A stretch of DNA of 64,000 bases from Acidobacteriota bacterium (GTDB lineage: Bacteria > Acidobacteriota > UBA6911 > RPQK01 > JAJDTT01), in assembly GCA_965209055.1 (NCBI GenBank), contig OZ242374.1, positions 1,664,001 through 1,728,000 on the forward strand. The letters run 5' to 3'. The notes under the pieces were generated by a model. It was given only the letters and a program-made list of their open reading frames with translations, was not told the DNA's origin and did not search any database. Positions 1 to 64,000 of this stretch are shown piece after piece. Position numbers and translations under genes: made by a program. Numbering within the stretch: position 1 is the stretch's first letter; each line of letters begins with the position of its first letter.

Positions 1-1
1 G

Positions 2-430
2 GACGTCCCGCTTCTGATCCACCATTTCCAGAAGGAGTCGTCCCGGAAACTGGGTAAGGAGGTGCGTTTCGGGGAAGAGGCGGTTTCGCGGCTGCAGTCC
101 TACGGTTGGCCCGGAAACGTCCGTGAGTTGGAAAACCTCGTCGAGAGGCTGGTGCTCTTCAACCGGACCGGAACGGTCGAGTGCGAGGATCTGCCCGGGG
201 AAATCCGCCGGCCGGCCGGAGATACGGACCGGGGAATGTTCCGGCTCCCGGAGAAAGGCTTTTCTCTGCAAGAACTGGAGCGCGACATCCTGCTGGCGGC
301 GCTGGAGCGGAACCGGTGGAACCAGGTTCGGACGGCGCGGTACCTGGGAATCACCAGGAACACTCTGATCTACCGGATGCGGAAGTTCGAACTCCGGCGG
401 ACCAGGGGTGGGGGAAAACCTCGGTTATGA
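2..430 (+). CDS. sigma54-dependent (NtrC/AtoC-type) response regulator, C-terminal part (5' truncated by window)
   Basis: YGWPGNVRELEN AAA+ motif and C-terminal Fis-type HTH (NQVRTARYLGITRNTLIYRM); frame open from base 2. Confidence 0.92.
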   Translation, partial: DVPLLIHHFQKESSRKLGKEVRFGEEAVSRLQSYGWPGNVRELENLVERLVLFNRTGTVECEDLPGEIRRPAGDTDRGMFRLPEKGFSLQELERDILLAALERNRWNQVRTARYLGITRNTLIYRMRKFELRRTRGGGKPRL

Positions 431-1515
431 TGGGGCAGCGCGCCAACTGGCTCGGTCCGGCCTCCATTCTGGCCGGTGTACTGGTCATCTCCGCCTTCCA
501 CTACACCACCAGCACGGAGCACCGTTATCTGCACGAGATCTACCAGCGCGTCTACTACGTTCCCATTCTGCTTGCGGCCTTCTGGTACGGACCCGTCGGC
601 GGGGTCTGCACGGCGCTCCTGACCAGCGGATTGTACCTCTACCACATCCAGCGGGACTGGCATCATGTCCCCATGTACACCTTCAACCAATACGCCGAGA
701 TTTGCCTCTACCACGCCATCGGGCTCCTGGTGGGGGTCCTCTCCAGCCGGGAGAGGCGGCAGCGGAGAGACCTGGAGCGAACCTCGCGGCGCCTGTCCGA
801 GGCGTATGAATCGCTGCAGCAGACCTTCGAGCATCTGAGGCGGGCGGATCGTCTCGCCTCCATGGGACGGCTCAGCGCCGGCATCGCCCACGAGATCCGG
901 AATCCGCTGGGCACCATCAAGGGCTCCATCGAGATCTTGTCGGGGGAATTCCCCGCCGATCATCCCAAGCGGGAATTCCTTGGCATCGTCCACCAGGAAA
1001 TCGCTCGGCTCAATGCCATCGTGGAGGACTTTCTCCGCTTCGGAAGGCCGCCCCAACCGTCGATTCAGCCGACTCCCGTCGGAGAGCTTCTCGATTCCAC
1101 GGTGACCTTGCTGCAGAAGCCGGCGCGGGACGCTCAGATCGAAATCCGTGTCTTCGACGATCTCCGAGTGCCGCCGGTGCCCATGGACCCCGACCAGATC
1201 CGGCAGGTCATGCTGAATGTCATGCTCAACGGCCTCGAGGCCATGCCCGACGGGGGAGTGCTGGAAGCGAGAGTCTTCAGGGCGCCGGAGAGCCGGCATG
1301 TCGCCATCGAAATCTCGGACAACGGCTCCGGATCGGAAGGAGTGGATTTGGAGCGCATCTTCGACCCCTTTTACACCACCAAGGCCGAGGGGACCGGCTT
1401 GGGTCTGTCCATCTGCTTTCAACTCGTGAAGAACCATGGAGGCACCATTGCGGCCCGGGCCAACGAGGACCGCGGGCTCACCTTCAGAATCGAGTTGCCG
1501 TTGGAGGAAGTATGA
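427..1515 (+). CDS. membrane sensor histidine kinase
   Basis: N-terminal TM helices, AHEIRNPL H-box, DNGSG / FYTTK / GTGLGL HATPase motifs; ATG at 427 overlaps upstream stop. Confidence 0.93.
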
Positions 1516-3830
1516 GTCCGGTATCCGGGCAAAGTGAAATCGATCCGGTCTGCGGGATGAAGGTGAGTCCCGGCCCCGGCGTTCCCAACGTCTCCCACGG
1601 TGGGAAGACGTACTATTTTTGCTGCCCGAATTGCGCCGAACTGTTCCGGTCCGATCCGGAACTCGCCCTTGCGCACCACGAAGGAGACCGTCCCCAGGTC
1701 CATGCGCATGACCACGGGGACGCAGGCCGCTACATCTGCCCCATGTGTCCCGGCGTCGAGTCGCCGGTGCCGGGGTCGTGTCCTTCATGCGGCATGGCCT
1801 TGCAGCCGTACGGAGCAACTGCGGAAGACGGCGGAGAATTGCGTGAGATGACCCGGCGTTTTCGCTGGAGTCTCGGTTTCACGGGTCCCCTCTTTCTGCT
1901 GTCCATGTTGGATATGGCGTCCGGACAGCCGATCTCCCGGATCCTGACTCCGGATCTCCGCCAGTGGCTCGAGCTGCTCCTGGCGACTCCCGTGGTGATT
2001 TGGGGCGGGCTTCCCTTCTGGCAGAGGGCCTGGACCTCCATTTGGAATCGCAGCCTCAACATGTTCACCCTGATTGCCCTGGGTACGGGCGCGGCCTACC
2101 TTTACAGCTTGGCGGCCGTCGGTTTTCCCAGCCTTTTCCCGGAGGCCTATCGGGACGTCCACGGTCACGTCGGCGTCTATTTCGAAGCCGCCGCCGTCAT
2201 TACGGTCCTGGTGCTTCTGGGGCAGGTTCTCGAACTCAGGGCGACGGCGCGTACCGGCAGGGCCGTCCGGTCCCTCCTGGAACTGTCTCCGCCCACTGCC
2301 CGGAAGATCGCCGCCGGTGGCGATGAAGAAGTTCCCTTGGCGGACGTGAAGCCGGGCGACCGGCTGCGAGTGCGTCCGGGGGACAAGATTCCGGTGGACG
2401 GCCGGGTGCTGGAAGGAGAGAGCAGCGTCGACGAGTCCATGATCAGCGGCGAGTCCATTCCCGTCTTGAAGCGTCCCGGGGATGCCGTGACAGGCGGGAC
2501 GTCGAACGGGTCCGGCACGCTGGTCATGGAGGCCCGGCGGGTCGGGAGCGAAACCCTCCTGGCGCGCATCGTCCGGATGGTCACCGAGGCCCAACGCTCC
2601 CGGGCCCCGGTCCACCGCCTGGTCGACCGCGTTGCGGCGTGGTTCGTCCCCGCGGTCATCGTCGTGGCGGTGGCGGCGGCGCTGACGTGGGGATTGATGG
2701 GGCCCGAACCCAGATGGGCCAATGCGCTCGTCACGGCGGCGGCGGTCTTGCTGATCGCGTGCCCCTGCGCCCTCGGTCTGGCGACTCCCATGTCCATCAT
2801 GGTGGGGGTGGGGGAGGGCGCCCGATCGGGAGTCCTGATTCGGGACGCCGAGTCGCTGGAAGTCCTGGAGCGGGTCGACACCCTCATGGTCGACAAGACG
2901 GGCACTCTCACCGAAGGACGTCCGCGGCTTGAAGCCGTGAATCCGGCCGGAGGATGGAATCGCCGGGAGATCCTGAGGCTCGCCGCCAGCTTGGAGCAGG
3001 GGAGCGAGCATCCCCTGGCCGAGGCCGTGGTCGCCGGAGCGCGCCGGGAAGGACTGGATTTGGCTTCGGTGGAACGTTTCGATGCCGTGGCGGGACAGGG
3101 GGTCCGGGGAAGGGTGGAAGGCCGGGAAGTGGCGGTGGGCAGCCGGCGGTTCCTGGCGGATCTTTCGATCCGGAATGGCGGCCTGGAGCGGCGGGCGGAA
3201 GAGTTGCGCCTGCGCGGGATGACGGCCTTCTTCGTGGCCGTCGATGGCCGGGCCTGCGGCGTTCTGGGCGTGGGAGACCCCCTCAAGCCGTCCGCCCGGG
3301 AGGCTCTGGCGCAACTGAGGCTTGAGGGCGTACGCGTCGTCATGGTCACCGGGGACGGCCGGACCACGGCCGACGCCGTGGCGAGAGAGCTGGGGATCGA
3401 ACGGGTGCGTTCGGAGATGCTGCCCGACGAGAAGGCGAGTCTGATCCGTGGATACCAGGAGGCAGGCCGGATCGTGGCCATGGCGGGAGATGGCGTCAAC
3501 GATGCGCCGGCCCTGGCGCTGGCCCAAGTGGGCATCGCCATGGGCACGGGATCCGACGTGGCCCTCCAAAGTGCCGGGGTAACGCTGTTGCGGGGGGATC
3601 TGAACGGCATCCTCAAAGCGCTCCGATTGAGCCGGGCGACCCTGGCCAACATTCGCCAAAATCTGTTTTTCGCGTTTCTTTACAACATGTTGGGTGTGCC
3701 GGTCGCGGCCGGGGTCCTGTATCCCCTCTGGGGAATCACGATGAATCCCATGCTGGCCGCCGCGGCCATGGCTCTCAGCTCTCTCTCGGTGATCGCCAAC
3801 GCCTTGAGATTGCGCCGGGTTCGGCTCTGA
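1512..3830 (+). CDS. copA: Cu(I)/Ag(I)-translocating P1B-type ATPase with YHS and heavy-metal-binding domains
   Basis: [47 protein letters not shown] and MxxSS motifs. Confidence 0.9.
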
Positions 3831-3862
3831 ACGACGTCAGCGCCGGCGGCGAGTCGAGTACA

Positions 3863-4624
3863 ATGGAGCCCGTGAAGACGAGCCGTTGGTTGTTGGCGCC
3901 CCTGCTCCTCCTGCTGAGCAGTCCATCCCAGGCCCAGGTCGAGTCGGACACGCTGCTGGAGAGTCTGAAGCCCCAGGGCTACGTCAGCGACTATGCGGGC
4001 GTGATGAACGCCAATCTGAGGCGTTCGTTGGAGGGCCGGCTCAGGGAATTGGAGCAAAAGACGACGGCTCAGATCGCAGTGGTCGCTCTCCGGTCTCTGA
4101 AGGGCGGAGAGATCCGGGACTTCGCCAATCGGCTCTTCGAGCGTTGGGGAGTGGGGAGGAAAGGCAAGGACAACGGCGTTCTGATGCTGGCCTCGCTGGA
4201 GGATCGCAAGATCTGGGTCGAGGTCGGTTACGGCTTGGAGGGAATCCTTCCGGACGCGAGGGTGGGACGTATTCTGGATCAGGCGGTGTTGCCGGAATTC
4301 CGCCACGGCCGCCATGGCGGAGGATTGGCGCGGGGCGCGCTCACCATTGCCGGGGTGATCGCACAGGATTCGGGAGTCACTCTCAGTGGGGCCGCCGTCC
4401 CGCGGGATTCCCGGCGAAGTCGCCGTCCGGGCGCCGGCAATCTGCTCTATCTCCTGTTTCTGCTGTTCCTTTTCCTCCGGCGGCCCCTGTTGGGAATGTT
4501 CCTGCCGCTGGGGATGGGTGCCGGGTTCCCGCGCGGCGGTTATGGCGGCGGCTTTTCGGGAGGGGGCTTCGGCGGCTTCGGCGGCGGGCTTTCCGGAGGA
4601 GGAGGCGCCGGCAGGAGCTGGTAG
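3863..4624 (+). CDS. TPM domain-containing protein (YgcG-like)
   Basis: signal peptide, WGVGRKGKDNGVL, EVGYGLEGILPD, Gly-rich tail ending GGGGAGRSW. Confidence 0.9.
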   Translation: MEPVKTSRWLLAPLLLLLSSPSQAQVESDTLLESLKPQGYVSDYAGVMNANLRRSLEGRLRELEQKTTAQIAVVALRSLKGGEIRDFANRLFERWGVGRKGKDNGVLMLASLEDRKIWVEVGYGLEGILPDARVGRILDQAVLPEFRHGRHGGGLARGALTIAGVIAQDSGVTLSGAAVPRDSRRSRRPGAGNLLYLLFLLFLFLRRPLLGMFLPLGMGAGFPRGGYGGGFSGGGFGGFGGGLSGGGGAGRSW

Positions 4625-4645
4625 ATTGCGAATCGGGTTGAGGAA

Positions 4646-5386
4646 ATGAAACCGGAAGAACTAGTCGAGAAACTGCGCAAAGTCCAACCCTTGAGTCTCA
4701 GGTCGGTCATTCTGTACGGGTCGGCCGTCGCCGGCGACTTCGTAAAGAAGCGCTCCGACTACAATGTGCTCGTCATCGCCGAACGCCTGGGGGTGGCGGA
4801 GCTGCGGACCCTCTCCGGCCCGGCCCGGCGTTGGGTCAAGGCCGGGAATCCGCCCCCGCTGCTGTTTACCCTCGAGCGGCTGAAGCAGTCGGCGGACGTC
4901 TTCCCCATCGAAATTCTGGACATGAAGGCGGCGAACCGGGTCCTTTACGGCGAGGACATCCTGAGTCGGCTTCCGGTCAATGAAGAGAATCTGAGGCACC
5001 AGGTGGAGTCGGAGCTCAAGGGGAAGCTGATCCAACTCCGCGAAGCCTACCTGATCACGGGCGGCAAGCCCCGGGCCGTGGTGGAGGTCCTGGTCCGTTC
5101 GGTCGCCTCCTTCCTGGTTCTCTTTCGGGCGGCCCTTCGCCTCTACCAGGTCGAGGCCCCGGCCAGGAAACTGGACGCTCTGGCGGCCCTGGCTCGGCAA
5201 ATCCCATTGGATGCCACGCCGTTCGAGAACGTCGAGGCCCTCAAGGAAGGGCGGATCAAGGTCAGAAAGGTCAATGCGGACGCCCTCTTCGGGGACTATC
5301 TGAAGACCGTTGAGACCGTCGTGGACGCCATCGACAGCTACGTTCACGGGCGGGAGCGAGCTGAGGAACAGGAGTTGTCGTCTTGA
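4646..5386 (+). CDS. nucleotidyltransferase-domain protein (TPM/LemA-associated)
   Basis: LYGSAVAGDF..SDYNVLV Pol-beta-like motif; operonic position. Confidence 0.75.
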   Translation: MKPEELVEKLRKVQPLSLRSVILYGSAVAGDFVKKRSDYNVLVIAERLGVAELRTLSGPARRWVKAGNPPPLLFTLERLKQSADVFPIEILDMKAANRVLYGEDILSRLPVNEENLRHQVESELKGKLIQLREAYLITGGKPRAVVEVLVRSVASFLVLFRAALRLYQVEAPARKLDALAALARQIPLDATPFENVEALKEGRIKVRKVNADALFGDYLKTVETVVDAIDSYVHGRERAEEQELSS

Positions 5387-5961
5387 AGAAGGTATTGATC
5401 GTCTTGGGCGTGTCGTTGGGAGTGTTGCTGGTTCTGTTCCTCATCATCGGCATGAGTCTCACCGGCTCCTACAATCGGCTGGTCACTCTGAACGAGGGGG
5501 TGGAGAGCGCCTGGGCCCAGGTGGAGACGGTATTGCAGCGGCGCTACGACCTGATCCCCAACCTGGTGAACACGGTGAAGGGTTTTGCGGCCCAGGAGCG
5601 GGAGGTCTTTACCGAGGTCACCCGATTGCGCAGCCAGTGGGGAGCGGCCCGGACCACCGCCGACAAGGCTCAGGTCGCCGGCCGGATGGAAGGAGCCCTG
5701 TCCCGCCTGCTCCTGGTTGCCGAGCGCTACCCGGATCTCAAGTCCAATCAGAACTTCCTGGCCCTGCAGGATGAGTTGACCGGGACCGAGAACAGGATTG
5801 CCGTGGAGCGGCGCCGTTACAATCAGACGGTCCAGAACTACAACACCACGGTTCGCCGGTTTCCCACCAACCTGGTGGCCGGATTTTTCGGCTTCGAGCG
5901 CAGCACGGCTTACTTCGAAGCCTCCGAGGGAGCCGAATCGGCTCCCACCGTGGAGTTCTGA
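5383..5961 (+). CDS. lemA: LemA family protein
   Basis: QRRYDLIPNLV, ERYPDLKSNQNFLALQDEL, TENRIAVERRRYN. Confidence 0.93.
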   Translation: MKKVLIVLGVSLGVLLVLFLIIGMSLTGSYNRLVTLNEGVESAWAQVETVLQRRYDLIPNLVNTVKGFAAQEREVFTEVTRLRSQWGAARTTADKAQVAGRMEGALSRLLLVAERYPDLKSNQNFLALQDELTGTENRIAVERRRYNQTVQNYNTTVRRFPTNLVAGFFGFERSTAYFEASEGAESAPTVEF

Positions 5962-6794
5962 TCCTCCGGTTCCCGGTAGACGCGCCGGGCGGAAATCAGA
6001 AAACCGGTGTGCGCCACCATCCGATGAACCGGCCGGATGGACTCCTCGCTGACGTGCCAGGGACGGACCAGCGACTCGGTGGTTTCGATGTGCGCCCAGT
6101 CCGGGTCGCGCTGCAGTTTTCTCACCAGCCGGTACACCTGAAGCGCCGTGGGGAGCCAACAGAGAAGGCTGCCGCCGGGTCTCAACGCCGCCGCCGCCGA
6201 GTCGACGGCACGATCCGGTTCGGGGACGTCCAGCAGGATCGTGTCCAGGTCCTTCTCCCGGATTCCTTCGTAGACGTCCTCCAATACGACCGTGTGCCGC
6301 GCTCCCGAAGCCCCGTAGAGGCCCGCGAATTCGGAGAGCGTATCCTGGGCCATCGAAGCGAACTCCTCCCGGCGCTCGTAGGAGATGAGATGACCCTGCG
6401 GCCCCAGGAAACGGAGCAGTACCAGGGCCACCGATCCGGACCCCAGGCCCGCCTCCAGGATCCGCGCTCCGGGATAGATGTCTCCCCGGATCAGGATATG
6501 TGACGAGTCGCGCGGGTAGATGACCTGGGTGCGGCGGCGCAGCCCTTTGAGAACGTACCGTTCCAGGGTCGGCCGCAGGCAGACGATGGGTATTCCCTGG
6601 CGGCTAAAAAATCGGCAGCCGGGGGGCTTGCCCACGATCTCGTCATGGTAGACGTGTCCGGTATGGGAGTGGTGGAAGAGGCCTCCCGGGCGCAGTTGAA
6701 ACATGTGGCGCTTGTTCTTGGGTCCGATGAGCAGAACCAGTTCACCCTCCCGAAGGGGGGCCCGCTGCAGCGCCGATGTGGGGTCCGAGGCCAT
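5910..6794 (-). CDS. trmI: tRNA (adenine58-N1)-methyltransferase
   Basis: RRTQVIYPRD, LEAGLGSG, YERREEF, LDVPEP, RMVAHTGFL; start chosen at MASDP. Confidence 0.85.
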   Translation of the reverse strand: MASDPTSALQRAPLREGELVLLIGPKNKRHMFQLRPGGLFHHSHTGHVYHDEIVGKPPGCRFFSRQGIPIVCLRPTLERYVLKGLRRRTQVIYPRDSSHILIRGDIYPGARILEAGLGSGSVALVLLRFLGPQGHLISYERREEFASMAQDTLSEFAGLYGASGARHTVVLEDVYEGIREKDLDTILLDVPEPDRAVDSAAAALRPGGSLLCWLPTALQVYRLVRKLQRDPDWAHIETTESLVRPWHVSEESIRPVHRMVAHTGFLISARRVYREPEDQNSTVGADSAPSEASK

Positions 6795-6833
6795 CCCGGC
6801 AGAATAGTCACCCCTCTTTTCGGGTGTCAAACA

Positions 6834-6890
6834 GGAGGGGGGACATTCTTGTCCCCCATTCTTTTTCCCCACGCTCCCCGGAATCGGGGG
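6834..6890. repeat. REP-like palindrome copy 1
   Basis: GGGGGACATTCTTGTCCCCC hairpin followed by CCGGAATCGGGGG; similar element at 31737. Confidence 0.5.
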
Positions 6891-6961
6891 CTCGCGACAC
6901 GCGACGAAAGAGGGCATCCACAAAGGGTGCCCCTATGGGCAGGGACTGATATTGTAGCCCC

Positions 6962-9937
6962 ATGAGAGACCGGTCTCCCGCTGCGCGTCCCGGGTCATCT
7001 TCCACCCTGCTGGCGGCCTTGGTCTTGGCGGCCATCTCGGGCATCCAGGGATTCAGTCGACAACCGGCCCCTGAACCCAAATCTTCTTCGGGCGAAGGAG
7101 AGCCGCTGCTCTCCGAGATCCGGCAACTCACGTTCGAAGGCCGGCGTTCCGGAGAAGGATATTTCAGTCCGGACGGCTCCCTGTTCATCTTCCAGAGCGA
7201 GCGCGAGGAGGAAAACCCGTTCTTCCAGATCTACTTGATGGACCTGGTCCGGAGAGAGGTGAGCCGGCTTTCTCCGGGCCACGGCAAGACCACCTGCGGC
7301 TGGATTCATCCGTCGGGCGGCCAGGTCCTCTTCGCTTCGACCCACCATGATCCCGAATCCGGCCGGAAGCAACGGGAGGAATTCGAACGCCGGGCTTCGG
7401 GACGGACCCGCCGGTACACGTGGGACTTCGATCCCGAATATGAGATCTACGGGCTCTCGCTGGAAACGAAGACCTTTCGCAACCTCACCAACAAGTTGGG
7501 ATACGACGCCGAAGCCTCCTGGTCTCCGGAAGGCGGACGGATCGTGTTCGCCTCGAACCGGTTGGCCTACGAAGGCGGTCTGACTCCGGAGCAGGTGAAG
7601 TCGCGGGACGGGGACCCTTCGTCCTTCCTGGATCTCTACTCCATGAATTCGGACGGAACCGACGTTCTCCGGCTGACCGCCTCGCCGGGATATGACGGCG
7701 GTCCCTTCTTCAGCCCCTCCGGCCGGACGATCTGCTGGCGGAGGTTCACCGAGGACGGAATGGTGGCCGAGATCTTCCTGATGGACGCGGACGGAGGCCG
7801 CCAGCGGCCTGTGACGCGACTGGGGAAGATGTCCTGGGCGCCCTTTTTCCATCCTTCCGGAGACTACCTGGTCTTCACCACCAACCTTCATGGCCTGGAC
7901 AACTTCGAGCTCTACCTGGTGGCCGCCGAGGGTCGCTCCGAACCGGTCCGCATCACCCGGACCGCCGGATTCGATGGTCTGCCCGTCTTCGCGCCGGACG
8001 GCAAGACGCTGACCTGGACCTCCAACCGGACTCCCGGGAAGACCTCCCAGATATTCCTGGCCGGCTGGGACGACCGTGAGGCGAGACGCCTGTTGGGACT
8101 CTCCGCGCCGGAAGGGCAGGTGGACGCCGATCCCGGACCGGAGACTCCGAGCGCGGCCCGGATCCGCGATCAGGACCTTCGCCGCCACGTGAACCGCCTG
8201 GCTTCCGAGGAGATGGAGGGGCGAATGACCGGGACCCGGGGAGAGCTTCTGGCCACCGGGTACGCCGCTTCGGTCCTGTCTCGCCTGGGATTGGAGCCGG
8301 CTGGAGACGACGGATCCTACTTCCAGTCGTTCCCCTTCACGGCGGGAGTCTCCCTGGGCGCCGGGAACCGGTTGGAGATCGTGAGTGGAGGCGAGAAGAA
8401 GCCGTTGCGCGTGGACCACGACTGGAGGCCGTTGTCCTTCTCGGCCGCGGGATCTTTCGGAGCCTCGCCGGTGGTCTTCGCCGGGTATGGAATCGTGGCG
8501 CCGGAATTGGAGGACAACGCCGGTTACGATTCGTACGCTCACCTGGACGTGGCCGGCAAGTGGGTCATGGTGTTGCGCTATTACCCGGAAGAGGTGTCTC
8601 CCCAACGGCGGCGGCATCTGGCCCGCTATGGAAGCCTCCGCTACAAGGCCATGCAGGCCCTGGACCGGGGGGCCAAGGGACTCCTCATCGCCAGCGGCCC
8701 CGCTTCCAAGGTCCGGCGGGAGCTGATCCCGTTGAGGCTGGACGGGTCGGTCACGGACGGGCGCCTTCCCGTCATCTCCCTCACCGACCGGGCCGCCGGA
8801 ATTCTCCTGGAGTCCGACGGCCGGACGCTGCAAGAGCTTCAGTTGGGACTGGATTCCGGGGAACTGCAGATGGGGTTTGTGCTGCCCGGTGTCGAGATGG
8901 CTTCCAACGTCGCTCTGAACACGGAAGAGAGGACGGGCCGCAACGTTCTGGGGTTGCTGCAGGCGGAGCCGGGCAAGGCCGCGCACGGAGTGCTGGTGGT
9001 GGGAGCCCACGTGGACCATTTGGGCTCGGGGGCCACCGCTTCGTCGCTGGCCCGGTCAGACCAGGAGGGTGGAATCCACTACGGGGCCGACGACAACGCG
9101 TCCGGGGTCGCCGCCGTTCTGGAGATGGCGGAGCATCTCGTGGACCTCCGGGACCAGGGGGGCCTTCCGCCGGGACGAGACGTGCTGTTCGCGCTCTGGT
9201 CCGGGGAGGAGCTGGGTCTGCTGGGCTCGAACCATTTCATGAAGAGCTATGGCTCGGACCAGGAGGCTGGGTCCGAAAACGACCTGTTGGCCTATCTGAA
9301 TCTGGACATGGTGGGGCGGTTGAGAAGTTCCCTGGTGGTGCAGGGCGTCGGTTCGAGTTCCGTCTGGCCTGCGGCCATCGAGCGGGCCAATCTGAATCTC
9401 GGCCTGCCCATCGTCATGCAGCCCGAGAGCCATCTGCCCACCGATGCCACCTCCTTCTACGTCAAACAGGTCCCGATCCTGAGTCTCTTCACCGGTTCCC
9501 ACGAGGACTACCACACGCCCGGAGACCGGCCCGAAAAACTCAACTACCCGGGGACCCGGAAGATTGCGTCATTTCTGAGCCGGATTGCCGTCCAGCTCCT
9601 GGAGAACCCCGATCGTCCCGATTACAAGGAGATGACCGATCCCAGGAGGCGAGGGGCCAGGACCGGACTGAGAGCCTACCTGGGTACGATCCCCGATTAC
9701 GCTCCGGGTGAGAATGAGGGGCTCAGCCTCTCGGGGGTTGCGCCCGGAGGGCCCGCCGAAAAGGCGGGGGTCCGGGCGGGAGATGTGGTCGTGCGCCTGG
9801 CCGATCGCGAGATCAGGGATATCTACGACTACACCTACGCCATCGATTTTCTGGAGATCGGCTCTCCGACCGATATTGTCGTCCTGCGAGAGGGAGAAAG
9901 GATCACCTTGACCGTCGTCCCGGCTTCCAGGGAATGA
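6962..9937 (+). CDS. secreted M28 metallopeptidase with PD40 (TolB-like) repeats, PA and PDZ domains
   Basis: FSPDG repeats, GAHVDHLG, GADDNASG, GEELGLLGS, HEDYHTP, C-terminal LGTIPDY PDZ. Confidence 0.9.
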   Translation: MRDRSPAARPGSSSTLLAALVLAAISGIQGFSRQPAPEPKSSSGEGEPLLSEIRQLTFEGRRSGEGYFSPDGSLFIFQSEREEENPFFQIYLMDLVRREVSRLSPGHGKTTCGWIHPSGGQVLFASTHHDPESGRKQREEFERRASGRTRRYTWDFDPEYEIYGLSLETKTFRNLTNKLGYDAEASWSPEGGRIVFASNRLAYEGGLTPEQVKSRDGDPSSFLDLYSMNSDGTDVLRLTASPGYDGGPFFSPSGRTICWRRFTEDGMVAEIFLMDADGGRQRPVTRLGKMSWAPFFHPSGDYLVFTTNLHGLDNFELYLVAAEGRSEPVRITRTAGFDGLPVFAPDGKTLTWTSNRTPGKTSQIFLAGWDDREARRLLGLSAPEGQVDADPGPETPSAARIRDQDLRRHVNRLASEEMEGRMTGTRGELLATGYAASVLSRLGLEPAGDDGSYFQSFPFTAGVSLGAGNRLEIVSGGEKKPLRVDHDWRPLSFSAAGSFGASPVVFAGYGIVAPELEDNAGYDSYAHLDVAGKWVMVLRYYPEEVSPQRRRHLARYGSLRYKAMQALDRGAKGLLIASGPASKVRRELIPLRLDGSVTDGRLPVISLTDRAAGILLESDGRTLQELQLGLDSGELQMGFVLPGVEMASNVALNTEERTGRNVLGLLQAEPGKAAHGVLVVGAHVDHLGSGATASSLARSDQEGGIHYGADDNASGVAAVLEMAEHLVDLRDQGGLPPGRDVLFALWSGEELGLLGSNHFMKSYGSDQEAGSENDLLAYLNLDMVGRLRSSLVVQGVGSSSVWPAAIERANLNLGLPIVMQPESHLPTDATSFYVKQVPILSLFTGSHEDYHTPGDRPEKLNYPGTRKIASFLSRIAVQLLENPDRPDYKEMTDPRRRGARTGLRAYLGTIPDYAPGENEGLSLSGVAPGGPAEKAGVRAGDVVVRLADREIRDIYDYTYAIDFLEIGSPTDIVVLREGERITLTVVPASRE

Positions 9938-10059
9938 GGGAAGAAGAGGATGCGGCGTCCGCTTTTTCCACGGTCTGCCAGGTCTCGGAACCTCCCGCTA
10001 CGGGTCCCGGTTCAGTTTTTTCTTAGGAAATCCATGAACTTGTGTTATGATCGCTGACC

Positions 10060-10356
10060 GTGCGGATGAGGGGCATCGGTCGAAACACCGAGACGCGTCA
10101 AAAGGTAGATTTCAGGTCCGAGCGAAACTTAGCTGTTGCCATCTTGAGACAGGCGTGGCACGAAGCCGTCATCGACCTGCGGATCGTCAAGGAAAACTCC
10201 CGCAAAGACTATCGCCTGCTAAAAAAGAAGGCCATCGAGTGGATCGTCAGCGACGAAGACGGCTTCCCCTATTGGTGCAAGCTGGCTGACGCCGACCACA
10301 GCGCCATCCGACAGCGCCTGCAGGAGCGTCTGAACCAACAGTACAACTGTCAGTAG
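10060..10356 (+). CDS. small hypothetical protein
   Basis: 98-aa ORF with protein-like composition filling an intergenic gap. Confidence 0.6.
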   Translation: MRMRGIGRNTETRQKVDFRSERNLAVAILRQAWHEAVIDLRIVKENSRKDYRLLKKKAIEWIVSDEDGFPYWCKLADADHSAIRQRLQERLNQQYNCQ

Positions 10357-10526
10357 GCGCTTTCAGAGCTGTCGACGGAATCGCGGACCGGCTGCCAACT
10401 CCAAGAACACGTCTATTCCAGGAGAGGGAAAATACCTGTCCCCCTCTTCATCGCTCACCCTGCGTCTTGCCCCCGCCACCATCGTGCCTTGCCAATACCT
10501 CTTCATTCACTCCTCGTCCGTCCTCG

Positions 10527-10555
10527 TTGCCTGACGGAAGGGGAATGAATATAAT
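10527..10555 (+). promoter_or_regulatory. sigma70 promoter of tRNA-Asp
   Basis: TTGCCT-N17-TATAAT, 16 bp upstream of the tRNA. Confidence 0.75.
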
Positions 10556-10571
10556 GGCCGTTCGGCCGAGC

Positions 10572-10649
10572 GGGGCCGTAGTTCAGCTTGGTTAGAACGC
10601 CGGCCTGTCACGCCGGAGGTCGCGAGTTCGAGTCTCGTCGGTCCCGCCA
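10572..10649 (+). tRNA. tRNA-Asp (GTC)
   Basis: canonical cloverleaf GGGGCCG/CGGTCCC, anticodon loop CTGTCAC, TTCGAGT T-loop, encoded CCA. Confidence 0.97.
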
Positions 10650-10667
10650 ATCCCGTCACCTTTCCCC

Positions 10668-12044
10668 GTGAATCCGGCGGCGAGCATGGGGCAACCCGTC
10701 CAGTCTCCCACCCGAGTCCGTTGGCTGGTCTTCGGCTTGGCGTGCGCCTCGTCGTGGATGCTCTACCTGCACCGGTACACCTGGAATTTCATCGGACCCG
10801 AGTTGGAGCGGACCCATGGCCTCTCCAAGGCGGAGCTGGGCACGCTCTTCTCCTTCTTCATGCCACCCTACGGAATCTTCCAGATTCCCAGCGGGATCCT
10901 GAGCGACCTGGTCGGCCCCCACCTCTTCCTGGGGTTGATCATGATCCTCTGGTCGCTGTCGCTTCCCCTGCATGCCGCAGCCGGCAGCTTCGCATCGCTG
11001 GCCGTGGTCCGGGTTCTCTTCGGCGCCTTCCAGGCGGGCTGCTATCCCAACCTGACCAAGGTCACCCAGGTCTGGTTCCCCCGGAGCCGGCGCACCGTGG
11101 TGCAGGGTTGGGTGGCCACATTCTTCGGCCGGGGCGGCGCGGCCATGTCTCCCATCCTCTTCGGCACCCTGTTCATGGGCTACTGCGGCTTCTCGTGGCA
11201 AACCGCGTTGGTGTTGTTGGGAGGAGGAGGGGTCTTTCTGGGCGTCCTCTTCCTGCACCAGTTTCGCAATTCACCGGAAGTGGACCCCAGGACCAACCAG
11301 GCCGAGCGGGACCTGATCCGGGAGGGATCGCCGAAAACGAAGTCCGGGGGTTCCCGCGTTCTCCCCTGGCGCCGGGCCGCCCGCAATCGCAGCATGCGCT
11401 ATTTCATCCTGGGCCAGATCGCGAGCGCGGCCGCCGACACCATCTACGTTTCCTTCATGGGCGACTATTTCCTGAACGCCAAAGGTGTCGAGATGATCCA
11501 GGCGGGCGTGCTGGTGAGCCTGCCCTTGTGGGGAGGAGCCGTGGGAGGCATGGTGGGAGGTTACTGCAACGACTGGGCGATCCAATGGAGCGGAAGCCGG
11601 CGTTGGGGCCGGAGCGTCATCGGTTTCACCGGCAAGTTCGTGGCCTGCCTGCTGATGCTCGTGACCATCCGCCAGGAGAGCGCGGTGGCGGCCGGGATCT
11701 CCCTGTTCGCGGTCAAATTCTTCACCGACTGGAGCCAACCGACGGTGTGGGGAACCTGCACCGATCTGGGGGGAAGGTATTCGGCGACTCTTTTCGGGAT
11801 CGTCAACACGTCTGCCAGTGCGGGGGGCGTTCTCGCCCCGCCACTGTTCGGTTTGATCCTGGACTACAATACGGCCCGGCTATGGGTGGACGGCGCCTGG
11901 GTCCAGACCACCAATTACAACCCCCTGTTTGTCGTCGTCGCCGCCATGTATCTGGTCAGCGCGGTGACCTGGTTCTTCATCGACTGCACAGAATCCGTGG
12001 AAAGCGAGCTCGAGCCGGACCAGAAGGCCACACCGCCAAGATAG
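10668..12044 (+). CDS. MFS transporter (anion:cation symporter-like)
   Basis: about 12 hydrophobic segments, RVRWLV start, FQIPSG.LSD motif. Confidence 0.88.
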   Translation: MNPAASMGQPVQSPTRVRWLVFGLACASSWMLYLHRYTWNFIGPELERTHGLSKAELGTLFSFFMPPYGIFQIPSGILSDLVGPHLFLGLIMILWSLSLPLHAAAGSFASLAVVRVLFGAFQAGCYPNLTKVTQVWFPRSRRTVVQGWVATFFGRGGAAMSPILFGTLFMGYCGFSWQTALVLLGGGGVFLGVLFLHQFRNSPEVDPRTNQAERDLIREGSPKTKSGGSRVLPWRRAARNRSMRYFILGQIASAAADTIYVSFMGDYFLNAKGVEMIQAGVLVSLPLWGGAVGGMVGGYCNDWAIQWSGSRRWGRSVIGFTGKFVACLLMLVTIRQESAVAAGISLFAVKFFTDWSQPTVWGTCTDLGGRYSATLFGIVNTSASAGGVLAPPLFGLILDYNTARLWVDGAWVQTTNYNPLFVVVAAMYLVSAVTWFFIDCTESVESELEPDQKATPPR

Positions 12045-12054
12045 AGGGGGGCGG

Positions 12055-13035
12055 TCAGAGCTCGGCCCAGATCCCGAATTCTTCCTCGGCGGCCAGATCG
12101 TAGATGCGGCGGGCGACGGCCGCGTCCTGGATGGCCATTCCGGTCCCGTCGAAGAGGGTGATCTCGTCGTCGGACGTGCGGCCCTCAACGGTGCCGTTGA
12201 TCACCTGGCCCAGAGTTCCCCGAATGTCGTCCCGGTCGATGTGGCCTTTTTCCAGCGGCTCCGAGACCTCGCCCAGATGGCAGATCTGCTCGATGTGGTC
12301 GCCGAAGATGGTGCATCGCGTATGCACTCCATTGGCCAATTCCTGTTTCCAAGCCTGATCGGCCCCCATGCAGGAGAAGTGCATCCCAGGCCGTAACCAG
12401 TCCTTCTGAACGATAGGGACGGTGGTATTGGTGCAGGTGATGATGACGTCGCTGTTCACGACCAGATCCTGCGGGAGGCGGACCGGCTCCACCGGTCGGC
12501 CAAGTTCCTCGGAGAGCTCGGCAACGTAGCTTTCCAGGGCTTTGGGAAAGGAGTCGTAGACCCGGATCTCCTCAAAGGACCGGACCTGGACGGCGGCTCT
12601 GAGGGCGTGCCTCCCCTGATATCCGGCTCCCAGGATTCCCAGCGTCCGAACGTCGGTCCGGGCCAGGTGCTTGACGGCCACCGCCGCCGAGGCTCCGGTT
12701 CTGAGCCCGGTCACCCAGGAACCGTCCATCAGGGCCAGAGGCTTTCCAGTGTCGGGATCGAACAGCGAGATCTGCGAGAGAATGTTGGGCAGATTCCGCT
12801 TGGGATTCTCCTCCCGGCCCTGTCCCAGCTTCATGGCCAGCACGTCCAGGTCCGGGAGCATGCTGGCCATGCAGGCGCTGATGCCGCCCGGGACCTGGAA
12901 GATGAGTTTTTTGGGAAGGATGTCGTTTCCCTTCTCATGATTGGCGAAGGCCTGCTCGACCATGTCGATGGCCTCTTGGATGCTGAATCGTGTGATGATC
13001 TCCTTCTGGCTGATGATCAGAATCGGGTAAGCCAC
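12055..13035 (-). CDS. ornithine cyclodeaminase / mu-crystallin family imine reductase
   Basis: TGLRTGA, GILGAGYQG, FDGTGMAIQD; GTG start with AGGAGG RBS. Confidence 0.88.
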   Translation of the reverse strand: MAYPILIISQKEIITRFSIQEAIDMVEQAFANHEKGNDILPKKLIFQVPGGISACMASMLPDLDVLAMKLGQGREENPKRNLPNILSQISLFDPDTGKPLALMDGSWVTGLRTGASAAVAVKHLARTDVRTLGILGAGYQGRHALRAAVQVRSFEEIRVYDSFPKALESYVAELSEELGRPVEPVRLPQDLVVNSDVIITCTNTTVPIVQKDWLRPGMHFSCMGADQAWKQELANGVHTRCTIFGDHIEQICHLGEVSEPLEKGHIDRDDIRGTLGQVINGTVEGRTSDDEITLFDGTGMAIQDAAVARRIYDLAAEEEFGIWAEL

Positions 13036-14168
13036 TGTCGTATCCTCCTGAGTCCCTCCCGGATGGTGTCCGGACCCACGGCGTATGAGATTCGAAAAGC
13101 CCGGCGGCAAGAATCGCCGAAGCCGGTTCCGGGAATGCAACAGACTCGCGCCTCCTCCAGGAGGCGCAGGCAAAACGTATCCGCATCCAGGTCCAGATCG
13201 TACCTGGGAAAGATGTAGAAGGCCCCTCCGGGCGTGTAACTGGAGAGATGCGGGATGTCTCGAAGCAGATCCAGGGCCAGATTGCGCCGCTCCCGGTACT
13301 CGGAAACCATGGGGGAGATGAAGCTCTGATCTCCGGTCAGAGCCTCGATTCCGGCCCACTGGCCCGGCGTGTTGGCCACGGTTGTGGTAAAGGTGTGGAG
13401 CTTCTGCAGGAGCCGCCAATTGGAATGTCCCGTCACCACCCAGCCGACCCGAATGCCGGTCATGGCGTAGGTCTTGGACAGGCTGTGGAACACGAACAGA
13501 CGGTTCCGGTCGGGCTCCAGCGTGAGCATGGACGGGTAGTTTCCCTCGTGGTCGTAAACCAACTGCTCATAGACTTCGTCGGAACCCAGCAGCAGGCCAT
13601 GCCTCCGCGCCACCGCGGCCAGCTCCCGGAGTACCTCCACCGGATAAGTCGACCCGGTCGGATTGCAGGGGGAGTTGACCAGGATCATCCTGGTTCGGGG
13701 AGTGACGGCGGCTTCGACCGCACTGGGATCCGGTATATATCCGTCTTCGACTCGGGTCACCACGGAGACGGGCACCCCTCCGATCATTTCAATGAACGGA
13801 GCGTAGACAACGAAAGCGGGTTCCAGCAGGATGACTTCGTCGCCGGGACTGATGAAGGCCTGCAGCGTCAGGGTGATGGCCTCCACGGCGCCGTCGGTGA
13901 CCAGGATCTCTTCGGGATGGACTTGAACGCCCTGAGTTCTCTCATAGTAGCCGCCGATGGCCTCCCGGAATTCGGGAACGCCCGAGTCCAGCGCGTAGCG
14001 GGTCTTCCCATCGTGAAGGGCCTGCACCATGGCGTCGATGACCGGACCGGGAGTCGAGAAATCGGGTTGCCCGATGGAGAGATGAACCACGTCTTCCTTC
14101 CCCGCAGCCTCGTTGAACATCATGCGGATACTGGAGGGCGGAAGATCGACGACACTTCTTCTTGGCAT
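13017..14168 (-). CDS. PLP-dependent aminotransferase class I/II
   Basis: NSPCNPTG, SDEVYE, SLSKTYAMTGIRVGW. Confidence 0.92.
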   Translation of the reverse strand: MPRRSVVDLPPSSIRMMFNEAAGKEDVVHLSIGQPDFSTPGPVIDAMVQALHDGKTRYALDSGVPEFREAIGGYYERTQGVQVHPEEILVTDGAVEAITLTLQAFISPGDEVILLEPAFVVYAPFIEMIGGVPVSVVTRVEDGYIPDPSAVEAAVTPRTRMILVNSPCNPTGSTYPVEVLRELAAVARRHGLLLGSDEVYEQLVYDHEGNYPSMLTLEPDRNRLFVFHSLSKTYAMTGIRVGWVVTGHSNWRLLQKLHTFTTTVANTPGQWAGIEALTGDQSFISPMVSEYRERRNLALDLLRDIPHLSSYTPGGAFYIFPRYDLDLDADTFCLRLLEEARVCCIPGTGFGDSCRRAFRISYAVGPDTIREGLRRIRQWLTRF

Positions 14169-14219
14169 GGGAGCGGTCGCTTAAACTAGACTGGAGTGGG
14201 TTTCCAGGGACGAAATTTT

Positions 14220-16103
14220 ATGTTCCGAGGCACCGGATATCAAGTACGGGCAAGGCCGGGACCGCGGCGCCGGGACTTTCTCGCGCGGTGGTTGGTTCTC
14301 GGCCTTCTGGCGTCCAACACCCTCGCCGCCGGCCAGGACCAGGAGCTCAATGCGGCCCTGATCGGGGCCGCCGTGGAAGGCCGCACCGATCAGGTCGCGG
14401 CCTTGCTGGACCGGGGCGCCAGCGTTTTGGTCCGGGATCCGGATGGGTTGAATCCGCTCATGTACGCCGCCATGGGCGGGAATGAACAGACCGTCCTCCT
14501 GCTTCTCTCCCGGGGTTCGGAACTGGAAGCCAGGACCCGGGACGGCGCCACCGCTTTGATGATCGGTTCCGGCTCCGGTCACGAGGGCGCGGTTCGAGCC
14601 CTGCTGGAGGCGGGAGCGGATCTGCGCGCCACCGACGCCAGTGGGCATACGGCTTTGGTCTGGGGAGTCCTGGGAGGAAGCGCGGGAGTGGTCCGGACCC
14701 TGATTGCGGCCGGGGCCGGACCCGACGCGGGGGACAAGACGGGCTGGACCGTCCTGATGCGGGCTTCATCCCAGGGCGATCTCCCTGTGGTGGAGGCGCT
14801 GCTCGAAGGAGGTGCCAAGGTCGGGACCCGCAGCCGTGACAACTGGACGGCTCTCGCCCTGGCTCTGTTCGAGGGCCACGGACGAACGGCCGCCCTGCTG
14901 GTCCGCCACGGTGCGGACGTCGATGAGGTGGACGTCAACGGCATACCGCTCCTGATGCATGCGGCGTCGGGGGGGAAGACCGAAGCGGCTCGATTCCTGC
15001 TGGCTCACGGCGCCGCCGCGAGTTTCCGGGACAAGGAGGGCAACGGGGCCTTGGCGGCGGCGGCGTATCATGGATTCGCCCCCATCGCCGAGGCTCTGAT
15101 CCGGGCGGGGGCCGCCGTGGACAGCAGCGACAGCCAGGGCCGGACTCCTTTGATTCAGGCGGCTTCCCAGGGAAAGACGGATGTGGTCAAGGTGCTGCTC
15201 GACGCCGGCGCGGATCCGCGCATCAGGTCCAATCGGGGCCAGACGGCTCTGGACCTGGCGGTCTGGTACGACCACACGAAGGTCATCGAGGCGCTGCTTC
15301 CGGCCGGGGAAGGGGTCGATACTCCCGACGAAGCGGGCCGCACCCTGCTGGTTCATGCCGCTTTGGAAGGCAACGAAGCGACGGTCAAGGTCCTGCTGGC
15401 CAGGGGGGCCGATCCAAACCGGCCGGACCGGGAGGGGAGGACGCCGCTCATCTACGCCGCCCTCCATGGTCACGCCGAAGTGGCCCGGCAGCTTATCGAC
15501 GGCGGCGCCCGGCTCGACTCCCGGAGCAACGAGGGTTGGACGGCCCTGGGTCTGGCGCTGAGCCAGGACCGCGTCGCCATCATCGACGCTCTCCTGGCGG
15601 CGGGTGTGGACGTGAATTCGGTAGCCCCCGGCGGCCAGTCGTTCCTGGGAATGGCCTCCTACCGGGGGCGAATCGAGTCGGTGCGGAAACTGTTGAAACG
15701 CGGCGCCCGCGTGGGAACACGGGGCGCCGGGGGGCAGACTGCATTGGCTTTCGCGGCGTATCAGGGATTCCCGGAGATCGTCCGGCTGCTGTTGGACCGG
15801 GGAGCGGCTCCGGACGTTCAGGACGACTCCGGCCGGACTCCTTTGATGCAAGCCGCCTGGAACGGTCACGCCGAAGTGGCGGAACTGCTGCTGGACCGGA
15901 AGGCCGGGATCGATCTTCAGGACCGTGAGGGCGTCACCGCCCTGGCCCTCGCGGCGTCACGAGGGCAGACGGATCTTGTCCGGCTGCTGTTGAGCCGCGG
16001 CGCGGATGCCGGCATCCGGAACCACCAGGGAAGGACTCCCCTCATGCTGGCTCAAGCGGAAGGCCGAAAGGTCACGGCCAGATTGCTCCAGGAGCAGCAG
16101 TAG
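14220..16103 (+). CDS. secreted ankyrin-repeat protein
   Basis: many tandem G.T(P/A)L..A...G...V.LL..GA units of about 33 aa after a signal-like N-terminus; start uncertain. Confidence 0.9.
   Translation: MFRGTGYQVRARPGPRRRDFLARWLVLGLLASNTLAAGQDQELNAALIGAAVEGRTDQVAALLDRGASVLVRDPDGLNPLMYAAMGGNEQTVLLLLSRGSELEARTRDGATALMIGSGSGHEGAVRALLEAGADLRATDASGHTALVWGVLGGSAGVVRTLIAAGAGPDAGDKTGWTVLMRASSQGDLPVVEALLEGGAKVGTRSRDNWTALALALFEGHGRTAALLVRHGADVDEVDVNGIPLLMHAASGGKTEAARFLLAHGAAASFRDKEGNGALAAAAYHGFAPIAEALIRAGAAVDSSDSQGRTPLIQAASQGKTDVVKVLLDAGADPRIRSNRGQTALDLAVWYDHTKVIEALLPAGEGVDTPDEAGRTLLVHAALEGNEATVKVLLARGADPNRPDREGRTPLIYAALHGHAEVARQLIDGGARLDSRSNEGWTALGLALSQDRVAIIDALLAAGVDVNSVAPGGQSFLGMASYRGRIESVRKLLKRGARVGTRGAGGQTALAFAAYQGFPEIVRLLLDRGAAPDVQDDSGRTPLMQAAWNGHAEVAELLLDRKAGIDLQDREGVTALALAASRGQTDLVRLLLSRGADAGIRNHQGRTPLMLAQAEGRKVTARLLQEQQ
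16038..16103 (+). repeat. 66-bp direct repeat, copy 1 (3' end of ankyrin gene)
   Basis: 63/66 identical to 16819-16884. Confidence 0.92.
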
Positions 16104-16221
16104 TCCGGAGGCCCCAACCACAAACCTCCATTCTCCGGAAGGAACCTATGCCAAGCCGGGCCCTCTCATTTCCGAGACCGCTTCTTTTGTCCTGCTTGAC
16201 GTGATAGCGGTCGATAACCAC

Positions 16222-16241
16222 TTTTCTGTATAATCAGAAAA
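16222..16241 (+). promoter_or_regulatory. operator inverted repeat around -10 box of TA operon
   Basis: TTTTCTG-TATAAT-CAGAAAA. Confidence 0.65.
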
Positions 16242-16260
16242 TCAGTCAGGTGTACCAACA

Positions 16261-16485
16261 ATGGACCTTGCCAAGATCACCGCACGCGGACAGACGACGA
16301 TCCCGAAGCGTATTCGGGAGGCGGCCAACCTCGGCGAGGGTGATGTGCTCTCTTTCGAGATCGAGGACGATCATCTGATAGTACACAAGGTGACGCCGGG
16401 TCAGGACACCTACCTGCGGGGCCTCTTCGAAATTTTGAGCGAATGGATCTCCCCCGAGGATGAGGAAGCATGGCGTGACCTTTGA
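16261..16485 (+). CDS. AbrB/MazE-type antitoxin
   Basis: AKITARGQTTIPKRIRE SpoVT/AbrB fold; acidic tail EDEEAWRDL. Confidence 0.9.
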   Translation: MDLAKITARGQTTIPKRIREAANLGEGDVLSFEIEDDHLIVHKVTPGQDTYLRGLFEILSEWISPEDEEAWRDL

Positions 16486-16810
16486 GTCGCTCGACGTGGT
16501 CGTCGTCCCCTTTCCCTTTACGGATCGTTGGGCCGCAAAGCGGCGGCCCGCCTTGATCGTCTCATCGGCAAACTTCAATCGGAATCATGAACAGTCGATC
16601 CTGTCCATGATCACCTCGGCTGGGAGCAATTGGCCGAGCGACGTGGCAATCCAGGACTGGCGGGAAGCAGGCCTCAACGTGCCCTGCAAAATCCGTTTCA
16701 AGCTCTTCACGCTCGATGACAATCTGGTCGTTCGCAAACTCGGGAGGTTGTCGGAACAAGATGGCGAAGCAGTGAAGAAAGCACTGGGAGATGTCCTGAC
16801 GCAATCCTGA
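16475..16810 (+). CDS. PemK/MazF family toxin
   Basis: DVVVVPFPFTD..AKRRPALIVS, SMITS; overlaps antitoxin stop. Confidence 0.9.
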   Translation: MTFESLDVVVVPFPFTDRWAAKRRPALIVSSANFNRNHEQSILSMITSAGSNWPSDVAIQDWREAGLNVPCKIRFKLFTLDDNLVVRKLGRLSEQDGEAVKKALGDVLTQS

Positions 16811-16818
16811 TCACCGTG

Positions 16819-16884
16819 CCCCTCATGCTGGCTCAAGAGGAAGGCCGAAAGGTCACGGCCAGATTGCTCCAGGAGCGGGAGTAG
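16819..16884 (+). repeat. 66-bp direct repeat, copy 2
   Basis: duplicate of ankyrin gene 3' end including stop codon. Confidence 0.92.
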
Positions 16885-16924
16885 GCGCCGTCCCGGCTGC
16901 TTCGGTCGAAACCGACGGGCCCGG

Positions 16925-18433
16925 CTAGTTTGGCCCCGGTCGGGAAGAGGCTTTTTCCATCAGGTACTCCAGCACCAGGGTGAGGTCCCGGGGCGCGACG
17001 CTCATCCCCTTCTCGAACATGTACTCTTCCATCTTCCGGGTCACGCCGGGCCAATCCTCCCGGCCGTAGGCATCGGGGTGCGGCCGGGCATGGCAACCGG
17101 TGCAGGCCCTCTCCACCGCCCTGGCTCCGGGAGAGTCGTCCAGTACGGCGGCCGGCGCGGGACGGTGTTTCAGGGAGAGGGAAGGGACGGCAAACTCCGC
17201 ATCGTCACTGGAGATCCTGTCCCGGTAGTGGATCAGGGTCAGCGTCAACAGGTAGGTGTTGGCGCCGTCCATGGTGCCCAGCTTGATCCCGGCGGCGGGC
17301 GGCTTGTCCAGTCCCCATAGACTGAGAGCACGGGGCAGCGGCCAAGCCCCGGATTCGCTCTGCGATGCGACGTACCCGTTCACGGCGGCGTCCACATCAG
17401 GCGACCTGCGGCCGGCGGTCATGAGCGCCCGCACCATGAGGCTGCGGAAGCCCGGGAACTCCGTCAGCGCGAAATGCGACTTCCAGCCGCCGCCGATGGT
17501 CGTCTCCATGAGTTGAATACACCGCTGGTAGGCCAGGTCGGGCTCCAGATCGAAGTCGTGGGTCAGGAAGACGTACCAGGCCAGTCCTATGTAGTCGGCG
17601 GCGATCATGGGCGGCTGCAGGGCCAGAAGCCGGTTTGCCAGTCCCCGGCGGAGATCGGTCAAACGAGCGTCCGTGGAGGGGAACCCGGCTTGCAATAGCG
17701 CGTAGAGCAGCTTGGCGCTGTTCTCCATGTCGGGCACCGGGCTGCCGTGCTCCCAGCCGTGCTTTCCGGTGAGCGAGTTCCGGGCGTTGCCCAGGGTCTG
17801 GATAATGTTGCCCGATTGCATGATGGTGAAGACCCGCTCGGAGACGGGCAGAGAGCTGGGGGGCAGATACGGAAGGGAGAGGGGCGACCTGAGCGCCCAG
17901 TCGTACGCCTTCCGGACCAGGGCAGAGCGGCCCAGGTTGGCCAGCGCGATCATTCCCTTGGGATGGAGGCAACCCTCGTGGGACCAGAGCCAGCTCCCGG
18001 TCCGGCCATCGAATTCCTCCACGAACCAGTTCCTGACCTTTAGGAAGAGATCGCTCTCCGGGTCGACGCCGAAGTCCTGGTAGTACATGAGGAAATGGGT
18101 CAGCAGGTAGAGTTGGTAGGCCACGTAGGCCTTGGGCCCGTAGCGTTTGACGGCGCCTTCGGCGTCCTTGTAGTCGACGTAGCCGCCGTTGGAGACGGCC
18201 GCGTAGGAAGGCTCGACGAAATCCCGGATGAAGGACCGGGTCCCCCGCGTGATGGCTCGATCCAGATCCTCGCGGGCCGGCTGTCCCGGCGCCGGCGGCG
18301 AAGGGATCTCGTCCGGGGCGGGCAGCGCACCGGAACTCTTGATCTGCGCTGCCGTCAGGTTCGGCAGTGTCAGCAACAGGACAACCGCTGCCCACGTCAG
18401 CCTTGCTGGAAAGATTTTGATATGGACGCGCAT
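16925..18433 (-). CDS. exported hypothetical protein with helical (prenyltransferase-like) body and C-terminal c-type heme domain
   Basis: signal peptide, QSESGAW QW-like motif, CTGCH heme motif with distal Met. Confidence 0.65.
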   Translation of the reverse strand: MRVHIKIFPARLTWAAVVLLLTLPNLTAAQIKSSGALPAPDEIPSPPAPGQPAREDLDRAITRGTRSFIRDFVEPSYAAVSNGGYVDYKDAEGAVKRYGPKAYVAYQLYLLTHFLMYYQDFGVDPESDLFLKVRNWFVEEFDGRTGSWLWSHEGCLHPKGMIALANLGRSALVRKAYDWALRSPLSLPYLPPSSLPVSERVFTIMQSGNIIQTLGNARNSLTGKHGWEHGSPVPDMENSAKLLYALLQAGFPSTDARLTDLRRGLANRLLALQPPMIAADYIGLAWYVFLTHDFDLEPDLAYQRCIQLMETTIGGGWKSHFALTEFPGFRSLMVRALMTAGRRSPDVDAAVNGYVASQSESGAWPLPRALSLWGLDKPPAAGIKLGTMDGANTYLLTLTLIHYRDRISSDDAEFAVPSLSLKHRPAPAAVLDDSPGARAVERACTGCHARPHPDAYGREDWPGVTRKMEEYMFEKGMSVAPRDLTLVLEYLMEKASSRPGPN

Positions 18434-18506
18434 GTTGCGGAGTGCTCAGGCGCAGTCTAGCATATCAAAATTCGGCGGAAGTTCAGTTAGCGGAAAGGTT
18501 TCAGGA

Positions 18507-20114
18507 ATGACAGATACGACGCCGCAGAACTCGTCTCCCGACTCGGGCGCCGGGAGCTTCCGGGCGCCCCATCCCGGGTCCAAGGAGATGCCGCGATGGC
18601 AGACCGGCAAGCTGGTGAATGCGCCCGTTTTCACGAGACGAAACTGGTTCCAGTTGCTGGGTCCCGGCCTGATCCTGGGAGGAGGCGCCATCGGCGGGGG
18701 CGAATGGCTGATGGGTCCCGCCGTCACGGCCAAGTACGGCGGCGCTCTCATGTGGCTCGCCACCCTGAGCATCATGAGCCAGGTTCTCTACAACATCGAG
18801 ATCAGCCGCTACACCCTCTACACGGGGGAACCGATCTTCACCGGCAAGTTCCGCACCCTGCCTGGACCCAGATTCTGGCTCATCGCCTACATATTTCTGG
18901 ATTTCGGAGCCGTCTTCCCCTATCTGGCGGCCAACGCGGCCACCCCGCTGGCCGCCGTCCTCCTGGGGGGAGTCCTTCCGGACCCCCTGAACAACGACGC
19001 CCACTGGTGGCTCCTGAGGATCCTGGGCTATCTGATTTTTCTGGGGGCCCTGGTGCCGCTGCTCATCGGCGGCAAGATCTACAACTCGCTCCGGGCGGTG
19101 ATGACCTTCAAGATCGTGGTCGTCCTGGGGTTTCTCTCGATCCTGGGGATCTTCCACTCCAGCCTCTCCACCTGGACCGAGATTTTCGGCGGCTTCCTCA
19201 AGTTCGGTTCGGTGCCCGTCGGCGGGGCCGAGACCGAGAACATCTTCGTCTCGCTGGTGAACAAGGGGACGATGCCCGAGATCGACTTCAGCACCATCGC
19301 CCTCCTGGCGGCATTCGCCGCCATCGCCGGCAGCGGGGGGCTCTCCAATGCTCCCATCAGCAACTACACCAGGGATCAGGGTTGGGGAATGGGCCGTCAC
19401 GTGGGAGCCATCCCCAGCGTCATCGGCGGGCACAACCTGAGCCTGTCCCACGTGGGGATGGTCTTCGAGGTGACGCGCAGTTCCCTGGGGAGATTCCGCC
19501 AATGGTACCGGCATGTGTGCCGTGATCAATTGGCCGTCTGGATGCCCGCCTGTTTTCTGGGCCTGGCCCTGCCCAGCATGCTGAGCGTGCAGTTCCTGCC
19601 CCGGGGCACGGAAGCCAGCAGTTGGGTGGCTGCCGGCATGACGGCGTCCGGCGTACGCGACCACGTGGGGGCGGCCTGGGGTCCGGATGCCGGCGTGCTC
19701 TTCTGGTACCTCACCATGTTCTGCGGTTTTCTGGTCCTGGCTCCCACCATGGCGACCTCGGCCGACGGAGTCATCCGCCGGTGGGTGGACGTTTTCTGGA
19801 CCTCCAGCGCGCGAATGCGCAAGCTGGACCCGAGCCGGATCCGGATCGTCTATTTCAAGGTGCTGGCCGGATACGCCGTTTTCGGCCTCATCATGCTCTC
19901 GGTGGCGCCGCCTCTGGAACTCTTGAAGATCGCCACCAACATCTTCAACTATGCCCTGGGGGTGAGTTGCTTCCACACGCTGGCCGTCAACGTCACCCTG
20001 CTGCCTCCGGAACTGCGCCCCGGCTGGGCCATGCGAATAGGAATGTTCCTGGCCGGATCCTTCTTCACACTGCTGGCAATCGTCACCACGCTGAGCCTGG
20101 TGGGGGTTCTGTGA
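18507..20114 (+). CDS. Nramp-like/APC superfamily membrane transporter
   Basis: LGPGLILGGGAIGGGEW, RYTLYTGE, many TM segments. Confidence 0.8.
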   Translation: MTDTTPQNSSPDSGAGSFRAPHPGSKEMPRWQTGKLVNAPVFTRRNWFQLLGPGLILGGGAIGGGEWLMGPAVTAKYGGALMWLATLSIMSQVLYNIEISRYTLYTGEPIFTGKFRTLPGPRFWLIAYIFLDFGAVFPYLAANAATPLAAVLLGGVLPDPLNNDAHWWLLRILGYLIFLGALVPLLIGGKIYNSLRAVMTFKIVVVLGFLSILGIFHSSLSTWTEIFGGFLKFGSVPVGGAETENIFVSLVNKGTMPEIDFSTIALLAAFAAIAGSGGLSNAPISNYTRDQGWGMGRHVGAIPSVIGGHNLSLSHVGMVFEVTRSSLGRFRQWYRHVCRDQLAVWMPACFLGLALPSMLSVQFLPRGTEASSWVAAGMTASGVRDHVGAAWGPDAGVLFWYLTMFCGFLVLAPTMATSADGVIRRWVDVFWTSSARMRKLDPSRIRIVYFKVLAGYAVFGLIMLSVAPPLELLKIATNIFNYALGVSCFHTLAVNVTLLPPELRPGWAMRIGMFLAGSFFTLLAIVTTLSLVGVL

Positions 20115-20161
20115 CGGGGCCGGCCGCAGTCCTGGCCTCGGTCCGGTGAGTCTCCGGCGCT

Positions 20162-20857
20162 TCAGAACCCGAATTTCTTCAGAAGTTGGGCCGTCTCTTT
20201 CGGTTTCTCCAGAGGAGGCAGATCGGGCCGGCGCATGATCTCGTGCGCCTCCTTCTCGAAGACGACCATCTGTGCCGCCTTCTCGGGGAGGATCCGGAGG
20301 CAACTGGCGGGGATCTTGATGACCCCTTCGTTGTTGGCGTGGATGATGTCTCCCGGGTTCACCCGGATGCCGCCGACCTGAACCGGCTCGTTCACTTCCG
20401 AGACCGTCAGCGCACAGTGATGGATGGTGAGGCCTCGCGAATAGGCGGCGAAGGGAATGCTCATGAGTCCGGGAATGTCTCTGACCCCGCCATTGGTCAC
20501 GAGGGCGCTGCAACCGGCGACGTGGAGCGCCTTGGCCATTCCGTCCCCGAACACGCACTCGTGCTCCGGCCGGGAGCCGACCGCCTCGCACACCCACACC
20601 GCCGGTTCCTCCATCTTGTCGATATGGTCCACCATCTCCCAGAACCCGCTCAGGTCCGGCTTTCTTCCCGGTGTGCTGCTGTCCAGCTTGCAGGTGACGG
20701 CCACTCCCACGCTGGGCCCCAACGAAGGGGTGACCGATTGGATGGAGCCCGACATGTAGAACTCCTCGGGGGGAGTCGGATCGATGAATCCGATGGTGTT
20801 GGCGAGCAGCGCCGTGTCGTATTCGATGAGCCGGTTCAAGGTCTGAATCAGGGACAT
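20162..20857 (-). CDS. RraA/HMG aldolase family protein
   Basis: VFGDGMA, TNGGVRD, VNPGDIIHAN. Confidence 0.85.
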   Translation of the reverse strand: MSLIQTLNRLIEYDTALLANTIGFIDPTPPEEFYMSGSIQSVTPSLGPSVGVAVTCKLDSSTPGRKPDLSGFWEMVDHIDKMEEPAVWVCEAVGSRPEHECVFGDGMAKALHVAGCSALVTNGGVRDIPGLMSIPFAAYSRGLTIHHCALTVSEVNEPVQVGGIRVNPGDIIHANNEGVIKIPASCLRILPEKAAQMVVFEKEAHEIMRRPDLPPLEKPKETAQLLKKFGF

Positions 20858-20991
20858 GTTCTCCTCCGCTGGGAACCTTCGTTTCTCGCGGCCGGTCCGG
20901 TGTAGAATCGGACGGCAACGGGCGAAATGGTCCGACAGCCTATCATGGTCTTTGCCGCGAAATGGAGTTGGAGGACAAACCTGACATCTCG

Positions 20992-21987
20992 ATGAGCAAC
21001 GATCGAGCGGACGCCCAAAGAACCGGACGCCGGGAGTTCGTCACCGGGTTGGGGACCGGTCTGCTCGCGGCCGCCGGCGCGCACCTCAAGGGCAAACCCT
21101 CCGGTCAGGGTGGGCCGCTGGCCGACCCCGATTGGACGTACTGCATCTTTTCCAAGCATCTGCAGTGGCTGGACTATCGGGAATTGGGCGTGGCCGTGTC
21201 CCAACTCGGCTTCGACGGAATCGACCTCACCGTCCGCCCCACAGGGCATGTGCTGCCCGAAAAGGTGCGGACGGATCTTCCCGGGGCGGTGTCGGCGGTT
21301 GCGGAATCGGGTGTCACCGTTCCCACGATAACGACAGCCATTACCCGTCCGGATGGACCGGGAACCCGGGAGATCCTGGAGACCGCCAGCGGCCTGGGGA
21401 TCCCGTTCTATCGGCTGGGTTACTATCGCTACCCGGAAGAGAAGGAGATTTCGGAAACGTTGGCGGAGATCAGGAAGAGCCTGACCGGCTTGGCCGATCT
21501 GAATCGAAGGTTCCGGATCTGCGGCGACTATCAAAACCACGCCGGCGCGTCCCATTTTGGAGCGGCGTTGTGGGACCTGCGCGAGGCGCTGGAGGGACTC
21601 CCCAGCCGCTGGCTCGGCTGCCAGTTCGACATTCGCCACGCCACCGTGGAAGGGGGGCTCGCCTGGCCCACCAACTTCAGGGCTCTGGCCGGCCAAATCC
21701 ACACCGTGGTGGTGAAAGACTTCAGGTGGAAGGAGACGTCCGATGGGTGGATGGTGGAAAATTGCCCATTGGGCGAGGGAATGGTTCCCGTCGGCCCCTT
21801 TCTGGCCCTTTTGCTGAAATCGGGATTCGCAGGTCCCATCAGCCTCCACTGCGAATACTCCCTCGGCGGCGCCGAGCGGGGCCGCCGCCGGCTCACCATG
21901 GACCGGGATCGGGTCCTGGAGTCCATCGGGAAGGACCTGGCGACCCTGAAACGGCTGGTTGGCGAGGCAGCGGCTTCAGTGGGCTGA
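20992..21987 (+). CDS. Tat-exported sugar phosphate isomerase/epimerase (TIM barrel)
   Basis: GRREFV Tat motif, GFDGIDLTVR, QNH, DIRH, CPLGEG. Confidence 0.85.
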   Translation: MSNDRADAQRTGRREFVTGLGTGLLAAAGAHLKGKPSGQGGPLADPDWTYCIFSKHLQWLDYRELGVAVSQLGFDGIDLTVRPTGHVLPEKVRTDLPGAVSAVAESGVTVPTITTAITRPDGPGTREILETASGLGIPFYRLGYYRYPEEKEISETLAEIRKSLTGLADLNRRFRICGDYQNHAGASHFGAALWDLREALEGLPSRWLGCQFDIRHATVEGGLAWPTNFRALAGQIHTVVVKDFRWKETSDGWMVENCPLGEGMVPVGPFLALLLKSGFAGPISLHCEYSLGGAERGRRRLTMDRDRVLESIGKDLATLKRLVGEAAASVG

Positions 21988-22138
21988 CGTCCGATCGCAG
22001 GAACCACTGCGGCCGCTCCTGGTTCGCCGGCCTCGCTTCCGCTAAATGGAACTCGCCTCCATTGGCCGTCGTGAAATATTCCGAAGTCCGAAAATCCCAT
22101 TCTTCCTTGAACATCAGAGAAAGCGGGAACCATCCAAG

Positions 22139-23128
22139 ATGAACATCGAGATCCGGGAGATCCAAAAGAAAATCGACGCCGAAAGCGTCCTGGTGGAGCG
22201 AATCCTCGAGGAGGTTTCCAAGGTGATCGTGGGCCAGGAATACATGGTCCGGCGCCTGCTCATCGGGCTCCTCACCAATGGGCATGTGCTGCTGGAGGGA
22301 GTGCCCGGCCTGGCCAAGACCCTGACGGTCAAGACCCTCTCCCAGACCATCGACACCGGGTTTCAACGGGTTCAGTTCACACCCGACCTGCTCCCCGCGG
22401 ATCTCATCGGCACGCTGGTCTACGATCAGAGCGACGGCAGCTTCAAGACCAAGAAGGGACCCCTCTTTTCCAACCTGATTCTGGCCGACGAGATCAATCG
22501 TTCGCCGGCCAAGGTCCAGTCGGCGCTGCTGGAGGCCATGCAGGAGCGGACCGTGACCATCGGCGAGACCACATTTCCCCTGGACGACCCGTTTCTGGTC
22601 CTGGCGACGCAGAATCCCATCGAGCAGGAGGGCACCTACCCCCTTCCGGAGGCACAGGTGGACCGCTTCATGTTGAAGCTGTCGGTGGGGTATCCGTCGC
22701 GCATGGAGGAATTGGAGATCATGCGCCGCATGTCCGGACACTCCGCTCCCGAGGCCGCACCCGTAGTGTCGCCGGAGGAGATCCGCCGCGCCCGGGACGC
22801 GGTGCAGGAAATCTACATGGACGCCAAGATCCAACGGTATATCGTCGACATCGTCTTCGCGACGCGAACTCCCGGCGAGTGCGGCATGGACGAGCTGGTC
22901 GACCTGGTCAATTTCGGCGCTTCTCCCAGGGCCTCCATCTTTCTGGCTCGCGCGGCCCGGGCCCACGCCTTCCTGGACCATCGCGCCTACGTGACACCCG
23001 AAGACGTCCGGGCCATCGGCATGGACGTGCTCAGGCACCGTGTCATTCTGACCTACGAGGCGGAGGCCGAAGAGGTGACCGCCGAGGACGTGGTCCGCAA
23101 GGTCCTGGACAATGTGGAAGTGCCATGA
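22139..23128 (+). CDS. moxR: MoxR family AAA+ ATPase
   Basis: GVPGLAKT, QFTPDLLPAD, ADEINR, ATQNPIEQEGTYPLPEAQ. Confidence 0.93.
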   Translation: MNIEIREIQKKIDAESVLVERILEEVSKVIVGQEYMVRRLLIGLLTNGHVLLEGVPGLAKTLTVKTLSQTIDTGFQRVQFTPDLLPADLIGTLVYDQSDGSFKTKKGPLFSNLILADEINRSPAKVQSALLEAMQERTVTIGETTFPLDDPFLVLATQNPIEQEGTYPLPEAQVDRFMLKLSVGYPSRMEELEIMRRMSGHSAPEAAPVVSPEEIRRARDAVQEIYMDAKIQRYIVDIVFATRTPGECGMDELVDLVNFGASPRASIFLARAARAHAFLDHRAYVTPEDVRAIGMDVLRHRVILTYEAEAEEVTAEDVVRKVLDNVEVP

Positions 23129-23159
23129 CGCGGCTGCGGCCCGGTGAAAATCTGCCCAG

Positions 23160-24041
23160 ATGATTCCACGCGAGATCCTACGCAAGGTGCGCCGTCTCGA
23201 GATCGCTACTCGAGGCTTGGTGAACAACGTCTTTTCGGGTGAATACCATTCGGTGTTCAAGGGACGGGGCATGAGCTTTGCCGAGGTCCGCGAGTATCAG
23301 ATCGGGGACGACGTCCGGACCATCGACTGGAACGTGACGGCCCGGATGGATCGTCCCTACGTCAAGCTGTTCGACGAGGAGAGGGACTTGACGGTGATGC
23401 TCCTGGTAGACGCCAGCCTTTCGGGCGAGTTCGGGTCCGGAGAACGCATGAAGGGAGAGGTCGCCGTCGAAATCTGCGCTCTGCTGGCATTTTCCGCCAT
23501 CAAGAACAACGACAAGGTGGGCCTGATCATCTTCACCGACCAGATCGAGAAATTCGTGCCTCCCCGCAAGGGCCGCTCCCACGTACTCCGGGTCCTTCGG
23601 GAGCTGCTGTATTTCCAGCCCCGGAATCAGGCCACCGACATCGGTCTGGCCCTTGAGTACCTGATGCGGGTCATCCGCAGAAGAAGCATCGTCTTCCTGG
23701 TATCGGACTTCCTCGCGGACGGGTTCCATCGCGGGCTCCGGGTCGCCAACCGGCGGCACGACGTGGTGGCCGTCCGGGTCCGGGACCCCAGGGAGCGGGA
23801 GCTTCCGCGAGTGGGATTCGTCGAGTTCGAGGATGCCGAGACGGGAGAGCAACTGATTCTCAACACCAATGACCCGGAGGTTCGAGAAGCGTTCAAGGCC
23901 CAGGTTCGCGCGGAGGACGAAGAACTCCGGAGCTTTCTCAACTCCATCAGCATCGACAGCATCGAGGTGGATTCGGACCGCAGCTATCTGGAGTTGTTGA
24001 TCCGGTTCTTCCGGACCCGGAGCCGGCGATTGCGGCGATGA
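23160..24041 (+). CDS. DUF58 VWA-like protein
   Basis: FAEVREYQ.GDD.R.IDWNVTAR. Confidence 0.92.
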   Translation: MIPREILRKVRRLEIATRGLVNNVFSGEYHSVFKGRGMSFAEVREYQIGDDVRTIDWNVTARMDRPYVKLFDEERDLTVMLLVDASLSGEFGSGERMKGEVAVEICALLAFSAIKNNDKVGLIIFTDQIEKFVPPRKGRSHVLRVLRELLYFQPRNQATDIGLALEYLMRVIRRRSIVFLVSDFLADGFHRGLRVANRRHDVVAVRVRDPRERELPRVGFVEFEDAETGEQLILNTNDPEVREAFKAQVRAEDEELRSFLNSISIDSIEVDSDRSYLELLIRFFRTRSRRLRR

Positions 24042-25027
24042 GACACAGCATTGTTCCGATCGCGATCCTGATCTTCTGCCTGCCGGCGTTGCCGGGGCAA
24101 TCCCCCGTCCAGTTGGATTCCCGGGTGGATCCGGCACAGGTCACCGTGGGAGATCTGATTCGCCTCACCTTGACGGTGACGGCGGACCCCGGCGTGGAAG
24201 TGGATCTGCCCGAACCGGGCCCCGATATGGGCGAGTTCGAGGTCCTCGGCCATGAGGTCGCGGGTCCGGTCGAGGATGACGGGCACCGGATCTGGACCGT
24301 GGTCTACACTCTGGCTCTCTACAAGACGGGCAGTTTCGAGATTCCTCCGGTGGCGGTGAGCTACCGTGGCGAGGGTGTCCAGGCCGGATCGGTCCGGACC
24401 CAGGAGCATTCGGTTCGGGTCGAGAGCACCCTGTCTGACGATTCCAAGGACATTTTGGACATCAAAGGGCCGCTGGAGATTCCGCGAAGCCTCTGGTCCC
24501 TGTGGCCCTGGTTCGCCGCCGCCCTGGGTCTGGCGGCCCTGATCTTCCTCTATCTTCGCCGGAAAGGGGGTGAGGCCCCGTCGGCGGTCTCGCGGAAACC
24601 CCGGCTCTCGCCGTATGATGAAGCCTATCGGGCGCTCCGCCGGCTCCGGGACTCGGGACTGCTGGAGGAGGGTCAGCTGAAGCCGTATTTCACCCGGCTC
24701 TCGGAGATCATCCGCCGCTACCTGGAACGGCGGTATCTGATTCAGGCCATGGAGTCGACGACCACGCAGCTCCTGGACCAATTGAGGAAGATGTCTCTCG
24801 CCCTGGATGAGTTGAAACTGTTTCGGGACTTCTTCCCCTGCTGCGACTTGGTCAAATTCGCCAAATACGCCCCTCCGGTTCCGGAGCAGGAGCGGGTCAC
24901 AGAATTGGCTTTCCGAATTCTGGAAGTGACCCGCCCCACGGAACCGGTTTTGCCTGCTACCGTGGAGTCCACGCCCGAAACCGCGGGACATCAGCGACGG
25001 GATCGCCGCCGCCACGGACAAGATTGA
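24038..25027 (+). CDS. Bat-operon membrane-anchored protein (BatD-like Ig domain)
   Basis: signal peptide, DIKGPL + TM, LSEIIRRYLE, CDLVKFAK. Confidence 0.8.
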   Translation: MRHSIVPIAILIFCLPALPGQSPVQLDSRVDPAQVTVGDLIRLTLTVTADPGVEVDLPEPGPDMGEFEVLGHEVAGPVEDDGHRIWTVVYTLALYKTGSFEIPPVAVSYRGEGVQAGSVRTQEHSVRVESTLSDDSKDILDIKGPLEIPRSLWSLWPWFAAALGLAALIFLYLRRKGGEAPSAVSRKPRLSPYDEAYRALRRLRDSGLLEEGQLKPYFTRLSEIIRRYLERRYLIQAMESTTTQLLDQLRKMSLALDELKLFRDFFPCCDLVKFAKYAPPVPEQERVTELAFRILEVTRPTEPVLPATVESTPETAGHQRRDRRRHGQD

Positions 25028-25037
25028 GGAGGTCATC

Positions 25038-25358
25038 ATGGTTGCTATTCCGCCGATTCTGGTTGGGGCCCTGGTCGACGCTGTCGTCACGGGAGTTTCG
25101 AAAGTCCTTGACTCGCGCCTGAACCGAGGCGCAGAGCCCGGCATCGGTGCGGACGAGGTGCGCCAAGGCGTCGAAGCGGCCACGATGACCCTGAACGCCG
25201 AGTTGTTTCAAATCCGGGCGGCCATCGCGTCTCGTCCCACGACCGAAGACCTGGAATCGACCATTCGCGATCTGGAAACGCGGATTTATCGAGCCCTGGT
25301 GGTGCAGGCCGTCGGCATTGCGGGCGTGGTTGCCGGTCTTCTCTGGTTCCTCGGATGA
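25038..25358 (+). CDS. small coiled-coil membrane protein (DUF1640-like tail)
   Basis: GAGGAGG RBS; TTEDLESTIRDLETRI followed by C-terminal TM. Confidence 0.6.
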   Translation: MVAIPPILVGALVDAVVTGVSKVLDSRLNRGAEPGIGADEVRQGVEAATMTLNAELFQIRAAIASRPTTEDLESTIRDLETRIYRALVVQAVGIAGVVAGLLWFLG

Positions 25359-25426
25359 GGATTGTGTCCGGGATTGAGGCCACGCAGATTCGGGACCTCC
25401 GCTCTGATGCTGTTTTGCCCTGAGAA

Positions 25427-26425
25427 TTGACCATGTCGTACCGTTTCGCGGATCCTTGGTTTCTCAGCCTGCTGGTGATCCTTCCCCTGATCCTGTTCTG
25501 GATCCTGAGCCGGGGACGCCGCCGGAACTCCAGCCTGCGGTTTCCGCATGTGGGCTCTCTCAGGAAGGCGTACAAGCCCATGGCGTCCCGTTCCCGCCAT
25601 TTCCTCTTCGCCGTTCGGTTGGTTGCCCTGGGGCTTCTGGTTCTCGCGGCGGCGAGGCCCCAGAGCGGCGCCACGCGTGAGGAGGTCACGGCGGAGGGGA
25701 TCGACATCGTTCTGGCCCTGGACCTGTCCAGCTCCATGCTGGCCCAGGACATCGAGCCCGACCGGATCGAAGCGGCGAAGCAGGTCGCCGCCGACTTCGT
25801 CCGGCGCCGGACCAACGACCGGATCGGACTGGTGGTCTTCGCCAGCCACGGGTTCGTCCAGTGCCCGCTGACCCTGGACTACGGGATCCTCCTGGATTTT
25901 CTGGACGAGTTGAAGGTGGGCCTGCTGGACGACGGGACCGCCCTGGGCATGGGCATCGCCACCGCGGTCGGGCGTCTCAAGGAGAGTGAAGCCGAATCGA
26001 AGGTGTTGATCCTGCTCACCGACGGCCGCAACAATGCGGGAGAAATCGACCCTGCCACCGCGTCCCAGATGGCGCAGGCCTTCGGAATCCGCATCTACTC
26101 CATCGGTGCCGGAACCCGTGGCGTGGCGCCCTATCCGGTGGACGACCCGGTCTTCGGCCGCCGCCAGACCCGGATTCGAGTCGACATCGACGAAGAGGCG
26201 CTTCGACAAGCCGCCGAGGTGACGGGCGGGCGGTATTTTCGGGCGACGGATCGCGAGAGCCTGGAGCAGATCTACCGCGAGATCGACGAGTTGGAAAAGA
26301 GCGAGATCAAGGTGAATCAATATACCCAATACGGAGAGCTGTTCCCTTATCCGCTGGCCCTGGCGGTCGTGCTTCTGTTGGGCGAGGTGGGACTCTCCGG
26401 AACCTGGTTTCGCAAGGTGCCGTGA
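25427..26425 (+). CDS. batA: VWA protein BatA
   Basis: DLSSSM MIDAS, QCPLTLD, LLTDGRNNAG. Confidence 0.85.
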   Translation: MTMSYRFADPWFLSLLVILPLILFWILSRGRRRNSSLRFPHVGSLRKAYKPMASRSRHFLFAVRLVALGLLVLAAARPQSGATREEVTAEGIDIVLALDLSSSMLAQDIEPDRIEAAKQVAADFVRRRTNDRIGLVVFASHGFVQCPLTLDYGILLDFLDELKVGLLDDGTALGMGIATAVGRLKESEAESKVLILLTDGRNNAGEIDPATASQMAQAFGIRIYSIGAGTRGVAPYPVDDPVFGRRQTRIRVDIDEEALRQAAEVTGGRYFRATDRESLEQIYREIDELEKSEIKVNQYTQYGELFPYPLALAVVLLLGEVGLSGTWFRKVP

Positions 26426-26452
26426 AACCAGACAGGGCAGAGGGAAGGGATC

Positions 26453-27484
26453 TTGTTTCGATTCGGTGAGCCACAGTTGCTGTATCTGCTGGTCCTGTTG
26501 CCGCTGCTGTTCGCCTTTCTGTTCTGGGTGATCCGGCGGAAGCGGCGCGCGGTCCAGGTTCTGGTGGGGCCCCACATGGCGTCCCGGCTCACCGGGAACT
26601 CCAGCAGCCGGCGCCAGTGGTTCAAAGGGCTCATGGTGGTGGCGGCCGTCGGCCTGCTGTTGGGCGGTCTGGCGCGGCCCCAGTTCGGGACCCGCCTGGA
26701 GACGGTGGCAAGAGAGGGGCAGGACCTGGTGGTGGTCCTGGATCTGTCCGCCTCCATGCTGGCCCGGGACATCCAGCCGAGCCGCCTGGAAAAGGCCAGG
26801 CACGCCATCGGAACGCTCATCGGCCTGCTGGAGGGGGACCGCATCGGGATCGTGGGGTTCGCCGGGGAGGCTTTTGTCCAATGTCCCCTGACCCTCGACT
26901 ACGGGGCGGCCAGAACCCTGCTGGCCTCCATGGGACCGGCGTCGATTCCGGTGCCGGGAACGGCGTTGGGTGAAGCCCTGCGCAAGGGGTTGGAGCTCTT
27001 CTCGGCCGAGGAGAAGAAGCACAAGGTAATGGTTCTGATCACCGACGGAGAAGACCATTTGGGTCGGCCCCTGGAGGTGGCGCGGGAAGCGGCCGGCCAG
27101 GGAGTGGTCATCCACGCCGTCGGAATCGGGTCGATGCAGGGCACTCCCATACCGGTTTTCGATTCGGAAGGCCGGTCCCAAGGTTTCAAGAAAGACAGGT
27201 CCGGCGAAGTCGTGATGACACGGCTGGACGAGAGCACGCTTCGCGAAGTGGCGGAGGAGACGGGTGGCGCCTATCGGAGGGCCTCCCCCGGCGAGTCGGA
27301 ATTGGAGGGGATCTACGGGAAGGTGGCGGCCTTGGAAAAGAAGCAGCTCGCCTCCATCCAGGTGGCCCAATACGAGGAGCGGTTTCAGATCCCTGTACTG
27401 TTGGGTCTGATACTGCTGCTGGCCGACCTCCTGTTGGCCGAGCGGCGGCGCGTCGACAGAGTCTGGAAGGGACGTTTTCGGTGA
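26453..27484 (+). CDS. batB: VWA protein BatB
   Basis: DLSASM, QPSRLEKA, ITDGEDH. Confidence 0.85.
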   Translation: MFRFGEPQLLYLLVLLPLLFAFLFWVIRRKRRAVQVLVGPHMASRLTGNSSSRRQWFKGLMVVAAVGLLLGGLARPQFGTRLETVAREGQDLVVVLDLSASMLARDIQPSRLEKARHAIGTLIGLLEGDRIGIVGFAGEAFVQCPLTLDYGAARTLLASMGPASIPVPGTALGEALRKGLELFSAEEKKHKVMVLITDGEDHLGRPLEVAREAAGQGVVIHAVGIGSMQGTPIPVFDSEGRSQGFKKDRSGEVVMTRLDESTLREVAEETGGAYRRASPGESELEGIYGKVAALEKKQLASIQVAQYEERFQIPVLLGLILLLADLLLAERRRVDRVWKGRFR

Positions 27485-28359
27485 TGGGCTTTCGGCGCCT
27501 GTTCGTGGGACTGTTGTTGGCGGGACTGCTGTCCGGCTCCCAGCCTCTCTGGAGCCAGGCCGGCAGGGAGAAAGTTCTGGAGGGGAACCGGAACTACTCG
27601 GAGGGAGCCTACGACAAGGCTCTGGAACTGTACCGGGAGGCTCTGGAAGAGAACCCGGATTCCCCGGCCATCCGTTTCAATCTGGGCGATGCGCAATTCA
27701 AGAAGGAAGAGATGGAGGATGCCGCCGATTCTTTCTCCAGAGCGCTGCAGACGGAGGATCCCGGGATCAAGTCGCGGGCCCAGTACAATTTGGGCAACTC
27801 GCTCTATCGCCAGGGAAAGTTCCAGGAGAGCCTGAACGCCTACCGGGAGGCGCTGAAGGCGGCGCCCGGCGACCGGGATGCCAAGCACAATCTGGAATTC
27901 GTGCTCAAGCAGTTGCAGGAGCAGCAACAGCAGCAAGAGAACCAGGACCAGCAGGGCGAAGGGGAACAGGACCAGGACAAGAACCAGGACGAGAGCCGGT
28001 CCGGCAACGAGGATCAATCGCAGCAGGGTCGGCAGGACCAGCCGGAAGAGCAGGAGGGCTCGGACCAGCAGGACGAGGAGCAACAGTCCCAGGCCCGGAA
28101 TGACCGGCAGGATTCCGGAAATCCTGAACAGCGCCCGGGAGACCAGCAGGAAAACAGGAACGAAGAGTCTCGCGCCTCCGGCAGCCGGCAAGAGGAGTCT
28201 TCCCGGGAGGGTCAGGCCCAAGCCTCTCCCCAAGGCGCTCAACCCATGTCTCGCGAGGAGGCCGAGCGCCTGCTGGAGGCTCTGGCACAGGCCCAGGCGG
28301 GAGTCAGGAAGAAGCTCGAAATGCGCCGGGGAACCGCGAAGGTCGAGAAGGACTGGTGA
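27481..28359 (+). CDS. batC: TPR protein BatC
   Basis: YNLGNSLY TPRs, Q/E/D-rich linker, C-terminal KDW. Confidence 0.85.
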   Translation: MMGFRRLFVGLLLAGLLSGSQPLWSQAGREKVLEGNRNYSEGAYDKALELYREALEENPDSPAIRFNLGDAQFKKEEMEDAADSFSRALQTEDPGIKSRAQYNLGNSLYRQGKFQESLNAYREALKAAPGDRDAKHNLEFVLKQLQEQQQQQENQDQQGEGEQDQDKNQDESRSGNEDQSQQGRQDQPEEQEGSDQQDEEQQSQARNDRQDSGNPEQRPGDQQENRNEESRASGSRQEESSREGQAQASPQGAQPMSREEAERLLEALAQAQAGVRKKLEMRRGTAKVEKDW

Positions 28360-30209
28360 GAAAGTTCCGGGGAACAGTTCTGGCGGCGGTCCTGCTTACC
28401 GGACCGGTGGGCGGCCAGGACCCGGCCGTCCGCGCATTTCTGGACCGGACCTCCGTCGCCAGGGGACAGCAGTTTACGCTGACGGTGGAGGTTTCGGGCA
28501 AAGGAGCCTCCGGCGCCGGAGAACCCCGCTTGCCCCCCATGGAGGAGTTCGCCGCGTTCTTGGGACGGAGGATCTCGCAGCAGTATCGGCTGGTGAATGG
28601 ACGCATGTCCACGTCCCGGACCTTCATTTTCCATTTTCGGGCGACCCGGGAGGGCGAGTTCGAGATCGGCGCGGTCCAAGTGCGGTTGGACGGCAACATT
28701 CACAAGTCCACTCCCCTTCGGATTCAAGTCGGCAGTGGGGGAAGGCCGGTTCCCACTCCTCCCCGCGGAGGCCGGCCGGCCGATACGGCATCGCCAGCGG
28801 ATCTCTTCGTGCGGGCAACCGCCGACCGGGAACGTGTCTACCGGAATCAGGCGTTGGTGGTGACCTACAAGATCTATACGGGTGTCAGGATTTCCTCATA
28901 CGGAATCTCCAAGCAGCCGGAGACGGCCGGGTTCTGGGTGGAGGACTATCCGCAGCCCCGGCAGCCCCAAACCGAGGGCGAGGTGATCGGCGGACGGCGC
29001 TACACGGTGGCTCAGATCAAGAAGATGGTGCTGTTCCCCACCGGTGCGGGGGAGAAGGAGATCGGTCCCCTGGTTCTGGAATGCCGGGTGCAGACCCGAG
29101 GCGGCTCATGGGACCCCTTCGGCTCCCGGGATCCCTTCCGGGGCTTTTTCTCCAGTGACATCTTTGGCCGCGAAGTGACCCGCCAGGTCGCCTCCAATCC
29201 GCTTCGGGTGCAGATCCTGCCCTTGCCCCAGGAGGGCAGGCCCCGGGAGTTCCAGGGCGCCGTCGGAGATTTCTCCATTTCCGGTCAATTGGACAAGTCG
29301 GAGGTCAAGGCCAACGAGGCCTTGAGTTTCAAGGTTCGGATCTCCGGCAACGGCAACCTGGCCGGACTGAGCGAACCCCGGATTGAGTTTCCTTCCAGCT
29401 TCGAAGTCTACCCGCCGAAGATGGAGCAGCAGATCCGCCGGGACCCGGGCGGGATCTCCGGAGAGAAGACCTTCGAGTACGTGCTCATTCCACGCCGCCC
29501 CGGTCCGGTGCAGTTGGGACCGGTGCAGATGGCCTACTTCGATCCGGCCTCGGATGCCTATCGCATCAGCCGCGCTCCCGAGTTGTCCGTCAACGTAACG
29601 CCGGGCGATCAACTGGCGGAAGCGGCGAAAGCGGGGCTCTCCCGCCAGGAGGTGAAGCTGCTGGCGCAGGATATCCGGTTTATCAAGATCGGGTCCGGGC
29701 CGTTTCACAAGATCGGGGATTCGATTCTGACGGTCACCGGGTTCTGGATTCCCTTTTCCTTGCCGCTTCTGTGTCTTCTGGGCGCCGTCGGTTACCGGCG
29801 GCACCAGATGCGGCTCAAGGGAGACGTAGCCTACGCGCGGGCCAGGCGGGCTCGGCGAGTCTCCAGGAAACGACTTGCTCAGGCCCAGTCCTATCTGGAC
29901 GGGGGGGCCGAGCAGGAGTTCTATCCGGCCGTGGGACAGGCGCTCATGGGCTATCTTGCCGACAAGCTCAACGTCGCCCAGGCCGGAATGGTCAGTCAGG
30001 AGGTCAAGGACTCCTTGCGGGCCATGGGAGTCTCGGAAGAATCTCTCTCTCGCTATTTCGATTGTCTCCAAATCTGCGACCTGAAGCAGTTCGCGCCCTC
30101 TTCCTCCGGCCGGGAGGAAATGCGGGACCTGATGGCCGGAGCCCGTGAGGCCGTGACCCGGATGGAGCAGGAGCTTGCGTCAGGGCCGGAAGGGAGGTCT
30201 GCTCAATGA
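28356..30209 (+). CDS. batD: BatD family protein
   Basis: GAVGDF, GNGNL, KTFEY.LIP, QDIRFIK. Confidence 0.85.
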   Translation: MRKFRGTVLAAVLLTGPVGGQDPAVRAFLDRTSVARGQQFTLTVEVSGKGASGAGEPRLPPMEEFAAFLGRRISQQYRLVNGRMSTSRTFIFHFRATREGEFEIGAVQVRLDGNIHKSTPLRIQVGSGGRPVPTPPRGGRPADTASPADLFVRATADRERVYRNQALVVTYKIYTGVRISSYGISKQPETAGFWVEDYPQPRQPQTEGEVIGGRRYTVAQIKKMVLFPTGAGEKEIGPLVLECRVQTRGGSWDPFGSRDPFRGFFSSDIFGREVTRQVASNPLRVQILPLPQEGRPREFQGAVGDFSISGQLDKSEVKANEALSFKVRISGNGNLAGLSEPRIEFPSSFEVYPPKMEQQIRRDPGGISGEKTFEYVLIPRRPGPVQLGPVQMAYFDPASDAYRISRAPELSVNVTPGDQLAEAAKAGLSRQEVKLLAQDIRFIKIGSGPFHKIGDSILTVTGFWIPFSLPLLCLLGAVGYRRHQMRLKGDVAYARARRARRVSRKRLAQAQSYLDGGAEQEFYPAVGQALMGYLADKLNVAQAGMVSQEVKDSLRAMGVSEESLSRYFDCLQICDLKQFAPSSSGREEMRDLMAGAREAVTRMEQELASGPEGRSAQ

Positions 30210-30967
30210 AACCGGGGGCAGCCGCTCTGCTCTTCCTGATTCTGGTTGCCGCTCCGCTTCGCGGAGACTCCAGCGAGGGGCTCTTTCTACAGGGGAATCG
30301 TCACTACGAGGCCGGCGACTACCGGAAGGCCTTGGAGAGCTACGCCGCCATCGCCGCCATGGGTTACGAGTCGGGTCCACTCTATTTCAACATGGGGAAT
30401 TGCTACTACAAGTTGGGCGAGACGGGGCCGGCCATTCTTCACTACGAACGAGCGTCTCGGCTGATCCCCGGAGACGAGGACCTGGAGGTCAACCTGTCGC
30501 TGGCCCGGCTCAAGGTGGTCGACCGGATTCCGGAACTGCCCCGTTTCCGGCCTCTGGTGCTCCTGGAACGCCTCGTGTTCTACTTTCCGCGCGACGCTCT
30601 ATGGATCCTGATGTGGAGTTCCTACGCCGTCGCGGCGGCGGCCTGGATCCTCAGGCTTCTGTGGAGTCGCGGCCGCAAGGTTGCCGGCAAGATCGTGTGG
30701 ATCGGATCCATGATGCTGATCGTGTCCGCCTCCTGCCTTGTGGGTCAGGTCCGCCAGGAGAGAGAATCCACCGAGGCCATCATCCTGGCCAAGGAGGTTA
30801 GAGCCGTGAGTGCTCCGGGAGAAGAGGGCATCCAGGTCTTCACGCTCCACGAGGGAACCAAAGTACGAATGCAGGAAGTCTCGGGATCGTGGGTCGAGGT
30901 CCTGCTGGCCGACGGTAACGTGGGATGGCTCAAGGCCGACTCCATGGCCAGGATTGCACAACCATGA
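30206..30967 (+). CDS. batE: TPR/SH3 protein BatE
   Basis: YFNMGNCYYK, LHEGTKV, GNVGWL. Confidence 0.85.
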   Translation: MKPGAAALLFLILVAAPLRGDSSEGLFLQGNRHYEAGDYRKALESYAAIAAMGYESGPLYFNMGNCYYKLGETGPAILHYERASRLIPGDEDLEVNLSLARLKVVDRIPELPRFRPLVLLERLVFYFPRDALWILMWSSYAVAAAAWILRLLWSRGRKVAGKIVWIGSMMLIVSASCLVGQVRQERESTEAIILAKEVRAVSAPGEEGIQVFTLHEGTKVRMQEVSGSWVEVLLADGNVGWLKADSMARIAQP

Positions 30968-31737
30968 GATCAAGGAGCGGAAAAGCATTGGTGTGGGCGC
31001 TGGGTGCGGCGCTCCTGATTACAGGAACCGTGCTAGGCGCCCTCCGGCAGCAGGAGAAACCCGTCCACCTCATCCAGGCTGCCGAACGGGGAGACGTGAA
31101 CACGGTGAAATACCTGCTGGACCTCGGCGTGGACGTCAACGGGAGGGACGAGCAGGGGACCACGGCTCTGACGGCCGCCGCCTGGGAGGGGCAGAGCGAA
31201 GTGGTCAAGATCCTTTTGGAGCGAGGGTCCGAGATCGATCCGCAGGATGAGCTGGCTGGGATGACGCCACTCATCTGGGCCTGCTGGAAGGGATATGGAG
31301 ACACCGTGGGGGTTCTTCTGGAAGCCGGAGCCGACGTGAACCTCAAGGACAAGAACGACCGCGGCGGGCTCATGGGGGCGGCCTGGGAGGGTCGCACCCA
31401 AATCATCGGCATGTTGGTTGCCGCCGGTGCCCAGTTGGAGTCGCGCGATTACACCGGCGCCACCGCCCTGATGTGGGCCGCGTGGAACGGCCGCCTGGAG
31501 ACCACACAAGCGCTGCTGGCGGCCGGCGCCGCCATTGACGCCCGCGAGAACGAAGGAAAGACCGCGCTCATCGGCGCAGCGACGGATGGCCACCTTCCGG
31601 TGGTCCGGGCGCTGGTGAACGCGGGAGCTCGACTGGACCTCAAGGACCAGAAGGGTCTCACCGCCCTTTCGGCGGCCGCCTCAAATCGCCACACCGAAGT
31701 CGTCCGCTATCTGCAGGAGGCCGGCGCCGCCAAGTAG
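30964..31737 (+). CDS. secreted ankyrin-repeat protein
   Basis: signal peptide plus about 7 ankyrin repeats. Confidence 0.9.
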   Translation: MRSRSGKALVWALGAALLITGTVLGALRQQEKPVHLIQAAERGDVNTVKYLLDLGVDVNGRDEQGTTALTAAAWEGQSEVVKILLERGSEIDPQDELAGMTPLIWACWKGYGDTVGVLLEAGADVNLKDKNDRGGLMGAAWEGRTQIIGMLVAAGAQLESRDYTGATALMWAAWNGRLETTQALLAAGAAIDARENEGKTALIGAATDGHLPVVRALVNAGARLDLKDQKGLTALSAAASNRHTEVVRYLQEAGAAK

Positions 31738-31790
31738 GAGAGGGGACATCCCTGTCCCCCACACTCCGGAGTCGGGGGCGACCAGCCCCC
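31737..31790. repeat. REP-like palindrome copy 2 (between convergent genes)
   Basis: GGGGACATCCCTGTCCCC plus CCGGAGTCGGGGG, similar to 6834-6890. Confidence 0.5.
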
Positions 31791-31801
31791 GCACCGATCC
31801 G

Positions 31802-33217
31802 CTACTCCCACCCCGGTTCGAACCCCCGGTCCCCGGGAATGACGTTCAACTGTCTCCGCAAGTCGAGGCAGGCTTCCTCCCAGCGGTCGAGTTCGTCCCT
31901 GAGCCGGGTGACGCCGCCGGGGACCGCCCCCCGCTGCAGGAGGTTGTCCAACTCGCCTGGATCACGGGTGAGGTCGTAGGCTTCATCGCCGTATTGGGGA
32001 TCCCGGATGTAGGAGAACTCCCGGCTCCGGCCGGCTCGAACCAGGGCGTTTCGCCGCCCCGAATTGAAGGTTCCGGTGGGGAAGGTGGACTGGAGATGTC
32101 CATGGTAGTCGCCCACCTGGGCATGGACGGCATCTCGCAACGGCCGTTCCGCTCCCCGGCTCACCCAGTCCATCAGGTCCCGGCCCTGCACGTAGTCGGG
32201 AACCGGAATGCCGGCCAGGGAGAGGAAAGTGGGGAAAAGATCCACCAGATCCACGAGGCCGGGGATCCGGATTCCCCGGCGGGCCGTCAGGTTCGTGGGC
32301 GGGCGGATCACCAGCGGGACGTGGGTCAGGCACTCGTACGGAACCTCGCACTTCTCGAAGAGTCCCTTCTCCCCCATGAAATCGCCGTGGTCGGAGGCGA
32401 AGACCACCCAGGTGTTCTCCAGCAGGTCCCGTTCGGCCAGGGCCTGGAAGACCCGATTCATCTGGTCGTCCACGTAGCGGATCATGCCGTTATAGACGGC
32501 CACCACCTTCTTGAGATCGCGTTCCGATGCCTCATCGGTCCTGACTTCCCTGAGGGCCTGGCGCTGCCAGGCGGGCCTCGCCCCGTCGTGGTCCATCACC
32601 GGGAGAACGACCTGGTCCGGGTCCACCAGGGAATCGTAGGGAGGAGGCACAAAATAGGAGGGATGGGGGTCGTTGAAGGAGAAGTGGAGAAAGAAGGGCA
32701 TGCGGGATCGTCGCGCCGTGTCGATCATGCGGATCGACCGGTCCGCCAGCAGCGCCGAATGTCCCTCCTCGGGAGCGCATTCGATAGCTCCGCACGACCA
32801 GCCCACGTCCTTTCGGCCATGCGAGTACTTGGTCTCCAGAGCGCGGGCCAGGGGCCCCGGCTCACGCAGGTCCACCTGCTCGTACCAGCCGCGGCTCAGG
32901 TTGCGCCCTTGCTCGAAATGACCCGCCACCGCCGTGTAGTAACCGGCTGAGGCGAAGAGCTCGGACATCTGAGGCAGGTTCAGAGGGGCCTTGTTCTGCC
33001 AGCAGGTGACCTGGTGGACCAGAGGGTGGACGCCGGTGAAGACGGAGGCGCGGCTGGGAGTGCAGATGGTGCTGGCGGCATAGGTCTCGGGAAAAGTGAT
33101 TCCTTCCGCGGCCAGGCCTCCCATGAAGGGGCAGGAGATCAGCGAGTTCCCCAGAATGGGGGCCGCCGAGGCCTTGAGTTGATCGGCGGTGATGTAGACG
33201 AGGTTGGGCTTGTCCAT
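31802..33217 (-). CDS. formylglycine-dependent sulfatase
   Basis: KPNLVYITADQ, CTPSRAS, SDHGD. Confidence 0.92.
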   Translation of the reverse strand: MDKPNLVYITADQLKASAAPILGNSLISCPFMGGLAAEGITFPETYAASTICTPSRASVFTGVHPLVHQVTCWQNKAPLNLPQMSELFASAGYYTAVAGHFEQGRNLSRGWYEQVDLREPGPLARALETKYSHGRKDVGWSCGAIECAPEEGHSALLADRSIRMIDTARRSRMPFFLHFSFNDPHPSYFVPPPYDSLVDPDQVVLPVMDHDGARPAWQRQALREVRTDEASERDLKKVVAVYNGMIRYVDDQMNRVFQALAERDLLENTWVVFASDHGDFMGEKGLFEKCEVPYECLTHVPLVIRPPTNLTARRGIRIPGLVDLVDLFPTFLSLAGIPVPDYVQGRDLMDWVSRGAERPLRDAVHAQVGDYHGHLQSTFPTGTFNSGRRNALVRAGRSREFSYIRDPQYGDEAYDLTRDPGELDNLLQRGAVPGGVTRLRDELDRWEEACLDLRRQLNVIPGDRGFEPGWE

Positions 33218-33261
33218 CGTCTTCAACTCGAGTGGACTCTGCCGGTCCTGTGAGCTTCCCC

Positions 33262-35037
33262 TCAATTCGGCACGATCCGATGGGTCGCCGTCGCCATCCT
33301 TCCGGTGAGACTCTGGCGGACTACGACGACCAGGTCGTGGGGCCCGTCCGGCGTGACACCTGCTGCCATGGGGACGAAGTGCTTGTAGCGGAGGAACTTG
33401 GCCAGGTCCTGCTGGTTGAAGTCCAGGTCGATCTTCTCGACGAAGTAGAAATTTTCCCCGACCCATTTCCCGGAGTCGTCGAAGAGTGCCCCGAACATCT
33501 CGATGACGCACTGGTTCTGTCCGCCCTGGGATCTGAAGATGAAGGCTCCGGTCGGGATTCGGGCCTGGACCTGCACTTGACCGTTCCGGTTCAGGACCTG
33601 AGTATCGACCGGAAAGTCCTGGAACAGATCGGGGAACTTGAACGCGTTGGCCAGATCGACGGTTTCGGCTTCCCTCGGGTCCTCTTCGACGTAACCTTCC
33701 CGGTACCGCAACCGGACGCCTCTTCTCTTGACCTTCACCTTGATCTTGTGGAACTTGCCCTTCTTCCGAATCGAGGTCGGTACGTATCCCATGAGGTAGT
33801 ACCGGCTGCCGTCCCGGTAGGCGCTGCGGATCGGGCGTTCCAGGTCGTTGTCGTCGGCGAACCAGAGCCCGCCGGTCTCCATGGAGAGGGAGGCCAGAAA
33901 CTGGTGGGGGGACGTAATGTCCTCGGTGGAATAGGTCGGGTAGAGATAGTTGGCCGAACCTCTGTGTTCAGGGTTGCCGATCGCCGGGACCATCAGCCCT
34001 CGGGGATCGATGCTGTACACCGAAACCTGGGCTCGATTGGCCTGGCGTACGGCCGACCCAAGCCGGTTGAGCAGGTGGGAGGCCTCGGAGGCTCCCGCCA
34101 TGTAGTTGCTGGCTGCCAGATGGATCAGGGTGATCTGTCCCGGCGAGTAGGTGATGGCTCGCTGGAAAATCAGGTGGCTGACAGTCCGCTTGGCGTCGAG
34201 AGGATAACCCTTGGAGAAGTAGATCAACTGCTTTCGTCCCGGCAGAGAGCCCAGATGCCGGGAGAGGGCGCCAATGGCGGCGCAGGTGAAGTCCACTTGC
34301 AGCTCGACCTTCACCAGGAGAGCGCGGCCGTAGTCCGCTGCTTCGGAGATGGCTCCATCCAGATTCGGATCGAGTCTCTGCTCTCCGGCCCCGGTCTGAC
34401 CGGGATCGAAAGTGTCCAGGGCTCCCGCTTCCATGCGGGCGAATGCATAGTCCATCTGCTCGATGAACTTGGCGATGCTGGTCTCCTCAAAATCCCTGGC
34501 GACCAGTTGGTCGAGGGTGGCGTCCAATCGGGAAATGTCGCTGGTGAAGGGCATTTCGACTTTAAACTGCGGCCGAATGCTGGCCACCATCACCTGGTCG
34601 GTGGGAGCCAGTTCGGAGCGGGCGAACCGTCGAATGGATTCCTTGACCCGTTCCAGCCCATGAAAGGACATGGACTGCAGGTCGAACAGGAAGACGAAAT
34701 AGCCCCTGTCCTGCGGGGTCGTGGGGAGGGTCCTGGCGGCGAGGGCCGGTGCCGGAACGGAGCCCGTTTCGACTTCCGAAACCAGTTGTTCCTCGGACCC
34801 GGCTCTCTTGCGCAGGTCGAAGAAGGTCAGGCGCTGGAGCTTGCCGTCCTCGAAGACCTGGATTTCCTCGGGTTTCAGGTCATGAACGAACTGTCCCCGC
34901 TTGTCGGTGACCACCAGGTCGACGAGGACGACCTCGGATTGGGCCCGGAAAGAGGGGACCGGCTCCTGCTGGGCATCGACGGGAACCAGAGTGAACCCCA
35001 GGAAACCGACGGCCCATGACAGGCGGCGAAATCGCAT
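33262..35037 (-). CDS. VWA-related acidobacterial-type domain protein
   Basis: VLVDLVVTDK.G..V.DL....F.VFEDG, PGRK.LIYFS.G, YSIDPRGL, ETGG, YY.MGY.P. Confidence 0.85.
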   Translation of the reverse strand: MRFRRLSWAVGFLGFTLVPVDAQQEPVPSFRAQSEVVLVDLVVTDKRGQFVHDLKPEEIQVFEDGKLQRLTFFDLRKRAGSEEQLVSEVETGSVPAPALAARTLPTTPQDRGYFVFLFDLQSMSFHGLERVKESIRRFARSELAPTDQVMVASIRPQFKVEMPFTSDISRLDATLDQLVARDFEETSIAKFIEQMDYAFARMEAGALDTFDPGQTGAGEQRLDPNLDGAISEAADYGRALLVKVELQVDFTCAAIGALSRHLGSLPGRKQLIYFSKGYPLDAKRTVSHLIFQRAITYSPGQITLIHLAASNYMAGASEASHLLNRLGSAVRQANRAQVSVYSIDPRGLMVPAIGNPEHRGSANYLYPTYSTEDITSPHQFLASLSMETGGLWFADDNDLERPIRSAYRDGSRYYLMGYVPTSIRKKGKFHKIKVKVKRRGVRLRYREGYVEEDPREAETVDLANAFKFPDLFQDFPVDTQVLNRNGQVQVQARIPTGAFIFRSQGGQNQCVIEMFGALFDDSGKWVGENFYFVEKIDLDFNQQDLAKFLRYKHFVPMAAGVTPDGPHDLVVVVRQSLTGRMATATHRIVPN

Positions 35038-35168
35038 GGCGGCAACAGAAAGGATTGCGAGTCCGTTCACAGAATACAGGCGGAACATTTTATCAGGCCC
35101 GGTCTTCTGATGACGCCGGGATTTTCCCGAGGTCCGCCTTTGCCGAAAAGCTCCGGTATACTCGAGTC

Positions 35169-35693
35169 GTGAGATTCATCTTTCCGGCCGTTCTGGCCTG
35201 GGTGGCCATATTGCCTGGAACGGTTTTGGCTCAGGATTCAGAACCGCCGATTTCGGCACGGAACTTTCTCTGGGTCAACCAGGATTTCTGCACCGCCGGA
35301 CAACCGACCCACCAGGACCTGATCCGGCTGAAGCAGAAAGGGGTCCAATCGGTCTTGAACCTGCGGACCACCGCCGAGGATCCCGGCGTGGCGAAAGAGG
35401 GAGCTGCCGTCAAGGCGCTGGGACTCAACTATTTCCATCTGCCGGTGGACTCGAGTCACCTGACTCCCAAGTTGGGAGACGAGTTTCTGCGGATCGTCTC
35501 GGACGAGTCGAACCGGCCTCTCTTCATCCATTGCGCCAGCGCCAACCGGGTCGGAGCGTTCTGGATTCTTCACCGGGTGGTCAACCATGGCTGGAGCCTG
35601 GCCGAGGCGGAGGAGGAGGCCCGGAAGATCGGCCTCCGGTCCCGGGAGTTGCTGGAGTTCGCCCGGAAATACCTGGAACGGGCTGGCCACTGA
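35169..35693 (+). CDS. tyrosine-phosphatase-like (DUF442-type) protein
   Basis: AGQPT, VLNLR, HCASANR CX5R motif. Confidence 0.8.
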   Translation: MRFIFPAVLAWVAILPGTVLAQDSEPPISARNFLWVNQDFCTAGQPTHQDLIRLKQKGVQSVLNLRTTAEDPGVAKEGAAVKALGLNYFHLPVDSSHLTPKLGDEFLRIVSDESNRPLFIHCASANRVGAFWILHRVVNHGWSLAEAEEEARKIGLRSRELLEFARKYLERAGH

Positions 35694-35710
35694 ATTCCTG
35701 GAGGTCTGAT

Positions 35711-38566
35711 ATGCGCTGGAATCTGGGGCTGACCTTGCTTTTTCTGTCTTGCGCCGTTGCGGCCCGGGGCCAGACCGGGCCCAAGATCTGGCAGGAATCC
35801 AGCTTCGAGGATTTCGCCGACGGCCGCTTCGGAGACGGCGGCGCCAACACCTACGTTTCGCGGCGGGGGCGCATCCAGTTGGTGAATCGGTGGGATCTGA
35901 ACCAGGACGGGTTCATCGACCTGGTCTTCTCCAACACGCATCCCCACAAGGAGAAGATGGACGCGGCCATCTACTGGGGAAACGGCAGGGACTTCGACGT
36001 GTCCCGGCGCTCCTTCATTCCCAACGACGGCGCCCAGTGGGCGGCCTCCGGCGATCTGAACGGTGACGGGCGGATGGATGTCGTCTTCCCCAACTATACC
36101 AACGGAACTTGGGACGGCATGGATTCGTTCGTCTACTTCGGCGGGATCGAAGAATTGAAGACCCGCCGCGACGATTCGGCGTGGGGTTTCCACCCCTTTT
36201 CCAGGAAGATCTCCCTTCCGTCTCGGGCGGCCCAGGGAGCCGCCGTCGCCGATCTGAACCGGGACGGGCACCCTGACGTGATTCTGGCCCTGTCCGCCGG
36301 GTTCTGGGAATACCGCGTCGGCTTTCGGGACGGCGGTTACGATTCACCGTCCCGGGTCTTCTGGGGGTCGGCGCAGGGACCGGACCGGGAGCGCTATGTG
36401 GACGTCCCGGCGCTGGGGGCCTCGGACGCCGCCGTCGCCGATCTGAACCAGGATGGATGGCCCGATCTCATTCTGGCCAACCAGGAGGACAAGGGGAACC
36501 AGGACATCGACTCCTATGTCCTGTGGGGAGGGGAGAAGGGTTTCAGTCCCCAACGCAAGGTGGATCTTCCGACCCATCAGGCCTTTGCCGTGGAACCGGC
36601 CGACGTGAACGGCGACGGCCGCACCGATCTGGTGTTCGCCAACGGGAAGGGACCGGCTTCGTTCGTCTATCTCAACGGCGAGGAGGGCTTCTCGGCCGAC
36701 CGGCGCCTGGAGCTTCCCACCAGCGACGCCCGGGACGCCGCCGTCGCCGATTTCAACGGCGACGGCCACCAGGACATCTTCTTCACCAATCACCAGTCCC
36801 ACGGAAACCCGCTCACCCATTCCTATCTGTACTGGGGCTCTGAGGATGGGTTCTCCGAGGACCGGCGCCAGGATTTCGAGACGGTGGGAGCGTGGGGCGC
36901 CTCGGCCGCCGATCTGAATCGGGACGGGCACGTGGACCTGGTCATCTCCAACTACAAGGAACACTTTTCGTTCGAGGTTCCCTCCTATATCCAGTGGAAC
37001 TCGGAAGAGGGGTTCGCTCCCACCCGCCGCACCTCCCTCTTCACAACGGGAGCGGTGGGCAACCTGGTGACCGACTTCGACGGCGACGGGCACCTCGACG
37101 TCCTCTTCAACAACACGGTGGCGCGAAGCCGGGGCGGGGACAGTCCCATTTTCGTCTATTGGGGAGATGCGCACGGCCAATACAGCGTCGATCGGCGGAT
37201 CTCGCTGCCCGCCGTCGATCCCTATGAATGGGGATCGGCGGACCTGGACGACGACGGCTGGACCGATCTGGTGGTCTCCAACTTCGGCGAGACGGTCAGG
37301 TGGCGCCAGGAAAGCCACATCTACTGGGGTGACAGGCAGGGGTTCCACGCCGGCAAGCGATCCGCCCTGATGGGACGCGGCAGCGCCGGCGTGAGCATCG
37401 CCGATCTGGACCGGGACGGATGGCTGGACGTGGTCCTGTCCAACGTCCCCAGTGAGGAGTTGGCGGAAACGGGAGCCTTCGTCTACTGGGGCGCCGGCGA
37501 AGGGTTCGTGGTTACCGAGCGGCTGGAGCTGGACAACGGACCCACCGGCATCCCCGCCATTGCCGACCTGAACCGGGACGGACACCTGGACCTCCTGTTC
37601 TCGGCCAACGCGGAGGGCGTCCCCATCTATTGGGGCGACGGAAGCCGGGGCTACTCCTCGTCGCGCCGCAGTATCGTGCCCGGATCGGCCGGCCTCCGGG
37701 GCGTGGAAGTCGCCGATCTGAATCGGGACGGAGTGCTGGACCTGGTGCTGAGCCGCTCCATCGAAGCGGGCTCCCGGGCGACCACCGGGTTCGTCTATTG
37801 GGGTGCGGGGGAGGGAGAATACTCGGCCGGCCGGCGCACCGAATTCGAGATCGAGGGGACCAACCTGATCACGGTGGCGGACGTGAACCAGGACGGATGG
37901 CTGGACCTGGTGTGCCCCAACTACAACACCGGATCGAGCCGGGCGACACTCTCACGGGTCCATCTGGGCGGACCCGACGGGTTCGACCCGAAGCGGATGT
38001 TCAAGCTGCCCACCAACTCGGGGGCCGGAAGCATGGTGGCGGACTTCAACCAGGACGGATACGCCGACATCCTCTTCGTCTGCCATCGTTCCGAGGGGGA
38101 TCCCAACCGGATCGGCTCCTTCGGCGATCACGTCACCAACTCCTTACTCTACTGGGGAGGAGGCGACGGCTTCCGGGCGGACCGCCGTCTGGAGATCCCG
38201 GTCCGCGGACCCCATAACGACTCGGGAGTGGACCTGGGCAACATCTACGACCGGCGTTTCGAGTTCGACTACGTCTCGTCGGCGCACTCGTTCTCGGAGG
38301 GCCGTCCGGCCAACCTGACCTGGAGGGCTCAGACGGCCCATGGCAGCCGGGTGCGTTTCCAGATCAGAACGGCCGAGTCGGAAGAAAAATTGGACGGCGC
38401 CGCGTGGCGGGGACCCGGCGGTCCGGCGACTTTCTTCGAGCATCCCGCCGCAATCCCGGATACGGACCCCTCACATGCGGTGATTCAATACCGGGCGACT
38501 CTCCATCCGGCCGCGACGGGAGTCGTATCGCCGATCCTGGAAGAAGTCGTGGTGCTGTTCCGGTAG
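35711..38566 (+). CDS. secreted FG-GAP/VCBS repeat protein
   Basis: many ADLNxDGxxDL Ca-binding repeats alternating with YWG motifs. Confidence 0.9.
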   Translation: MRWNLGLTLLFLSCAVAARGQTGPKIWQESSFEDFADGRFGDGGANTYVSRRGRIQLVNRWDLNQDGFIDLVFSNTHPHKEKMDAAIYWGNGRDFDVSRRSFIPNDGAQWAASGDLNGDGRMDVVFPNYTNGTWDGMDSFVYFGGIEELKTRRDDSAWGFHPFSRKISLPSRAAQGAAVADLNRDGHPDVILALSAGFWEYRVGFRDGGYDSPSRVFWGSAQGPDRERYVDVPALGASDAAVADLNQDGWPDLILANQEDKGNQDIDSYVLWGGEKGFSPQRKVDLPTHQAFAVEPADVNGDGRTDLVFANGKGPASFVYLNGEEGFSADRRLELPTSDARDAAVADFNGDGHQDIFFTNHQSHGNPLTHSYLYWGSEDGFSEDRRQDFETVGAWGASAADLNRDGHVDLVISNYKEHFSFEVPSYIQWNSEEGFAPTRRTSLFTTGAVGNLVTDFDGDGHLDVLFNNTVARSRGGDSPIFVYWGDAHGQYSVDRRISLPAVDPYEWGSADLDDDGWTDLVVSNFGETVRWRQESHIYWGDRQGFHAGKRSALMGRGSAGVSIADLDRDGWLDVVLSNVPSEELAETGAFVYWGAGEGFVVTERLELDNGPTGIPAIADLNRDGHLDLLFSANAEGVPIYWGDGSRGYSSSRRSIVPGSAGLRGVEVADLNRDGVLDLVLSRSIEAGSRATTGFVYWGAGEGEYSAGRRTEFEIEGTNLITVADVNQDGWLDLVCPNYNTGSSRATLSRVHLGGPDGFDPKRMFKLPTNSGAGSMVADFNQDGYADILFVCHRSEGDPNRIGSFGDHVTNSLLYWGGGDGFRADRRLEIPVRGPHNDSGVDLGNIYDRRFEFDYVSSAHSFSEGRPANLTWRAQTAHGSRVRFQIRTAESEEKLDGAAWRGPGGPATFFEHPAAIPDTDPSHAVIQYRATLHPAATGVVSPILEEVVVLFR

Positions 38567-38678
38567 GGGATTCGCTCCCGGCATCTGCAACCGGGGAGAC
38601 TCTACGATTTCCATCCGGAGACGGTGGGACTCGTTCTCAACGTGACTGATCTCCACAAAACCTCGGTACCGAAGTAGC

Positions 38679-39086
38679 CTACGCGCTTCGCGGTGTCACC
38701 AGTTTCACTGCAGGGAAGTAGGTCTGGTATCGCCTTGTGTCTCTGGTGAGAAGTGTCAGTCCTTGTGTCTCGGCGTGCGCGCCGATGTAGAAATCCGGCA
38801 GCGGCGATGCCCGCACACCTCCGGCTCGGCGATACTGGATAAAGGCTCTCGCCGCGAGGAATCCAGCTTCGTACGGTAGCTGAAAACGCACCAGCATAAG
38901 GGAGTTCAGGTAATGATCCAATTCTCTGGGATCGGTGAAAGAGACGGATGTCTCGGCGTAGATGATCGGGTTGATTCCAACGACTCCGGAGACCAGAGAA
39001 TCACGTATTGCGTGCTCCGACCAGGGACGCCAGACCGGGTCGTCCGAGAGGATGTCGAGCAATACGTTGGTGTCGACCAGAAACAC
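38679..39086 (-). CDS. vapC: VapC PIN-domain toxin
   Basis: LVDTNVLLD, PLPDFYIGAHA, LLTRD. Confidence 0.92.
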   Translation of the reverse strand: MFLVDTNVLLDILSDDPVWRPWSEHAIRDSLVSGVVGINPIIYAETSVSFTDPRELDHYLNSLMLVRFQLPYEAGFLAARAFIQYRRAGGVRASPLPDFYIGAHAETQGLTLLTRDTRRYQTYFPAVKLVTPRSA

Positions 39087-39317
39087 TCAGTCGTCCCCGC
39101 GCGTGAGCCGCATCACATCATCGGTACTGAGTCCTCTGTCCGCGACGCCGCGTGCGTCACGGAGGCGCTGCTCGATGAGAGCTCGTTTGCTCAACACGGG
39201 ACGAATCAACACTCCACCGTCGGACTCTTCGAAGGCCGCCTCCGTATTGGGGAGCAGTCCGAACTTCAGCCTGAATCGCTGGGGGATCGTCACCTGACCC
39301 TTGGATGTAATTTTCAT
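39087..39317 (-). CDS. vapB: AbrB-type antitoxin (VapB)
   Basis: MKITSKGQVTIP; immediately upstream of vapC. Confidence 0.88.
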   Translation of the reverse strand: MKITSKGQVTIPQRFRLKFGLLPNTEAAFEESDGGVLIRPVLSKRALIEQRLRDARGVADRGLSTDDVMRLTRGDD

Positions 39318-39349
39318 TGTAAGAGTATTACCAGCTATAGTCTTACAAT
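39316..39349 (-). promoter_or_regulatory. vapBC operator inverted repeat
   Basis: ATTGTAAGA-N16-TCTTACAAT abutting the start codon. Confidence 0.6.
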
Positions 39350-39455
39350 CAAGTCCCATCGAGTGATGGTGTATGCGGATCGGTGATGTCAGCATGCCTT
39401 TAGCGAATTTCGGATTATCGGATCGTGTGAAGGCAGAAAAAACCGCAATCCGCCG

Positions 39456-40499
39456 TCAGCCTTGAATCCCGTAAATCTCCATGGCGGTCCCGCCGCGAAT
39501 CTGGGCGATGTCGCTTTCGCTCATGTACGGGCACCGCTCCTTGATGTAATCGAACTGGTGCAGGTACTGCTCGACGGTGGGAAGGTCCACGTGGGTGTAC
39601 TCGGAGCCCCACATGAGCTTGGACGGGCCGAAGGTGTCGTAATACGCCTTGAGGACCGCATCTCCGGGGCCGTACATGTCGGACCGGTGCTGGAGTCCGG
39701 GGAGGATCTCCATGACCACGTTGTAATTCTTGACCAACTCGACGACCGCGTCAGGAATTCGGACGGAGCCGTCGTCCTGCACGCAGCTTGGCGGCCAGTA
39801 ACCATGAATGATGACCACCTTGAGATCCGGAAACTTCTTGAGCACGTTCAAGAGGCCTGGCCCCAGGGTCTTGAAGTTGTACGAATAGGAAGTGACGCAG
39901 GCGGGAACACCCAGTGACTGGACCAGTTCCCATTGAGGGTCGTAACGGGAGTGGTCGAAGTGGTGGAAGGGGTCGGGAGTGCCCCACTCCTTGGGGTCCA
40001 TCCCCATTTCCACCCTCTGCTCCGGCGGCCAGCAGTCGTAGTACCACCCCTTGAACCCCCATTCCTCGATGTGTTTCTGGATCAGCTTCAGCCCGCGGTC
40101 ACCGGGCAGCAACCGTTCGTCGATCTTGCTGATGGCGACGAACCGGCCCGGATGCTCCTTCATCATCCGGCGGTGGTACCGGTGCAGGTAGAAGGCGCAC
40201 TGGAGCACCTGCATGTCGATGCCGACGGAATCCATCAGGTAGAGGTTGTCCCGGGCGCCCATCCCGTACTTCCAGTTCTTCCTGTACTCGCCCTCCAGGT
40301 CCTGAATCTCAACCTGGCTGATGTGGCCATGCGCATCGATCTTCATGGGTGTGTCGTCTTTCCTGGTGTGACTTGAGATACCGGCGCTTCTCGCCTCGGC
40401 TCCGGCGAGGTGGGCCGCGGCGGCGGTCCCCAGGGCCTGGGCGGATCGGTGAAGGAAACCGCGGCGCGTCTGGCCGCCGTCAACTCGAGAACTGGACAC
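39456..40499 (-). CDS. amidohydrolase family protein, possibly Tat-exported
   Basis: TRRGFL, IDAHGH, FGPSKLMWGSEY. Confidence 0.8.
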   Translation of the reverse strand: MSSSRVDGGQTRRGFLHRSAQALGTAAAAHLAGAEARSAGISSHTRKDDTPMKIDAHGHISQVEIQDLEGEYRKNWKYGMGARDNLYLMDSVGIDMQVLQCAFYLHRYHRRMMKEHPGRFVAISKIDERLLPGDRGLKLIQKHIEEWGFKGWYYDCWPPEQRVEMGMDPKEWGTPDPFHHFDHSRYDPQWELVQSLGVPACVTSYSYNFKTLGPGLLNVLKKFPDLKVVIIHGYWPPSCVQDDGSVRIPDAVVELVKNYNVVMEILPGLQHRSDMYGPGDAVLKAYYDTFGPSKLMWGSEYTHVDLPTVEQYLHQFDYIKERCPYMSESDIAQIRGGTAMEIYGIQG

Positions 40500-40571
40500 G
40501 GGTCACCTCCTGGAATACGGAACGTCACTGGTCTGAATCGGAATGGAAGATACGGAATACGACGCTTCGCA

Positions 40572-42287
40572 TCAATATTCCGGGCGGAGTTCGCGGCGGG
40601 AGTCCGATTGTCCGCCTCTCTGACCGGCGGTCCTGACCCATCCCTGCGGCCGGAGCACGACGTCCAGGAAACTGGTCCGATCATTCTGAATCATGACCAA
40701 TTTCGGTCGAAACGTCACCAGTTCCGTCTGGGTCATCTCGGGGCGCGAATAAAAGCTCAAGGAGTAGAGGCCCGTTGGGATTCCTTCAAGGATGAATCGG
40801 CCCTCCTGGGAAAAGCTCCGGAAGATCCCCAGATCGAAACCATCCTTCCTCAATACGATGGTGAAATCCCGCACGGGGTTGCCATCCGTGTCGGCGACAT
40901 TGCCCTCGATCCGTCCTCCGCCCTTGACCCGAAGATCGATGTTGGACTGATAGGCGCGGATCACCTTGGCCTCGGTGATACCGAGTCCCACATGAAGGGC
41001 CGTGGCGTAGATGCGAAAGGGATATTCGCTGGCCTGGTAGGTCTGTGTCGGCTCAGATCTGTCGATCTTCCGGGTGACCGGGGAGACGACGCCCTTGCCG
41101 CTCTCCAGGGCGGTCCCGATCACGAAGGGATTCGCCACGGATTGTCCCTTGCTGTCATAGACGCGCACCGTGAAGCGCCGATACTTCTTGAATTCCTCCA
41201 GGACGGGAAAGATCTCGGTGTCCTGAGTCACCTCGTGGGTCTGCCAGTAGGTCTTGTGTCCCTTGATCTTGACCTCCAGTGTGACGTCGCCTGGAGGCAA
41301 AATGAATTCGAAAAAGCCGCCGCCGCCAGTTGTGGAGTCGGCAAATCCCATTCGTCCGGAATTGGCCTTGACTGCCAGGTCAACGGTTGCGCCGGAGAGA
41401 GAATGTCCATCCCCGTCCGAAACCCGGCCCGAAAGCCGGACCAGCTCGTCCAATTCCGTCACGACGATTTCGAGAGGCGACGAAGTGGGAACCTGCACGT
41501 CGTCCTCAAACGGCTCGTGGGAAATCGAGTGAACGGAGAGTCGATAGGTGCCCTCCGGTATCTCCAGAGAGAAGGAGCCGGCCTGATCGGTCTCGGAATA
41601 GCCCGGTATCCCCATTCTTCTCAGGTAGCGGTTCCGGATCTGGACCGGCGCAGTTGGGGATTCTGTCGGGTCCGAGGAACGGACATTGCGCCTCCCGCGT
41701 GGAATGTCCAAAGAAACTTGAGCCCCCGGAACGCCGTGGCCTGCACTGTCACGGACCGATCCGGTCACGAGTAACCCCGGCGGATTCCTGGGGGTCAGGA
41801 GAACGGTGCACCGTGACTCCGATCCTTCGGCGGCGAAGCCGACATGGTCGGGAACGTACGCGGGGTGGTTGGCCCAAACCCAGTACTGGCCGCGGTCCAG
41901 CTCGAAATAGGCCCTTCCATCGGATCCGGTCTGTTCCGACAATTTCTTGGATCGCGACCACACTTGTGCGACCTGAACCGAGGCTTCCGGCAAGGGAGAC
42001 TGCGTTTCTTCGTCGACGACCAATACCTCGAGGCGGGTGGGTGCATCGGTCCATTCGCCCGATCTCTTCGAGGTCCGGATTGGCGGAACCCCGCGGGCCC
42101 TGCCGATTCCGCTGCCGTCTGGCAGTCGCGGAGGCTGTACGCGTCCATCTTGTGAAATCCGGGCTTGGCCGCCGGAGTGAGAAGCCGATTTCGGCGCGGA
42201 GTCCCGATTCTGATGGTCGATTCGGAAGAGCAGAAAAACCAGAATGACTGCCGCTGCAAGCAGGAGGAGCCAGCGGGCTGGACCCAT
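40572..42287 (-). CDS. membrane-anchored carboxypeptidase-regulatory-like (Ig) repeat protein
   Basis: N-terminal TM and repeated G.V.D.DG.P..GA.V / TD..G.F units. Confidence 0.75.
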   Translation of the reverse strand: MGPARWLLLLAAAVILVFLLFRIDHQNRDSAPKSASHSGGQARISQDGRVQPPRLPDGSGIGRARGVPPIRTSKRSGEWTDAPTRLEVLVVDEETQSPLPEASVQVAQVWSRSKKLSEQTGSDGRAYFELDRGQYWVWANHPAYVPDHVGFAAEGSESRCTVLLTPRNPPGLLVTGSVRDSAGHGVPGAQVSLDIPRGRRNVRSSDPTESPTAPVQIRNRYLRRMGIPGYSETDQAGSFSLEIPEGTYRLSVHSISHEPFEDDVQVPTSSPLEIVVTELDELVRLSGRVSDGDGHSLSGATVDLAVKANSGRMGFADSTTGGGGFFEFILPPGDVTLEVKIKGHKTYWQTHEVTQDTEIFPVLEEFKKYRRFTVRVYDSKGQSVANPFVIGTALESGKGVVSPVTRKIDRSEPTQTYQASEYPFRIYATALHVGLGITEAKVIRAYQSNIDLRVKGGGRIEGNVADTDGNPVRDFTIVLRKDGFDLGIFRSFSQEGRFILEGIPTGLYSLSFYSRPEMTQTELVTFRPKLVMIQNDRTSFLDVVLRPQGWVRTAGQRGGQSDSRRELRPEY

Positions 42288-42318
42288 TTTTCGCCTCCGG
42301 ACGGTTCTTCAAAGGAGT

Positions 42319-42394
42319 TGGAGGCGGCGACCGGATTCGAACCGGTGAATGGAGGTTTTGCAGACCTCTCCCTTAGCCACTTGGGTACGCCGCC
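42319..42394 (-). tRNA. tRNA-Cys (GCA)
   Basis: GGCGGCG/CGCCGCC acceptor, U73, loop CTGCAAA, TTCGAAT, CCA; TATAAT at 42408-42413. Confidence 0.97.
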
Positions 42395-42521
42395 ACCGTT
42401 TCCGTCCATTATAGGAAACGCCGGAATCGGAACTCAAATGGTGCGAATTCCGTGTCCCGGCGGAATTCTTGACCGGTTGCGGCATTTCCAATAGCTTGCA
42501 GCTCATGCTGGCGGGGACTCC

Positions 42522-43673
42522 GTGAGAACTCTCGTTCGGGAATTGGGGAATCGTCTTGAGCGGGTCCACTCGTCCGGGCTCTACCGGTCCCTCGAGGACG
42601 CGTCCCCCGAGGCCGTGGATTTCTGTTCCAACGACTACCTGGACCTGTCCCGCGATCCGCGGCTGAGGACGTTCCTGATCGAGCGTTTGCAAGACGAGCC
42701 CGAGTCTCGTCCCGTCTCGGCACCCTCCTCCCGGCTGCTGCGGGGAAACACGCCGCACCACCGGCTGCTGGAAGAGAAGCTGGCCCGGTTCAAGGGGACC
42801 GAAGCCGCCCTGGTGTTCCCCAGCGGCTACCAGGCCAACATGGGTCTCCTTTCCGCCCTCATGGGCCCCCGGGACCGGGTGGTGTCGGACCGTCTCAACC
42901 ACGCCAGCATCATCGACGGAATTCGTTTGAGCGGGGCGCGGAAGGTCATCCATCCCCACCGGGATCTGGAGGCGGTGCGAGCCGCTCTCGCGACTCCCCA
43001 TCCCCGCGGCCGAACCTTCCTGGTCACCGAGTCCCTCTTCAGCATGGACGGGGACATCGCGCCCTTGGACCAATATGCGGACCTGGCGGAGGAGTGGGGA
43101 GCGGACCTGATCGTGGATGACTCCCATGCCACCGGGCTCTTCGGCGCCGGTCGAGGGTCGGGCCTGACGGAGCATTTCGGGATCGAGAAGCGCGCCGCCT
43201 CCATCGTTTCGGGGTGCGGCAAGGGCCTTGGAGTGGCCGGCGCGTTCGTGGCCGGCCCCCGAACGGTGATCGAGTACCTGGTCAACGCCTGCCGCAGCTT
43301 CATCTTCACCACCTCCACGCCGCCCCTTCTCCTCTACGCGTTGGAGGCGGCGTTGGAGATCGCCGGGAGCGACCCGGGACGGCGGGAACGGGTACTGAAG
43401 CTCTCTCGCCTCCTGCGGCGCCGGTTGAGATCTCTGGACCTGGATACGTTGGACAGCGCCGGTCCCATCGTTCCGGTCATCCTGGGAGACAATCGCCGCG
43501 CCCTTGCCGTCGCCCAACGGCTTCGGGAGCAGGGGCTGGACGTGAGGGCGCTCCGTCCCCCCACGGTGCCGGCCGGCACCGCTCGGCTCCGGATCTCGGT
43601 TCACGCCAACCATTCTGTCGAGCAGTTGGAACGGCTTTGCCAGGCTCTTGCCGAGGCGCTGGAGACCGTGTGA
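42522..43673 (+). CDS. bioF: 8-amino-7-oxononanoate synthase
   Basis: FCSNDYL, SGYQAN, NHASIIDG, SLFSMDGD, DDSHATG. Confidence 0.93.
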   Translation: MRTLVRELGNRLERVHSSGLYRSLEDASPEAVDFCSNDYLDLSRDPRLRTFLIERLQDEPESRPVSAPSSRLLRGNTPHHRLLEEKLARFKGTEAALVFPSGYQANMGLLSALMGPRDRVVSDRLNHASIIDGIRLSGARKVIHPHRDLEAVRAALATPHPRGRTFLVTESLFSMDGDIAPLDQYADLAEEWGADLIVDDSHATGLFGAGRGSGLTEHFGIEKRAASIVSGCGKGLGVAGAFVAGPRTVIEYLVNACRSFIFTTSTPPLLLYALEAALEIAGSDPGRRERVLKLSRLLRRRLRSLDLDTLDSAGPIVPVILGDNRRALAVAQRLREQGLDVRALRPPTVPAGTARLRISVHANHSVEQLERLCQALAEALETV

Positions 43674-44365
43674 TGCAGGTCTTGGTCACTGGAACGGGGA
43701 CCGAAATCGGCAAGACGGTCGTCTCCGCCGTTCTCCTGGCCCACTGGGCGGGACGGACGCACGTGACCTACTGGAAACCGGTCGCCACGGGAGCGGAGGA
43801 GGGAAGCGACAGCCAGGAGGTGGCTTCCCTGGCGGGTCCGGAGGTGCGGATTCTGAAGGAGTGCTACCGTTTTGGTCCGCCCCTTTCTCCTCACCTGGCG
43901 GCCCGCCTGGCGGGAGTCGAGATCGAGCCGGAACGCATCCTCTCCGCCTACCGGCGTTATCGGGAGTCCGTGGACGACGGTCTTTTGGTCGTGGAGGGGA
44001 TCGGAGGCCTCCTGGTGCCCCTGACCGATCGCGGATATCTCCTGGCCGATATTCTGAAGGGGCTGGATATGCCCTGCCTCGTGGTCGCGTCCAGTCAACT
44101 CGGGACCATCAACCACACTCTGCTGACCCTCGAAGCGCTCCGTTCCAGGGACCTGAGCCTGGCGGGAGTGGTCCTGAACGGGCCCGCCAACCTGGAGAAT
44201 CGGCGGGCCATCGAGCGGTTCGGCCGGACCCGTGTCGTGGCGGAGTTGCAACCCCTCGATCCCCTCTCCCGCGAGACCGTCGCGCGAGCGGCCTCCGAAT
44301 TCGATCGGGACAGGATGCTGGAGCGCTGTCTCCTGGGGTCCCGGCCGGGCGCCGGAACGCAGTAG
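43673..44365 (+). CDS. bioD: dethiobiotin synthase
   Basis: TGTGTEIGKT, KPVATG, EGIGGLLVP, LGTINHTLL. Confidence 0.93.
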   Translation: MQVLVTGTGTEIGKTVVSAVLLAHWAGRTHVTYWKPVATGAEEGSDSQEVASLAGPEVRILKECYRFGPPLSPHLAARLAGVEIEPERILSAYRRYRESVDDGLLVVEGIGGLLVPLTDRGYLLADILKGLDMPCLVVASSQLGTINHTLLTLEALRSRDLSLAGVVLNGPANLENRRAIERFGRTRVVAELQPLDPLSRETVARAASEFDRDRMLERCLLGSRPGAGTQ

Positions 44366-44381
44366 GTTAGAGTATTCGGCG

Positions 44382-45710
44382 ATGGGAGATTTCGGCGGCT
44401 GGGTGTCCCAGGATCGGAAATACGTCTGGCATCCGTTCACCCAGATGCAGACGGCGCCTCCTCCCATCCCCGTCGAGCGCGCCGAAGGGATCTACCTCCA
44501 TACCCAGGACGGCCGCCGGTTGCTGGACGGCATCTCCTCCTGGTGGGTCAACATCCACGGACACAACCATCCTCGTCTCAACCGCGCGTTGGAGGAACAG
44601 GCTTCGCGGCTGGGGCACGTGCTGTTCGCCGGATGCACCCACGAACCGGCGGCACGGTTGGCTTCCGAGCTGGTCCGCCGGGCGCCGGCGGGGTTGTCAC
44701 GCGTCTTCTTCTCGGACAACGGATCCACCTCGGTGGAGGTGGCTCTGAAGATGTCCTACCAGTATTGGAAGAACCGCGGCGAGACCCGCGATCTCTTCAT
44801 CTCTCTGAAACATGCCTACCATGGCGACACCCTGGGTGCCATGGGGGTGGGGGGAGTGGACGCTTTCCACGCCCAGTTCGCGGACCTCCTGGTGAAGCAG
44901 CTCCAGACGCACTCTCCCACCTGCCGGACCTGTCCGGTTGGACGGACCCGCGCCACGTGTCACATCGAGTGCACCGGCCGGCTTGAGGACCTCCTGCGGG
45001 AGACGGGTCACCGGGTGTCGGCGGTGATCGTGGAGCCCATGGTTCAGGGCGCCGGGGGAATGATCATCTGGCCGGTGGAGTTCCTGAACCTGGTCCGGGA
45101 GCTGACCCGCCGTCACGGAATTCTGCTCATCGCCGACGAGGTCTTCACCGGCTTCGGGCGGACCGGAAAGATGTTCGCCTGCGAGCATGGACCGGTGACG
45201 CCCGACCTCATGTGCCTCTCCAAGGCCCTCACCGGAGGGTATCTCCCCCTGGCCGCCACCCTGGTGACCGAGCCCCTGTACCAGGCGTTTCTGAGCGAGG
45301 ACCGGGGGCGGGGGTTTCTGCACGGACATTCCTACACCGCCAATCCCCTGGGATGCGCAGTTGCCCTGGAAAGCCTGGCCCTTTTCGATGAGGAAGAGCG
45401 GCTGGAGCGAGTGGCTCGATTGGCAGAGCTCTTCTCGGAGCGCCTGGCCCGCATGGCGCGGCTGCCTGGAGTGGCGGAGGTTCGCGGGATCGGAGGGCTG
45501 GCGGTGATGGAGCTGGAGGCCGAGGGAGAGGCGGGCTACCTCGACTCTCGAACTCCCCGGTTGATCCAGGCCTTTCAGGAGAAGGGCCTTCTGCTGCGTC
45601 CTCTGGGGAACGTCCTCTATTTCCTGCCCCCTTACGTCATCGAGGATCGGGAAGCGCACCGCGCCTTCGATGTTATCGAGGAAGTCCTGGTCTCTATCGC
45701 TCAACATTGA
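44382..45710 (+). CDS. bioA: DAPA aminotransferase
   Basis: WHPFTQ, SSWWVNIHGH, YHGDT, ADEVFTGFGRTG, SKALTGG. Confidence 0.94.
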   Translation: MGDFGGWVSQDRKYVWHPFTQMQTAPPPIPVERAEGIYLHTQDGRRLLDGISSWWVNIHGHNHPRLNRALEEQASRLGHVLFAGCTHEPAARLASELVRRAPAGLSRVFFSDNGSTSVEVALKMSYQYWKNRGETRDLFISLKHAYHGDTLGAMGVGGVDAFHAQFADLLVKQLQTHSPTCRTCPVGRTRATCHIECTGRLEDLLRETGHRVSAVIVEPMVQGAGGMIIWPVEFLNLVRELTRRHGILLIADEVFTGFGRTGKMFACEHGPVTPDLMCLSKALTGGYLPLAATLVTEPLYQAFLSEDRGRGFLHGHSYTANPLGCAVALESLALFDEEERLERVARLAELFSERLARMARLPGVAEVRGIGGLAVMELEAEGEAGYLDSRTPRLIQAFQEKGLLLRPLGNVLYFLPPYVIEDREAHRAFDVIEEVLVSIAQH

Positions 45711-45839
45711 GGTTTCATTCTTCATCCTGTCCCGCCGGCAATCTCGCCTTGGGGCGGTTTGCTTTCCGATTTGCGGCTGTGCTAGCCTCCATTCCTGGTT
45801 GCGTTGTCGCAACCGGTGTCCGCCGACCATTGGAGGGAG

Positions 45840-46139
45840 ATGGCTAGACTTCGACCGAGACCTTTTCGTCGTAGACCGCGTAAGCGCAAGAGACCACAGA
45901 AGAGACGGGACGAGCCGAAGGAAAAGAAGTCCGACGCCATCGAGGTCACCGGAACCGTAACGGAACCGCTTCCCAACGCCATGTTTCGCGTCGAGTTGGA
46001 GAACGGACACGTGGTTCTGGCCCACGTTTCCGGAAAGATGCGCCGTCATTTCATCCGGATCCTCCGCGGCGACCGCGTCATGGTCGAACTTTCACCCTAC
46101 GACCTCACCCGGGGCCGTCTCACCTACCGGTACAAATAA
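45840..46139 (+). CDS. infA: translation initiation factor IF-1 with basic N-terminal extension
   Basis: [25 protein letters not shown]...[20 protein letters not shown]; GGAGG RBS before ATG 45840. Confidence 0.95.
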
Positions 46140-46147
46140 GCTCCCCG

Positions 46148-47623
46148 ATGACCGAGGGACGCACCGTGACCTCCCGGATCCTGATCGCCCTCTCCGTACT
46201 GTTGCCTCCGGTGGGCCTGGTACTGGTGTGGGCGCGGTCCGGCTGGAGGACAAGGAACCGGTTGCTGGCAAGCCTCGCGCTCCTGGCATTGACCTGGGTC
46301 TACGTGTTTCAGGCGGTGGGTCTGAGCATCGAACGGGACGGCACCGGTTGGCGTCCGCTGGTCTCCATTTCGCCGGTCTGGTCCCGGTACGCAACGGCCG
46401 AGGGAGCATCCGCTTCAGGCGGGGCTCACGCTGCTCCTGCATCGGATGTCCGGAGCTGGACCGGGTTTCGGGGGTCGGACCGGGACAGCCGCTACCTGGA
46501 GGGAGAGATCCGGACCGCTTGGCCCGGTGATGGACTCCCGCTGCTCTGGAGGCGGCCGGTGGGAGGCGGATACGCTTCCATCGTCGCCGGTTCGGGGCTT
46601 CTCTTCACCATCGAACAGCGGGGCCCCCAGGAGGTCGTGGCTGCCTATGATCCGGACACCGGCGCTGAGGTTTGGACCCATGGCTGGGACGCCGAGTTCC
46701 AGGAGACCATGGGAGGTGACGGGCCCCGGGCGACTCCCCAGTGGCACGACGGTCGACTTTACGTCCTGGGAGCCACCGGCGAGTTCCGTTGCTTCGATGC
46801 CGCCAGCGGGAAAGTTCAATGGGGGTTGAACATCCTCTCGGACAACAGCGCCCGGAATCTGGTTTGGGGCATGTCCGCCTCACCCCTGATTACGGGTGAC
46901 CAGGTCATTCTCCTCCCCGGCGGGGCGTCGGACCGATCCGTCGTCTCCTATCATCGGCTCACCGGCAAGTTCCTCTGGGGAGCGCTCAGCGACAAACAGG
47001 CGTATGCCGCGCCGATCGTAGCCGACCTGGCCGGGCGGGAGCAGTTGCTGGTGGTAACGGCCGAGCGAGTCGTGGGACTCGACCCGACGGGTGGCGAGCT
47101 GCTCTGGGAGTATCCCTGGGTCACCTCCTACGACGTCAATTCCGTGGAACCTCTGTTGCTGGGAAACGACCGGTTCTTCATCTCCTCCGGTTACGGCCAC
47201 GGGGCGGCGGTGCTGGAGATCGGACGGGGCGAGGACGGCTACGCCGTGAAGACCGTCTGGAAAAACAAGCGAATGAAGAACAAGTTCAACGGCTCGGTCC
47301 TCCATGAGGGTCATGTCTACGGTCTGGATGAGGCCATCCTGGCTTGCGTGGACGTAACCACGGGAGAGAGGAAGTGGAAGGGAGGCCGCTATGGTTACGG
47401 CCAGATCCTTCTGGCCTCGGGCCATCTGGTGGTGTTGACGGAGCGGGGCGATCTGGTTCTGGTCGAGGCCAACGCGGAGGAGCACCGCGAGCTGGCGCGA
47501 TTTTCGGCGCTGACCGGAAAGACCTGGAACTATCCCGTCATCGTCGCGGGCCGTCTCCTGGTGAGGAACCAGACCCAGATGGCCTGCTACGACGTGAGCC
47601 CGAGTCCGAAAGACCCCTCATAG
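46148..47623 (+). CDS. PQQ-like (BamB-type) beta-propeller protein
   Basis: W.GFRG..RD, DGPRATP, repeated TG...W blades. Confidence 0.85.
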   Translation: MTEGRTVTSRILIALSVLLPPVGLVLVWARSGWRTRNRLLASLALLALTWVYVFQAVGLSIERDGTGWRPLVSISPVWSRYATAEGASASGGAHAAPASDVRSWTGFRGSDRDSRYLEGEIRTAWPGDGLPLLWRRPVGGGYASIVAGSGLLFTIEQRGPQEVVAAYDPDTGAEVWTHGWDAEFQETMGGDGPRATPQWHDGRLYVLGATGEFRCFDAASGKVQWGLNILSDNSARNLVWGMSASPLITGDQVILLPGGASDRSVVSYHRLTGKFLWGALSDKQAYAAPIVADLAGREQLLVVTAERVVGLDPTGGELLWEYPWVTSYDVNSVEPLLLGNDRFFISSGYGHGAAVLEIGRGEDGYAVKTVWKNKRMKNKFNGSVLHEGHVYGLDEAILACVDVTTGERKWKGGRYGYGQILLASGHLVVLTERGDLVLVEANAEEHRELARFSALTGKTWNYPVIVAGRLLVRNQTQMACYDVSPSPKDPS

Positions 47624-48988
47624 AGCCCACGGCTTCCGATACTCCCGGTGCAGGAGTCCGTTGGCCTCGTCGTCGCCCAAGACCCGTTCCCTGGCGCCGT
47701 CCCACCGGATCCGCCGTCCCAGGCGGAGGGCGATATTCCCCAGATGCGGAGTCGAGGTGGATCGGTGGCCGATTTCCACGTCCGAGATGGGCTTCTTCCG
47801 GGTTCGAACGCAATCCAGGAAGTTCAGGACGTGGCTGAAGTGCTGCTCGGAGCCGGGAGCCGTCCGAAATCCGGCTCTTCCTTCACTGGAACTCCACTCC
47901 CGCCTGCGTCGATCAGGTGTCTTCTGATCCAGCATCCTCAGGTAGCGGGGCCGCTGGGCGACTGCCGTCCCTGCCGTCTCGGGCCGGATCTCGAAGCCGC
48001 CGCGATTCAGATAGAGGGTCCCGTCGGTGCCGAAAAACTCGATGCCGTAGCCTCGACCCGCGGGACCGCGGGCGTTCCCGACCCTGTGGGAGAAGGAGGC
48101 GATGAATCCGGGATACTCGTAAAGGACCTCCAGCGTATCGGGCGTCTCCCGGTTGTCGTCGATGCAGAAGTTGCCCCCGACGGCGGTGGCGGCCAGGGGA
48201 GCGTCGACCTGCATGGCCCATTGGACGATGTCCAGATGATGCGTTCCCCAATCGGTGAGCATCCCTCCAGAGTAGTCCCAGAACCACCGGAACGTGTGGA
48301 TGAAACGGTTTCCGTTGAAGGGGGCCTTGGGCGCCGGACCCAGCCAGAGATCCCAGTCCAGACCCGGCGGGGGTTCCGTGTCCCGGGGCCGGCCCATCCC
48401 GGCCGGACTCTCGTTGCCGTAGTTCCAGGTGTTGACCCGGCTCACCTTGCCGATGGCCCCCTCCTCGACCAGCTTGACGGCCTCCTGGAAGTGCTCGCCG
48501 GAACGCTGTTGCGTCCCCATCTGGACGATTCTTCCGTTGCGGCGAGCCGCCTCCACCATTTTCCGTCCTTCGTAAATGGTCAGGGAGAGCGGCTTCTCCA
48601 CGTAGACGTCCTTCCCGGCGTCGCACGCCATCACGGTGGGCAGCGCATGCCAGTGATCGGGCGTGGAGACGACGACCACGTCCACCTCGTTGAGGTCGAG
48701 GACCTGCCGGAAGTCCTTGTAGCCGGCCGCCTTTCCTCCCTCCTGGTCGGCGGTCATCTGCAGAGTCAGGTCGCGGTTGTGATCCCAAACGTCACAGACG
48801 GCCGCCGCCCGGACCTGCCCCGACCGGAGGAAGTCCCTCATATTGCTGCGCCCCATGCCCCCGGTCCCGACGAAGGCGCAAATCAGCCGGTCATTGGCCC
48901 CGAGGGGACCTCCCTTGCCGGTCTGGAGAGCGGGAGCTCCAGCGACTGCCGCCGCCGATGCCACGAACTTGCGTCTGTTCATCTTCAT
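47618..48988 (-). CDS. Tat-exported Gfo/Idh/MocA oxidoreductase
   Basis: NRRKFV, GTGGMG, TPDHWH, VEKPL, DWGTHHLD. Confidence 0.92.
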   Translation of the reverse strand: MKMNRRKFVASAAAVAGAPALQTGKGGPLGANDRLICAFVGTGGMGRSNMRDFLRSGQVRAAAVCDVWDHNRDLTLQMTADQEGGKAAGYKDFRQVLDLNEVDVVVVSTPDHWHALPTVMACDAGKDVYVEKPLSLTIYEGRKMVEAARRNGRIVQMGTQQRSGEHFQEAVKLVEEGAIGKVSRVNTWNYGNESPAGMGRPRDTEPPPGLDWDLWLGPAPKAPFNGNRFIHTFRWFWDYSGGMLTDWGTHHLDIVQWAMQVDAPLAATAVGGNFCIDDNRETPDTLEVLYEYPGFIASFSHRVGNARGPAGRGYGIEFFGTDGTLYLNRGGFEIRPETAGTAVAQRPRYLRMLDQKTPDRRRREWSSSEGRAGFRTAPGSEQHFSHVLNFLDCVRTRKKPISDVEIGHRSTSTPHLGNIALRLGRRIRWDGARERVLGDDEANGLLHREYRKPWAL

Positions 48989-49088
48989 AACTGGAACTCC
49001 TGGGCTGGGCTTCGCTACGATGCCTAAACTCTAATGTATAATTCCGGCATCGAACAGAGCAGGGTTCTCCGACATCGAGGCTGACACT

Positions 49089-49595
49089 ATGAATTGGAAC
49101 ACCTTCCGCCGACTTCCTGATGATGCCCGAGTCTGGATCAGTGGTTTCGAACGTCCGCTCGGTCCGGCCGAGCAGGAGACGGTCCGGGCGGGAATGGAGC
49201 GCTTTGCGGCCGGTTGGGCGTCGCACCAGGTCCCGGTCGAGTCCGCATTCGAGATCGTCCAGGATCGCTTTCTGGTGATCGCCGCCTGTACCCCGGGTTC
49301 AGTGTCCGGTTGCTCCATCGACAGCATGATGAGGAATATGCGGGACCTGTATTCGGCCGTCGGTGTCGCGCCTCCCGCCGGCAACCTCGTCTACTTCCGT
49401 GATGAGACCGGCCGGATCCAGTCCATCGACCACCTGGAGTTCCGTGACGTGGCCGACTCGGGCCGGCTCAAGCCGGACACCCGGGTGTTCGATACGATGA
49501 TTCAGAACCTGGGGCAGTTGCGAGCCGGCCGGTTCGAACTCCCCTACCAAGAGGCGTGGCACTCCCGGGCGTTTCCTCTTCCCGTCACCGCGTGA
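49089..49595 (+). CDS. conserved hypothetical protein (island insertion target)
   Basis: LPDDARVWI, W.SH, SGCSID motifs; 3' end duplicated at 61101. Confidence 0.75.
   Translation: MNWNTFRRLPDDARVWISGFERPLGPAEQETVRAGMERFAAGWASHQVPVESAFEIVQDRFLVIAACTPGSVSGCSIDSMMRNMRDLYSAVGVAPPAGNLVYFRDETGRIQSIDHLEFRDVADSGRLKPDTRVFDTMIQNLGQLRAGRFELPYQEAWHSRAFPLPVTA
49481..49595 (+). repeat. left direct repeat of island (gene 3' end)
   Basis: 84 of first 100 bp identical to 61101-61200 by manual alignment. Confidence 0.88.
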
Positions 49596-49624
49596 GTCTG
49601 CCGGCGAGCCGGGGATTCTGGCCG

Positions 49625-50023
49625 CTACGCGGAAACTCGAGCGTCGCGATCTTTCTCACTGAAAGCCTTGATGGGGACGTCCAGAAGAATCTCCGAATAC
49701 GGTACACGCGGGACCACGCGGCCCCGATCTCCCTTTTCCAGACGCACCAGACCGTAACGCTCCATCGTGTGCAGCGTTCGGGACAGATTGGAACGGGCAC
49801 GCCCTGAGCGCTCGGCCAGTTCGGCAATCGAGGCCGGCTTCTCCTCCGTAATCATCCTTAGTAGCGCGCGGTTGCGATCGGACAGGACCTTGGCAAAGCT
49901 TTCGAGAGAAGGAAACCACACCTTGGGTTCGCCTCGTCCCGGCCGATGCTCGGCGCGCGCAATGGCCAAGGTTCAGGCCTCCATCTCTCCATAACCGGCA
50001 ATGCCGACTCGCAATGTCTTCAT
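49625..50023 (-). pseudogene. HVO_A0114-like HTH antitoxin/regulator with in-frame TGA at codon 17
   Basis: MKTLRVGIAGYGEMEA*TLAIAR..KVWFPSLESFAKVLS + HTH; stop at 49973-49975. Confidence 0.75.
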
Positions 50024-50361
50024 GGCGTCACTCCGCTCTCTGCCAACACGGCCTCGACCTCCGTCCGGAAATCCGCAAGCAACTGGGCCGCATCGCGATA
50101 CTCATAGGGCCGGATGGTCCGATGACGGTGTCGGTGATCAGGGGCCAACCTCCGGCGTCCCGCCGGTCCCGCTGGCGAAGGGACCGGATGAGCGTCATCG
50201 AATCCGACCAGTCGCGTGCCTCCGGGTCCATGAAGCGTCAGCGCGTACATGAGCCTTTGTGGCTTCTCCAGGGTCGGAGGAATACGCTTGACGCGAAAGC
50301 GCACCCAGCGCTCCCCAGCCGGATCGATCACGAGAACCTCCTCGTCCAGATCCAAAAGCAT
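50020..50361 (-). CDS. DUF6516 (TumE-like) putative toxin
   Basis: YALTLHGPGGTRLVGFDDAH, DHRH, LLADF; overlaps HTH gene start; start codon uncertain. Confidence 0.75.
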   Translation of the reverse strand: MLLDLDEEVLVIDPAGERWVRFRVKRIPPTLEKPQRLMYALTLHGPGGTRLVGFDDAHPVPSPAGPAGRRRLAPDHRHRHRTIRPYEYRDAAQLLADFRTEVEAVLAESGVTP

Positions 50362-50398
50362 ATCCAGGCTTGGATCGCGCAGCGGCCTCGCGTTTTTG

Positions 50399-50419
50399 GA
50401 GTATCACATACTGATACTC
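50399..50419. promoter_or_regulatory. operator palindrome upstream of DUF6516 pair
   Basis: GAGTATCA-N5-TGATACTC. Confidence 0.6.
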
Positions 50420-50623
50420 TGTTCCTAGTCGTCTGGGAGGTGACCAGAGTGACCCGAAAACGGAATTGTCCTTCTTTTCGCTGTCCCCTTCCTGAGTCGG
50501 GACGAAGCGAAAGGCGCGAAAGATAGGGAACGCGGGAAGGGACTCCAGGAGTTGGCGGCCGGATATTAGGCCGGTTCCGAAATCAGCGGCTTCTAGTCAG
50601 CACGGTCGTCGGGGCCTCGAATT

Positions 50624-50651
50624 ATTGTCGGTAACGTACGTTACCGTAAAT
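50624..50651. other. dif/Xer-like recombination site
   Basis: ATTGTCGGTAA-CGTACG-TTACCGTAAAT (11-6-11; right arm resembles XerD arm TTATGTTAAAT). Confidence 0.5.
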
Positions 50652-50797
50652 GGTTGTGGCCGGACCGCTGCCCGATCTCGCCCCCCTCAAGCCCGTCCGT
50701 GGTGACGTCGCCGCGCCTACGCCCGGGCCGTCGGGTGGTTTCTCGAATTCTGTGAGCGCGAGGACGTGGAGATCCACCGGGTCACGCGGGGCCGGAT

Positions 50798-51574
50798 GTG
50801 GAGCCCACCGGAAGGAGAGATCCCGGAGGGAGTCGGTATAGGCAGGAGTGGAGTCGTTTGGCCCTTGATAAGCTCCTACAGTGGACGAACATAGTCTACA
50901 TGGTGTCCGTGGGGACCGCCGCCGTCGCGACGTTTGCGATCTACCATTTGTCCGCGCGTGTCAACGCTGCCAAAGATCGCGAGCTGGAACAGTACCGAAC
51001 CGAGTCCAGGATCAAGATAACCGCCGCGCAGGCCGAAGCCGCCGAGGCGAGAAAGATCGCGGAATCCGAGCGCCTCGCGCGAGCGGAGATGGAGTCCCAG
51101 ATCGCCGTCGCCGAGGCCCGCGCCGCAGAGGCGAATGCCGTCGCCTCGCAAGCACAGCTAGAGCTTGCGAGGCTCAAGGAGCCCAGGACCATAGCGCCGG
51201 AGGACCAAGAGAAGATCATCGTCGCCCTGAAGGAATTCGCGGGACAAAATTTCGGCTTCTCTGTGTTTCCAGACCCGGAGTCGTTATCACTCCTTCGAGC
51301 TCTTGACGCCATGCTGAAATCGGCCGGATGGATTAGAGTGCCGGCCCAGATCGGCGATATCGTCGTCGACGCCGCCGGAAACACCGCCGGAACGTCACAC
51401 GACTCCGGCGTGGCTGCATTCGTCGGTCCGGAAAACCGTAACGCGAGGGTTGCACTACTGACTCTAAGCAAGGCTCTCACGGTCTCAGGAATTCCCTGCA
51501 AACCGAGCCGGACTGAACAGCTACGAGACAAGACCCCCAAGGCAATAATCATCAACGTCGGAAAGAAGCCGTAG
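50798..51574 (+). CDS. hypothetical membrane-anchored coiled-coil protein
   Basis: TM segment, Ala/Glu-rich coil, globular C-terminus; start uncertain. Confidence 0.65.
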   Translation: MEPTGRRDPGGSRYRQEWSRLALDKLLQWTNIVYMVSVGTAAVATFAIYHLSARVNAAKDRELEQYRTESRIKITAAQAEAAEARKIAESERLARAEMESQIAVAEARAAEANAVASQAQLELARLKEPRTIAPEDQEKIIVALKEFAGQNFGFSVFPDPESLSLLRALDAMLKSAGWIRVPAQIGDIVVDAAGNTAGTSHDSGVAAFVGPENRNARVALLTLSKALTVSGIPCKPSRTEQLRDKTPKAIIINVGKKP

Positions 51575-51761
51575 CCGATGGCGTTGGATGGAGTGCCGAC
51601 CCTGCACCCGGTAAGGCGGAAGAATGTCTCCCAATCTCTGACGGTCGAGAAGTTCCACCGGGAGTGCCTGCGGATGGCGGAGTTCCCGCTGGGCGCGCGA
51701 TCGGCGACAGGTCCGAAGGGCCACAGGCGGGCGCAGAGGAAGACGGTCTGGAACCTATTTA

Positions 51762-51790
51762 GCCTACGATAAGTTGATCTTATCGGACCC
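51762..51790. other. dif/Xer-like site (7-bp spacer)
   Basis: GCCTACGATAA-GTTGATC-TTATCGGACCC. Confidence 0.4.
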
Positions 51791-51902
51791 TGATCCCTCT
51801 CGGGGGCCTCTGACCCGCTTTTCCTAGGCCGGATTTCCAGGCAGGTCGGCGCTGATTCACGCGCCCCGAGAGAAACGGACAAACCCTCCTCTTCCCCGCA
51901 GG

Positions 51903-51947
51903 GACTCCGTTAATTTCAGTTAACGGATGTTCTCCAGAGACTCGCCG
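51903..51947. repeat. recombination-site-like repeat, left of LRR cassette
   Basis: TCCGTTAA-TTTCAG-TTAACGGA palindrome; about 38 bp repeated imperfectly at 59732-59769. Confidence 0.65.
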
Positions 51948-51968
51948 TCCCCAGCTATTCTCGGCAGG

Positions 51969-52559
51969 TCATCGGAGAACTGGAACCACGGGCAAGGTCG
52001 TGAAGATACGGTTGTCGGCGTCCATCTCCAGGGCCAACCCCGTGAACCTCCCGATGTCTGGCACGGTGCAGCGCACGGACCCCTCGAAGTCCGAAGTGAT
52101 GGTCTTGGCGAACAGCTCGTGGATGAACTGCGCCGTCTGTCCGTTGCCGGCTATTGAAATTTCCTGCTCTTCCAATGCCCTGCCGGCGCGCATCAGTTGG
52201 CATGTGACCTTGATCGCATTCTTCGTCAGGTTGCGGATGGCCATCCCTGTGCGAATTCCTCTGATTTGGTGTCGAGCCGGGAAGATTGCATCCTGGACGG
52301 CCTCACTGGCGCCGACTCCTGCGACGCCAATCTCTGGGTGGTCGAACCGCAGGAACCCACCGATTGGACCGTCTGCGACAACCTTCACCGAGCCAGTTGT
52401 CAGATCCCCCCGGCCGTGGGTGGAGATCGTGAGTTCCCCTAGTGGGACCAATGGCGTCTCCACGGTCAAGGCTCCATCGCTCTGGATCTTAAGGCCGATT
52501 ACCAGGTCCAACATCGCCTCAGGAGGAATGAGGGCTCCTTCACCGTCGTAGAATTGAAT
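51969..52559 (-). pseudogene. 3' part of LRR surface-protein gene split by the transposon
   Basis: homologous to the first repeat domain of the 57359-59562 product (TISTHGRGDL, GVAGVG, RIFTTLPVVPV); joins in frame. Confidence 0.92.
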
Positions 52560-52598
52560 GGGGATTATACAGTTGACTAGGCACTCCTGCATTCCTGG

Positions 52599-52898
52599 TC
52601 ACTTGGGGTGAGCAATCTCGAAGCTCACGATCAAAGAAGCCTCGTGACTTTCCCCATCGCCCATCCTTTTGGCTTCTCGCAAAGCTCGGAACGCTCTTTC
52701 CATAACCGTGAGGTCCGCCCTCTCAAGTCTACGATTGTTGCAGATAGGACAACAATCGATGCTTTTTGCTCTGAAGGAAGGGCCAGGCCCTTTCAGTGAG
52801 AAGACCGTTTCGCCCTTACACTTTTCATCAGGGCAGATGACCCGCATCTTAAGAATGTCTTGAGCTCCGAAAACAATCCTTTTTTCCTTCACTATCAT
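52599..52898 (-). CDS. small Cys-rich (Zn-ribbon-like) passenger protein
   Basis: CPDEKC...CPIC; TATAAT-GGAGG directly upstream of ATG. Confidence 0.7.
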   Translation of the reverse strand: MIVKEKRIVFGAQDILKMRVICPDEKCKGETVFSLKGPGPSFRAKSIDCCPICNNRRLERADLTVMERAFRALREAKRMGDGESHEASLIVSFEIAHPK

Positions 52899-52926
52899 AC
52901 CTCCATTATACTAGTATTTTATACAG

Positions 52927-54543
52927 TTATTCGGAAGAATCAGGACACCCTTGTGGAGGATCAGATGCTGAAACGTTTACTGGATCAGTGTCTTTCCAAT
53001 ACGTCACCTTTGCTTCATAGAACTCAGAATAGTTCGGATGTTCAGGCAATTGGAGTTTGTAACCTCTAGGGTGTTTCCAAATGTCATCAGATGGCACCCG
53101 AATAGACTTCTTGTACCAAATAGGTGATCCAGCCCAAGGTCGTTGATAAGTCACTTCCACTGGATCTGCTTCTTCCATTCGTCGGTGATATGCACTGAGA
53201 TTTGGGTTGTCACTACTTGTTGAGCCGGAGAAGGAGCCCGAACCTCCTATCCTTTCGTGCAGGTGTAATTTGGCAGCGGCAAGGCATTGGCTTTCACCGT
53301 ATTCGGTAATCCAAAATATCTGAGCACCGGTTACATAATCGATTATTGGAGCATACCGAGAATTTTGGTGCGCTCGTCTTTTTCCCTCGTACGGAGGGGT
53401 AGGATAAATCTCAATCCTCTGCACGGCGGGTAGTTCTCCTGTTCTGTCTCTTCTAAAAGCTCCGACGTGGAGGGCTTCATCCCCGGAGACGTTATCAGGA
53501 GCATGAGTAGGGCCTACTCCACCATTTTGAGACAGGACATCCCACCAACCGCCTGGAGAACAATCATCTGGAGAAACGGGAGACGGCCCATCCCAAAAAC
53601 GACGCCAACGCAAAGCGTGCCAATCAGCGTTTCCTTGTTCTCGAGGAAACAACTCCAAAACCATTAAGGTTCGAGGCAGGTAGTCTAAATCGTTGTCTAC
53701 TTCAAGCAGATAGTTGGTGAACCTACCAACCACACGACGATTGACTCGATAGAATTCGGAACCCACATTGATCCCAAACTCATAGACTGGTATTACGATT
53801 TCATCAGTCAGGGTACGGACACACTCATGGGTCTCCAAAACTTTGGGATTTAGATGGTCGTATTCTTTAACGGGAGCCAAAGATGCTTCTACACGACTGC
53901 CACGACTGCATTGAGTCTCATCTAGGATAAAACGGTGTATGGAAGATGCTCCTGGACTCAATCCATAATCTCGTATTGGAAGGACGGTTTTGTCTCCGAC
54001 AGGAATGAAAGGCGTCGCAAAGTAACTGCCTGGGTTCTCAATTGGATCGTACTCGGTGATCCTCCATTGTTGGACGCCTTGACAGTCGTTTCCTTTGGTA
54101 TTCGCTTGGAGGTAAGAAAGATGGATAATCTGGCCGTCATGATGATCTTGGTCAAGATCAACACTTAAGTTACATTGCTCATGTATCATATGAGGGATGT
54201 CTCCGTAAGGAGTTGAGAAGACCCCTCCCTTCGCCCCTGTAAGAAACGCAAACGCAATCAAGACCCTCACAACCTTTTTCGATGTGGAGTTCTTTGATTC
54301 GTTCCGGTCCTTAATCCACAAGATAATAGCAATGAGCAAGGCAAAGGGCAGAGCAGTAAATACGAGTGTTGCTAAGATTGCAGCAATACCTAATCCGCTC
54401 AGTGTCAACCCGAGCAGGATAGATCCTAACGATCCGCTGGCGGCAAGTATGACACCACCTGCGATTATAAGAACTGCAACTAACCCGTGTATACCTTCCT
54501 TATTGTTGAGTATCCCTTCGCACATCTCCCGGAAATCTCGCAT
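52927..54543 (-). CDS. 538-aa membrane-anchored hypothetical passenger protein
   Basis: long ORF in low-GC DNA, GAGGAGG RBS, N-terminal TM helices. Confidence 0.75.
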   Translation of the reverse strand: MRDFREMCEGILNNKEGIHGLVAVLIIAGGVILAASGSLGSILLGLTLSGLGIAAILATLVFTALPFALLIAIILWIKDRNESKNSTSKKVVRVLIAFAFLTGAKGGVFSTPYGDIPHMIHEQCNLSVDLDQDHHDGQIIHLSYLQANTKGNDCQGVQQWRITEYDPIENPGSYFATPFIPVGDKTVLPIRDYGLSPGASSIHRFILDETQCSRGSRVEASLAPVKEYDHLNPKVLETHECVRTLTDEIVIPVYEFGINVGSEFYRVNRRVVGRFTNYLLEVDNDLDYLPRTLMVLELFPREQGNADWHALRWRRFWDGPSPVSPDDCSPGGWWDVLSQNGGVGPTHAPDNVSGDEALHVGAFRRDRTGELPAVQRIEIYPTPPYEGKRRAHQNSRYAPIIDYVTGAQIFWITEYGESQCLAAAKLHLHERIGGSGSFSGSTSSDNPNLSAYHRRMEEADPVEVTYQRPWAGSPIWYKKSIRVPSDDIWKHPRGYKLQLPEHPNYSEFYEAKVTYWKDTDPVNVSASDPPQGCPDSSE

Positions 54544-54581
54544 GACCCCTCCTCTCGACTTGGGTAGAATGGTGGGATGGA

Positions 54582-54674
54582 GGCAGGGTGGACGAAGATT
54601 GGATTAAGTCGCCCGACTGAAAATCGGGTAGGGTTGAAAGGCCCTCGCGGGTTCAACACCCGTCCCTGCCACCA
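54582..54674 (+). tRNA. atypical class II tRNA, anticodon GAA (Phe), Ser-type long variable arm
   Basis: GGCAGGG/CCCTGCC-A-CCA; CCCGA-CTGAAAA-TCGGG; V-arm AGGGTT-GAAA-GGCCCT; GCGGG-TTCAACA-CCCGT; TAGAAT at 54565. Confidence 0.85.
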
Positions 54675-54704
54675 TCAAGCATCAATATATGATACTTCCC
54701 ATAT

Positions 54705-54968
54705 TCACAGGGGCCAGGTTGGGAACGGTGGAGGAGTCAGCCAGACACACTCATCATTGAAGATTCTCAATGTCCAGCCGTTTTCCTTCTCGCGGAACTT
54801 GGCATGAGCTCTCAACGCTCCTCGGTTGAGGGATTTCACTTTCCATAGCACCGCAGTCTCTTTCGAGAGTCTGGCCAGGTCGGCCCAGGTGATTGGGCCG
54901 TGGACTGACATGAGGTGATCGAGGAATCGAACGTGGTGTTTGAATTCGTGGGGTGCTTTGTGGGACAT
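54705..54968 (-). CDS. 87-aa hypothetical protein downstream of RNA switch copy 1
   Basis: GTAGGAG SD upstream of ATG (MSHKAPH...). Confidence 0.55.
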   Translation of the reverse strand: MSHKAPHEFKHHVRFLDHLMSVHGPITWADLARLSKETAVLWKVKSLNRGALRAHAKFREKENGWTLRIFNDECVWLTPPPFPTWPL

Positions 54969-54976
54969 CGACGGGT

Positions 54977-55209
54977 CTCCTACGCTGTCCAGGTGGAATC
55001 CACCGTGGACTGTTGTCTGCAATCAGCACCCCAGTGCAGATAGGGAGCCGGGTCATCGCAGACAACGCATAGGAAGTCGGAAGTGCTCTTCCAGTCCCTG
55101 CCTATTCGCCCCGTCCGATTCATGACGTCGCACGGTTTATAATGCCTTTTGTATTTGGCAGGTGACCCGGCACAGGATGCGCCACGGGAAACCTACGGCT
55201 GTCTGCAAT
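54977..55209 (-). ncRNA. unrecognised structured RNA motif, copy 1
   Basis: GCCGGGUCA/UGACCCGGC pseudoknot helix, terminal GCAGACA(G/A)C repeats, GUCAUGA loop, anti-SD. Confidence 0.7.
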
Positions 55210-55313
55210 GCCGATCATAACAGACAGGACTGGAACGCTCAACTGCCGCTACTCTCGGGAACGGCTCCTCCCTACGCGGGGCAGAGCCCGCCATGATCGT
55301 GAGTCCAACAACC

Positions 55314-55553
55314 ACCTCCTACGTTGCCCGAAAAATTAGCAATCAAAACCAAAATGGCGATGCCTCCGAGCGGGTTGTCTACGCCGACGATCCCACGTCT
55401 GCACATTGTGGGAGCCGGGTCATTGCAGACAACACGTAGGAAGTGAAGTTGCTACTTATTTACTCAGCAAGGTCATGACTCCTTGCGATTACGAGCTATT
55501 GCATTCAGTAGCTGACCCGGCACACTTGCGGGAGAACCCTTAGCGTTGTCTAC
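55314..55553 (-). ncRNA. unrecognised structured RNA motif, copy 2
   Basis: same architecture as copy 1 with sequence-divergent but still paired stems. Confidence 0.7.
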
Positions 55554-55666
55554 GGGTGGATCTTACTGGAAGGAGGGCTGGATTGCAAACCCGCCCCACC
55601 CACAAAATTTTTCGAGCACTCGAAATACTTCTGAGGTTTGCAGTACAATACAGGTTACAACGAAGA

Positions 55667-55753
55667 TGGCAGGCGCCCCAGGCAGGATTCGAACCTGCAA
55701 CCTTCGGCTGCGATACCGTTGCTCATCCATCTGAGCTTCTGGGGCGCTTCGCC
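55667..55753 (-). ncRNA. tRNA-Arg-like RNA with degenerate anticodon arm and extended acceptor
   Basis: GCGCCCCAG/CTGGGGCGC, GCTC-AGATGGAT-GAGC, GCAGG-TTCGAAT-CCTGC, loop ATCGCA; TATAAT at 55754-55759. Confidence 0.75.
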
Positions 55754-55864
55754 ATTATAACCTACTCGGAGGGCAGAAAATGCGTCGTGGGAAGAACCGC
55801 AAGCCAGTTGACATTTTAGCCTTGGCAATGCAGAAAGCGCATCAGCAGGTCAGAGACGGGGACC

Positions 55865-56836
55865 TCAATTCTGAGACTCGTCCGACTCATCATCAGCAGT
55901 CAGATCAAGATACATCAGACGACGGCCGACCAGTCCCGCCACGATGTGCTTCATCTGATCAATAGTATCCAGCTCTCGGATATTGTGACGCTTGGCGAAC
56001 TCACTGACGTATCGGTGTAGGTGCTTTTCACTCATCTTGTGGAAAGTGCCCGTGTAGCCGCGTTTTAACATCGACCAAAAGGACTCCATGCCATTCGTGT
56101 GTGCCATGCCTCTGACATACTCGCCTACTGTGTGCTTGACAGATTCCCGTCTATGGCCCATCCAATCGTAGGCTGGATTCTCGTCTGTGTATGATCTCAC
56201 CCACAAGACAGAGTTTTCCAGGATGAACGTGGAAAGTGTTGCCTTGGTTGTATCGGGAACAACCCTAGCCCTGATCTGATTGGTCGGACGATCTTTCATT
56301 CCCACAACTGCGACTTTGCCAACAGACCCTCGACCAGAGAATTGAGCCCGGCGCTTGGCACTCATATTCCGCCTCTTGCCTCCAATGTAAGTCTCGTCAA
56401 TCTCCACCGGCCCGGACAGAGTCTCTGAGTCGTCCTCGGTCCAGGATTGCCGAAGTCGATGAAGCATGAACCACGCTGTGGCTTGTGTCACATCGATGTC
56501 TCGGTGGAGTTTCATTGAGGAGACTCCCTTGAGGTTCGTAATGTAGATGAAGATCGCCAAGGCCCATTTCTGTAACGGGACGTGGGATCTGGCCAAGGTC
56601 GTGCCAGTGCGGACTGAAAAGTAGCGCCGACAGTCAGAACACCAGTAAGGTTGAGGCCGTCGTTTCGGAGTCTCGTTCGTCTTGACGCTGCCGCAATGCC
56701 CACAGCATCGCTCATCGGGCCAGAGTACGGACTCGAACCATTTTTCCGCGGATTCCTCATCCGGGAACATCTTGAAAAGTTGGATCAGTGAGATTCCTTG
56801 TCGGTAAAACTTGCCTGGAGCTTTTGCTTTCTTCAT
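55865..56836 (-). CDS. IS1595 family DDE transposase
   Basis: Zn ribbon CGHC..CSDC, GVSSMKLHRD, VEIDETYIGG, YTDE, HTNGMESFWSMLKRG. Confidence 0.96.
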   Translation of the reverse strand: MKKAKAPGKFYRQGISLIQLFKMFPDEESAEKWFESVLWPDERCCGHCGSVKTNETPKRRPQPYWCSDCRRYFSVRTGTTLARSHVPLQKWALAIFIYITNLKGVSSMKLHRDIDVTQATAWFMLHRLRQSWTEDDSETLSGPVEIDETYIGGKRRNMSAKRRAQFSGRGSVGKVAVVGMKDRPTNQIRARVVPDTTKATLSTFILENSVLWVRSYTDENPAYDWMGHRRESVKHTVGEYVRGMAHTNGMESFWSMLKRGYTGTFHKMSEKHLHRYVSEFAKRHNIRELDTIDQMKHIVAGLVGRRLMYLDLTADDESDESQN

Positions 56837-56950
56837 TGTCTCCCTCTCAATTTCCTGAACATTTTATCACAGGACCCTGACATTTTTCTGTAGTAAGTCC
56901 TTTGTTATGTTTAGTTTACACAGATTGTCGTGAGGGCAGTACAATAAAAC

Positions 56951-57092
56951 ATGATGGCGGAGGGATGGACACAGCGGGGTACGATCCCGCGACCTCCCAG
57001 TTCTAAGTGCCCGTGGTAGGAAAAATTTTGGGCACCAGAGCCGGGTGTTCTGCCAGCATAAAGAACTATGCGGCCTTCGTCTCCGCCATCAT
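56951..57092 (-). ncRNA. tRNA-like RNA with hairpin inserted in anticodon loop and extended acceptor helix
   Basis: GGCCGCA/TGTGTCC, GTTC..GAAC, CCCGG/CTGGG, AGGTC, GCGGG-ATCGTAC-CCCGC; flanking ATGATGGCGGAG/CTCCGCCATCAT; TAGAAT at 57091-57096. Confidence 0.65.
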
Positions 57093-57127
57093 TCTACCAG
57101 ATTTCCAAGGGGAAGGGAAGATGGTGA

Positions 57128-57292
57128 GGCGCAAAGATTCCTGGCTTTCGGCTCTCCCAAGTGGCTTTCTTGTGGCAAGGGCCTGGGCTGGGGTTACATG
57201 CCCTGGAAGATCGCATCAAACTGGGCGCAAAGATTCCTGGCCCGGGCCTGGGGGAACCTGAAGCTGGGCCTAGGCTGGGGTTACGCGCCCTG
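57128..57292 (+). repeat. two tandem copies of a hairpin motif
   Basis: GGCGCAAAGATTCCTGGC...GGGCCT(G/A)GGCTGGGGTTAC..GCCCTG at 57128-57205 and 57223-57292. Confidence 0.7.
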
Positions 57293-57358
57293 TTGACCAT
57301 CGTAGCGGGTTCGATGTCTTTGGTCAATCAGGGGTACCTAGTCAACTGTATAATCCCC

Positions 57359-59562
57359 AATTGAATGACTGGGTGAATCGGGCCCGATGCTACATTCACG
57401 AGCACCAAGTCGGAAGTGATGGAGGAACCGTTGGCGAAATGGGGGAAATGCAAATGCATGTTGTCCTGCGTGCGCATCGGTGGAACCGGAACCACGGGCA
57501 AGGTCGTGAAGATCCGGTTCTGGAAATCCATCTCCAAAGCCACACCGGTGAACAGAGAATCCTCGGGAGCCATGCACCGAACCGATCCCACGAAGTTCCC
57601 CGTATAGGTCTCGGGGAATAATTCATCAATGAACTGGGCCGTCTGGCCGTGTCCAGCCAGCGGGATATCCACGTCGCCACGCAAGTTGTTCCTTTGCGTC
57701 AGTTGGCAACTCACGGTGATCGGATCCTCTCCCCGGTTACGAATCGCCACTCCAGTATTGATTCCTGATTCTTGGCGCCGCACAGGGAAAATCGCGTCCT
57801 GTACGGCTATTCCCGTACCCACCCCGGCGACTCCCATGTCCGAGCTGTCAAAGCGCAGAACTCCCCCGATGGGACCGTCCGCCACAGCCCTTGCCGATCC
57901 CGTGACCAAATCCCCTCGGCCATGGGTCGAGATCGTGAGTTGTCCCAGGGGTTCTATTTCCTTCCGTACGGTCAGGGACCCGTCGGCCCGGATCAAACGA
58001 TCCTCTCCGACATCCACTATGGATGCCGGGTCTATGAGGTTTCCCTCGGCGTCGAAAAAGTAGAGGGCCGGCTGGATGGGAGTGGCTCCAACATTCACGA
58101 ACACCAACTCGGAGCGAATGGACGCCCCGTTGGCAAATTGGGAGAATTCCAAGGAAAGTCCTGCCAGTACAGTCAGCGGCTCGGCAGATCTGATAAACGT
58201 GTAACCAAGACTGCCCCCAAGCTGGAGCGGGAGCTGTGCGATCTCGACGGTGACCGGAGAAGTCGTTCCAGACTGTCGAGCCACCGAATAAACGTCGCTT
58301 GTCTCTCGCCCTGCGGGAATCGTGACGTGGGATGAATCCCCGCGAAGCATGCCGTTGGTTACAATGATCCGCAGACGGATCTCAAAGGGTGCGCCAGTAG
58401 GCACTCTAAGCTGGAATCGGCCTGGAGCCACCCATTCCATAAAAACGTTGATGAGTAGACGATGCGCCGGATTGTTTCTCATCGTGAAAATTTGCATGGA
58501 AGAGAGACCGAAGAAGATGCCATCTGGCAGGCTGGTCAGCCTATTGTTGTCCAGATAGAGAGTTCGTAGTGAGGAAAGACCGGAGAACGCTCCCGCCGGC
58601 AAACTAACCAGTTTATTCCCACTCAGTACAAGCAGTTGCAGTGTAGAAAGTTCAGCGAAGGCTCCTACCGGAAGGGTAGTCAGCGCACTGTCATTCAGGA
58701 GGAGAGTTCGTATTGAGGTGAGGCCGGAGAACGCTCCCGCCGGCAAGCTGGTCAATTCATTCCCGCCCAGATGGAGATGTATCAGCGAGGAGAGGCCGGT
58801 GAAGGCCCCCACCGGCAGGGTGGTCAGCGCATTGTGAGACAGGCGGAGAAGCTTTAGCGAGGAGAGGCCGGTGAAGGCCCCAGCTGACAGGTTCATCAGC
58901 CCGGTCAGCGGCGTGTTGGGAAAGGATGAGTTGGAAGCACTAGCCAGGTTGAGTTCTTGCAGTGAGGAGAGGCCGGTGAAGGTCCCCGCCATCAGCCCGG
59001 TTAGCTTAGTAAATGACAGGTTGAGTTCTTGCAACGAGGGGAGGCCGGTGAAGGCCCCAGCCGGCAGACTGGTCAACTTTGTACTAGACAGATCGAGAGT
59101 TTCCAGTGAGGAGAGCCCGGTGAACACTCCCGCCGGTAGAGTGGTAAGGGGAGTCAGGTTCAAATAGAGCGTTGTCACCGAAGAAAGTCCCGAGAAATCG
59201 CCGACTCTCAACGCTGTCACTGGTGGCGGCGGCCGTCGTTCGCGGCTGGGGTTGTTCCAATCGGGCGAAGAGTAATACCCGCCGTGAAAAAACTCGCCCT
59301 CAATCGCAGCCAGATGAACCTCGGTCACGTCGGTGCAATCATCTATCCCCGACACCAGACTCACGATCTCGTCGCGCACCTCCGGGGTCCTGTCGCAGAC
59401 GGGGACGATCTGAGCTACGACTGGCTCTGACGCGGCCAGCAGGCCCAAGCTCAAGGTGACGGTTAACAGCGAGCTTCTGGATCGCTGCCGGCAACGATGC
59501 AGAATCTTCGAAAAGTGGACTGACATCTGAATGGCTCCTCCAGGTAGACGGTAGCGGCTCAT
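57359..59562 (-). pseudogene. leucine-rich-repeat secreted protein, 5' part (interrupted by the transposon)
   Basis: signal peptide, VCDRTP.VRD.I cap, LTSLPAGAF.GLSSL..L.L..N 24-aa repeats. Confidence 0.92.
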
Positions 59563-59724
59563 ACTGTATTCAGGGATGCAGAGGGGCTCCTGCTGGCCGA
59601 ATTGTAGTCCGGCCCACCGATCCGGTGGCCCGGGGCCGTACCTCGTTTTTTCCTGATGGGGTCACCGAGTCAGGGGGGTGGCCACGATTTCGGGAGTCCC
59701 AAGTCACACCGAGGGAGATGGACG

Positions 59725-59769
59725 ACGGCCATTAATTTCAGTTTACGGACGCGCTCCAGGGTCTCGCCG
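59725..59769. repeat. recombination-site-like repeat, right of LRR cassette
   Basis: ACGGCCATTAA-TTTCAG-TTTACGGACGC, same spacer as the 51903 site. Confidence 0.65.
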
Positions 59770-59943
59770 ACTCCGAGGGCCTCCAGAGTCGATTACAAGA
59801 ATTCGAAAGCGGATCCAACACGTAATTTCGGTCGGGACGCTCTCGGAGGGCTTATACTTCTTCTGGGCCGCGTTTCCGGAGGGCCATGAGTTGATCCGGA
59901 GTTCCCAGGTCTCCATGCAATAGGCAGCTTAGGGGCGCATGAG

Positions 59944-60762
59944 GTGAAGCATCCACCACAGTTCGAACGCATCATTGCAGCCCGCCATCCGGTCCACATT
60001 AAGGCCTTCTGCGTTGGTCAGGCAAAAGCTGGCACAGCATCACTCGTCGGACTGTTGTCAGCCAACTACCGTGCTGCCCATGAGCCTGAGCGCGCGGAGA
60101 CGCTTGAGGTCATCCTCCGCGAAGCTCGAGGCGAAATCTCGTCAGCGGCCATGAGGTCCTATCTTCACGATCGGGCCGCGCGGCTCGACCTTGAGTATGA
60201 CGTAGCTTGGGCGAACCAGTTCATCATCGATCACCTGTTGTCCGTATTTCCAACTGCGAGGTTCATCGTCCTGATTCGCGACTGCTACACGTGGCTCCGG
60301 TCGATCATGGGTCATTTAGTTGGCCGCGACGTACCCCGCGACGTTTTGGATTTCCTCCGGTGGTGGTTCAAGCCAGAGCTGCATCCACACAATCCTCACG
60401 ATCAAATTCTTGCGGATCTCGGTCTTTTTTCGATAGCTGCGTATCTATATGCGTGGAACCGGCACGTTGACACGTGCACCGGTTCGATTCCCGTAGATCA
60501 GCGACTGATGCTGCGGACGCACGAGTTGGACTCATCACATCAACGCCTAGCGGAGTTTCTACAGATACCGGTGGGATCGCTTGATAGCGCATCTGGACAC
60601 CGGAATCGCGGCAGGTGGTCGGAGCGGATTGAGTCCCTCGTGGAGCCAGCTTACATTGACGATATGGTCCATTCAGTCTGCGGCGCCAACATGCAGCTGC
60701 ACTTTCCCGAAATCGGAAGCATTCACGACGTTTCGAGATTAGGGGCCGATCGCGGCACCTGA
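59944..60762 (+). CDS. sulfotransferase-family protein
   Basis: VGQAKAGTASL 5'-PSB loop; FPTARFIVLIRD...W..S 3'-PB motif. Confidence 0.8.
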   Translation: MKHPPQFERIIAARHPVHIKAFCVGQAKAGTASLVGLLSANYRAAHEPERAETLEVILREARGEISSAAMRSYLHDRAARLDLEYDVAWANQFIIDHLLSVFPTARFIVLIRDCYTWLRSIMGHLVGRDVPRDVLDFLRWWFKPELHPHNPHDQILADLGLFSIAAYLYAWNRHVDTCTGSIPVDQRLMLRTHELDSSHQRLAEFLQIPVGSLDSASGHRNRGRWSERIESLVEPAYIDDMVHSVCGANMQLHFPEIGSIHDVSRLGADRGT

Positions 60763-60970
60763 TTTCCCTGTGTCAAGAAAACAAACTGGACCCTTCAGCA
60801 CCACCCATGCCGGTTTCGGGTTTGAGAGGTGATGCTTCCCGGGAGCCGGAGGAAAACGCCGCATCCTCAGCTGACGGGTTCAGCCGGCCCGGCGAGTTCG
60901 CGCGGCCGGCGAGCGAGTTAGACGAGCGTCCCAGCCAGCGCAGATCATCGGGAATCAGGGGCGTGGCTTA

Positions 60971-60998
60971 GAATACGATAAAGTATATTATGCGTATC
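60971..60998. other. dif-like site
   Basis: GAATACGATAA-AGTATA-TTATGCGTATC versus E. coli dif GGTGCGCATAA-TGTATA-TTATGTTAAAT. Confidence 0.55.
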
Positions 60999-61100
60999 TA
61001 ATGTGGCCTCTCTGGAGTCAGTCCTGAAGACTCACGTTTCGCTTACCGAAACGCAATGAATCAAGAAGGCGACAGTCTATTCCCCTTAAGATCAAGCCCC

Positions 61101-61216
61101 CCGGGTGTTCGATACGCTCATTCAGAATCTGGGGCAGTTGATAGTCGGCCGCTTCGAACTTCCGTCCCAAGAGGCGTGCCACTGCCGCGTCTTTCCTCTC
61201 GCGGGTCACTGCGTGA
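61101..61216 (+). repeat. right direct repeat of island (decayed gene 3' end)
   Basis: encodes VFDTLIQNLGQL..GRFELP, a copy of 49481-49595. Confidence 0.88.
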
Positions 61217-61237
61217 TCCTACTGTCGAGGCCGCTCC

Positions 61238-61903
61238 TCACGGGACGCGCCCCGCTACTACCATGTGCCGGTCACCCACGATCCGCACTACCAATTGCGC
61301 CAAGCCCGCTTCCCGTAGCTGATCCGATATTTCATCGGCACGATAGGCGGCCAACAGGGAATGGTAGAAGTCCCGCTGGAGGATCTCCGGTTCGTCTTCG
61401 CAATAGGTTCGAACCAGCTCTCGCGCCCGTCGGCGGCTATTAGGCCGGAGAAGGTCCATGACGAAGACTCCGCTGCCGGAGCGGGACAGCCGGTGGACTT
61501 CCCGCCACAGGATCATCGGGTCGGGCAGATGGTGGAGCAGGCTGTTGCTGACGATGGTGTCGTAGGCGGGCCGGGGGAGGGTGACTCCCGGCAGATATCC
61601 CGAATGGAGTTGTACCCTGTCCTCCACGCCGGCCTCCCGGATGGCTTGCCGGCCGTAGTCGAGCATGGCCTGGGCGGCGTCTACGCCGTGGACTCTACAG
61701 TCCGGGTAAGCATTGGCGACGCGAATGCTGATATCGGCGGACCCACAGCCCAGGTCAGCCACACAGGGTCCGACTTCCAGAACCGGGAACGTGTCCTGCA
61801 TGAGACTCAGGAATCGGCTGTGCGGTTCCTCGAAGTCGGCGTGGGCGTAGGCTCGGGCCTGTTCCTGACCCTCCATCAACTCCGGCTCGGGGACTCGTTT
61901 CAT
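61238..61903 (-). CDS. class I SAM-dependent methyltransferase
   Basis: [30 protein letters not shown]. Confidence 0.9.
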   Translation of the reverse strand: MKRVPEPELMEGQEQARAYAHADFEEPHSRFLSLMQDTFPVLEVGPCVADLGCGSADISIRVANAYPDCRVHGVDAAQAMLDYGRQAIREAGVEDRVQLHSGYLPGVTLPRPAYDTIVSNSLLHHLPDPMILWREVHRLSRSGSGVFVMDLLRPNSRRRARELVRTYCEDEPEILQRDFYHSLLAAYRADEISDQLREAGLAQLVVRIVGDRHMVVAGRVP

Positions 61904-62409
61904 GTTCTACAAGTGCTCCGGTCTCGTAATCTGTCCAAGGTGAGAAAGGTATAGTGGTTGGGGTCCGTTTTTTCCGGTTCATGGACTTCCATCCGGCGGA
62001 CCTCCCAGTGCGACTCGTCATAGCGGGGGAAGTAGGTATCCCCTTCGAAATCGTCAGGAAGCAGGGTCAGGTACATGCGGTCGGCCAGGTTCAAGGTCTG
62101 GCGGTAGACTCCGGCGCCGCCTCCGACGAAGACCTCGTTGTCACCTTGAGCGAAGCGGAGGGCATCTTCCAGGGAGGCCGCCACCTGGACCCCCGCGGGC
62201 GCATAGGAGCGCCGTCCGGTGAGTACGATGGAGATTCGGCCCGGCAACGGCCGGCCGATGGACTCGAAGGTCTTTCTCCCCATGATCAGATGGTGGCCCA
62301 TGGTGAGCCGCTTGAATCTCCGCCAATCGGCCGGGAGCCGCCACGGCAACCGGTTGTCGCGGCCGATGACGCGGTTCCGGGCCATGGCCGCGATGATGGA
62401 CAGCCTCAT
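61900..62409 (-). CDS. folA: dihydrofolate reductase
   Basis: [35 protein letters not shown]. Confidence 0.95.
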
Positions 62410-63200
62410 ACCGATATGGGTGCCCTGATGTGGGGATGGGGATCGTAGGCTTCCAGCACGAAGTGTTCGTACCGGAAGTCGAATATCGAAGTGATTCGGG
62501 GATTCAGGAGAATGCGGGGCAATGGCCGGGGCCGGCGGGAGAGCTGCAGGCGCGCCTGATCCAGGTGATTCAGATAAAGGTGCGCATCCCCGAAGGTATG
62601 GATGAACTCTCCCGGTTCCAGTCCGCAGACCTGGGCCATCATCCGGGTCAGCAGGGCGTAGCTGGCCAGGTTGAAAGGGACGCCCAGAAAGACGTCGGCG
62701 CTCCGCTGGTAGAGCTGGCAGGAGAGGCGCCCCTCGGCCACGTAGAACTGGAACAACGTGTGGCACGGCGGAAGCTTCATCCGGTCCACGTCAGCGACGT
62801 TCCACGCGCTCACGATATGGCGGCGCGAATCGGGATTCGTGCGGATGGCCTCGATGACGCCGGAGATCTGGTCGATGCGGCGGCCGCTTGGAGTCGGCCA
62901 GGAGCGCCACTGGTAGCCGTAAATCGGGCCCAGATCGCCGTCCCGGTCGGCCCACTCGTCCCAGATGCTCACCTTGTTTTCGTTCAGGTAGGCGATGTTG
63001 GTGTCTCCCGCCAGAAACCAGAGGAGCTCATGGATCACCGACCGGAGATGCAGTTTCTTGGTCGTCAGCAGCGGGAAGCCTTGGGACAGGTCGACGCGCA
63101 TCTGATACCCGAAAACGCTCCGGGTTCCGGTCCCGGTGCGGTCGCTCTTTTCGACCCCTTCCTCGAGAATGTGGCGGAGCAGATCCAGGTAAGCTTGCAT
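62406..63200 (-). CDS. thyA: thymidylate synthase
   Basis: [26 protein letters not shown]. Confidence 0.97.
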
Positions 63201-63408
63201 GGGCCCGACGGTTCCTGAGCGATTCAATCGCATTGTAGTAAACCGGAGCGACGATCCGCACGCGGCTGGCCCCCAGAAGCTTCGTTGCTGGATTCCCACT
63301 CTTCCCCTGTGTTGCCTGGTTTGAGCCGCCGCATATAGAATCGGTCCGCTCGCCGGTTGAACCGCCATGGTTTCCGGGGGTTCGGGCCGACGGAGAAGGA
63401 ACGCAGGC

Positions 63409-64000
63409 ATGCAACTCCATCCCTTTGGTAACACTGGATTTATGGTTTCTCCCCTTGGTTTCGGAGGGGCTCCGGTCGGCTACTTGGGAGAGGACCTCCA
63501 GGACGTTTCCCGCCTCCTCAACACTCTGCTGGACGAAGGGGTGAACCTCATCGATACCGCCGCCTGCTACCCGGGTTCGGAAAAACTCGTCGGCGCGGCG
63601 GTGAGTCACCGGCGCGGGGATTATGTCCTGGTCACGAAGTGCGGCCATGAAGTTGGGGGGGCCCGCGGACGCGAGTGGTCGGCCCGGCTCGTGACCAACA
63701 CGGTGGACCGGGCTCTGCGGCGCCTCCGCACGGACACCATCGACGTGATGCTGCTTCACTCCTGTCCCCTGCCGGTGCTTCAAAGGGGAGACGCGCTGGC
63801 TGCCCTGGTGCGGGCCCGGGACCAGGGAAAGATCCGCTTCGTGGGCTACTCGGGAGACAATGAAGCCGCCGCCTACGCCGCCGGCCTGTCCGACGTGGCG
63901 GTGGTCCAGACCTCCGTAAACATCTGCGACCAGTCCAATATCGATTCGGTGCTCCCCCGCACCCGGGAAGGGGGACAGGGAGTACTGGCGAAACGGCCGC
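63409..64000 (+). CDS. aldo/keto reductase (3' truncated by window)
   Basis: VSPLGFG, IDTAACY, TKCG, SLRRL-like/[17 protein letters not shown] in a frame starting at ATG 63409. Confidence 0.88.

Follow-up and report, generated by a model that had tools for sequence, protein, structure and literature searches.

We found that positions 52560–57358 of the analysed window, a 64,000-nt stretch of an Acidobacteriota contig, are an intact, recently inserted 4.8-kb IS1595-family transporter insertion sequence (IS) in a bacterial gene, delimited as one mobile unit by a DDE transposase, inverted ends and an 8-bp duplication. Judging from the sequence, its cargo consists of three tRNA-like genes (A1, A2 and A3), each apparently with its own promoter, a structured RNA (R1) whose two tandem copies precede a small ORF, and a rare, putatively exported protein. 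We tentatively read this passenger module as an RNA-rich cassette that would be maintained by natural selection, in which mobile, non-standard tRNAs would alter decoding and a small cargo gene would be under the control of a leader RNA, and we put the chance of this reading at a little below even.

The limits of the element, for which the first-pass annotation had given exact boundaries with 30-bp terminal inverted repeats (TIRs) and an 8-bp target-site duplication, are borne out. In an end-to-end comparison, 28 of 30 TIR positions matched and the first 23 nt were identical (a repeat search returned inverted ends of 31 nt, 94% complementary), and AATTGAAT stands on both sides. In silico excision of the element together with one copy of the duplication yielded a single host ORF of 928 aa. 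The transposase matched PF12762 (DDE_Tnp_IS1595) over its full length (E = 2e-35; profile positions 1–153 of 153), in agreement with the earlier call of an IS1595 transporter with an intact transposase, while its zinc ribbon scored 23.4 bits, below the 25.4 cut-off. Non-coding bases account for 1646 of 4799 (~34%); the first estimate was ~1.5 kb of apparently intergenic DNA. The element is present as a single copy in its genome, and its GC content is 50.9%, compared with 62.8% for the genome. All features are listed in Table 1.

Table 1. Features of the element and its insertion site (positions in the window)
Feature	Position	Strand	Basis
Interrupted leucine-rich-repeat protein gene, 3′ part	51969-52559	-	
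Target-site duplication, 8 bp, AATTGAAT	52552-52559 (left), 57359-57366 (right)		Identical copies, read from sequence
Left TIR, GGGGATTATACAG...	52560-52589	+	Compared with right end
ORF99, small protein with CxxC...CxxC	52599-52898	-	ORF list
ORF538, cysteine-rich, putatively membrane-anchored or exported protein	52927-54543	-	
A1 -10-like box, TAGAAT	54565-54570	+	Promoter-like site ATGACC-17-TAGAAT
tRNA-like gene A1, class II (long variable arm)	54582-54674	+	ARAGORN; Rfam RF00005 (54582-54671, 44 bits); fold
ORF87, small protein downstream of R1 copies	54705-54968	-	ATG start aligned with G005 homologue
R1 copy 1, sRNA-Xcc1-like pseudoknotted RNA, directly upstream of ORF87	55021-55215	-	
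R1 copy 2	55385-55570	-	
Hairpin TTTCGAG-CA-CTCGAAA, then short U run	55610-55625	-	Read from sequence
tRNA-like gene A2, Arg-tRNA-like body	55674-55745	-	Rfam RF00005 (48 bits)
A2 TATAAT box	55754-55759	-	
IS1595-family DDE transposase, 323 aa, intact	55865-56836	-	Pfam PF12762
tRNA-like gene A3 in outer helix AUGGCGGAG/CUCCGCCAU	56951-57089	-	Rfam RF00005 core (56966-57075, 29.3 bits)
A3 TAGAAT box	57091-57096	-	
Two-copy direct repeat, ~90 nt each	57128-57292	.	Repeat search, families D3, D4, D7
Right TIR	57329-57358	-	Compared with left end
Interrupted leucine-rich-repeat protein gene, 5′ part	57367-59562	-	LRR_8, E = 2.5e-56

All three of the tRNA-shaped RNAs that had been proposed reach the RF00005 gathering score of 29 bits by which tRNAs were called, A3 only at the threshold; however, a regular cloverleaf is formed by A1 only, and ARAGORN at default settings finds A1 and misses A2 and A3. 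Each of them shows excess folding (z = −4.14, −3.70 and −3.89 for A1, A2 and A3, respectively). The claim that TATAAT or TAGAAT precedes each gene holds, with the boxes, read from the sequence, lying 8–17 nt upstream; promoter-like sites were not above the number in shuffled sequence (7 vs. 4.2; SD, 2.0). These −10 boxes would drive transcription of the tRNA-like genes.

A1 combines an anticodon loop CUGAAAA (GAA) with A73 and an encoded CCA, whose trailer pairs with its own 5′ leader. Its homologue in a related element from a same-genus genome (G005) is 79% identical and has the identical loop, and between the two we counted by eye six compensatory pair changes, one G·U-to-G-C change and no disrupted pairs. 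An alignment of A3 with its relatives G5h and G0x likewise revealed D-stem covariation and, although these covariation counts come from few, related sequences, they argue for selection on the tRNA fold. As a class II cloverleaf with GAA and encoded CCA, A1 may enter the tRNA pathway as a non-standard decoder that would take its amino-acid identity from its body and not from the architecture usual for a Phe-tRNA, i.e., as a missense-type or otherwise aberrant adaptor. GAA and A73 are determinants of PheRS in E. coli, and A1 could therefore simply be Phe-charged without misreading.

A2 matches a host tRNA-Arg (CCG; G000:C1:4472765-4472829) at 79%, carries A at position 8, has either 6 nt (AUCGCA) or 8 nt (UAUCGCAG) in its anticodon loop, and is reached by ARAGORN only at a lowered threshold, with a 2-nt "anticodon". 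With one base missing in the anticodon arm and A8, it has the appearance of a host-type tRNA-Arg that has suffered damage. In A3, the place of the 7-nt anticodon loop is taken by 40 nt with a rod-like fold, a 33-nt insert is absent from G5h and G0x in the alignment, and the acceptor has one mismatch; non-canonical T-loops occur in this group. The acceptor, D and T arms of both A2 and A3 are perfect or near-perfect whereas the anticodon arm is altered, and without a normal anticodon the two genes may be non-decoding tRNA mimics or on their way to loss.

Two sister transposons share the ORF538 family and irregular tRNAs: element B, in the same genome (8-bp duplication AATCGGAA), has three Rfam tRNAs, two of them with Leu-like class II bodies and anticodon AGA, and the G005 element (8-bp duplication TATCCATT; transposase 79% identical) has nine, among them a tandem array of three 100-nt units; every unit has a TATAAT of its own, and a single loop position distinguishes them (GGC, CGC, AGC). 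Accordingly, tRNA cargo occurs in all three elements bearing the ORF538 family, whose members are 24–35% identical. Beyond these, tRNA cargo is a minority trait: of 44 TIR-bounded relatives in other phyla, 5 gave a default-ARAGORN tRNA (in each case with an 8-nt loop or with a body class that does not match the anticodon), Rfam at its gathering score found one in 3 of 20 duplication-verified elements, and within the same bacterial family 2 of 27 transposase loci had such cargo. Across the cargo, class II bodies occur with GAA, AGA or GAU and class I bodies with GCU or GAG, and the NGC-anticodon series lacks G3:U70. Leader and trailer pair at a mean of 4.4 of 7 positions in cargo tRNAs (n = 20) vs. 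2.83 of 7 in host tRNAs (n = 53), and the predicted helices, which would bury the CCA, could hinder maturation. RNA cargo thus recurs in related elements (tRNAs in element B and G005, R1 matches around related transposases), whereas its absence from them would, by the first-pass annotation, have refuted the proposal; a similarity search found no match to phage records, which speaks against a single captured phage tRNA cluster. By eye, ORFs of other IS1595 copies in this genome resemble methyltransferase or restriction genes.

The tRNA-like genes might instead be non-decoding mimics that sequester tRNA-binding proteins (anticodon nucleases, toxins that target tRNAs, or enzymes of tRNA modification or processing) as decoys or sponges, so that they protect the element or host or titrate a factor, and the odd anticodon arms and buried CCA are design, not damage. 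We consider this unlikely. The conserved arms of A2 and A3 around a changed anticodon arm, the non-canonical T-loops and the covered CCA would all fit, as would the described idea that phage tRNAs evade nucleases through anticodon-loop changes (PMC10264068). However, Pfam and PADLOC recognised no nuclease, toxin or defence gene in the three tRNA-bearing elements, exactly one loop position varies in the G005 series GGC/CGC/AGC and, in other phyla, in UGC or AGCA, and two body types have kept the loop CUGAAAA; the single-position series and the conserved loop look like selection for codon reading.

It also seems improbable that these are captured tRNA genes in decay, i.e., functionless passengers of an element whose functional parts would be limited to the transposase, the proteins and perhaps R1. 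The host-like body and lost base of A2, the insertion and acceptor mismatch of A3, the poorly paired anticodon stem of G5b and the absence of tRNAs from most related IS1595 elements point that way, but decay does not sit well with intact stems outside the anticodon arm, compensatory changes between homologues of different elements, a −10 box kept near each gene, the CCA encoded in A1, G5a, G5b, G5c and G5g, or the constant association with the ORF538 family. That they are ordinary helpers of the phage-tRNA kind, giving a low-GC element decoding capacity in a high-GC host with charging matched to the anticodon, is highly doubtful, for although the GC difference, the A34 anticodons (AGA, AGC) of the sister elements, which would read U-ending codons rare in the host, and the GAA and A73 of A1 are compatible with it, body class conflicts with anticodon when bacterial tRNA identity rules serve as the yardstick, the NGC series lacks G3:U70, the host tRNA set is already complete, and normal decoding is impossible for A2 and A3. 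On the preferred reading of non-standard decoders, the element would benefit from altered host decoding or from an addiction-like effect of toxic tRNAs. The first-pass annotation had proposed candidate roles in translation: mistranslation, tRNA decoys, or addiction or anti-phage control.

R1, described at first as a two-copy pseudoknotted RNA, is, as base-pair changes that keep its helices and pseudoknot indicate, a real structured RNA family. Both window copies fold in excess (z = −3.15 and −2.08 for copies 1 and 2); their model scores (154 and 178 bits) are self-matches, because the model was built from them. Among 15 genomes of the bacterial family, 7 contain R1 by this model, with 16 copies in all, and the model also matched 16 of 80 loci around related transposases in many phyla. 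In the alignment, which was fitted to the model and holds few, related sequences, pairing holds in 92.8% of cells, and compensatory change is seen at 21 of 32 pairs, compared with 0–7 in slid controls; G·U accounts for 50 of 430 cells by our own count, and these cells fit the modelled strand only. The pseudoknot helix averages 9.8 bp with a sequence's own flank vs. 6.7 bp with flanks of other sequences and measures at least 7 bp in 15 of 16 sequences. Most copies have a same-strand ORF downstream, and R1 may be a cis-acting 5′ leader whose pseudoknot gates that gene, here ORF87.

Three ORFs besides the transposase (99, 538 and 87 aa) agree with the two or three unknown proteins reported before. 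The ORF list starts ORF87 at an upstream TTG (105 aa); we take it as 87 aa from the ATG that aligns with its G005 homologue, ORF78 (32% identity), and it has two database homologues (97% and 74%). The ORF538 family is very small (9 clusters among 1.84 billion representatives), and family and fold searches with ORF538, including Pfam and PADLOC, gave no match; ORF99 had no Pfam family, no PADLOC match and no homologue in element B or the G005 element. Between A2 and R1 copy 2 lies a small hairpin that the terminator scan did not call. A supposed tandem hairpin at 57096-57328 was rejected: this region is no more stably folded than shuffled sequence (minus strand, z = 0.08; plus strand, z = −1.05) and holds a direct repeat without excess structure. 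Overall, the bounded IS1595 transporter, the tRNA-like genes and the twin RNA of the first-pass annotation stood, and the tandem hairpin fell. Taken together, these results support the view that the cargo is unusually rich in structured RNA.

The element is closest to the ISNwi1-type transporter IS of the IS1595 family (ISfinder classification), a type with passenger genes. It shares with this type the DDE_Tnp_IS1595 transposase, GGGGATTAT-type ends, the 8-bp duplication and internal passenger DNA, and differs in that its passengers include tRNA-like genes and structured RNA. Among the searchable titles and abstracts on IS1595, ISNwi1 and transporter IS passengers, none described tRNA cargo in an IS. 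The first-pass annotation knew of no described IS with a cargo of this kind, but its "switch RNA" has a partial precedent: R1 resembles the mobile-element RNA sRNA-Xcc1 (Rfam RF02221), although the window copies gave no match to that family. sRNA-Xcc1 is reported as an 88-nt sRNA of Xanthomonas (PMC2996969), in an integron cassette upstream of symE (bioRxiv 10.1101/2025.06.18.660453) and in a Xylella island with five tandem copies spaced by ~381 nt (PMC12189769); like it, R1 lies on mobile elements upstream of a small gene, with tandem copies possible. A compact R1 copy of genome G010 aligns end to end with the RF02221 model, sharing the outer helix GCCGGG.../...CCCGGC, an inner helix, AAUACAA and GAAUA loops and a CCC tail. 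However, R1 stays below the RF02221 cut-off (best, 37 bits vs. 53; 0 of 15 genomes pass), is approximately twice as long, and has two parts absent from the Rfam model, an inserted hairpin and an upstream pseudoknot strand that covaries.

A disagreement between anticodon and identity is also known from tRNAs encoded in bacterial genomes, namely the mistranslating tRNAProX of Streptomyces, toxic or beneficial depending on condition (Schuntermann et al. 2023, PMC10404621). By that account tRNAProX has a dedicated synthetase, ProRSx, whereas the window element, element B and the G005 element contain no synthetase gene; the words "mobile" and "transpos" were not found in the available text of PMC10404621. 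The closest precedent is the work of Mukai et al. 2017 (PMC5389517; review PMC7609411), who described allo-tRNAs and "polycistrons of irregular tRNAs" on Acidobacteria-like metagenome contigs, some of them near transposon-related or toxin-antitoxin genes, and proposed that they are missense suppressors and/or regulatory RNAs. Clustered extra tRNAs, anticodons that do not fit the body, and some odd loops or extra helices are common to both sets. The genes here are 7/5 in acceptor/T-stem, unlike the 8/4 or 9/3 geometry that defines the allo-tRNAs; the paper also has "irregular 7/5" sequences. Moreover, mobility was suspected for those tRNAs, whereas for the genes reported here it is demonstrated, because the transposons that contain them have exact ends and duplications.

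Element A, an IS1595 transporter with three tRNA-like genes (A1, A2 and A3), encodes a 323-aa transposase that matches DDE_Tnp_IS1595 (PF12762) over the whole profile (positions 1–153 of 153, E = 2e-35), as expected for the intact IS1595 transposase reported in the first-pass annotation. Its N-terminal zinc ribbon scored 23.4 bits against PF12760, below the curated 25.4, with CxxC...CxxC visible in the translation. The inverted ends form 31-nt arms with 94% complementarity (initial 23 bases identical; 28 of 30 matching) and are flanked on both sides by the same 8-bp duplication. Element A is a member of the IS1595 family, with an IS1595/ISXO2-type DDE transposase, terminal inverted repeats and an 8-bp target duplication. 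The target was a leucine-rich-repeat protein gene, now split (LRR_8, E = 2.5e-56). Excision by script of the element together with one duplication copy yielded a single 928-aa ORF, the previously continuous target, and the joint restores a motif present earlier in the same protein; the exact boundaries claimed at first pass are thus borne out. Both halves of the split gene are still open, and the insertion is therefore recent.

Element A is present as one copy in the 6.08-Mb genome and has a GC content of 50.9%, compared with 62.8% for the genome. Contigs of runs X1 and X2 span both junctions, and no empty-site joint was seen in those bridging the two. Runs X5 and X6, from another study, gave only short contigs, which cover portions of ORF99, ORF538 and the A2 region with 0–3 differing letters. 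Left of window 52601, the X5/X6 contigs that match ORF99 at 98–99% differ in sequence from the window, placing the ORF99–ORF538 module in another left context. Searches of phage records for a tRNA cluster as the origin of the cargo gave no match, and plasmid records gave one match to the element, 127 bp in the transposase. A single transposase and a single pair of ends move the whole cassette.

Coding sequence accounts for 3153 bases of the element and non-coding DNA for 1646 (34%), close to the approximately 1.5 kb estimated earlier. None of the three non-transposase ORFs (ORF99, ORF538 and ORF87) had a Pfam or PADLOC match; ORF87, first listed as 105 aa from a TTG, has 87 aa from the ATG that fits its G005 homologue. 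For ORF538, PADLOC returned only one chance-level row (E = 0.0087), and the AlphaFold model (mean pLDDT 63.9) retrieved nothing from the PDB with Foldseek at E = 0.001 or better. The best wide VIA-align hit (Z = 5.7) was confined to the N-terminal helices, the protein atlas held no usable match, and a pattern scan of genome and metagenome contigs found no relatives. The ORF538 family is tiny, with 9 clusters among 1.84 billion representatives and members in 2 of 401 genomes of a phylum sample, and irregular tRNAs occur in all three elements that bear it (element A, its sister element B in the source genome G000, and the G005 element, a sister in a same-genus genome). Recoding in the multi-copy transposases was also considered and rejected, the "TGA inside" flags being natural stop codons near the C-terminus.

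Features of element A, its sisters and related loci (G000, source genome; C1, its contig; L###, extracted loci)
Feature	Location	Strand	Remarks
Element A	window 52560-57358		left end reads GGGGATTATACAG...; inverted copy finishes at 57358
Duplication flanking element A	window 52552-52559 and 57359-57366		AATTGAAT
A1	window 54582-54671	+	Rfam tRNA, 44 bits
A2	window 55674-55745	-	Rfam tRNA, 48 bits
A3	window 56966-57075	-	Rfam tRNA, 29.3 bits
R1, two copies	window 55021-55215 and 55385-55570	-	twin RNA
ACUUCAC / CUUCC motif of R1	window about 55445-55455 and 55085-55100	-	semi-conserved
Region with the repeat of about 90 nt	window 57096-57328		two copies
Element B	G000:C1:2732331-2739795		duplication AATCGGAA; transposase 58% identical to that of element A
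G005 element			8.6 kb; duplication TATCCATT; transposase 79% identical to that of element A
L017	G000:C1:6041919-6045037		IS1595 transporter
L018	G000:C1:4013206-4015655; second copy 4403283-4405736		IS1595 transporter
L019	G000:C1:6066994-6068365; solo end at 337750		1.37-kb end pair
Group II intron RNA domains	L024:610-1158		RF02001, 85.5 bits; RF01998, 43.6 bits
GCU tRNA	L056:4273-4345 (G000:C1:1817273-1817345)	-	Rfam 65.5 bits
R1 copy near the GCU tRNA	L068:1501-1677		63.6 bits
tRNA-Leu(UAA) genes in repeat (L055)	G000:C1:477237, 1991443, 2524782		
tRNA-Met genes	G000:C1:17363-17437 and 630951-631025		identical
Cargo tRNA, L108			class II body, GAU, G73
Cargo tRNAs, L124 and L127			class I bodies, GAG and GCU
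Cargo tRNAs, L075 and L081			U73 bodies like the G005 tandem set; UGC in one, 8-nt loop with AGCA in the other
Loops GGCA, CGCA, AGCA	L024:11480-11752		G005 tandem set
Loop UGCA	L075:8845-8917		
Loop AGCA	L081:8202-8276		8-nt loop
Loop CGCA	window 55700-55715		in A2
Acido-Lenti-1 RNA	L081:13473-13520		RF01687, 43 bits (cut-off 37)

The three tRNA-shaped RNAs proposed for the intergenic DNA all reached the gathering score of Rfam model RF00005 (29 bits), and each has a TAGAAT or TATAAT box 8–17 nt on its 5′ side, so that this part of the earlier description holds. A1 is a complete class II cloverleaf with the loop CUGAAAA, A73 and an encoded CCA, called by ARAGORN as an 88-nt tRNA-Phe(GAA), and it alone has a canonical anticodon loop (7 nt, U33, purine 37). 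A2 resembles host tRNA-Arg(CCG) (79%), has an A at position 8 and is one base short in the anticodon arm, with a loop of 6 nt (AUCGCA), or 8 nt if the stem is 3 bp. In A3, 40 nt occupy the anticodon-loop position and are predicted to form a rod interrupted by a 1x1 internal loop and a 1-nt bulge. This fold differs from an archaeal-type bulge-helix-bulge intron, which would need two 3-nt bulges and a 4-bp helix, and Y-RNA-like, tmRNA-like and T-box readings of A3 and R1 found no support in Rfam. According to Rfam alignments and folds, the acceptor and T stems of the tRNA-like genes have 7 and 5 bp (9/5 in A2 when two extra outer pairs are counted). With their flanks, A1–A3 fold well below shuffles (z from −3.7 to −4.1), and base pairing in these folds joins the 5′ leader to the 3′ trailer, in many cases including the CCA. 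Over seven positions, this leader–trailer pairing averaged 4.4 among 20 cargo tRNAs (a set that includes duplicates and is therefore not independent) compared with 2.83 among 53 host tRNAs. Scans for promoters (7 vs 4.2, sd 2.0) and terminators (5 vs 4.7, sd 2.7) did not rise above shuffles.

G000 contains eight more IS1595-type transposase matches. Element B carries a 434-aa ORF538 homologue (24% identity, E = 8e-26) and, adjoining the transposase, three Rfam tRNAs: two with a Leu-like class II body (GCCCGAG..., A73) and anticodon AGA, and one with GCC and a bulged stem. The G005 element has homologues of ORF538 (35%) and ORF87 (32%) together with nine Rfam tRNA matches. Its A1 homologue shares 79% identity and the same loop, and the differences include six compensatory pair changes and leave no pair broken (by eye); its A3 homologue is without the insert and has the loop CUGAAAA and a 9-bp outer helix. 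A tandem set in G005 comprises three 100-nt units, each with its own TATAAT, whose U73 bodies are without G3:U70 and whose anticodon loops vary at one position (GGC, CGC and AGC). Compensatory change has maintained the RNA genes across elements whose transposases have diverged to 58–79% identity, several of the counts having been made by eye from alignments of few, related sequences. The other IS1595 copies of G000 (elements C and D/E and the 1.37-kb pair) showed no tRNA matches.

Several further loci deserve mention. The ORFs of transporters L017 and L018, neither of which gave a tRNA hit, read by eye like DNA methyltransferase/restriction genes, and L019, whose ends differ from those of element A by 3–4 mismatches per 22 nt, is possibly a non-autonomous derivative. 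At a distance of 4 kb from the G005 element there are group II intron RNA domains. Outside the window, L056 contains an irregular GCU tRNA of class I, a relative of A3, which is 250 nt from another R1 copy and adjoins a 270-aa ORF that by eye looks like a transposase of another family. G000 also has six tRNA-Leu(UAA) genes, three of which lie in a 4.2-kb repeat (89–92% identical) adjoining what by eye looks like a tyrosine recombinase ORF; the repeat is probably an integrative element that duplicates its tRNA target. Two tRNA-Met genes of identical sequence belong to a further repeat, which is at least 6.4 kb long and 99.4% identical.

Elsewhere in the bacterial family, ARAGORN found a tRNA at 2 of 27 IS1595 transposase loci (about 1.5 kb each side of the transposase), one of them the G005 element. 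A one-genome-per-species scan gave 80 loci with transposases 53–62% identical, from MAGs that according to their record titles represent many phyla (Bryobacterales, Alphaproteobacteria, Pseudomonadales, Binatia, Chloroflexota and others). A script located an IS1595-type inverted-end pair in 44 of these loci (sizes 1.1–6.1 kb), with identical 8-bp duplications in 27 of the 44; inverted repeats and an 8-bp duplication likewise bound elements B and G005. Default ARAGORN returned 16 tRNAs in 1.126 Mb of loci, five of them, all irregular (see table), within the 123 kb of bounded elements, and a sixth (L129) lay within an end pair that the filter had missed. With Rfam at gathering, 3 of 20 duplication-verified elements contained a tRNA, and their flanks yielded 4. 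Thus, tRNA cargo is recurrent among related elements but a minority trait. Relaxed ARAGORN (-ps90) was discarded as a detector of irregular tRNAs, since 8 calls in 123 kb inside elements vs 39 in 503 kb outside gave no enrichment and false positives dominate. An NGCA sequence recurs in the anticodon loops of A2 and of cargo tRNAs in three loci (see table), and the D arm of the U73 bodies resembles host tRNA-Cys by eye; the tRNAs with these U73 bodies may be of Cys type, their anticodon being shifted or spanning four bases (UGCN codons). An Acido-Lenti-1 RNA lies in the flank of the related element at L081.

The second RNA component is the twin RNA R1. The two copies in element A and a stretch upstream of the G005 ORF87 homologue align with conserved blocks and share a predicted multi-helix fold; pairing holds in 94.6% of the cells of this three-sequence alignment, and both sides change in 14 pairs, compared with 0–2 in slid controls. 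A covariance model built from these three sequences had 16 matches, spread over 7 of 15 genomes from the bacterial family, 10 of them within 5 kb of a listed transposase place. It also matched in 5 genomes of a 151-genome phylum sample and in 16 of the 80 related-transposase loci, always 0.1–3.8 kb beyond the transposase, with L146 and L149 being copies of one 3.1-kb R1-bearing element with different duplications. In a 16-sequence alignment, which was fitted to the model and so favours its pairing figures, 92.8% of cells pair and compensatory change affects 21 of 32 pairs (slid controls: 0–7). Since 50 of 430 cells are G.U, the RNA strand is the modelled one (minus in the window).

The pseudoknot ascribed to this RNA is supported, because a helix formed with the flank crosses the outer helix. 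Specifically, 16 nt just 5′ of the 3′ strand of the outer helix form pairs with sequence lying upstream of the 5′ strand of that helix, with a mean of 9.8 bp in the own flank vs 6.7 (sd 1.4) in the flanks of other sequences; the helix has at least 7 bp in 15 of 16 copies, and its sequences are quite different between copies. Its description as a "switch" fared less well: a downstream alternative partner for the pseudoknot strand, visible by eye in A and G005, is not general (6.94 vs 6.69 bp). A same-strand ORF follows most R1 copies, with a mechanical start at most 60 nt from the RNA end in nine, and the encoded proteins are diverse (the ORF87 family, zinc-ribbon membrane proteins, secreted proteins and others). 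This ORF position fits a cis-acting leader. No Rfam model of a known riboswitch, T-box or ribozyme covers the twin RNA, where the only row was a chance-level snoRNA (E = 1.9). The single-stranded part of R1 after the GGCAGG strand contains a semi-conserved ACUUCAC / CUUCC motif that includes the Phe codon UUC, and three cargo tRNAs have the anticodon GAA; this may be a coincidence among related copies. The region of the 90-nt repeat, previously read as a tandem hairpin, folds no better than shuffles on either strand, and that reading was abandoned.

How might such a cargo work? The tRNA-like genes would be separate transcription units, and A1 appears able to enter the tRNA pathway. To our knowledge, its combination of a class II body and GAA matches no known bacterial identity set. 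Ser and Leu synthetases ignore the anticodon, whereas PheRS reads GAA and A73; under these rules, A1 may carry Leu, Ser, Tyr or Phe. The one-position loop series of the sister elements and the conservation of CUGAAAA across two types of body argue for selection on codon reading, and a decoding role (missense or frameshift-type suppression) is therefore favoured over pure decoys. A2 and A3 are unable to decode normally and may be mimics or early pseudogenes, while R1 probably gates ORF87. The composite in which A1 is a non-standard decoder, A2 and A3 are mimics or decaying, and R1 gates ORF87 is our preferred, if tentative, reading of the sequence data, and we hold it with somewhat less than even confidence.

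That the tRNA-like genes serve as decoys would suit the non-canonical loops of A2 and A3, but the one-position series and the conserved CUGAAAA loop speak against it, and we consider it unlikely. Decay of the genes, to which the same two loops might be ascribed and against which stands the compensatory change among sisters, appears unlikely to a similar degree. A bolder proposal concerns a subgroup of IS1595 transposons, which would move identity-swapped and shifted-anticodon tRNAs and a pseudoknotted control RNA across distant phyla; charged according to their bodies, these tRNAs would decode Phe, Ser, Ile, Leu or Ala codons or, with NGCA loops, four-base UGCN, and such mobile modifiers of code reading would be addiction or adaptation modules. 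We regard this proposal as speculative and unlikely. Ordinary codon supplementation, with A1 alone having a canonical loop and its body and anticodon disagreeing, is improbable.

Beyond their transposase, insertion sequences are usually thought to carry a few protein genes at most. Element A is a simple, exactly bounded cut-and-paste element with tRNA-like and structured-RNA cargo, and the pattern recurs in sisters and in other phyla. Should the cargo tRNAs prove to be charged and in use, the elements would be vehicles for the horizontal spread of non-standard decoders, making natural mistranslation or frameshift suppression a transferable trait, and they would offer a defined, clonable ~5-kb system for probing metagenomic "irregular tRNAs". 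Independently of the tRNA question, the R1 family widens the poorly understood sRNA-Xcc1 class, adding a covarying pseudoknot, a consistent place before small membrane, zinc-ribbon or secreted protein genes, and a tie to one transposon family; these three features make its function directly testable with reporter fusions. We found no description of such RNA cargo in the literature on IS cargo, ISfinder and subscription papers lying outside the search.

Among known RNAs, sRNA-Xcc1 (RF02221) comes closest to R1. The most compact R1 copy, from G010 (another genome of the family set), aligns with it end to end with common helices and loop motifs at 37 bits, the likeness in architecture thus being that of one compact member aligned to the model, with other members compared by eye. 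This best score is below the 53-bit gathering score, which none of the 15 genomes exceeded, and the window copies have no RF02221 match at E up to 10. R1 can best be described as a relative of the sRNA-Xcc1 class, enlarged and pseudoknotted. sRNA-Xcc1 itself has been described as an 88-nt Xanthomonas RNA (PMC2996969), in integron cassettes upstream of symE (bioRxiv 10.1101/2025.06.18.660453) and as five tandem copies in a Xylella island (PMC12189769). With regard to the tRNAs, allo-tRNAs (Mukai et al. 2017) have a 12-bp acceptor branch in an 8/4 or 9/3 arrangement, whereas the cargo tRNAs are 7/5 and hence are not allo-tRNAs. The same paper describes irregular tRNAs clustered near transposon-related and toxin-antitoxin genes, proposed to be suppressors or regulatory RNAs, and the cargo tRNAs fit this looser class as described there. 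What is new here is the location of irregular tRNAs within transposons whose ends and duplications are exact, their repeated occurrence with a single rare protein family, and their transport together with an sRNA-Xcc1-like RNA, in its own right a frequent cargo of the same transposon subgroup.

What the first reader, a model, noticed from the sequence alone, without database searches (positions are those of the whole stretch)
54582..54674. Ser-shaped tRNA with a Phe anticodon: candidate mobile mistranslating tRNA
Seen: a complete 93-nt cloverleaf with encoded CCA, anticodon GAA, a 6-bp variable arm flanked by one unpaired U and one unpaired C, a GGAUUAAG D-loop 3' segment and an enlarged D-loop; A73, C3-G70. 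Established: bacterial tRNA-Phe is class I. This V-arm geometry matches tRNA-Ser, and SerRS does not read the anticodon. Allo-tRNAs with mismatched identity are known but have 8/4 or 9/3 folds, whereas this one is 7/5. Inference: it may insert Ser (or Leu, given A73) at UUU/UUC codons.
Basis: partly seen in the sequence, partly recalled or inferred. Interest (0 to 1): 0.85.

Follow-up and report, generated by a model that had tools for sequence, protein, structure and literature searches.

The report
Transposon-borne Ser-shaped tRNA, Phe anticodon
A jumping gene in this bacterium carries a well-preserved transfer RNA that is built like a serine tRNA but reads phenylalanine codons, so it may spread a deliberate translation error between genomes, although its charging has not been tested.

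Summary
Window 54582-54674 (+) encodes a 93-nt, 7/5 cloverleaf with anticodon GAA, a 6-bp variable arm flanked by U and C, A73 and CCA. It is cargo of a 4,799-bp IS1595-family transposon (52560-57358). The transposon has 31-nt inverted repeats and an 8-bp target duplication, and it splits an LRR gene. A diverged 8.6-kb sister element in a same-genus genome (G005) carries the homologous GAA tRNA. All 23 base pairs are kept in both copies and 6 are changed on both sides, so the fold is under selection. Models built from the host's own tRNAs score it nearer Ser (67.7 bits) than Leu (57.4). Both scores lie below true Ser tRNAs (81-104). Its variable-arm geometry matches 4 of 4 host Ser, 0 of 5 Leu and 0 of 1 Tyr. 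The sister copy has G73, which argues against Leu. Both elements also carry other irregular tRNA genes and a rare unknown protein. Charging and expression could not be tested. Closest precedent: the allo-tRNAs and "irregular tRNA polycistrons" of Acidobacteria (Mukai 2017). Verdict: new variant of a known kind, interest 0.68.

The parts
54582..54674 (+). Class II (long variable arm), 7/5 tRNA gene with anticodon GAA, A73 and encoded CCA
   Evidence: Sequence. ARAGORN. Rfam RF00005 at 44 bits. Fold. Family model R1 at 115.6 bits. Compensatory changes against the G005 homologue.
54542..54570 (+). Promoter-like site ATGACC-17-TAGAAT; the TAGAAT box ends 11 nt before the tRNA 5' end
   Evidence: 9 of 12 consensus positions; 3 sites found against 0.5 expected in shuffles. 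A TAGAAT, TATAAT or TAAAAT box also precedes seven of the eight tRNA-like genes of the G005 element and the other two in this element (read). This is a consensus match only; no transcription data.
52560..57358 (.). 4,799-bp IS1595-family transposon with cargo. It begins and ends with GGGGATTATACAGTTGACTAGG. G+C is 0.51-0.54 against about 0.63 in the flanks.
   Evidence: Inverted repeat I1, 31 nt, 94% complementary. Ends read. Composition.
52552..52559 (.). Left copy of the 8-bp target-site duplication AATTGAAT
   Evidence: Read.
57359..57366 (.). Right copy of the 8-bp target-site duplication AATTGAAT
   Evidence: Read. In the uninterrupted paralogue (G000 C1:4355084-4355888) the two flanks abut with the 8 bp present once.
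55865..56836 (-). IS1595/ISXO2-type DDE transposase, 323 aa
   Evidence: Pfam DDE_Tnp_IS1595 at E 2e-35 plus Zn_ribbon_IS1595. NCBIfam transpos_IS1595 at 176.9 bits against a cut-off of 75.
52927..54543 (-). Cargo protein P0001, 538 aa: N-terminal membrane helices followed by a Cys-containing, beta-rich domain. Function unknown.
   Evidence: No Pfam or NCBIfam family. A homologue lies in the G005 element (37% identity) and a paralogue lies beside the second IS1595-like transposase of G000. Only 12 clusters among 1.84 billion representatives. No fold match.
52599..52898 (-). Cargo ORF P0002, 99 aa, with CxxC...CxxC motifs
   Evidence: No family found. Coding status not shown.
54705..55022 (-). 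Cargo ORF P0003, about 90-105 aa
   Evidence: Weak translated similarity to the G005 element ORF L015:8246-8482.
55674..55745 (-). Second tRNA-like gene of the element: Arg-like body with an aberrant 6-nt (or 8-nt) anticodon loop AUCGCA
   Evidence: Rfam 48 bits. Not called by ARAGORN. Closest host tRNA is Arg(CCG) at 79%. A TATAAT box lies 8 nt upstream.
56966..57075 (-). Third tRNA-like gene: class I-like body with a hairpin insert of about 33-36 nt in the anticodon loop and a non-canonical T loop AUCGUAC
   Evidence: Rfam 29.3 bits. Homologous to the G005 class I-like GAA tRNA.
51969..52592 (-). 3' part of the LRR-protein gene split by the insertion
   Evidence: 51759-52493 matches C1:4354684-4355418 at 82%.
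57328..59562 (-). 5' part of the split LRR-protein gene
   Evidence: Pfam LRR_8 and related families. 57371-58459 matches C1:4355489-4356577 at 80%.

Best explanation
It is a real, selectively maintained tRNA gene carried as cargo by an IS1595-family transposon. The body has the architecture of a bacterial serine tRNA: class II, a variable arm with one unpaired base on each side, G1-C72, G2-C71 and a GGNUUAAG D loop. The anticodon loop is that of a phenylalanine tRNA (CUGAAAA). The most likely mechanism has four steps. (1) It is transcribed from its own TAGAAT promoter. (2) It is processed to a CCA-ending tRNA. (3) It is serylated at least partly by the host SerRS, which does not read the anticodon. 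(4) It competes with the canonical tRNA-Phe at UUU/UUC, giving low-level Phe-to-Ser substitution. Shown here: the fold, its conservation through compensatory change, the transposon and its recent insertion, and the greater likeness to Ser than to Leu. Inferred, not shown: transcription, processing, serylation, EF-Tu delivery and decoding.
For: Cloverleaf. Homologue in the G005 element: 23 of 23 pairs are standard in both copies, 6 pairs changed on both sides and 1 on one side; slid-register controls give 0 such pairs. The anticodon loop CUGAAAA, U8, A14, G18G19, U54U55C56, A58 and CCA are identical in both. Mobility: 31-nt inverted repeats, 8-bp duplication AATTGAAT, an IS1595 transposase, low G+C, and an uninterrupted paralogue. 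The G005 element is likewise bounded by inverted repeats and an 8-bp duplication, TATCCATT. Ser-likeness: with the family model R1, the best non-family hits in 151 genomes are 90-nt sequences at 70-76 bits. The two of these that lie in G000 are tRNA-Ser(UGA) and tRNA-Ser(GGA). Host-Ser model R2 gives 67.7 bits and host-Leu model R3 gives 57.4. The G005 copy scores 75.3 and 63.4. Variable-arm geometry 1+1 is found in 4 of 4 host Ser, whereas 5 of 5 host Leu are 1+2 and Tyr is 1+3 (read). The G005 copy has G73, C11-G24 and G15/C48, as in Ser tRNAs. Precedent that a Ser body with a Phe anticodon mistranslates: the human tRNA-Ser-AGA-2-3 G35A variant (abstract of PMC12993449 in the listing). Precedent that Ser-identity allo-tRNAs with Leu anticodons insert Ser in E. 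coli: Mukai 2017 (PMC5389517, passages).
Against: No aminoacylation, expression or proteomic evidence; the sequencing-run tool could not be reached. On the host-Ser model it scores below every true Ser tRNA tested (80.9-104.1) and about the same as the host tRNA-Tyr (64.6). It has A73, A11-U24, C3-G70 and three extra D-loop bases, all departures from the host Ser tRNAs. GAA plus A73 are, from recalled literature, the main PheRS determinants, so Phe charging is plausible. Plain sequence identity does not separate Ser from Leu (70-73% to both). The transposase's own 12 UUU/UUC codons sit where 19 other IS1595 transposases mostly have F or Y (F commonest at 8 of 12 positions, Y at 2, and 2 in variable columns). 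Ser insertion would therefore damage the element's own protein as well. Mukai 2017 found several irregular acidobacterial tRNAs that were charged but not used in translation, or not charged at all (section 16).
Confidence: 0.45

Rival explanations
1. It is charged with phenylalanine. PheRS recognises GAA and A73 and tolerates the long variable arm, so the element simply supplies an oddly shaped extra tRNA-Phe with no mistranslation.
For: Anticodon GAA, A73 and an anticodon loop identical to that of the host tRNA-Phe (CUGAAAA). The element has lower G+C than the host. The transposase's Phe codons mean Phe. The PheRS identity elements are recalled from the literature, not taken from a call.
Against: The G005 homologue has G73. 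The body is class II, while the host tRNA-Phe is class I and scores only 29.7 bits on the family model. The host already has a canonical tRNA-Phe. The sister element also carries Ser-geometry class II tRNAs with CAG anticodons and Cys-like tRNAs with Ala anticodons. This points to a pattern of body/anticodon mismatch rather than tRNA supplementation.
Confidence: 0.2
2. It is a tRNA-shaped RNA that is not used in decoding. It could be a decoy or sponge for a tRNA-targeting enzyme (a toxin of a toxin-antitoxin system, an anticodon nuclease, a modification enzyme), or a regulatory RNA serving the transposon or its cargo protein.
For: Mukai 2017 (section 16, read whole) reports that irregular acidobacterial tRNAs near toxin-antitoxin systems and transposons were inactive in translation, or charged but not used. 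In G005 the class II and the class I-like GAA tRNAs share an identical 17-nt anticodon stem-loop although their bodies differ. This would fit an anticodon arm that is the recognised part. Several companion tRNA-likes have non-canonical T loops or anticodon loops.
Against: This tRNA itself keeps every feature needed for translation: 7/5, G18G19, U54U55C56, U33, A37, a 7-nt loop and CCA. No toxin, nuclease or antitoxin family was found in the element.
Confidence: 0.22
3. It is charged with leucine by LeuRS, which needs A73 and ignores the anticodon, giving Phe-to-Leu substitution.
For: A73. Leu(CAA) is the third-best host tRNA on the family model (53.0 bits). A second IS1595-like locus of the same genome carries clearly Leu-type tRNAs with non-Leu anticodons (82.1 and 75.9 bits on the Leu model).
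Against: The Leu model gives 57.4 bits against 86.7-99 for true Leu. The variable arm is 1+1, not the 1+2 seen in 5 of 5 host Leu tRNAs. The D loop lacks the Leu-type GGCAGA segment. The homologue in G005 has G73.
Confidence: 0.05
4. It is a decaying pseudogene: a former tRNA-Ser that picked up an anticodon mutation and hitch-hikes on the transposon.
For: One base change turns GGA (Ser) into GAA. It has an enlarged D loop and a sub-Ser model score. Neighbouring tRNA-likes are clearly aberrant.
Against: There are 6 double compensatory changes and no broken pair between two copies that differ at about a quarter of positions over about 100 nt (23%). The GAA loop, CCA and the upstream TAGAAT box are the same in both elements.
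Confidence: 0.08

Closest known systems
Allo-tRNAs of Acidobacteria, Clostridia and Proteobacteria (Mukai et al. 2017, NAR, PMC5389517; section 16 read whole, passages of sections 2, 5, 13-15)
   Same: Long variable arm, probable Ser identity, and anticodons for non-Ser codons (a Phe anticodon was seen once among 8/4 allo-tRNAs). Association with transposon-related genes. Acidobacterial hosts: the same-genus record behind L015 is titled 'Acidobacteriota bacterium'.
   Different: Allo-tRNAs are 8/4 or 9/3 with tRNA-Sec-like long acceptor and anticodon stems. This one is a plain 7/5 tRNA with a 5-bp anticodon stem. Its position as cargo inside a defined IS1595 transposon, with inverted repeats and a target duplication, is not described in the text I read. 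The paper's supplements could not be opened.
[quoted passage not shown]
   Same: Clusters of several irregular tRNAs, some 7/5, with body/anticodon mismatch. One class has the cognate triplet displaced to positions 35-37, as I see for the Cys-like tRNAs of the G005 element (GCA at 35-37).
   Different: The groups described in the text (tRNA0/1/2, G-1 tRNAs with GGU, E-loop tRNAs with GCU) are not this tRNA. No class II GAA species or IS1595 context is mentioned in the text I read. Their sequences are in supplements I could not see, so overlap cannot be excluded.
Human tRNA-Ser-AGA-2-3 G35A variant (abstract of PMC12993449, listing)
   Same: A serine tRNA body with a phenylalanine anticodon. 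It is shown to insert Ser at Phe codons.
   Different: It is a eukaryotic point variant of a chromosomal gene with anticodon AAA. It is not a diverged, conserved, mobile bacterial gene.
Nematode nev-tRNAs (abstract of PMC3333845, listing) and CTG-clade yeast tRNA-Ser(CAG) (recalled; PMC6041473 seen in listing only)
   Same: Class II tRNAs whose anticodon belongs to another amino acid. The G005 sister element even carries Ser-geometry tRNAs with a CAG anticodon.
   Different: Those are eukaryotic, chromosomal and lineage-fixed. Here the gene is bacterial, rare (2 genomes) and transposon-borne.
IS1595-family insertion sequences with passenger genes (recalled from ISfinder; the literature search found nothing specific)
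   Same: DDE_Tnp_IS1595 transposase, terminal inverted repeats, 8-bp target duplication and passenger genes.
   Different: I know of no described member whose passengers are tRNA genes. Of 32 related transposase loci from other genomes, only the G005 locus had irregular tRNAs.

Membership tests
Bacterial tRNA-Ser (SerRS substrate) | Class II body with a long variable arm whose stem is flanked by one unpaired base on each side | tested here: met
   U-AGGGUU-GAAA-GGCCCU-C. Same 1+1 geometry as 4 of 4 host tRNA-Ser; 0 of 5 Leu; 0 of 1 Tyr.
Bacterial tRNA-Ser (SerRS substrate) | G1-C72 and G2-C71 in the acceptor stem | tested here: met
   GGCAGGG/CCCUGCC. Their role as identity elements is recalled from E. 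coli work.
Bacterial tRNA-Ser (SerRS substrate) | G73 discriminator and C11-G24 | tested here: not met
   A73 and A11-U24 in the window. Both are met in the G005 homologue.
Bacterial tRNA-Ser (SerRS substrate) | Scores within the range of true Ser tRNAs on a Ser covariance model | tested here: not met
   67.7 bits on R2, against 80.9-104.1 for 4 training and 5 independent Ser tRNAs. It is still 10 bits above its Leu-model score.
Bacterial tRNA-Ser (SerRS substrate) | Serine anticodon (NGA or GCU) | tested here: not met
   Anticodon GAA.
Bacterial tRNA-Ser (SerRS substrate) | Serylation by SerRS | not testable with these tools
   Needs an aminoacylation assay.
Bacterial tRNA-Phe | Anticodon GAA and A73 | tested here: met
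   The loop CUGAAAA is identical to that of the host tRNA-Phe.
Bacterial tRNA-Phe | Class I body with a 5-nt variable loop | tested here: not met
   18-nt variable region with a 6-bp stem. The host tRNA-Phe scores 29.7 bits on the family model R1.
Bacterial tRNA-Leu | A73 | tested here: met
   The homologue has G73.
Bacterial tRNA-Leu | Leu-type variable arm (1+2 unpaired), GGCAGA D loop, and a Leu-model score in the true-Leu range | tested here: not met
   1+1 geometry. D loop GGAUUAAG. R3 gives 57.4 bits against 86.7-99 for host Leu.
Allo-tRNA (Mukai 2017) | 8/4 or 9/3 acceptor/T-stem composition with longer acceptor and anticodon stems | tested here: not met
   7-bp acceptor, 5-bp T stem and 5-bp anticodon stem.
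IS1595-family transposon (the carrier) | DDE_Tnp_IS1595 transposase | tested here: met
   Pfam at E 2e-35. NCBIfam at 176.9 bits against a cut-off of 75.
IS1595-family transposon (the carrier) | Terminal inverted repeats and an 8-bp target-site duplication | tested here: met
   31-nt inverted repeats, 94% complementary. AATTGAAT on both sides. The same layout is seen in G005, with TATCCATT. That 8 bp is typical of the family is recalled.

The most novel reading that the evidence does not exclude
A lineage of IS1595 transposons carries promoter-equipped cassettes of identity-swapped tRNAs, always together with one rare membrane or secreted protein. The cassettes seen are a Ser body with a Phe GAA anticodon, a Ser-geometry body with a Leu CAG anticodon, a Leu body with an AGA loop, and Cys-like bodies with Ala anticodons. 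On this reading the element is a mobile 'code-perturbation module'. Where it lands, it imposes regulated, multi-codon statistical mistranslation on the host proteome, or on its own surface-protein cargo. It would be a transposable source of phenotypic diversity or stress tolerance.
Probability: 0.25. Interest if true: 0.9.

Novelty: new variant of a known kind. Interest (0 to 1): 0.68.

Why it matters
Natural bacterial tRNAs that break the body/anticodon rule are rare. The best-studied ones, the allo-tRNAs, have exotic 8/4 or 9/3 folds. This one has an ordinary 7/5 cloverleaf that the translation machinery should accept, it is kept by compensatory evolution, and it sits inside a transposon that has demonstrably jumped. 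If it is serylated, horizontal transfer of a single small element would be enough to make a new host misread Phe codons. That makes the questions of whether mistranslation can be selected and whether it can spread directly testable. The companion irregular tRNAs and the conserved unknown cargo protein suggest a functional module rather than an accident. The tRNA is also a compact natural chassis for missense or nonsense suppression.

Tried and rejected
1. BLAST-type search for the tRNA in 60 relatives. It gave only 32-33-nt T-arm matches in 3 genomes and missed the true homologue in G005, so that tool is insensitive here. The covariance model replaced it.

2. Pattern scans built from the two homologues. 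Metagenome contigs gave 3 hits, none a tRNA by ARAGORN or Rfam. Viral contigs gave 0 hits. A plasmid blastn gave 0 hits.

3. Family model R1 in 151 relatives and in 151 phylum-sampled genomes. No member was found beyond G000 and G005.

4. P0001 function. Pfam, NCBIfam and PADLOC gave nothing significant (one PADLOC hit at E 0.0087). The AlphaFold model is mediocre (pLDDT 66.7). Foldseek against the PDB gave no match with E <= 0.001. VIA-align gave a best Z of 5.8, on the membrane-helix hairpin only.

5. Recoding of the element's own genes was rejected. For that test I used 22 of the 32 transposase loci. L026 and L030 were left out as second copies from the same genomes, and L031 and L040-L046 as weak or partial. 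L016 and L039 then dropped out for in-frame stops, and L015 was shown separately, leaving 19.

6. MAFFT alignments A3 and A4 were not used for models because the D arm of Ser(CGA) was misaligned. Alignments A5 and A6 held spurious reverse-strand rows and were replaced by A7 and A8.

7. An 'anticodon shifted by one' idea: UGA at 33-35 in a Ser body, UAG at 33-35 in the Leu bodies. For GAA it is uninformative, since U33-G34-A35 is UGA in every tRNA-Phe. I kept it only as a note for the Leu-like and Cys-like tRNAs.

8. Expression. The look-up of sequencing runs was unreachable on 7 tries, so read laying was never used.

10. No Tyr or Phe isotype model could be built because the cap is three models.

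Full report
**1. The observation**

Window 54582-54674 (+) reads as a complete 93-nt cloverleaf:

- a 7-bp acceptor stem, GGCAGGG/CCCUGCC;
- U8 and G9;
- a 3-bp D stem (G10-C25, A11-U24, C12-G23) closed by G13.A22;
- a 12-nt D loop that holds G18G19 inside GGAUUAAG;
- a 5-bp anticodon stem, CCCGA/UCGGG, with loop CUGAAAA (anticodon GAA, U33, A37);
- U44;
- a 6-bp variable stem, AGGGUU/GGCCCU, capped by GAAA;
- C48;
- a 5-bp T stem, GCGGG/CCCGU, with loop UUCAACA;
- A73 and an encoded CCA.

ARAGORN reports a tRNA with anticodon GAA at 54587-54674, a different 5' boundary. Rfam's tRNA model scores 44 bits (E 2.4e-8, gathering score 29) over 54582-54671 when the local stretch is searched. The default-filter scan of the whole window missed it, which may explain why such genes escape annotation. 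The thermodynamic fold reproduces four of the five helices (z = -3.09).

**2. The gene sits in a transposon**

G+C drops from about 0.63 to 0.51-0.54 between roughly 52 and 58 kb. Self-comparison of the genome shows that an LRR-protein gene is split. Window 51759-52493 and 57371-58459 match adjacent parts of an intact paralogue at C1:4354684-4356577.

The intervening 4,799 bp (52560-57358) begins and ends with GGGGATTATACAGTTGACTAGG as part of a 31-nt inverted repeat that is 94% complementary. It is flanked by the 8-bp direct repeat AATTGAAT (52552-52559 and 57359-57366). In two paralogues of G000 and in a homologue in G005 the two flanks are contiguous, with the 8 bp present once.

Inside lies a 323-aa IS1595/ISXO2 DDE transposase (Pfam E 2e-35; NCBIfam 176.9 bits). 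The tRNA is therefore cargo of an IS1595-family transposon that has transposed into this site.

**3. Other cargo of the element**

- A 538-aa protein, P0001, with N-terminal membrane helices and no family assignment.
- Two small ORFs.
- A pair of roughly 350-bp-spaced repeats.
- A second tRNA-like gene at 55674-55745 (-). It has an Arg-like body, 79% identical to the host tRNA-Arg(CCG), and a 6-nt loop AUCGCA.
- A third tRNA-like gene at 56966-57075 (-). It has a hairpin inserted in the anticodon loop and a non-canonical T loop. ARAGORN does not see either of these two tRNA-like genes.
- Each of the three tRNA genes is preceded by a TAGAAT or TATAAT box 8-15 nt upstream.

**4. A sister element and compensatory evolution**

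A scan of one genome per species with the transposase found 32 related loci. ARAGORN found tRNAs in 4 of the 32. Only L015, whose transposase is 79% identical, had irregular ones.

L015 lies in G005/G061, which the genome tool places in the same genus as the window's genome. Its record title reads 'MAG: Acidobacteriota bacterium'.

There the element is 8,631 bp (L054:4444-13074). It has the related end GGGGACTACACAGATGTCTAGG and an 8-bp duplication, TATCCATT. It carries:

- a P0001 homologue (37% identity);
- a P0003-like ORF;
- at least eight tRNA-like genes: two class II tRNAs with anticodon CAG, a 104-nt tRNA-like, a class I-like GAA tRNA with T loop UCCGAAG, three Cys-like (U73) tRNAs with anticodons GGC, CGC and AGC, and a class II tRNA with anticodon GAA (L054:6664-6752).

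That last gene is the homologue of the finding. Local identity is 77% over about 100 nt; the MAFFT alignment reports a mean column identity of 87%. The anticodon loop, the unusual ACA ending of the T loop, CCA and the 3' UCA are the same.

On the shared cloverleaf, 23 of 23 pairs are standard in both copies. Six pairs differ on both sides: 3-70, 6-67, 11-24, 31-39, the first variable-stem pair, and 51-63. One pair differs on one side. Sliding the 3' partners by 1-3 columns gives 0 such pairs and 33-52% pairing. With only two sequences this is a small sample, but it argues strongly against a decaying pseudogene.

**5. Rarity**

- The family model R1 scores the two copies at 115.6 and 108.5 bits.
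- In 151 relatives, 149 have ordinary class II tRNA hits. Nothing else exceeds 75.9 bits, so 2 of 151 genomes carry a family member.
- In 151 phylum-sampled genomes only G000 itself passes E 1e-17.
- A profile of the P0001 family hits 2 of 401 genomes of the phylum sample, G000 at two loci and G005.
- The same profile hits 12 clusters among 1.84 billion representative proteins.
- Genome G016, flagged unpublished, contributes only to these denominators.
- Metagenome, viral and plasmid searches added nothing.

**6. Which amino acid?**

I built covariance models from the host's four tRNA-Ser (R2) and five tRNA-Leu (R3) isoacceptors.

| tRNA | Ser model R2 (bits) | Leu model R3 (bits) |
|---|---|---|
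| True Ser (4 training, 5 from other genomes) | 80.9-104.1 | 44.2-55.7 |
| True Leu | 41.3-57.9 | 86.7-99 |
| Host Tyr | 64.6 | 50.2 |
| Host Phe | 40.6 | 45.3 |
| The finding | 67.7 | 57.4 |
| G005 homologue | 75.3 | 63.4 |

The finding is thus nearer Ser than Leu by 10-12 bits, but it lies outside the true-Ser range.

In the reverse direction, the best host matches to the family model are Ser(UGA) at 60.5, Ser(GGA) at 59.2 and Leu(CAA) at 53.0. Tyr scores 46.4, Phe 29.7 and Sec 21.1. Plain identity does not discriminate.

Direct reading gives a sharper criterion in this host. All 4 Ser tRNAs have one unpaired base on each side of the variable stem. All 5 Leu have 1+2 and Tyr has 1+3. Both GAA tRNAs are 1+1, and the finding shares the 6-bp stem and GAAA loop of host Ser(UGA).

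The discriminator differs between the homologues (A73 here, G73 in G005). LeuRS depends on A73 and bacterial SerRS is comparatively tolerant; both points are recalled from E. coli identity studies. A shared identity is therefore more easily Ser than Leu. PheRS relies mainly on GAA and A73 (also recalled), so Phe or dual charging of the window's copy is a serious rival. None of this replaces an aminoacylation assay.

**7. No recoding of the element itself**

The transposase has 12 UUU/UUC codons. In 19 other IS1595 transposases, F is the commonest residue at 8 of those positions and Y at 2. The other 2 lie in gapped or variable columns. Ser occurs only at one variable position, in 4 of 19. So UUY means Phe here. 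A serylated GAA tRNA would cause genuine mistranslation, including of the element's own protein.

**8. Known relatives**

Mukai et al. 2017 (PMC5389517) described allo-tRNAs: 8/4 or 9/3 folds, mostly Ser identity, 35 different anticodons, Phe seen once. These insert Ser at Leu codons in E. coli. The paper notes their association with transposon-related genes and toxin-antitoxin systems in Acidobacteria. [quoted passage not shown] Some of these were charged but not used in translation, and one class carries the cognate triplet at positions 35-37.

The Cys-like tRNAs of the G005 element show the same displacement, with GCA at 35-37. The present locus is therefore best seen as a new, 7/5, class II GAA variant of that acidobacterial phenomenon. 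The new information is the carrier (an IS1595 transposon with target duplication), a conserved protein partner, per-gene promoters and compensatory evolution.

Two searches for a class II or Ser-type bacterial tRNA with a Phe anticodon, or for tRNA passengers of IS1595, found nothing specific. Functional precedents for Ser at Phe codons and for class II tRNAs with foreign anticodons exist in humans and nematodes (abstracts).

**9. What remains open**

Transcription, processing, charging and decoding are all inferred. The function of P0001 is unknown, so the purpose of the module is unknown.

My estimates are:

- serylated missense tRNA, 0.45;
- Phe-charged, 0.20;
- non-decoding decoy or regulator, 0.22;
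- Leu-charged, 0.05;
- pseudogene, 0.08.

Noticed in passing
window 55674-55745 (-): tRNA-like gene with an Arg-like body (79% to host tRNA-Arg(CCG)) but a 6-nt anticodon loop AUCGCA (8 nt if U31.G39 is open). Rfam gives 48 bits and ARAGORN does not call it. A perfect TATAAT box lies 8 nt upstream. UCG, an Arg anticodon, sits at positions 33-35.
   Followed up: partly
window 56966-57075 (-): tRNA-like gene with a hairpin of about 33-36 nt (GUGCCC...GGGCAC) inserted in the anticodon loop and T loop AUCGUAC. Its homologue in G005 (L054:10271-10349) lacks the insert and has loop CUGAAAA. It could be an intron-like insert or a disabled gene; this is unresolved.
   Followed up: partly
window 55043-55560: Two copies of a repeat unit spaced about 350-367 bp apart (D1 and D2). 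They have internal inverted repeats (GCCGGGTCA...TGACCCGGC; GCAGACAAC...GTTGTCTGC). They lie between the transposase-proximal tRNA-like gene and ORF P0003. Possibly a structured RNA; not explained.
   Followed up: no
G000 C1:2734863-2739279 (L012/L055): A second IS1595-like transposase (56% identical) is followed by two clearly Leu-type class II tRNAs. They score 82.1 and 75.9 bits on the Leu model, have A73, and have anticodon loops UUAGAAA and CUAGAAA. That is anticodon AGA, with the Leu triplet UAG at positions 33-35. An aberrant Gly(GCC)-like tRNA and a P0001 paralogue follow. No terminal inverted repeats were found.
   Followed up: partly
G000 C1:6041919-6045037 (L013:4920-8038): A third IS1595-family element of 3,119 bp with perfect 29-bp inverted repeats that also begin GGGGATTATA. 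Its transposase is 50% identical. It has about 2 kb of cargo, with no tRNA detected by Rfam at E <= 0.01.
   Followed up: no
L054:4444-13074 (G005 element): Eight tRNA-like genes in one transposon. Two are Ser-geometry class II tRNAs with anticodon CAG (discriminators U73 and G73). Three are Cys-like U73 tRNAs with anticodons GGC, CGC and AGC that all carry GCA at positions 35-37. The class II and class I-like GAA tRNAs share an identical 17-nt anticodon stem-loop.
   Followed up: partly
G000 C1:1817273-1817345 (-): A class I-sized tRNA with anticodon GCU, C73, T loop GUCAAUA and the same CCCGG/CCGGG anticodon stem as the G005 GAA tRNAs. It is not next to an IS1595 transposase. It recalls the GCU irregular tRNAs mentioned by Mukai 2017.
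   Followed up: no
G000 C1:477237, 1381642, 1991443, 2104898, 2524782, 3018716: Six tRNA-Leu(UAA) genes in a genome of 63% G+C. Three of them (477237, 1991443, 2524782) lie in repeats of about 3.5 kb that are 90-93% identical. No IS1595 transposase lies within 2 kb.
   Followed up: partly
window 55640-55650 and 56930-56940; L054 about 4870: The 11-mer TATTGTACTGC recurs 10-25 nt downstream of several tRNA cassettes in both elements. In G005 it is part of a repeated spacer that ends in the next TAGAAT box. It may be a processing or termination signal, or part of the cassette boundary.
   Followed up: no

What the first reader, a model, noticed from the sequence alone, without database searches (positions are those of the whole stretch)
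54977..55553. Tandem unrecognised ~200-nt pseudoknotted RNA switch that can sequester a downstream Shine-Dalgarno
Seen on the minus strand (G-U wobbles favour this strand), in two copies. Order: 5' strand A (G(C/U)AGACA(A/G)C), invariant GCCGGGUCA, a hairpin domain whose stems differ between copies but still pair (CCUGCC/GGCAGG vs GCUACU/AGUAGC), ACUUCCUA, A' (GUUGUCUGC), UGACCCGGC, a UCCC hairpin, a second A, a hairpin, then SD. The central strand can pair with the 5' A or with the 3' A plus the SD. Copy 1: UUCCUAUGC with GCGUAGGAG (54977-54985, 9 bp). Copy 2: ACUUCCUACGU with ACGUAGGAGGU (55314-55324, 11 bp). Inference: a two-state translational riboswitch-like leader, a type I toxin-style leader, or an RNA that self-processes between its terminal direct repeats.
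Basis: partly seen in the sequence, partly recalled or inferred. Interest (0 to 1): 0.9.

Follow-up and report, generated by a model that had tools for sequence, protein, structure and literature searches.

The report
Tandem sRNA-Xcc1-like switch leader RNAs
The two repeats are real copies of a widespread structured RNA that starts messenger RNAs of mobile accessory genes, looks built to hide or expose the ribosome binding site, and is a distant, previously unlinked relative of the little-understood bacterial small RNA sRNA-Xcc1.

Summary
No Rfam family matches them.

A covariance model built from the copies found relatives: 96 matches, 78 distinct, in related genomes and metagenome contigs, and in named alphaproteobacterial plasmids.

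Comparative support:
- The 5' arm and central strand differ between members yet stay complementary: -29.6 kcal/mol against -15.1 for mismatched partners.
- The GYCGGG/CCCGRC helix and the P3 and P4 hairpins covary.
- A -10 box ends 7-8 nt before the 5' arm in 32 of 70 members, so each element probably starts a transcript.
- A 3' arm carrying the Shine-Dalgarno also pairs with the central strand in a subset: 17 of 75, and 12 of 31 ribosome sites.

It is not wholly unrecognised. Members give full-length, sub-threshold hits to Rfam RF02221, sRNA-Xcc1 (22.6-42.7 bits, cut-off 53), and the match is reciprocal.

Downstream genes are diverse accessory genes. IS1595-like transposase genes lie within 5 kb of 8 of 13 loci.

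Most likely it is a cis-acting two-state translational switch. Its trigger is unknown and expression is untested.

The parts
55560..55588 (-). Copy 2 promoter-like site: -35 TTGCAA (55583-55588), 17-nt spacer, -10 TAAGAT (55560-55565). Six nt separate it from the 5' arm.
   Evidence: Read by eye. It scores 8 of 12, below the threshold. The position fits the family-wide spacing seen.
55538..55553 (-). Copy 2 5' arm (P1 5' strand): GUAGACAAC plus the SD-like GCUAAGG.
   Evidence: duplex with the central strand, -22.7 kcal/mol.
55513..55521 (-). Copy 2 P2 5' strand (B), GCCGGGUCA.
   Evidence: The pair covaries across the family.
55451..55512 (-). Copy 2 P3/P4 domain: P3 GCUACU/AGUAGC, internal loop GAAUGCAAUA.../...GUAAAUA, P4 GCAAGG/CCUUGC with loop AGUCAUGA.
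55425..55444 (-). Copy 2 central strand: anti-SD ACUUCCUACGU followed by A' GUUGUCUGC.
55414..55422 (-). Copy 2 P2 3' strand (B'), UGACCCGGC, followed by UCCC (55410-55413).
55314..55382 (-). Copy 2 3' arm: second A GUAGACAAC (55374-55382), an inserted hairpin region, and the SD strand ACGUAGGAGGU (55314-55324). No convincing ORF follows.
   Evidence: duplex with the central strand, -26.7 kcal/mol.
55214..55242 (-). Copy 1 promoter-like site: TTGAGC, 17 nt, TG, TATGAT.
55192..55208 (-). Copy 1 5' arm (P1 5' strand): UUGCAGACAGC plus the SD-like CGUAGG.
   Evidence: -25.5 kcal/mol with the central strand.
55163..55171 (-). Copy 1 P2 5' strand (B), GCCGGGUCA.
   Evidence: A co-occurring strain has C-to-U at 55164, which keeps a U-G pair.
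55097..55162 (-). Copy 1 P3/P4 domain: P3 CCUGCC/GGCAGG, loop AAAUACAAAA.../...GCGAAUA, P4 CCGUGCGA/UCGGACGG with loop CGUCAUGAA.
55058..55077 (-). Copy 1 central strand: anti-SD ACUUCCUAUGC followed by A' GUUGUCUGC.
55047..55055 (-). Copy 1 P2 3' strand (B'), UGACCCGGC, followed by UCCC (55043-55046).
54977..55020 (-). Copy 1 3' arm: second A GCAGACAAC (55012-55020), hairpin (54987-55010), and the SD strand GCGUAGGAG (54977-54985).
   Evidence: -29.8 kcal/mol with the central strand.
54705..54968 (-). The controlled gene: an 87-aa ORF. Its ATG lies 8 nt after GGAG. The predicted fold is winged-helix-like.
   Evidence: Model pLDDT is 88.8. Fold matches to wHTH regulators are only weak (E > 0.1).
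55865..56836 (-). IS1595-like transposase gene upstream on the same strand. A linked transposase of this kind recurs at other loci of the family.
   Evidence: (PF12762, 2e-35).

Best explanation
Each copy is a promoter plus a structured 5' leader. Both belong to an RNA family remotely related to sRNA-Xcc1.

The leader runs in this order:
- a 5' arm at the transcript start
- a C-rich linker
- P2 5' strand (GYCGGG...)
- a P3/P4 hairpin domain with the conserved loops GAAUAMAACA and GAAUA
- a central strand (an anti-SD CCU... part followed by a variable part)
- P2 3' strand (...CCCGRC) and a CC tail
- in many members, a 3' arm that repeats the 5' arm and contains the Shine-Dalgarno

Proposed working, which is inferred and not shown: the central strand pairs either with the 5' arm or with the 3' arm. 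Pairing with the 5' arm forms P1, leaves the SD free and allows translation. Pairing with the 3' arm hides the SD and stops translation.

The conserved P2-P3-P4 core decides between the two states. A full 15-22-bp P1 and P2 are joined by only 0-2 nt and by short linkers. Forming P2 should therefore open the far end of P1 and free the anti-SD.

The trigger is unknown. It could be a ligand, a protein, RNA processing or refolding over time.

Copy 1 controls the 87-aa gene. Copy 2 is a second unit that has no evident gene of its own.
For: Family and structure:
- R1 and R2 found 96 matches at E <= 1e-3, 78 of them distinct.
- P2 is 98.1% paired and P3 97.8%, with changes on both sides. 0 of 500 shuffles reach the observed values. 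Slid controls give 23-51%.
- P1: the own 5' arm against the central strand averages -29.6 kcal/mol, against -15.1 (sd 4.4) for other members' partners. 73 of 75 are at or below -15, against 49% of controls.
- The proximal 8 bp of P1 are 96.7% canonical, against 45.5% when partners are shuffled, and show at least four pair types per position.

Transcript start:
- A TANNNT box ends 7-8 nt before the first P1 base in 32 of 70 members, and 6-9 nt before it in 41 of 70. Many also have TTGACA upstream.
- Copy 1 has a promoter-like site at 55242..55214.

SD masking:
- Central strand against the own 3' tail is at or below -25 kcal/mol in 17 of 75 members, against 4.4% of controls.
- Central strand against the own ribosome site averages -13.9, against -11.25 for other members' strands and -11.0 for shuffled strands. 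Mann-Whitney p = 2e-4. 12 of 31 are at or below -16, against 11% of controls.
- In both window copies the 3'-arm pairing beats the 5'-arm pairing: -29.8 against -25.5, and -26.7 against -22.7. It is also the minimum-energy fold.

Other support:
- The same three-part layout, with other sequences, occurs in G089 elements that score 46.7 and 29.2 bits against RF02221.
- Strain variants in copy 1 keep pairing: C-G to U-G in P2, U-A to U-G in P4, and one extra anti-SD:SD pair.
Against: - No expression data. No RNA run holds the stretch.
- SD complementarity is clear only in a subset (17 of 75; 12 of 31). The overall shift is small (-20.8 against -18.4).
- P1 is very stable, so switching needs a trigger that I cannot name.
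- The downstream genes share no theme that points to a ligand.
- Copy 2 has an SD but no credible ORF.
- The published relative sRNA-Xcc1 is described as an 88-nt trans-acting sRNA (passages of PMC2996969; title of Chen 2011, text not seen).
- The claim that P1 and P2 exclude each other is my own geometric reasoning, not a model or an experiment.
- The alignment used for pair counts was fitted to the model.
Confidence: 0.6

Rival explanations
1. The element is a stand-alone trans-acting small RNA, as published for sRNA-Xcc1. The core would be released and would act on other mRNAs by base pairing. The neighbouring gene would be incidental.
For: - The link to RF02221.
- sRNA-Xcc1 is an 88-nt species on Northern blots (PMC2996969 passages).
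- Seven homologues are transcribed in Xylella, five of them in tandem (PMC12189769 passages).
- Copy 2 has no gene of its own.
- One G089 element has a local hairpin in place of arms, and a U8 tract after P2.
Against: - Only 3 of 75 members have a U tract after P2.
- The arms covary with the central strand within each element.
- The promoter is placed at the 5' arm, not at P2.
- A gene with an SD follows closely in most members.
Confidence: 0.15
2. The leader works like that of a type I toxin gene (hok- or symE-like). The primary transcript would be translationally silent and would be activated or silenced by 5' processing or by an antisense RNA, with no ligand involved.
For: - In Xanthomonas integron cassettes sRNA-Xcc1 lies upstream of symE (passages of bioRxiv 10.1101/2025.06.18.660453).
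- The thermodynamic ground state of both window copies hides the SD.
- Several downstream products are small membrane proteins, with TM2 in 3 of 59.
Against: - The window's product is an 87-aa winged-helix-like protein and is not hydrophobic.
- Most downstream products are 100-500-aa secreted proteins or lipoprotein-like proteins.
- No antisense promoter or partner RNA was sought or seen.
Confidence: 0.12
3. The element belongs to an IS1595-type mobile element. It could be an RNA or DNA site used in transposition, or a fixed outward-reading module of the insertion sequence.
For: - An IS1595-like transposase gene lies within 5 kb of 8 of 13 element loci in five genomes. Four of those genomes hold 3-17 copies and the fifth, G011, holds 108. 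My own arithmetic expects about 0.4.
- It is present in 13 of 71 sources overall.
- L082 and L113 are homologous across transposase plus element.
Against: - 5 of 13 loci have none nearby.
- Distance (55 nt to 4 kb) and orientation vary.
- The window's similarity to G005 (L034) spans 55798-56824, the transposase gene plus about 67 nt beyond its stop, and stops short of the element.
- No terminal inverted repeats enclose transposase and element.
- Arm sequences co-vary with each gene's own SD.
- Several of the linked loci are orthologous and so are not independent.
Confidence: 0.08
4. The element is a self-cleaving or self-processing RNA that cuts between its direct repeats.
For: The two helices cross and the unpaired nucleotides are highly conserved. 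Tandem occurrence is typical of some ribozymes (recalled).
Against: No ribozyme family matches, even at E <= 10. The order of helices differs from HDV-like ribozymes: nothing lies between P1' and P2'. SD complementarity argues for translational control.
Confidence: 0.05

Closest known systems
sRNA-Xcc1 (Rfam RF02221), an integron-cassette small RNA of Xanthomonas and Xylella
   Same: - A 9-bp outer helix (GNCSGGG.../...CCCSGNC) closes a P3 stem.
- There is an AAUACAA-type internal loop, a small P4 hairpin and a GAAUA return strand.
- A C-rich tail follows (alignment printed).
- 17 of 26 elements, in 14 of the 20 loci tested, give full-length sub-threshold hits.
- The match is reciprocal.
- Both occur in tandem arrays and in mobile contexts (PMC12189769 and bioRxiv 2025 passages).
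   Different: - Scores are 22.6-42.7 bits, against a cut-off of 53. The window copies do not hit at all.
- P4 is much longer in the window copies.
- The Rfam model starts at P2 and draws the central strand as a local hairpin. Here the central strand pairs with a 5' arm that starts the transcript, and often with a 3' arm that holds the SD.
- The published reading is a trans-acting sRNA, not a cis-acting leader.
Translational riboswitch expression platforms (SD, anti-SD, anti-anti-SD)
   Same: It is a 5' leader with a conserved, covarying core and conserved unpaired nucleotides. Mutually exclusive helices include the SD. Some members occur as co-transcribed tandems with only 53-68 nt between cores.
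   Different: No ligand is known and the gene association gives no hint. The switching helix is 15-22 bp long, far longer than a usual P1 (recalled). Distribution is patchy: 7 of 15 genomes of the family have it.
Type I toxin mRNA leaders such as hok (fold-back inhibition; recalled)
   Same: Long-range alternative pairings involve the 5' end and keep the SD hidden. The elements sit in mobile contexts. The relative sRNA-Xcc1 sits upstream of symE.
   Different: Downstream proteins here are mostly not small toxins. The conserved P2-P3-P4 core has no counterpart in those leaders. No antisense RNA is known.
HDV-like ribozymes (nested double pseudoknot; recalled)
   Same: The helix order P1, P2, hairpin, P1', P2' gives crossing helices.
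   Different: There is no P1.1 or P4 between P1' and P2'. No Rfam ribozyme hit was found. P1 is 15-22 bp long and carries an anti-SD.

Membership tests
Rfam RF02221 sRNA-Xcc1 | Score at or above the curated gathering score (53 bits) with the Rfam covariance model | tested here: not met
   - Window copies: no hit at gathering or at E <= 10.
- Relatives score 22.6, 28.9 and 25.8-42.7 bits.
- G089 elements score 47.3, 46.7 and 29.2 bits.
Rfam RF02221 sRNA-Xcc1 | Outer 9-bp G/C-rich helix enclosing P3, an AAUACAA loop, a P4 hairpin and a GAAUA strand, then a C-rich tail | tested here: met
   Both window copies have GCCGGGUCA/UGACCCGGC, P3, AAAUACAAAA or GAAUGCAAUA, P4, GCGAAUA or GUAAAUA, and UCCC. 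The correspondence to the Rfam consensus is shown for L107.
Rfam RF02221 sRNA-Xcc1 | Stand-alone RNA of about 88-100 nt that starts at the outer helix and ends just after it | tested here: inconclusive
   - No RNA data.
- The promoter-like box is placed before the 5' arm, not before P2.
- A U tract follows P2 in only 3 of 75 members, and in neither window copy.
Rfam RF02221 sRNA-Xcc1 | Location in an integron gene cassette | not tested
   No search for attC sites or IntI was made. None of the 15 window ORFs between 44697 and 63434 that were scanned against Pfam matched an integrase family.
Riboswitch | Conserved structured aptamer in a 5' leader with an expression platform | tested here: met
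Riboswitch | Direct binding of a small ligand, with gene association that fits it | not testable with these tools
   Downstream genes are heterogeneous. The commonest Pfam families (TM2, HIRAN, Peptidase_M10) are each matched by 3 of 59 picked ORFs.
HDV-like and other self-cleaving ribozymes | Match to a ribozyme family model, or its helix order | tested here: not met
   No ribozyme family at E <= 10. The helix order lacks P1.1 and P4 between P1' and P2'.
Transposon-encoded guide RNAs (bridge RNA, omega RNA) | Constant adjacency to the element's own recombinase or nuclease gene | tested here: not met
   A transposase lies within 5 kb at 8 of 13 loci, at variable distance and orientation.

The most novel reading that the evidence does not exclude
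The conserved P2-P3-P4 core of the whole sRNA-Xcc1 superfamily would be a sensor (an aptamer for a small molecule or second messenger) that travels with horizontally transferred cargo genes on cassettes, plasmids, prophages and IS-linked islands. It would switch their translation through competition between the 5' and 3' arms. The published 'trans-acting sRNA' would then be the terminated or processed sensor part of a cis-acting switch.
Probability: 0.25. Interest if true: 0.8.

Novelty: new variant of a known kind. Interest (0 to 1): 0.6.

Why it matters
sRNA-Xcc1 has been treated as a trans-acting virulence-linked small RNA of plant pathogens, and its structure and mechanism are poorly understood.

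The evidence here links a much larger and more diverse set of elements to that RNA. The set comprises about 100 instances in related genomes, metagenome contigs, alphaproteobacterial plasmids and one viral contig.

In this set the core is flanked by covarying 5' and 3' arms that include the ribosome binding site. This gives a concrete cis-regulatory model that can be tested with a few reporter mutants.

It also points to a regulatory module that moves together with accessory genes. If a ligand or partner exists, this would be a new sensor class for mobile cargo genes.

Tried and rejected
Searches that found no relatives:
- Exact scans with the A'-B' block. Ten genome contigs stretches and one viral stretch were all chance matches in coding DNA, and none carried the other motifs.
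- The first metagenome pattern, B..B', found nothing.
- BLAST of the 611-nt region found nothing in the 40 related genomes searched besides the window's own.
- blastn against plasmids with L085 and with a G089 element found nothing.

Tracing the RNA through its gene:
- The 87-aa protein has only 2 close homologues among the 3 candidates scored.
- Its paralogue and weak homologues in G000, G001 and G028 carry no element. The weak homologue in G005 does have one directly upstream.

Ideas tested and dropped:
- A third, IS-disrupted copy in the window. R2 without filters gives 9.2 bits, E = 0.44.
- Pairing of the CC tail with the end of the 5' arm. No consistent covariation.
- Palindromic P4 loops as kissing sites. 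12 of 72 members, against 17.5% after shuffling, so not enriched.
- Terminal inverted repeats around the transposase and the elements. None found.

Expression and other dead ends:
- No RNA holder is listed. All laid runs were contigs, so they say nothing on transcripts.
- A Pfam check for a phylum marker rang nowhere, including the controls, so it is uninformative.

Literature:
- Searches for a described motif of this kind turned up nothing beyond sRNA-Xcc1.
- One search failed on term syntax.
- Chen et al. 2011 is not held.
- Supplementary files were not consulted. Target lists and sequence tables there may bear on what is known about sRNA-Xcc1.
Full report
**The observation**

On the minus strand two copies run head to tail, 55553-55314 and 55206-54977. 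A pairwise alignment shows invariant blocks separated by variable stretches. The blocks are UGUGCCGGGUCA, UCAUG, ACUUCCUA, GUUGUCUGC, AUGACCCGGCUCCC, AGACAAC and CGUAGGAG.

- The stem next to GCCGGGUCA differs at three pairs, and all three changes are compensatory (CCUGCC/GGCAGG against GCUACU/AGUAGC).
- An inner stem also differs but still pairs (CCGUGCGA/UCGGACGG against GCAAGG/CCUUGC).
- The A'-B' block occurs twice in the window, against 0.01 expected, and nowhere else in the 6.08-Mb genome.
- The minimum-energy folds pair the central strand with the downstream A and the SD in both copies. Their z-scores are -4.25 and -3.15.
- The SD of copy 1 lies 8 nt before the ATG of an 87-aa ORF, 54705-54968.
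- Rfam gives only tRNA hits in the region at gathering score, and nothing relevant at E <= 10.

**Finding relatives**

Exact-word scans gave only chance matches, and BLAST in 40 relatives found nothing.

A covariance model of the core, B to B' (R1), found confident matches in five genomes of the same family, including a third copy in the window's own genome.

A second model built from those 11 sequences (R2) hit more widely:
- 7 of 15 genomes of the family.
- Three further genomes, from two other families, in a 151-genome sample of the phylum.

A degenerate pattern from the conserved core found 104 metagenome stretches, of which 80 were returned. Over 95 sources R2 found 96 matches at E <= 1e-3, 78 of them distinct. 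One lies on a predicted viral contig. Three lie on named plasmids of Phenylobacterium zucineum, Komagataeibacter oboediens and Sphingomonas parapaucimobilis.

**Consensus anatomy**

In 5' to 3' order:
- a 5' arm of about 15-22 nt that usually ends ...CAGG
- a linker, often NCCCGCUNU
- P2 GYCGGGYNN
- P3 CCUGCY
- the loop GAAUAMAACA
- P4, a variable hairpin that ranges from a tetraloop stem to about 60 nt
- GAAUA
- P3' RGCAGG
- a short linker
- the central strand, YCCUGYGYG followed by a variable part
- 0-2 nt
- P2' NNGCCCGRC
- a tail RCC

On the model-fitted alignment 95.4% of cells pair, against 83.6% in shuffles (0 of 500 reach it) and 23-51% when partners are slid. P2 is 98.1% paired and P3 97.8%, with many changes on both sides. 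The fit of the alignment to the model leans towards the structure. However, P2 is anchored by invariant CGGG/CCCG, so its register is not in doubt.

**The 5' arm**

The arm cannot be aligned by sequence, so I tested it by energy.
- The best duplex between each member's upstream 60 nt and its own central strand averages -29.6 kcal/mol.
- The same re-optimised search with other members' central strands averages -15.1 (sd 4.4).
- 73 of 75 members are at or below -15, against 49% of 750 controls.
- The first eight pairs are 96.7% canonical, against 45.5% with shuffled partners, and each position has four or more pair types. That observed value is favoured by how the positions were chosen.

It covaries strongly and includes an SD-like stretch opposite the anti-SD.

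**Transcript start**

A TANNNT hexamer ends 7 or 8 nt before the first paired base of P1 in 32 of 70 members, and 6-9 nt before it in 41 of 70. It often has TTGACA about 17 nt upstream.

Copy 1 has TTGAGC-17-TG-TATGAT at 55242..55214. Copy 2 has TTGCAA-17-TAAGAT, read by eye. I infer that P1 begins at or next to +1, so that each window copy is its own transcription unit.

In six metagenome loci two short elements lie only 53-68 nt apart. That gap is filled by the second element's arm and linker. Those pairs are therefore co-transcribed true tandems.

**The 3' arm and the SD**

Across the family the central strand pairs with its own 3' tail only slightly better than with others' tails (-20.8 against -18.4). 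The tail of the distribution is heavier: 17 of 75 are at or below -25, against 4.4% of controls.

I then took the 31 members with a confidently placed start codon.
- The central strand pairs with its own ribosome site at -13.9 on average.
- Other members' strands give -11.25 and shuffled strands -11.0.
- Mann-Whitney p = 2e-4.
- 12 of 31 are at or below -16, against 11% of controls.

In many of these the paired segment ends a few bases before the ATG. In the window copies the 3'-arm pairing is stronger than the 5'-arm pairing (-29.8 against -25.5, and -26.7 against -22.7).

SD masking by the central strand is thus a recurrent feature of the family, though not a universal one. It is fully present in both window copies.

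**Do P1 and P2 coexist?**

Both helices are supported, and they cross. But P1' and P2' are joined by 0-2 nt, the linker from P3' to P1' is about 6-8 nt, and the linker from P1 to P2 is about 7-10 nt.

By simple geometry these linkers cannot span a straight 15-22-bp P1 that starts at the P2/P3 junction. I therefore think a full P1 and P2 exclude each other, and that forming P2 peels open the far half of P1, which is the anti-SD part.

In the window copies the hairpin inserted in the 3' arm would give the hinge needed for P2 plus the central:3'-arm pairing. This paragraph is inference only.

**Link to a known family**

Searched in short stretches, members give a full-length match (model positions 1-87) to Rfam RF02221, sRNA-Xcc1, exactly over the element.
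- L035 scores 22.6 bits and L107 scores 28.9 bits.
- 17 of the 26 elements in 20 loci score 25.8-42.7 bits. These lie in 14 of the 20 loci. The gathering score is 53.
- The printed alignment equates the Rfam outer helix with P2, and matches P3, the AAUACAA loop, a CCC-GAAA-GGG hairpin, GAAUA and the C-rich tail.
- In the other direction, RF02221 finds three elements within 1.7 kb in one genome of the phylum sample, G089, at 47.3, 46.7 and 29.2 bits.
- R2 finds the same three places at 22.7, 15.9 and 8.6 bits, the last at E = 0.38.
- Two of those elements have both a 5' arm and a 3' arm with AGGAGG and a start codon, each complementary to the central strand (-28.3 and -30.9; -22.7 and -32.8). 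The third has a local hairpin and a U8 tract instead.

The superfamily therefore holds a leader type and a short terminated type. The window copies themselves get no RF02221 hit, so they are not members by Rfam's own criterion.

**What is in print**

This rests on passages only, not whole texts.
- sRNA-Xcc1 is an 88-nt RNA seen at about 100 nt on Northern blots in X. campestris (PMC2996969).
- The most widespread Xanthomonas integron cassette carries symE with sRNA-Xcc1 upstream of it, both facing away from the cassette promoter (bioRxiv 10.1101/2025.06.18.660453).
- Xylella fastidiosa Temecula1 has seven homologues. Five are in a tandem array about 381-386 nt apart in a genomic island, and all are transcribed (PMC12189769).

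The window's period is 367 nt. The key paper, Chen et al. [quoted passage not shown]

My searches found no description of 5' and 3' arms or of a cis-acting switch.

**Context**

Downstream genes are heterogeneous.
- Among 59 picked ORFs the commonest Pfam families (TM2, HIRAN, Peptidase_M10) each occur in 3. Single cases include GST, HNH and FkbM methyltransferase.
- By a rough heuristic, 46 of 75 products have a hydrophobic N-terminus and 20 of 75 have a lipobox-like motif.
- The window's product has a confident winged-helix-like model (pLDDT 88.8), with only weak fold matches.

An IS1595-like transposase gene lies near the element in 13 of 71 sources. In five genomes I compared coordinates. 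There, 8 of 13 element loci have one within 5 kb, although four of the genomes hold only 3, 4, 7 and 17 copies (the fifth holds 108). Random placement would give about 0.4 by my arithmetic.

Some of these loci are orthologous, so roughly five independent cases remain. Distance and orientation vary, and the window's similarity to G005 stops short of the element. I read this as co-location in mobile, IS-linked cargo regions rather than as a role in transposition.

**Population variation**

Contigs of a co-occurring strain differ from the window at five places in copy 1 and at one place next to the SD.
- The change in P2 turns C-G into U-G.
- The change in P4 turns U-A into U-G.
- The change next to the SD adds a C-G pair to the anti-SD:SD helix.

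This is weak evidence, but it agrees with an RNA read on the minus strand.

**Verdict**

The structure is real and strongly supported by covariation. It is a divergent, leader-type branch of the sRNA-Xcc1 superfamily, not a wholly new kind.

Its trigger is unknown, and none of it has been tested experimentally.

Noticed in passing
window 55674-55745 (-): A tRNA-like gene lies directly upstream of copy 2. Rfam scores it 48 bits, but ARAGORN does not call it, and the anticodon loop looks one base short by eye. It may be a decayed or unusual tRNA.
   Followed up: partly
window 54587-54674 (+): tRNA-Phe (GAA) with a long variable arm (88 nt), which is unusual for tRNA-Phe. It converges on the 3' end of the 87-aa gene.
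   Followed up: no
window 56966-57075 (-): A borderline Rfam tRNA hit of 110 nt (29.3 bits, cut-off 29) just upstream of the transposase gene.
   Followed up: no
window 57128-57292: Short direct repeats of 15-27 nt at 65-96 nt spacing, between the transposase region and the LRR protein gene.
   Followed up: no
L034 2474-2952 (G005): Four tandem tRNA genes, three of them at a 100-nt period. They sit between an IS1595-like transposase gene and the element that precedes the homologue of the 87-aa gene. This is the same order as in the window.
   Followed up: partly
L015 1023-1761 (G000:C1, near 5262934): A 49%-identical paralogue of the 87-aa protein has no leader element. Instead it directly follows a Cys-rich (zinc-ribbon-like) ORF of about 154 aa, so the two may form a two-gene module.
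   Followed up: no
window 54785-55194 and 55636-55810: The runs that hold the window contain a second strain. It has 15 differences across the 87-aa gene and SD region and 5 in copy 1. One contig replaces the tRNA-like stretch with 218 other letters.
   Followed up: partly
G011 (whole genome): 108 matches to the IS1595 transposase domain. Most are one near-identical type with a 313-aa open frame, which points to a recent burst.
   Followed up: no
P4 loops across alignment A4: Two recurrent apical loop types cap otherwise unrelated P4 stems: GGUAGCUCC-like, and GUCAUGA as in both window copies. Minimal members have plain tetraloops instead. I found no explanation.
   Followed up: partly
L107 2647-2728 (-), and L107 1320-1392 / L108 3899-3971 (-): Sub-threshold Rfam hits near elements on metagenome contigs: Fluoride riboswitch at 21.5 bits (cut-off 34) and suhB/mmgR at 25 bits (cut-off 41).
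   Followed up: no
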